A stretch of DNA of 10,138 nucleotides, taken from Gemmatimonadota bacterium. Its GTDB lineage: Bacteria > Latescibacterota > UBA2968 > UBA8231. The notes below the pieces were generated by a model. It ran no database searches, was not told the origin of the DNA, and saw only the letters and a list, made by a program, of their open reading frames with translations. Within the stretch, counting starts at the first letter, position 1; each line of letters starts with the position of its first letter. Of the stretch, positions 1-10,138 are shown piece by piece. Made by a program: the position numbers and the translations under genes. The stretch is from assembly GCA_038153405.1 (NCBI GenBank), contig JAYOYH010000015.1:836-10973 (forward strand), written 5' to 3'.

Positions 1-41
1 TAGAATTTACTGCACCGTAACTGAACAAGTCAAATAATTCG

Positions 42-84
42 AGGCCGTAGCTGCCCCAATGGGAAGCTACGGCCTTTTGTGTTT
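42..84 (+). terminator. Probable intrinsic (rho-independent) terminator
   Basis: 11-bp perfect stem AGGCCGTAGCT (42-52) / AGCTACGGCCT (65-75), extended by CCC/GGG around a CAAT loop, followed by TTTGTGTTT. Confidence 0.65.
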
Positions 85-85
85 A

Positions 86-687
86 CGCCCGGTTCCGGAC
101 AGATACCGGCTCTTAAACCGGGCGACAGCAGGATCGGACTCTATCCAGTATCCGTTAGGGTGCAAAGCTGGAGACAGTGCCACGCCGGGAGGGTGGCCAC
201 CGATGGCGAGACCGGGATAGTAGTCTCGCTCCAAGGATGACGCGCCCCCCGAAAGGGCAGAACTGCACCGACAATTAGCGGCTTGGGCATCATGGCGGGG
301 CACTTGCAGGCCCGTGTGCAGCTACCTCAGTAGGCTTTCAGACGTGACCGACCGACCGATGGTCTGGTCTGGAGAAAGGTTGATCCTGGCCTTTCTCCGA
401 TCTCTCCCTCCCTCTGGTCTGGCAAATGTTGGGCCTGGGTGGTCTTGATCACATTTGATAGGTAGCGACTAAGACCGAATGCGCGATGGTATCGCGTAAC
501 CCCCGGGCTGCCCGGGTCGCCACAGACGGCAGGCGACAACCCAGATAGGCTTGGGGAGGAATAGAGCATGGGCGGCGCACCCTTTTTTGGTGGGGCGTCT
601 ACGTGGACGAATCGTAGTCGTGTAGCTGGCGACAGGCGCATCCCCGATAGTGAGGTGGCGTAGTTTGGTCAGTTGATCCGGTAATCC
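86..687 (+). ncRNA. Candidate large (~560-600 nt) structured non-coding RNA, family unassigned; ends approximate
   Basis: No credible ORF. GNRA-capped hairpins at 168-177 (GAGA), 179-197 (GGGA), 248-257 (GAAA) and 626-635 (GCGA). Near-abutting long-range helices 158-163/242-247, 263-268/316-321, 321-327/460-466 and 467-484/658-674. Local stems 86-94/116-124, 206-212/223-229, 371-379/390-398, 423-429/451-457, 501-509/548-556 and 516-521/532-537. Non-Watson-Crick pairs are mostly G-U on the + strand. Confidence 0.6.
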
Positions 688-714
688 ATGTGTGAATACC
701 TATAAGAGGTGAAT

Positions 715-1389
715 ATGGGCGCGAAGAAAAATGACGACCTGCGGATAGCGATGCGTCGAAATGAGGTCTCCCGTCTATTCCGGCGCGGTGTGCGCGACCA
801 AACCGAGATTGCTCGCCGCCTGAGCGAGTCGGGGGAATACGGCAGCGTCTCCCAGCCGACTGTTTCCCGCGATCTGGACTTCATACTCCGGAGCGTGCGC
901 GAACAAGCTGGTCTCGAGACCGGACTGCTTCGGGATGCGATCCAGCAAGAGATCCACGAGGTCAAACGCGAGGCCTGGGATGCCTGGGAAAAGAGCAAAG
1001 AGGACAAGGAGACTTTCAAGGACAAGTCCCCTCAGTTTCGCAAGATCGAGCGGGGCAGCGACGACGACAAGGAAGGTCTCCTCGACCGGGCTCTGCGGAT
1101 GGCAAGCGTCGATGAGGGCTACGTGCTGAGCGACAACTTTGAGTGGACCATCGAGAAGCGCGATCCCAACGGCAAATTTTTGGACATCGTGCTCAATTGC
1201 ATCAAGCAGGAGCGCGAGTTGTTGGGCGTCGATAAACCCGCTGCCGCCAACCCCGATGGCGACGGATCTGTCCTGGAGCTAAGCTTTCGCGGGATGAGCG
1301 ATACCGAGCTGGCCCTGTGTGAGGTCATGGTCAAAACTGGTGACAAGGAGGCCCTGGCTCGGTTTGTCTCAGCGAAGAAGAGAGAATAG
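715..1389 (+). CDS. Phage-type HTH protein resembling a terminase small subunit
   Basis: N-terminal HTH (RRNEVSRLFRRG...QTEIARRL...VSQPTVSRDL), helical EAWDAWEKSK and C-terminal KFLDIVLNCIKQERELLGVDKP. I recognise this pattern from phage proteins usually encoded just before terminase large subunits. ATG at 715 has GAGG (706-709) 5 nt upstream; the ORF track's GTG at 709 overlaps that RBS. Confidence 0.6.
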   Translation: MGAKKNDDLRIAMRRNEVSRLFRRGVRDQTEIARRLSESGEYGSVSQPTVSRDLDFILRSVREQAGLETGLLRDAIQQEIHEVKREAWDAWEKSKEDKETFKDKSPQFRKIERGSDDDKEGLLDRALRMASVDEGYVLSDNFEWTIEKRDPNGKFLDIVLNCIKQERELLGVDKPAAANPDGDGSVLELSFRGMSDTELALCEVMVKTGDKEALARFVSAKKRE

Positions 1390-1594
1390 GAGAGATCGTG
1401 AAAAGTCGCAAGCGTAGGCAACCTTCTTATAGAGCCTCTTTATGTCTGTCCAGCGGAACTGCCGTCTTAGGTATCTTGCCGCTTGGGTAGGTCGATGCGT
1501 ATCCGATGAGGGCAAGAAATGCCTTGAGTAGGCCAACAGTTGAACGACGAGCGGAAGACCAGTAAGGAACTCAACGCCAAGGCGTGACGTTTGT

Positions 1595-2662
1595 ATGGGT
1601 ATAACAGAAAAATCCGAGGGAATGCAAATCATGACTGAGCTAACTGACTTCGATCTTATCTCATTTAAAGTCGCAGACATAGAAGAAACGGCCAAAATCG
1701 TCAAGCAGATGGACGACGGAGTATTGAAAAAGGCTAAGAGCGTGGGTATACGTGGATATCGTTTACTATCCAAAGTTGCGGAGACGAAGGCTACGCCAGA
1801 AAGACTTGCGTGGTTGAATCTTATGACTCAGTCGGTTACTGCCGTTAATGCCGGAATAAGCGCATTTGAGTCGTGCTCGAACTGGACTTTGAAGGTCGTT
1901 CAACGTGCAGTTTTTGAATGGGAACTCATTACAATTGCCATCAGCGGCAACTTCGAACTTCTTGACAACACGCGCCCGTCTCAAGGTAACCCTATAATCT
2001 TCCCTCAAGAATTTAGAGAACGCCAGTCACGCATTTCCTGCGTAGATAGGTTACGAGCATATACTGCGTTCTGTCTTTGGTCGGATAGAGACTACTATCG
2101 GAAGCGAATTAGTGGGAGAAATATGCAGCGTGCATTCACAGAAGAGCGAAGTCCAACTTTAGGTCCTGAATTAGAGGCAAAAGAGGTAGGGCTATTCTTT
2201 GGTAGTTCATCGGAGACGGATCAAGAAGATTTAGACCGTAGGCGCGTGATTGAGCAGGATGCGATACAAAATGAAATTGCTCGAATAGATCAATGGCTTG
2301 TCGATCCCACTCTTCAGCCGTGGACAGAAAAATTATCCAGATTGGCTGAACAACAAAAGGGACCTATGAGTTACTGGCAGCTTATCGACGTTGGCAGATC
2401 TGTTTCTGAAGAATTGCAAAACCTCGATCTGCACTATGCATATTCAATCTATATGAAGGGCTCAATGGCCCTTCATGGATCAACGTTTGAACAATTTTTG
2501 GATATATCGACCGAAAATACTTTTGTGTTCCCGAAGATAATGATCGACGAAGAACAACACGATACTGAACTGGATTTTATAGCGAGTAGTTGTAATGTGA
2601 TGATGGTCTTATTGGCCTCTATGGATCAGAAAATACTTAATAAGTCTGAATTGCGAGGATAG
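1595..2662 (+). CDS. Hypothetical protein, DUF5677-like (HEPN-related helical family)
   Basis: 355-aa ORF with the motifs LKVVQRAVFEWELITIAI (R..hE) and YSIYMKGSMALHGS (Y...S..hHG.), which resemble DUF5677. The true start may be ATG 1631, after GAGGG at 1616-1620. Confidence 0.55.
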   Translation: MGITEKSEGMQIMTELTDFDLISFKVADIEETAKIVKQMDDGVLKKAKSVGIRGYRLLSKVAETKATPERLAWLNLMTQSVTAVNAGISAFESCSNWTLKVVQRAVFEWELITIAISGNFELLDNTRPSQGNPIIFPQEFRERQSRISCVDRLRAYTAFCLWSDRDYYRKRISGRNMQRAFTEERSPTLGPELEAKEVGLFFGSSSETDQEDLDRRRVIEQDAIQNEIARIDQWLVDPTLQPWTEKLSRLAEQQKGPMSYWQLIDVGRSVSEELQNLDLHYAYSIYMKGSMALHGSTFEQFLDISTENTFVFPKIMIDEEQHDTELDFIASSCNVMMVLLASMDQKILNKSELRG

Positions 2663-2739
2663 AACAAACGTTACGGGCTGCCGCATTTTGAACTTAGTGC
2701 AGTTGAGGAATAAGGCGAAGGTCGACCTAAGGTGCTGCA

Positions 2740-3078
2740 CTACATTCTCTTCTCAATCAGCACAATCTCAAGTGCCAACTCCACGACCTCGCTGATCATC
2801 ACTTCCAGAATTCGGCTCAAGGAGCCACCGAAAAGAGTGAGTTGCTCTGGGGTAAGAGATCCCAACTCTGCGCGAAACTCGGGAGAGTCCAGCACGGCAT
2901 CGTAGGCTACTTTGGCGCGGTCTACGATGCGCTGACGGTCCTTGGGTGTGAACTCGTCGGCATCGGAATGCTGGGCAAGTCCTGAGACAATACCAGCGCG
3001 CAGAGCATGTGTTAGTCGTAGAAGTGAGACGAAAACGTAAAGATGGAAGCTACAAACGTGTTGATACATTTCGGGCAT
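2740..3078 (-). CDS. Small hypothetical protein, possibly only the 3' remnant (~2740-3000) of a longer gene
   Basis: The C-terminal ~85 aa read as amphipathic helices (DEFTPKDRQRIVDRAKVAYDAVLDSPEFRAEL...) and are GC-richer than the flanks. The first ~25 codons overlap a + strand pseudogene and have no clear RBS. Confidence 0.35.
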   Translation of the reverse strand: MPEMYQHVCSFHLYVFVSLLRLTHALRAGIVSGLAQHSDADEFTPKDRQRIVDRAKVAYDAVLDSPEFRAELGSLTPEQLTLFGGSLSRILEVMISEVVELALEIVLIEKRM

Positions 3079-3306
3079 ATTGCCAAGCCCATGTCTTCAC
3101 CGCATACCTCACTGAATCTCGATACCGAAGTTGCTCCCAACAACAATAGCCACATCCTTGAAAAAGGGGAGTATGAGATAGAATGACGTATTGCAGCGGT
3201 TAATTCGCGCCCACTAACGAAGGTCATATGGGCCGATGTTTCAGGAGAATGGCATGACGATGAAGGGACCATGTTGTCTGTCGGGTTGGGCCTAAAGGTC
3301 AAATGA
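2997..3306 (+). pseudogene. Decayed fragment of a hypothetical protein gene (5' part missing, frameshift near 3070, premature TGA at 3184-3186)
   Basis: Frame A reads RAEHVLVVEVRRKRKDGSYKRVDTF to 3071. Frame B reads FGHIAKPMSSPHTSLNLDTEVAPNNNSHILEKGEYEIE*RIAAVNSRPLTKVIWADVSGEWHDDEGTMLSVGLGLKVK* (3070-3306). The sequence is protein-like across the internal stop and resembles an unnamed hypothetical family recalled from memory only. Confidence 0.5.
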
Positions 3307-3422
3307 AATTCCTTTTTCCCTTACATGAATAGAAGCCAGACTTTAACCAAACCGCTTCTCATACTAAATGTTGAATATTAGAAATTGAATGCAATACTTG
3401 TAGGGTTAGGTTGGGGGGATGT

Positions 3423-3983
3423 TTATGATGAATGAACCGAGGGGAGAATTACTACATACTCACCAAACTGAATATCAAAGCTACTCGTGTAAATCTTGAA
3501 ATTAGGGAATTGCCCCATAATCTTATCAACAGATTCTGCGTCAATATGTATCTTGGCTAAAGTCTTTGAAGGTTTTAAGATGCCTTCTTTCGCATTCAGG
3601 TTGATTCCAAAATAATTACCATATGGGTTTTGTATATCTTCTCCTGAATGGCTTTGAGAAATTTTTTGCTCTGCGCTCCGAAAATCAACAAGACTTCCTC
3701 GTCCAGTGTGTTCAATCCAGTCGGCGATTATCCAAAAAGTATTGTCCACTGCTTGCTCACCATAGAGGCGAATTGACAGCCACTCGTTTTGAAACTCTTG
3801 CGGATTATCAATGGCTATCGATTCAAGGTGCTCAGCAATTTTTTTATCAATTGCAGCCCCTTTTTTCTCATCTAAGAATGAACGGGCATATTCAACAGCA
3901 CTTCCAGCAACTTCTCGTTGAAGTTTTTGTAGTCTTTCTGTTGGTAGATAAATACCTTCACCCCGGATAAAAAAATAAGCCAT
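3423..3983 (-). CDS. Hypothetical protein with possible ADP-ribosyltransferase (R-S-E type) fold
   Basis: 186-aa AT-rich ORF with a GGAG RBS about 8 nt upstream of the ATG. The motifs YFFIRGE, EWLSIRL and IQFGEYVVIL occur in the order of the R, S and E strands of ARTs. The ORF is well supported; the function is inference. Confidence 0.55.
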   Translation of the reverse strand: MAYFFIRGEGIYLPTERLQKLQREVAGSAVEYARSFLDEKKGAAIDKKIAEHLESIAIDNPQEFQNEWLSIRLYGEQAVDNTFWIIADWIEHTGRGSLVDFRSAEQKISQSHSGEDIQNPYGNYFGINLNAKEGILKPSKTLAKIHIDAESVDKIMGQFPNFKIYTSSFDIQFGEYVVILPSVHSS

Positions 3984-4013
3984 ACGGACAGCTCCATATC
4001 TCGACTATTAATC

Positions 4014-4054
4014 AAATTAGGAACAATACAAATGGGACGTCAACTTCGCGAAGT
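4014..4054 (-). promoter_or_regulatory. Putative sigma70 promoter for the 186-aa gene with an abutting palindromic operator
   Basis: On the minus strand, TTGACG (4043-4038), 18 nt, TAATTT (4019-4014). The perfect 12-bp palindrome ACTTCGCGAAGT (4043-4054) touches the -35 box. Confidence 0.35.
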
Positions 4055-4112
4055 GTGGAGTGGTGTGTTGGACCAGATACGCGACACTTTTCCGACTTTT
4101 TGCATAAACTCG

Positions 4113-4225
4113 GAGCAGGACAAGGTCTCCCTTTCTGCTTAGAGCACGGCTTCCCTAACGGTTTTTACATTTTAGGAGCAGAATTTTCGAAGCCATTTAG
4201 TTTAGAGCATGGATTCTTTAGCGGT
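4113..4225. repeat. Degenerate direct repeat with 63-bp period
   Basis: TTAGAGCACGGCTTCCCTAACGGT (4139-4162) vs TTAGAGCATGGATTCTTTAGCGGT (4202-4225), 19/24 identical. GAGCAG at 4113 and 4176 keeps the same 63-bp offset. Confidence 0.6.
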
Positions 4226-4374
4226 GCGAATAGGCAGGTTTTCATTAAGCAAAGGGAAATGTTGGATGATGATGGTAGCGCTTTTTGTTATGCGCAATAG
4301 CTATTCCCAGAGAGTGCGCAGTTCTTCAGATGAGGCAGTGCAGATAATATACGATGGGAGCACACTGACTACAA

Positions 4375-6423
4375 TTATTGCACCCCCATCGCCTTAAAGA
4401 CGGCATCCCTCGGATCGGCATAGAAGTTGGTCTGAAACTTGGCGAAGAGTTCACCAGGAATGGTCGGGATGTCGCCGACGCTGGCCATTGGTAAGAGCAG
4501 TCGTTTGGCACCGGCATCGGCCGCAACCTGCAGCGCCTCGGCCAGGTTTTCCACCGGCACGATATTCCCCCCCAGGCTCATGGTGCCAAGCACTACCATC
4601 TGCGGCTCAATTGCTTTTCCAAGCAGACCCGAGCACAACGCTACGAATGCCGATAAGGTCAGTGTAGTAGAAGGACCGGTGTTATGGGATTCGACTACAT
4701 GCAGGTGGTAGTCGTGGTCGCTGGCCTTTGCAGACGATTGGACCTGCGAGATATTCGCGCGGAAGTAGTCGAATCCCACCTTAACGGATTCTCTGGCGGC
4801 CGTGCTCGAACCTAACCCCGAGAGTTTTAGTTGGCCATTGCCGGCAGTGACCTGCGTCTCTAAGCGATACAAGCCAAGGTGTCCACCGCTGCCCCGAGAA
4901 ACGGTATAGAGGGAGCCGGCGGGGAGGGGGTCTTCTGGGATAAGCGAATCGCCGCCCTGCTCTAAGACTTGAACGAGCTTCTCCTCTTCTGTTTCCAAAT
5001 CGATATAGCTGAAGTGCACGTCGTAGAACTCCATACCGCCAATGCGCTTGAGTTGCTCTTTCACACGCCGCCTGGCCTCGAGCGCGTATTCGAGACACAC
5101 TCGGACCGCCTCCTTGTCATAGTCTTCGTGCGGGTAGAGCAACTTGAGGAGGCCCGATACGGTGTGCCTCACGGCGATGGTATCTCGCTGATTGAGGTCT
5201 CGGCCGAGTCTGAAGTATTTGGCGATGGCATCGCCGAAGTTCTGCTTGCGCATCTCTCGGAAAAACTCAGCTAAGTAGTCGACTATGAAGCCATACTGGT
5301 CCGTGAAGAACTCGGGCCGCATCTTGGGTATTTCCCAGCCTGGGATATAGGCGTGAAAGCGGTCAAAGAAGGCGGAGTCGATCATTGCGTCGGGGAAAGG
5401 GGACAGTAGGTGGCTGGTCTTGAGGAGCATTTTAATGTTGTCGATATTGCCAACGAAGACCATTGACGCCGAGGCATTGAGGGAACTTCGTCCGCGCACG
5501 AAAGAGCCCGAGGCCATGTAGTCCTTCATAATCTGAACACCGTCATGGTCTTTGAAATGGATGCCGGCGACTTCGTCAAAAGCGACGACATCCCAGACTC
5601 CGACCAAGCCGATCTGTCGGCGGGCCAGGTTGTAGAAGAGATTGGCGACCGTGGTTTGTCCACCCGAAACCAGGATGCTGTTGGGGCTGACCTCTTTATA
5701 GATGTGGCTCTTACCGGTCCCTTTAGGCCCCAGCTCGCAGACATTGAAGTTGTTTTCAACGAACGGAATCATCCGCGCCAATAAGTGCCACTTGGCCCGC
5801 AGATCCAGGTTGGTCGGTTCCATGCCAGATGAGCGGAGCAACACATCGAGCCACTGCTCTGCGCTAAACTTTCTACGACCTGCCCGAAGGTCGTCCATAT
5901 CCATGTTCGGCATCTGGATTGGTTTGAGCTGCTGCACGGTAAAGGGGGAGCCCTTTTGTCCTTCTTCAAAGAAGTATTCCAACGTGACCAGTGCCCAGAT
6001 GCCGCCTACCAGGAGCTTTTCATACTGTTTGACGGTCGCAGTCGGAACGACGACTTCTTTAATGCCCAGGCTTTGGAAATGGGCCTCGTAGACATCTCGT
6101 CTCTCGTTTAGCTCGACGGTGAGCTTATCGATGACTTTGTAGGTGCCCTTTTCGCGGATAAGCGATTTTATTTTTTCGGCTTCGTCTGGGCGAACAAAGT
6201 TTTCGGAGAGGATGCGTTTGACGGTTTGGAGACCTTCTGCTACGACCTCCTCGTCTTGGGACGAGCAGTAGTTGCCCAACAAGTATTCCAAAACGAAGAC
6301 GGGGACATTGGCCCCTTCCTTGACCAGCTTGGTCAGATCTTTGCGAACGATCTTGCCCGCGAAGTGCTCATTGAGAAGCGAGTCCAGGTCGCCCTGCATC
6401 ACTTCTTCTATCTCAGAAGTCAT
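4375..6423 (-). CDS. brxL: BREX system AAA+ ATPase / Lon-like protein BrxL
   Basis: N-terminus HFAGKIVRKDLTKLVKEGANVPVFVLEYLLGNYC, Walker A GPKGTGKS, Walker B VVAFDEV, SAFFDRFH and a Lon-like C-terminal domain. Lies directly after pglZ. ATG at 6423 has AGGAG 8 nt upstream and overlaps the pglZ end; the ORF track uses TTG 6429. Confidence 0.96.
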   Translation of the reverse strand: MTSEIEEVMQGDLDSLLNEHFAGKIVRKDLTKLVKEGANVPVFVLEYLLGNYCSSQDEEVVAEGLQTVKRILSENFVRPDEAEKIKSLIREKGTYKVIDKLTVELNERRDVYEAHFQSLGIKEVVVPTATVKQYEKLLVGGIWALVTLEYFFEEGQKGSPFTVQQLKPIQMPNMDMDDLRAGRRKFSAEQWLDVLLRSSGMEPTNLDLRAKWHLLARMIPFVENNFNVCELGPKGTGKSHIYKEVSPNSILVSGGQTTVANLFYNLARRQIGLVGVWDVVAFDEVAGIHFKDHDGVQIMKDYMASGSFVRGRSSLNASASMVFVGNIDNIKMLLKTSHLLSPFPDAMIDSAFFDRFHAYIPGWEIPKMRPEFFTDQYGFIVDYLAEFFREMRKQNFGDAIAKYFRLGRDLNQRDTIAVRHTVSGLLKLLYPHEDYDKEAVRVCLEYALEARRRVKEQLKRIGGMEFYDVHFSYIDLETEEEKLVQVLEQGGDSLIPEDPLPAGSLYTVSRGSGGHLGLYRLETQVTAGNGQLKLSGLGSSTAARESVKVGFDYFRANISQVQSSAKASDHDYHLHVVESHNTGPSTTLTLSAFVALCSGLLGKAIEPQMVVLGTMSLGGNIVPVENLAEALQVAADAGAKRLLLPMASVGDIPTIPGELFAKFQTNFYADPRDAVFKAMGVQ

Positions 6424-9028
6424 CGTCAAAGCTCCTATCGATCACAACCGGTATCGACTGCACTTCGGCATCGGTCTCGGCATCGCGAAGTATCAGTTTG
6501 TAAGGGATCGCTTTGTCAAAGGTGCCCGCTTGCAGCTCAAGGCGAAGCGACTTCTTGCGCTCATCGATGCTATCCGATGTGCTATCGAATGTAATGGTCT
6601 CGACCGAGGTGACCTGGCGGAAGCCGTCGTAGACTGCAGCGCGCAATACAATGGGCTTTCTGCGTTCGCTGACGGCCTCGGTCTGGATAATCTCAAAACG
6701 ATAAGTCGGCGTCGTGATTTTGTGATTGGTCCCGAGCACTTGTATGGAAACCTTCTCGCTGCGCGAAGCTTCCTTCTCCTTGCCCCGTAGGTGGGTGACG
6801 GTCACGAGCGGAACGATCACTTCCTGCGGCATCGCACCGCCGTGGATAAAGCGCGCACCACCCGAGAAGTGGAAGCGGTTGGCAGCGCGGGGCACCCAGA
6901 ACTCCATCTCGCCTCCGGCACCGGCCGTCACGCCAATAGAGCCGTGATGCGCCTCGGGCGCTGTGCCGAGTTCCGGTCCGATGATATAGCGCTTCTTGGC
7001 GATTGCTGCATGGGCCGGTTTCGTGCTCAGTGCGCTTTTGTCGGTTTGGTCGGGGGCTTCTCGTTGGAAGAGGAAGCCGTGGTCCGCAGTAACCCACACC
7101 TTGGCGGCGTTTAACTTATTGACGCAGAATTGGACTAATTCTCCTAACTCGTCAATACAGTCAGAGACGGCCTCGAAGGTCTCGCCTTCGGTCGAGGCGC
7201 TATCCCCTCGAGCATCGATAATATTGTGGTAGATATAAACGACCCGTTTGCCCTGAGTAAACTCGCGGGCTTGTTCGAGTTTCATCACCAGTAAGTCTTT
7301 TGCCTGGCAGGCCATTCCGTCTACAGTGGCCAGCTGCTTGCTGCGCCCTTCGGTGCCGACGGCCGGTTTGTCATCGACCAGCACATCCCCTTTGGTATTA
7401 TAGGATAGCGTCTCGTGGGGGAGGAGGCTTGCCATGCCGAGGGCTGTATAGGATGGCAAAACACCTAACATAGCCGAAAGTTGGGCGTTCATTCGGTAGC
7501 GGCCATTGAGCGACTCGGTCAGCTCTCGGGCGGCCTCGTAGCGGAATGCATCGCTGATGATGACAAAAGCCCGTTTGCGCTCAGACTCAGCGAGATGTGA
7601 GGAGATTTTGCTGGCATAGAAGTTTTGCTGAGCTGGCAGGTCTTTGAGCGACCACTCGTCCAGGAAGCCGGCATCCAGTAGGCGACTCCACTCGATGCCA
7701 AGGGGTTGCAAAAAGCCCTGGTCGTAAACGCGTTCGACCTCTTCGGCCAGCGTCTTGAGCAAGTCCCAGCCCTGGCCGAGTGCAGGTTTGGAATAGGTGC
7801 AGAAATGGCGATAGAGTTGGTCGAAGCGATGGAGGTCTTTCTGGTAGGCTGTGAGCAGATCTAAAGGCGTTTCAAAGCTCAGGGCATATCGGTGCTCGGT
7901 ATGCAGGGCAAAGAGCTCAGCGGCCGCTTCGATAGCGTCGTAGGCATCGGCGATGGCCCTTCGCTCTGGTAGATCGCTCCCAGGACCAGATAGCCAGTGT
8001 CCTGCCTTCCGCGCACTGGTTATCCCTGCTATGAAGTCCACATCTACGGACTCGGTATTGCTCAGTAGGTGTTCCTTCAAAGTGGAGACTACGCGCCTCT
8101 CGGCTGCCCAGAACGTGAAGACATTCTTGATGGTCTCGAGATCGAGCGTTGCCAGGGGCTCATCGACCTTTTGCTCAGAGGATACGGCGGCCGCTGCAGC
8201 GGCGTAGCTGCTCGCACTGCTATTGGAGTCTCGCCACTGGGTTAGGAAGACCACCGCATTGCGCCGGCCAGCAGGGGGCAGGTGGTGGTGGGTGAGGGAC
8301 TCCATCTCTGCTCCCTCTGTCTGATGGAAGAGCTCTGCGACAAAGAGCCTGCGCAAAAGCCCGGCCACAGTGGGGTCCTCGACCGCGTAGCCGAATTCGC
8401 GTCGCATCAGTGCCCAGAAGGAGTCCAGCAGATCCATTTTTTCAAGTGTCGATATTACTTCGGGGATTTCACTCAATTCAAAGCGATGACGCTCGACGTG
8501 ACTATGGTATAAAGCGCGCAGCACGTCGAAGGGGTGTGCAACCGAACTGCCGACCAATACGGCCATCATCTTGAGGTCGATGCCCGCCTCGTCGTCTTTG
8601 GTGCTAATGAGTCGCGCCAGTTTCTTGCGTCGGTCCTGGCTGCCCATAAATGTGGCGCGTGCTTTGAGGTGGTCGCGTAGGGAGAGTCGGCTCAGTCCCA
8701 GTTCTTGCAGCCAGATACTGGTCACATCGGCGTGGAACTCGGCGCTATAGAGCCGAATATCGAGCAGCCAGTCCTCTTCGGCTGGTAGGGTTTCGCCTTT
8801 AGTGTAGATCAGGTATTTACCAGTAGGGTCCTCGCGCTCCAGTCGCAGCTTGGCCGAAAGGCCACCGACCTCTTCGACGTGGAGCACTTTTATATCACTA
8901 AAATTCGCCGGTAGATCCTCTCGCACATATTCGGCAAACTCTTCGTTGGGATCGTGCCAGAAGACCAGTCGTGCGCCTTCCGTTACGAACTTCTGGTGGA
9001 GTGCCTGATCGACTTGTTCTGCCTTCAT
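6413..9028 (-). CDS. pglZ: BREX type 1 alkaline-phosphatase-superfamily protein PglZ
   Basis: 871 aa with PglZ motifs RLVFWHDP, AFVIISDAFRYE, LPSYTALGMASLLPH, YIYHNIIDARGD, VTADHGFLF and RFIHGGAMPQEVIVP. Sits between pglX and brxL. Confidence 0.96.
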   Translation of the reverse strand: MKAEQVDQALHQKFVTEGARLVFWHDPNEEFAEYVREDLPANFSDIKVLHVEEVGGLSAKLRLEREDPTGKYLIYTKGETLPAEEDWLLDIRLYSAEFHADVTSIWLQELGLSRLSLRDHLKARATFMGSQDRRKKLARLISTKDDEAGIDLKMMAVLVGSSVAHPFDVLRALYHSHVERHRFELSEIPEVISTLEKMDLLDSFWALMRREFGYAVEDPTVAGLLRRLFVAELFHQTEGAEMESLTHHHLPPAGRRNAVVFLTQWRDSNSSASSYAAAAAAVSSEQKVDEPLATLDLETIKNVFTFWAAERRVVSTLKEHLLSNTESVDVDFIAGITSARKAGHWLSGPGSDLPERRAIADAYDAIEAAAELFALHTEHRYALSFETPLDLLTAYQKDLHRFDQLYRHFCTYSKPALGQGWDLLKTLAEEVERVYDQGFLQPLGIEWSRLLDAGFLDEWSLKDLPAQQNFYASKISSHLAESERKRAFVIISDAFRYEAARELTESLNGRYRMNAQLSAMLGVLPSYTALGMASLLPHETLSYNTKGDVLVDDKPAVGTEGRSKQLATVDGMACQAKDLLVMKLEQAREFTQGKRVVYIYHNIIDARGDSASTEGETFEAVSDCIDELGELVQFCVNKLNAAKVWVTADHGFLFQREAPDQTDKSALSTKPAHAAIAKKRYIIGPELGTAPEAHHGSIGVTAGAGGEMEFWVPRAANRFHFSGGARFIHGGAMPQEVIVPLVTVTHLRGKEKEASRSEKVSIQVLGTNHKITTPTYRFEIIQTEAVSERRKPIVLRAAVYDGFRQVTSVETITFDSTSDSIDERKKSLRLELQAGTFDKAIPYKLILRDAETDAEVQSIPVVIDRSFDDDF

Positions 9029-9063
9029 TATGTTGTCGCCTTGCTACCGTGCATGGTCTTCGC
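9028..9063 (-). repeat. Degenerate second copy of the pglX 3' end (matches 9913-9948, offset 885 bp)
   Basis: 9037-9063 vs 9922-9948 match at 22/27 nt with no gaps. It translates AKTMHGSKATT* vs pglX VKAVHGKKAEV*, with the TAA in the same register. Confidence 0.8.
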
Positions 9064-9068
9064 CACAT

Positions 9069-9908
9069 TCAATCACCTTGAATGAAGTTACGTCGTTTTA
9101 GGTAGCTAATCAGTATGCTTTGGATGTCTGCTTTTAGCTTGCCCGGTTGTTCGAAATCCACTCGTCTATGGTGTTCGAAGTCGAATGGAGTCACGTCATT
9201 CAATAAATCCTTGGTTCTGTTCTGTTTGAGAATCAGGATCTGGTCGTCATTCTTTTTTGTTAGAGCATAGCTGAGTTCAAAAACGACGTTTGAGTTCGGG
9301 TGGCACTTTGCAGAAGCCACATCTGAATCTGCTTTGCTCTGCTTAGCACCGTTTTCAGCGTCTATGCTCAGAACCTGAGAGATATTCGTCACATCAAATA
9401 TCGCGAACATACAGAGGTCGATATTCTTCTTGATAGCTTGAACTATATCACCCGCCCCATCCTCGTCTCGTGTTGCCTCAACAACCTCTAAGGTGGCTCG
9501 GGGGGAATGGTTGTTGTTTATGTGGTCAACCGCTTCTTTTAGAGCCTTGCCAATCTTACTTCTCGCTGGATTGTGGTCCGATTGCCAACTGTAGAAAATC
9601 CAAGGCTGGTGTCCAATCGGAACATTTAGCCGTTCGAAATATAGTTCGTTCTCAGTTAGGTCACAGTTCGCGAGACGATATACACCGCTACCGTCGAGGT
9701 AGAATCGCACCTCCTCTCCACGCAGAAAAGGGGTATACCATTCTTGCGACTCAAGTGTGTCGCGATCTTCTATCGCAAATCCGCGATAGCCATTCTTGAG
9801 GATACTCTTCTTCAGGATGCTAAAAGACGGATCGTTCTGTTTGACTTCTTCTGGGTCGGCTATTGCGTTTGAGACATGCCAACACTTGACAGTTGTAAAT
9901 CTTGCCAC
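9069..9908 (-). CDS. BREX-embedded accessory protein: unknown ~100-aa N-terminal domain plus TIR-like/NDT-like domain
   Basis: 279 aa with a GTG start 4 nt after the pglX stop and GGAGGT inside the last pglX codons. The C-terminal motifs IFYSWQSD, G..DI...I...ID.C...IFDVT, PNSNVVFELSYA (putative catalytic Glu) and PFDF.H.R are typical of TIR/NDT-fold nucleotide-processing domains. Confidence 0.75.
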   Translation of the reverse strand: MARFTTVKCWHVSNAIADPEEVKQNDPSFSILKKSILKNGYRGFAIEDRDTLESQEWYTPFLRGEEVRFYLDGSGVYRLANCDLTENELYFERLNVPIGHQPWIFYSWQSDHNPARSKIGKALKEAVDHINNNHSPRATLEVVEATRDEDGAGDIVQAIKKNIDLCMFAIFDVTNISQVLSIDAENGAKQSKADSDVASAKCHPNSNVVFELSYALTKKNDDQILILKQNRTKDLLNDVTPFDFEHHRRVDFEQPGKLKADIQSILISYLKRRNFIQGD

Positions 9909-9912
9909 GCGA

Positions 9913-10138
9913 TTACACCTCCGCCTTTTTACCGTGCACGGCCTTCACTTCAGCCAATAGGTCGCCGAATTTGCCATAGTTTACTTTCACGCCGTCGTCG
10001 AGGTTGAGTTCAATGCGCATATCGGCGTAGTGGCGAAGCTTTTCATCAAATACGAGAAGTTCCACTTGTTGCTTTTCGAGCGTGGATCGCTCCTTCTCGA
10101 GTCGCTTCTGATGGGCAGTAGAGGTTGCCCCTTGGATG
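9913..10138 (-). CDS. pglX: BREX adenine methyltransferase PglX (BrxX), C-terminal 74 codons; gene runs off the window
   Basis: Not in the ORF track. My minus-strand translation is IQGATSTAHQKRLEKERSTLEKQQVELLVFDEKLRHYADMRIELNLDDGVKVNYGKFGDLLAEVKAVHGKKAEV*, which contains the characteristic PglX C-terminal LDDGVKVNYGKFGDLLA motif upstream of pglZ. Confidence 0.93.
   Translation of the reverse strand, partial: IQGATSTAHQKRLEKERSTLEKQQVELLVFDEKLRHYADMRIELNLDDGVKVNYGKFGDLLAEVKAVHGKKAEV

Follow-up and report, generated by a model that had tools for sequence, protein, structure and literature searches.

Extra genes inside BREX operons are already well known, and Goldfarb is said to have reported duplicated or truncated pglX in 2015. 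In Salmonella type 1 BREX an ATPase and DUF4435/PARIS lie between pglX and pglZ (available portions of PMC9009780 and PMC11341690), and in programmed pglX inversions, as described in the accessible text of PMC9881135, inverted repeats and a recombinase switch the specificity region. The available portions of PMC9009780, PMC11341690 and PMC8565348 give no route by which cargo enters a stop-start-coupled operon without silencing pglZ. Here we show that in a type 1 BREX operon of a Gemmatimonadota bacterium the end of pglX is present in duplicate around a cargo gene, that the ancestral pglX-pglZ junction was coupled, and that whole and partial second copies of pglX occur at other BREX loci. The explanation that we prefer, and rate at a little better than an even chance, is that the 46-nt copy next to pglZ is the remnant of a once full-length older pglX, which was displaced by a tandem pglX allele together with a TIR-like gene and then mostly deleted.

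The window, meaning the whole 10,138-nt stretch of DNA that was analysed, belongs to a locus with the type 1 BREX order brxA-brxB-brxC-pglX-pglZ(type A)-brxL (Table 1). HMM matches are the basis for pglZ, brxL and the pglX tail, and brxA, brxB and brxC were named by ORF position, size and sequence. A scan of genome contigs with PglZ as the single query protein found one locus only; PglZ is present in two of 167 other genomes of the phylum, both with empty junctions. The pglX gene continues to the right of the window and is interrupted just outside it by a 10-N scaffold gap, so that its intactness is not readable from the assembly. Contigs of runs X1, X2 and X4 extend past the same end, with flanks that suggest a gap of about 11 nt, and an apparent frameshift in pglX proved to be this scaffold gap. 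A scan of promoters and terminators gave chance-level results only.

Table 1. Features of the pglX-pglZ junction and neighbouring genes (window coordinates)
Feature	Position	Strand	Basis or detail
pglX 3' end (BREX-1 methyltransferase), last 74 codons	9913..10138	(-)	NF033452 match, E 2e-18, and genome context
Active pglX tail (LAEVKAVHGKKAEV, then stop), upstream repeat copy	9913..9958	(-)	Repeat search, translation, alignment
GGAGGT ribosome-binding site (RBS) of cargo gene, 8 nt ahead of GTG	9917..9922	(-)	Duplex -10.8 kcal/mol
Cargo gene, 279 aa: ~100-aa beta-rich N-terminal domain and CAP12/Pycsar-type TIR-like domain (predicted)	9069..9908	(-)	
Relic pglX tail (LNVAKTMHGSKATT, then stop), downstream repeat copy; matches active tail at 31/46 nt with both stops in register	9028..9073	(-)	
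14-codon open frame of relic, predicted relay	9028..9072	(-)	TTG overlaps cargo TGA by 4 nt; TAA overlaps pglZ ATG by 1 nt
TAATG stop-start overlap at pglZ start, like cargo-free loci	9026..9030	(-)	Sequence
pglZ type A, 871 aa	6413..9028	(-)	TIGR02687, E 5e-240; PF08665
brxL, 684 aa	4375..6429	(-)	HMM

A sequence-only reading of this DNA had described the 40-nt spacer that separates the cargo stop (9069) from the pglZ start (9028) as an ungapped, degenerate copy of the pglX tail, with a 22/27 core at an offset of 885. Both the spacer and the copy are borne out, and the match extends to 28/37 nt (9037-9073 versus 9922-9958), which ranks first among the window's direct repeats, and to 31/46 when the copies are aligned at their stops (binomial 2e-8). 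The same reading was right that the relic TAA overlaps the pglZ ATG, that the active copy supplies the cargo RBS, and that the last two sense codons differ, as they do at all 6 nt (HGSKATT before the relic stop, HGKKAEV before the active one). The chance estimate that it had proposed confirms that the repeat is real: over 9,704,016 genome positions the relic is the best match of the 37-nt core (28/37), with a single runner-up at 26, and it outscores 200 of 200 shuffles. After the shuffles and the genome-wide comparison almost no weight is left for chance, or for a purine-rich RBS and a stop-start overlap that arose by convergence. SD-like composition is common to the pglX tail and to gene starts, but the match excludes the RBS and so is not accounted for by SD motifs; none of the 9.7 million positions matches better, and the copy has its stop in register, 885 nt away.

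The gene between the two copies has a GC content of 46% (GC3 49%), whereas brxC, pglZ, brxL and the bulk of pglX lie at 55-57% (GC3 66-68%). It belongs to a family of 61 proteins, itself included. E211 of its TIR-like domain is invariant; PF10137 matches 42 of 44 family members and scores the cargo itself at E 3e-4 and 21.2 bits, below the curated cut-off of 24.7. The structure model (pLDDT 87) has TIR-STING proteins as its top Foldseek matches (E 3e-5), with nucleoside deoxyribosyltransferases scoring close to them. A domain search found no STING or cNMP-binding domain, PADLOC gave no match, and an Atlas search returned hypothetical proteins and PF10137 at 0.88, with no other name. Scans of viral sequences yielded 22 loci with the TIR-like half of the cargo only, a single contig carrying a pglX tail, and three tail-pattern matches, all lacking the pglZ start. 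From the location of the gene we infer a role in defence.

The claim that pglX was once directly coupled to pglZ is supported by loci without cargo, where the expected overlap of the pglX stop with the pglZ start is seen at 23 of 27 junctions (20 firm), and by a close empty relative. Contigs of runs X5 and X6, from different studies, join 9932 to 9030 across 901 nt, with the cargo absent, and run X7 has a loose end matching this joint. The tail of the empty relative, HGSKEES and a stop, is joined to pglZ via TAATG, and its pglZ is 94-98% identical, which indicates another strain or species. The HGSK motif of this tail is shared with the relic but with none of 18 H/Q-G-type active tails. Across the 16 nt that can be read, the two repeat copies agree with the empty relative at 10/16 and 8/16 positions, the informative sites pairing relic with empty relative four times, relic with active tail twice and active tail with empty relative twice; the ancestry signal is modest, because only these 16 tail positions are comparable. 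The downstream copy has the appearance of the older, resident tail. A single linked contig of 153 nt, from run X5, shows 10 differences in 71 nt at the pglX end versus 1 in 61 at the pglZ start (Fisher p 0.011), whereas among 23 related locus pairs the tail never falls more than about 0.03 short of pglZ in identity. This divergence of the active pglX end beyond the repeat points to a longer duplication that may later have eroded.

Duplicated tails elsewhere, also foreseen in the sequence-only reading, are present at 8 of 39 other spaced loci, each scoring above every shuffle, while controls gave 0/40 (reverse strand) and 0/27 (pglZ head); the other 31 have no significant tail copy. Left out before counting were duplicates of one locus, near-identical kin (L067, L068, L089, L090, L093) and loci in which a pglX end or a pglZ start was missing (L008, L012, L016, L018, L082, L085, L120, L121). 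At L059, L060, L069 and L091, cargo loci of enterobacteria, Acinetobacter and Oceanisphaera, no tail copy was found and the cargo overlaps the pglZ start. One candidate was rejected as a match within an antitoxin-like ORF (L086), and four were not counted: L026 (p 0.010, inside the cargo ORF, absent on repeat test), L027 (p 0.013), and L079 and L103, whose in-frame ends resemble the tail and are suggestive (p 0.015-0.053 and 0.04-0.10).

The duplicates form a size series of four whole second pglX genes followed by remnants of 134, 73, 54 and 35 nt. In L112 the order is pglX-ATPase pair-pglX, the second pglX being coupled to pglZ by ATGA, and the two copies share 97% identity across their final 1,040 nt but cannot be aligned in the middle; those of L009 share 92% across the final 995 nt, upstream of which amino acid identity is about 35-40%, and those of L098 are 68% identical in the C-terminal 370 nt. 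The tandem of L083 has no cargo and is 99.5% identical with the differences concentrated in the last ~130 nt, and could be a recent local duplication without relation to cargo. The 134-nt remnant is that of L084; the remnants of L013 and L101 are internally deleted chimeras from two parts of pglX, and that of L019 is near-perfect (31/35 nt) with sharp ends. The series comes from unrelated genomes, and no tandem intermediate was seen in the window's own lineage.

Because the duplicates form such a series, a tandem pglX-cargo-pglX arrangement with later deletion is favoured over a short replacement-tail cassette. The earlier suggestion that a replacement tail and cargo recombined into the gene end stands in so far as the upstream tail serves the cargo RBS and the downstream one looks resident; a short cassette as the unit is not supported, since whole second pglX genes, internally deleted remnants and the divergent active end speak for a longer duplication, eroded afterwards. 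To this rival, a short cassette or an insertion with long target duplication, we assign roughly a one-in-four chance; in it, insertion of the cargo duplicated only about 45 nt of the pglX end, and the copies then diverged. A repeat of 37-46 nt over the stop and start fits the class of restriction-modification (RM) gene insertions with repeats of >30 bp, several of 46-47 bp, that often extend across a start or stop codon (available text of PMC2853133), and the sharp-ended 35-nt copy of L019 is of the kind expected; however, the whole or internally deleted copies (L009, L083, L098, L112, L013, L084, L101) and the difference between the active pglX end and the empty relative beyond the repeat are left unexplained, and the cases in Table 2 of that paper are 93-100% identical versus 67-76% here. 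Site-specific integration by a recombinase, leaving attL and attR, is improbable: the position is recurrent, and recombinase-driven pglX inversions are reported (accessible text of PMC9881135), but the copies range from 35 nt to whole genes with no fixed core or boundaries, none of the 25 longest inverted repeats listed lies at the copies, and no integrase was recognised by eye among the ORFs listed for positive intervals.

Under the preferred explanation of tandem pglX and erosion, a unit of pglX and cargo would have entered by a single crossover in the conserved 3' part of pglX, about 1 kb long, leaving a left-hand gene with the donor tail and RBS and a right-hand gene with the resident tail overlapping the pglZ start, in the order pglX-cargo-pglX-pglZ; the redundant right-hand pglX would then have been deleted down to its last codons. 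The events could also have run in another order, a possibility that we regard as doubtful, with cargo arriving first between brxC and the old pglX, or into an existing pglX tandem, after which the upstream pglX supplanted the old copy and the latter decayed. Such positions are occupied elsewhere, by brxU between brxC and pglX on pEFER (available text of PMC8565348), by genes between brxC and pglX in L095 and by genes immediately upstream of pglX in L061, and L083 is a tandem without cargo. Against this order, the junction of the closest empty relative shows no second tail, and the active tail carries a strong, well-spaced cargo RBS, as expected if tail and cargo travelled together.

The persistence of the stub may have a translational reason. 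Ribosomes leaving the cargo are predicted to re-initiate in the 14-codon frame and to stop on the pglZ ATG; the frame has coupling geometry at both ends, TTGA (-4) and TAATG (-1). The stub would then be kept because re-initiating ribosomes reach the start of pglZ, a gene with a weak RBS of its own (-4.0 kcal/mol, weaker than at 21 of 27 cargo-free junctions); the RBS of the relic TTG is poor as well (-2.6). For the window locus alone such geometry has a chance of about 0.3, and both other frames pass too. Among the significant remnants, five of five lie in the frame opened at the upstream stop; the four free-standing ones all have an in-frame start at -4 or +2 of that stop (null product about 0.003, post hoc), and the L019 remnant is fused in frame. 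Judged from these reading frames, remnants may relay translation to pglZ.

The repeat pair is a scar and no working swap site; the copies are too diverged for ready recombination, so that the cargo is locked in. The sequence-only reading had gone further, to a mechanism for loading and swapping cargo; as a general or ongoing process this is not supported, since 31 of 39 loci have no significant copy and the longest exact run between the two copies is 9 nt. No cargo-skipping joint appeared in the four runs holding the strain (X1-X4), whose contigs drop rare variants, so that the missing joint does not show excision to be absent. Roughly one in five of the sampled spaced junctions can be put down to tandem duplication and erosion, which is therefore one of several routes. 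More tentatively, with about a one-in-three chance in our estimate, there may be a recombinase-free cycle in which units of pglX and cargo integrate by homologous recombination in the conserved pglX 3' kilobase and can leave tandem loci again as transferable circles, the displaced pglX becoming a mini-ORF selected as a relay of ribosomes to pglZ. If so, BREX operons would gain accessory defence genes and new specificities by this means, and stubs would be functional operon-repair parts as well as a readable cargo history. Since scars tell the resident from the incoming tail, cargo history becomes readable from genomes, and the window and its sister loci offer a testable entry route, through tandem pglX and erosion, and a testable reason, the relay, for the persistence of the scar.

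Of the systems described, the insertion of RM genes with long target duplication (Furuta, Abe and Kobayashi 2010; available portions of PMC2853133) comes close in form. There as here, a defence gene, in our case a putative one, sits between direct repeats of >30 bp that span a stop and a start, the target stays intact, no mobile element lies inside, and an empty allele exists. The repeats here, 37-46 nt around an 840-nt gene, are within the class definition (>30 bp, insert <20 kb), and the X5 and X6 contigs and the X7 loose end represent the empty allele in a related strain or species. By contrast, the RM cases have near-identical repeats, present as a single copy in the intraspecies empty site, whereas the copies here are 67-76% identical; they carry R and M genes, whereas a single TIR-like gene has entered a BREX core-gene target here; and, unlike them, the sister loci hold larger duplicates, up to whole genes. 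Type 1 BREX loci with embedded genes (accessible text of PMC9009780, PMC11341690 and PMC8565348) share the six-gene system and an extra gene inside the operon. Conserved pglX ends serve as recombination substrates both here and in the programmed inversions (available text of PMC9881135), but here the repeat is a direct one, covers the very 3' end of the gene and brackets cargo. Among the lpl paralogs of Staphylococcus aureus (accessible portions of PMC2568036), recombination in conserved regions likewise moves the 3' end of one gene and the start of the next as a unit; those paralogs persist as an array, whereas here the second copy has been reduced to a stub.

The scar left beside the 279-aa extra gene (the cargo) between pglX and pglZ is real, and the pattern is recurrent at other loci. 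The 40-nt spacer ahead of pglZ, together with the final bases of the cargo, is a copy of the pglX end (28/37 nt identical, offset 885; 31/46 nt when aligned stop to stop), which confirms the duplicated tail noticed in the sequence-only reading. As a measure of chance, this relic (HGSKATT*) is the top match to the 37-nt core over 9,704,016 genome positions and outscores 200/200 shuffles. The RBS lies outside the matching part of the repeat. The longest exact run shared by the relic and the active pglX tail (HGKKAEV*) is 9 nt, and repeats this diverged are a poor substrate for homologous recombination; the pair therefore reads as a fossil and not as the live swap site that had been suggested.

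Encoded on the window's minus strand is the distal portion of a type 1 BREX operon; brxA, brxB, brxC and the remainder of pglX, named by position and sequence, lie upstream on the same contig. pglX appears frameshifted (a 1163-aa ORF and a 74-aa tail in a different frame) because of a 10-N scaffold gap within it, immediately right of the window (contig positions about 10974-10983), and tblastn found no second pglX elsewhere in the genome.

Features in the window (window positions)
Feature	Position	Strand
pglX 3' end	9913-10138	minus
279-aa extra gene (cargo)	9069-9908	minus
pglZ type A	6413-9028	minus
brxL	4375-6429	minus
186-aa ORF	3423-3983	minus
112-aa ORF	2740-3078	minus
355-aa ORF	1595-2662	plus
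226-aa protein, near contig start	709-1389	plus

The overlap of pglX stop and pglZ start expected at cargo-free loci is present in 23/27 junctions shorter than 60 nt (1 nt in 11, 4 nt in 7, 8 nt in 5), 20 of them firm since three hinge on start-codon choice; TAATG itself occurs in 5 junctions of this class, from three lineages. A cargo-free relative is seen in X5 and X6, sequencing runs of separate studies: a contig there passes from position 9932 in the pglX tail to position 9030 at the pglZ start, with 16 different letters in place of the 901 nt that lie between these points in the window. A further run, X7, has a loose end matching this empty junction. The relative's tail (HGSKEES*) is equal in length, and its SK codons are shared with the relic and carried by 0/18 H/Q-G-type active tails. 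Over 16 comparable positions, informative sites pair relic with empty tail at 4, relic with active at 2 and active with empty at 2, a modest signal suggesting relic-empty ancestry. Compared with the window, the linked X5 contig has 10 differences in 71 nt of the pglX end and 1 in 61 nt of the pglZ start (p 0.011), and across 23 related locus pairs tail conservation is at most about 0.03 below that of pglZ; from this comparison, the active pglX end looks imported across more than the repeat. X6 also contains a 208-nt cargo piece with zero differences, and a further run, X8, a piece covering the relic and the cargo end. Runs with this strain, from one study that is possibly the assembly's source, confirm continuity from relic to pglZ, and their contigs hold no cargo-skipping joint of the kind expected from excision.

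We gathered 45 junctions of at least 60 nt from metagenome contigs, plasmids, E. coli and GTDB genomes; dropping five close kin left 40, or 39 excluding this locus, a small, partly non-independent sample skewed to Pseudomonadota and to a single PglZ subfamily. The proposal that other cargo loci would have duplicated tails held in part: a pglX 3' copy above every shuffle is present in 8/39 (controls: reverse strand 0/40, pglZ head 0/27), the window's own PglZ subfamily having pglX copies in 3/9, and no significant copy in 31/39, including the cargo-bearing loci of enterobacteria and Acinetobacter, in which pglZ is directly overlapped by the cargo. Whole second pglX genes stand at four of the eight (L112, L009, L083 and L098). 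The order at L112 is pglX, an ATPase pair, then a pglX coupled to pglZ, the two copies being 97% identical across the last kilobase and divergent in the middle. Remnants occur at the other four: 134 nt at L084, ~73 nt at L101, ~54 nt at L013 and a 31/35-nt match at L019. Since those at L101 and L013 each join two separate pglX parts, they are products of deletion. By eye, the tail end is seen repeated over 13-16 nt ahead of pglZ at two gene-free junctions, L114 and L116, which may stand at the lower end of the size series.

Several of these loci have further features of their own. L083 (G643:C1, about 1772900-1780000) holds an adjacent pglX pair, 99.5% identical, whose differences fall chiefly within the final ~130 nt; pglZ is coupled to the second copy. 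An ATPase and partner pair immediately follows pglX in L084, L101, L064 and L086; in L084 and L101 the pglX remnant comes after it, and in L084 a repeat of the first bases of the ATPase gene comes after the remnant. The unrelated loci L013 and L104 place between pglX and pglZ a ~1000-aa protein that, by its sequence, is presumably a defence-type reverse transcriptase.

The simplest account of the remnant size series is a tandem pglX followed by erosion, two steps that we infer. If a resident pglX and a pglX-plus-cargo unit recombined by one crossover within the conserved 3' kilobase, the donor tail and RBS would come to lie ahead of the cargo and pglZ would retain the resident tail, matching this locus; the redundant pglX would then be removed by deletion. 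No such intermediate was seen from this lineage, and the route is one among several. The earlier interpretation was partly right; the inserted unit was probably longer than the short replacement-tail cassette it proposed.

The stub may have been kept for its open frame, which would link the cargo stop to the weakly served pglZ start. This frame opens at a TTG that overlaps the stop of the cargo and closes at the TAA that overlaps the ATG of pglZ; the RBS of pglZ itself is weak (-4.0 kcal/mol). A start of this kind lies in the remnant's frame in 4/4 free-standing remnants (this locus, L013, L084 and L101; null product 0.003, post hoc), and the L019 remnant is fused in frame. Taken by itself, the in-frame start at this locus carries little weight: its chance is 0.3, and both other frames pass too.

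The GC content of the cargo (46%; GC3 49%) is below that of the large core genes (55-57%; GC3 66-68%). Its family of 61 proteins, itself counted, combines a beta-rich N-terminal domain with a TIR-like domain; the cargo's Pfam match is below cut-off yet common to 42/44 aligned members, and its predicted structure has TIR-STING proteins as top structural matches. The conserved, beta-rich N-terminal domain (alignment A1 residues 1-100) gave no family match; its Atlas neighbours are unnamed clusters, mostly cyanobacterial. Location suggests a defence role for the cargo. Past brxL, three ORFs are possible additional island cargo; those of 355 aa (GC 43%) and 186 aa (GC 39%) had no match in Pfam, PADLOC or NCBIfam. 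The N-terminus of the 226-aa protein weakly matches an HTH domain (Arg_repressor, E 1e-4). Upstream of brxA (contig positions 19476-35365) are two large low-GC proteins (1127 and 1318 aa) with similar C-termini, followed by ORFs that resemble an ADP-ribosylglycohydrolase and a helicase; this region is likely a larger defence island.

Rearrangement of pglX was reportedly described by Goldfarb in 2015. We found no description of duplicated pglX tails around cargo, or of a relay role for them, in the titles and passages covered by a literature search of mainly open-access main texts, so that the missing precedent is weak evidence of novelty. Accessory genes within BREX are already known (PMC8565348, PMC9009780, PMC11341690, PMC12839542, PMC12707154), as is pglX rearrangement (PMC9881135, PMC9716671), and PMC2568036 treats a related unit of evolution. 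Among described processes, the insertion of RM genes with long target duplication (PMC2853133) comes closest: our locus resembles it in repeat geometry and in having an empty allele, and differs from it in cargo type and repeat identity.

Follow-up and report, generated by a model that had tools for sequence, protein, structure and literature searches.

Cap12/Pycsar-type TIR effectors are known in combination with STING or cNMP-binding sensors and with a partner cyclase. In SfSTING, as described in the available text of PMC9402430, the TIR domains dimerize through alphaC, display a strand hairpin extension, and complete the active site with D110 from the dimer mate; the hairpin before alphaC is called unique to the SfSTING TIR in that text. 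Wang et al. 2024 report, in the part of the paper available (PMC11350192), that 12 of 32 tested TIR candidates protected. Stand-alone TIRs were discarded in a Thoeris survey, according to its accessible portion (bioRxiv 2025.12.03.692087). The slot between pglX and pglZ of BREX operons is a known site of accessory genes, and backup nucleases have been catalogued for BREX (PMC12839542, available text); the term TIR is absent from the main text of this 2026 survey, whose supplement may list such neighbours. In Salmonella BREX the interval hosts a secondary system, PARIS, as the first-pass annotation of the present locus had stated and as the accessible parts of PMC9009780 and PMC11341690 bear out.

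Described here is a gene found in this slot, referred to as gene X, together with its relatives. The window, i.e., the whole stretch of DNA that was analysed, is 10,138 nt in length. Gene X is a real and new sensor-effector architecture, built on a known type of TIR enzyme and situated in a known hotspot. The features of the locus, all on the minus strand, are:

9913..10137, minus strand: 3′ end of pglX, the BREX-1 methyltransferase (PADLOC and NCBIfam)
9917..9922, minus strand: GGAGGT ribosome-binding-like site within the pglX tail, 8 nt 5′ of the gene X GTG (from sequence)
9069..9908, minus strand: gene X, encoding a 279-aa protein with an N-terminal beta-barrel and a Cap12-type TIR
9615..9908, minus strand: N-terminal domain, residues 1-98, small beta-barrel, predicted sensor (AlphaFold, Foldseek, VIA, alignments)
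9081..9614, minus strand: TIR domain, residues 99-276, Cap12/Pycsar type with a hairpin before alphaC (Pfam, AlphaFold model, Foldseek, VIA)
9276..9278, minus strand: codon of E211, aligned with catalytic E84 of the SfSTING TIR (profile alignment)
9180..9182, minus strand: codon of D243, aligned with SfSTING D110, which completes the active site from the dimer mate (alignment, dimer model)
9028..9063, minus strand: 36-nt diverged copy of the pglX 3′ end, an insertion scar whose terminal TAA overlaps the pglZ ATG
6413..9028, minus strand: pglZ type A (Pfam, PADLOC, NCBIfam; TIGR02687, 798.7 bits)
4375..6429, minus strand: brxL (Pfam, PADLOC, NCBIfam; TIGR02653)

The operon around gene X is a type 1 BREX. 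Three brxA/B/C-like ORFs, labelled by gene order and size, are upstream on the same contig, C15. A 10-N assembly gap is present within pglX at C15:10974-10983, just past window position 10138, and the frame differs across it, so that pglX may not be intact at this locus. Other ORFs of the window were also noted. Directly after brxL, at 3423-3983 on the minus strand, is an AT-rich 186-aa ORF (GC 38.9%, GC3 0.31) with no match in Pfam, PADLOC, NCBIfam or PHROGs; it is possibly another cargo gene. An AT-rich 355-aa ORF at 1595-2662 (plus strand) shows one weak PHROG match (E 0.014) and none in Pfam, PADLOC or NCBIfam. At 709-1389 (plus strand) there is a 226-aa ORF with an HTH (Arg_repressor, E 1e-4) and a match to phrog_645 (E 8e-12), which we take to resemble an HTH protein of the phage terminase-small-subunit type; the left end of the window may thus belong to a mobile element.

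The GTG start codon of gene X is separated from the pglX stop (9913) by 4 nt, and 40 nt lie between its own end and the pglZ ATG (9028); the start position is common to homologues. The first-pass annotation had pointed to an AT-richer gene within BREX, and this was borne out: the GC content is 45.8% and GC3 is 0.49, against a GC of 54-57% and a GC3 of 0.62-0.68 in the six BREX genes and a genome GC of 59.4%. In comparisons with three relatives, identity at codon positions 1-2 is 59-89% but at position 3 only 32-44%; thus gene X is under purifying selection as a protein. A word-seeded search gave 61 proteins at E<=0.001, the window protein included, nearly all full length and 41-75% identical. 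The novelty check called for earlier gave no PADLOC match at E<=0.1 (PADLOC-DB 2.0.0, 2023) and none in NCBIfam; PHROGs gave a single weak match over 38 residues (E 0.009), and a PDB sequence search revealed nothing meaningful. Promoter and terminator scans scored at chance level. In the one RNA run listed, X15, coverage is confined to fragments of pglZ that come from a related strain, with none over gene X, and the run is uninformative on gene X expression in either direction.

Gene X is a late insertion between pglX and pglZ. The scar at 9028-9063 matches 9913-9948 at 25 of 36 nt without gaps, a score reached by none of 20,000 shuffles, and the pglX tail is its best non-self match within the window. 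In contigs from two other studies, runs X5 and X7, position 9030 is joined to 9932 and gene X is skipped. The shorter side of the junction is 23 nt at a depth of 2 in run X5, which is weak alone, and 61 nt in run X7, with one mismatch on the pglZ side. Thus near-identical BREX alleles exist in which pglX abuts pglZ. Full-length gene X was found in none of 40 relatives, and the PglZ of this locus is absent from the 75 same-family genomes searched; both have therefore arrived by transfer.

Within the Saprospiraceae family 3 of 301 genomes carry the gene, the centre included. None of 72,556 plasmid records has gene X at full length, though 259 carry a PglZ relative. No gene X relative was found in viral contigs and phage records, and a scan of viral contigs for PglZ found nothing. 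In the closest BREX loci checked, the pglX-pglZ slot contains toxin-antitoxin genes in L134 and is empty in L135 and L136; by these comparisons the slot is an insertion hotspot of a general kind. In L136, a related BREX in G030, pglZ is frameshifted and pglX is broken up by other ORFs, one of which is presumably transposase-like.

The C-terminal domain had been read as a TIR/NDT fold with its Glu in the motif NVVFELSYA, and both sequence motifs quoted in that reading are present in the ORF. The gene X protein matches PF10137 (CAP12-PCTIR_TIR) with 21.2 bits and E 2.9e-4, which is below the gathering cut-off of 24.7 bits. All 60 aligned family members match PF10137 at E<=0.1 (best 9.6e-8), as against 2 of 60 relatives for PF05014 (NDT; best E 0.053), to which the gene X protein has no match at E<=1. 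The protein is also without a Pfam match to PF08937. E211, the Glu of the motif, is invariant in 60 of 60 aligned members.

An AlphaFold model from the 60-sequence alignment has a pLDDT of 88.2. Foldseek places bacterial TIR-STING chains, 9lmq and 7un8, at ranks 1-5 (E 2.4e-5 to 3.2e-4) and DNPH1 chains at ranks 6 and 8 (E 4.6e-4 and 8.3e-4). By VIA, SfSTING (7un8_A) has Z 12.8, rmsd 2.7 and 131 aligned residues, tied with TIRAP (13.3) and MAL (12.9); the glycosidases score Z 11.5 (MilB) and about 10.5 (NDTs). The model displays a strand hairpin before alphaC at residues 177-179 and 201-203. In a profile built from 64 relatives the alignment with 7un8 is weak (E 0.82), and it places E211, N207, F210 and D243 on SfSTING E84, N80, F83 and D110, with residue numbers checked against the available text of PMC9402430. 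SfSTING R78 is aligned with N205, thus one substrate contact differs. Together with the dimer prediction described below, the model, the fold searches and the profile alignment allow a closer assignment of the fold, to the Cap12/Pycsar type of TIR and away from the NDT glycosidases.

Among TIR-only relatives, 35 of 64 match PADLOC CBASS TIR effector models and 23 of 64 match PDC-S35. The TIR subtype of gene X is also joined to many other partner domains. In P0086, P0091 and P0101, for example, winged-helix-like domains are combined with a C-terminal fusion of the closest TIR subtype, and this architecture is likewise unannotated.

When two copies were modelled together with NAD, a symmetric dimer was predicted with an ipSAE of 0.76 against 0.00 for the best control; the ipSAE mark is reached by 20 of 30 solved homodimers and by 1 of 23 monomers. 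At least 80% of the contacts agree between homodimer runs, and the partner pLDDT is 80-81. The predicted interface comprises residues 176-180, 201-218 and 241-246, and would be the same alphaC interface as in SfSTING, with D243 positioned beside the E211 helix of the partner. This score may owe something to the resemblance between the protein and TIR-STING or DNPH1 dimers of solved structure; as a modelling result it points to Cap12-dimer likeness, separately from any claim of activity.

The N-terminal 98 residues had been described as beta-rich and unrecognised, and this description holds. Folded alone, the domain is a beta-rich barrel with a pLDDT of 85.7. It has no match in Pfam, PADLOC, NCBIfam or PHROGs; Foldseek, which the first-pass annotation had suggested, gave for the barrel nothing at E<=0.001 in PDB or BFVD (E>=0.07), and ESM Atlas gave no significant match. 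VIA ranks a phage tail-tube protein (Z 6.8) and a baseplate protein (Z 6.7) at the top, together with PilZ domains (6.4, 6.3 and 6.2), all below the Z mark of 8, under which a match may represent a common arrangement only. The alignment with PilZ 4i86_B has Z 6.4, rmsd 3.2 and 73 aligned residues, without a PilZ match in Pfam. The c-di-GMP motifs of PilZ domains are RxxxR and D/NxSxxG, and neither was found in the barrel sequence.

The barrel is strongly conserved. Near-invariant residues are W10, S35, L37, K38, R42, W57, G73-S74-G75, N81, D83, E88 and Y90; of 119 cyanobacterial relatives 118-119 retain them, and in the close group the proportion is 89-100%. Conservation of the barrel exceeds that of the TIR in every comparison made: barrel and TIR identities are 80/63, 62/55 and 61/52% to L084-L086, respectively, and 31/27% to cyanobacterial members. 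From this pattern we infer that a conserved ligand binds to the barrel. The higher conservation of the barrel relative to the TIR, and its invariant polar residues, make a small molecule a better candidate for this ligand than a phage protein. The only barrel partners found are of the TIR/NDT type; a distant relative, P0142, has the same barrel with a more NDT-like domain (PF05014, E 1.9e-5). No barrel fusions were detected among 63 candidate proteins of 490-2000 aa, which is weak evidence.

Besides the window, the matches listed represent 14 distinct loci (L001-L008, L084-L087, L089 and L129), with the repeat loci L088, L090-L092, L127 and L128 excluded. From 98 neighbours listed, 57 were hand-picked for PADLOC and 52 for Pfam. 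The expectation that homologues reside in defence loci agrees with the raw count from these hand-picked neighbours, by which 9 of the 14 loci among the matches listed have defence-type neighbours. L085 represents a second pglX-X-pglZ arrangement, in which PglX, PglZ and X are 48%, 44% and 57% identical to those of the window. In the same locus (L085:2524-16345) brxC and pglX are separated by a Schlafen/AlbA gene, and a Lamassu system directly follows brxL. In L084, between UvrD and RecQ helicase genes, a pglX remnant is directly upstream of the gene (tblastn E 1e-11), and in L086 the gene follows what we take, by eye, to be an hsdS-like end. In L003 a single small ORF separates the gene from a preceding type I RM operon, with Hachiman nearby; the gene is after PDC-M33B/C and near an integrase in L002, amid Mrr, AbiJ-caspase and DUF4238 genes in L005, and in L087 it comes after a pair of genes for ThsB-like TIRs, with an 8xMP membrane gene also adjacent. 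Neighbours of L001 and L004 are of a weaker defence type, and the neighbourhood of L007 is ambiguous; L006, L008, L089 and L129 show no defence neighbour among those scanned. No conserved effector neighbour was found across the 14 loci among the matches listed.

The window gene is part of a subclade of 37 rows (SH-aLRT 98). The trees are quick, with SH-aLRT support only, and the subclade tree omits 16 cyanobacterial rows and 4 duplicates. All four subclade loci with DNA available (the window, L084, L085 and L086) follow the end of a methyltransferase or specificity gene, i.e., pglX, a pglX remnant or an hsdS-like end, thus the tie to restriction-type operons is real. The two BREX-slot genes, in the window and L085, are not sisters in the tree, which requires two changes. 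Gene X is not a core or regular accessory component of BREX: an intact BREX surrounds the gene in 1 of 14 related loci among the matches listed, none of nine GTDB carrier genomes (mostly incomplete MAGs, all outside the subclade of the window) has a BREX-1 PglX over the cut-off, and the plasmid records, the L134-L136 slots and the empty alleles show the operon without the gene. Of the guarding role that had been proposed for BREX, the association with restriction operons has stood and the specificity for BREX is weakened.

Relatives are unexpectedly widespread in cyanobacteria, and this branch is by far the larger one. An exhaustive search revealed proteins of about 255 aa with both domains, annotated only as hypothetical proteins, in 1,401 cyanobacterial clusters. 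In ESM Atlas the cyanobacterial protein P0075 matches unnamed cyanobacterial clusters and one PF10137 cluster at 0.87. In a phylum sample 58 of 221 genomes have the architecture, a few as TIR-only or split matches; in a class sample of 121 genomes it is present in 83, at full length in 81, and almost always as a single copy. At 19 of 32 loci mltA, a Mo-nitro_C gene or a conserved gene for an 83-aa protein is found no more than 1.5 kb away. The conserved 83-aa protein is encoded between the orthologue and mltA in 18 of 32 loci (L109:1193-1444 and 17 others); it has no Pfam match and is a possible partner of the cyanobacterial orthologue.

E211 is kept in 117 of 119 cyanobacterial members and D243 in 108 of 119. 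Since these residues are kept in a stable neighbourhood that does not look like defence, the architecture need not mean defence. The WQSD motif is lost in the cyanobacterial TIR (W108 is present in 100% of the close group and is mixed in cyanobacteria), thus the mobile and cyanobacterial branches may differ in function. The TIRs of the two branches form separate supported groups (window branch SH-aLRT 97), in a tree whose root is not resolved, and one Chroococcidiopsis genome has both forms. Some Thermosynechococcus entries (P0240 and P0238) are a 92-100 aa piece only (tsl1262), and in one genome the two halves are about 110 kb apart (G168:C1:1311246-1311503 and 1201725-1202204). From such pieces and separated halves the cyanobacterial gene looks dispensable in some lineages.

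The reading that we prefer, and to which we give about equal chances of being right or wrong, is that the gene X protein is a stand-alone, ligand-gated TIR NADase of the Cap12 type, an abortive-infection gene that is co-expressed with BREX but does not need it. By analogy with TIR-STING, the TIR dimer would be latent at rest. The barrel would bind a small, conserved ligand, probably a nucleotide that is formed when the cell is infected or when restriction is active, and binding would lead to higher-order packing of dimers. D243 of the dimer mate would then complete the E211 site, NAD+ would be hydrolysed, and the infected cell would arrest. The ligand, the assembly, the NADase activity and the role in defence are carried over from SfSTING, and the fold and dimer are predicted; the observations proper are the scar and the empty alleles, the patchy distribution, the conservation of E211 and D243, and the defence-type surroundings of most relatives. 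Points against this reading are the missing PADLOC match and the PF10137 score under the cut-off, the substitution at the R78 position, the four loci with no defence neighbour, the cyanobacterial neighbourhoods, the lack of a signal-making partner in the genomes searched, and the modest success rate (12 of 32) of the TIR candidates of Wang et al. 2024. The gene likely hitch-hikes in DNA-restriction operons rather than serving as a dedicated BREX guard.

That gene X guards BREX or RM machines we regard as rather unlikely. The barrel would in this case respond to a PglX/HsdS-type complex, either inhibited or active, or to what that complex produces, and would trigger the TIR once a phage delivers an anti-restriction protein. 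Such a guard would account for the placement of all four subclade loci (SH-aLRT 98) and of L003 behind restriction genes, and it has precedents in Salmonella PARIS, which occupies the same slot (PMC9009780 and PMC11341690, accessible parts), and in the backup effectors proposed for BREX generally (PMC12839542, available text). Yet the gene persists in L084 after pglX has shrunk to a scar, PglX is over the cut-off in none of the nine carriers (mostly incomplete MAGs outside the subclade), the slot is occupied by toxin-antitoxin genes in L134 and vacant in both L135 and L136, the tree does not place the two BREX-slot genes as sisters, and cyanobacterial genes located far from any BREX keep the barrel invariant. 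In addition, the embedded Salmonella PARIS did not respond to Ocr, according to the available text of PMC11341690. A non-defence role, as an enzyme of nucleotide metabolism or stress signalling such as may operate in cyanobacteria, with the mobile copies as passengers in insertion hotspots, is unlikely. The single-copy presence in most cyanobacterial genomes sampled (83 of 121), the conserved neighbours and the retained catalytic residues argue for it, as do several Saprospiraceae copies amid ordinary genes (L006, L008 and L129). The window branch, however, is separate (SH-aLRT 97) and rare, its members are spread over several phyla and mostly adjoin defence genes, and its AT content is above that of the host; and the cyanobacterial TIR is without the WQSD motif, such that the branches may differ in function.

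Two further possibilities concern the chemistry of the TIR. An N-glycosidase of the NDT/DNPH1/MilB type would strip bases from (modified) nucleotides and starve phage DNA synthesis. In the structural searches DNPH1 chains take Foldseek ranks 6 and 8, and MilB has Z 11.5, with NDTs at about 10.5; in P0142 the partner of the barrel is more NDT-like, and N-glycosidases of this type also form symmetric dimers. We nonetheless consider this quite improbable, as TIR-STING ranks above DNPH1, all 60 members match PF10137 but no more than 2 of them PF05014, and Cap12 is the counterpart of the N-V-V-F-E segment, of the hairpin and of the P-x-D loop. Less probable still is a Thoeris-like, signal-making TIR, in which the barrel senses phage, possibly through a tail-tube-like protein, while an effector encoded at another site would respond to a cADPR isomer produced by the TIR. 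The ThsB-like and 8xMP genes beside L087 and the tail-tube and baseplate proteins as best structural neighbours of the barrel (Z 6.8 and 6.7) are in its favour; but the 14 loci listed share no conserved effector neighbour, ThsB was found in 0 of 5 genomes, Z values under 8 may represent a common arrangement only, BFVD contained nothing at E<=0.001, and the domain is of the Cap12/Pycsar effector type. The ligand-gated NADase can be extended into a broader and doubtful proposal, in which the barrel would be a new nucleotide-second-messenger receptor, the mobile branch a metabolite-wired, cyclase-free backup for BREX and type I restriction, and the cyanobacterial branch an everyday, non-immune form of TIR signalling.

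Several known systems were compared with gene X. A CBASS or Pycsar system, which would have a nucleotide cyclase next to it and a STING, SAVED or cNMP-binding sensor, was rejected, as the neighbours are pglX and pglZ and a search for SMODS found it in 0 of 1 own genome (93% complete) and in 1 of 5 other genomes. Thoeris was also rejected, since there is no PF08937 match and no conserved effector neighbour, and ThsB-like genes are found beside L087 only. No signal-making partner was found in the genomes searched for SMODS and ThsB. The NDT, DNPH1 and MilB enzymes share the core fold and a Glu on the equivalent helix, but are lower in rank and have no N-terminal barrel, and the motif and hairpin of gene X follow Cap12. 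PilZ and tail-tube/Hcp proteins are likewise small beta-barrels (Z 5-6.8, rmsd 2.5-4 and 67-95 aligned residues in the top rows), but differ in that Z is below 8, Foldseek E is >=0.07 in PDB and BFVD, and the PilZ motifs are absent.

PARIS (AriAB) of Salmonella BREX is similar as one or more accessory genes in the same pglX-pglZ slot of a type 1 BREX (PMC9009780 and PMC11341690, accessible parts), but it is a two-gene ATPase/DUF4435 system without homology to gene X, which is one TIR gene found mostly without BREX. The present locus records the entry of cargo into this slot, through the duplicated pglX tail, a pglX scar that travels with the gene, and empty, near-identical alleles. The E. coli systems TIR-V and TIR-VI, together with TIR-IX (Wang et al. 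2024, PMC11350192, in the text available), are also single, TIR-dependent genes with no other recognised domain; as described there they consist of a short TIR domain only, which would set them apart from gene X. A literature search, to which subscription papers were outside the scope, found no description of a barrel-TIR family. Whether a TIR enzyme of the immune type can also serve a routine function in the cell is a question that the cyanobacterial branch opens to direct genetics in standard laboratory strains of cyanobacteria.

The closest likeness is to the Cap12 TIR-STING proteins (SfSTING 7un8; 9lmq) and the Pycsar TIR, in the TIR subtype, the catalytic Glu, the partner Asp and the predicted alphaC dimer with its hairpin, and in the combination of one sensor domain with one TIR. 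In PycTIR the sensor is N-terminal, the same order as in the gene X protein. The differences are that their sensors are STING or cNMP-binding domains and that of gene X is an unrelated beta-barrel, and that gene X is without an adjacent cyclase gene, scores under the Pfam cut-off and has Asn in place of R78. The gene X family joins the same enzyme to an unannotated, strongly conserved barrel without a cyclase, so that the identity of its ligand would add a new trigger of NAD-depletion immunity.
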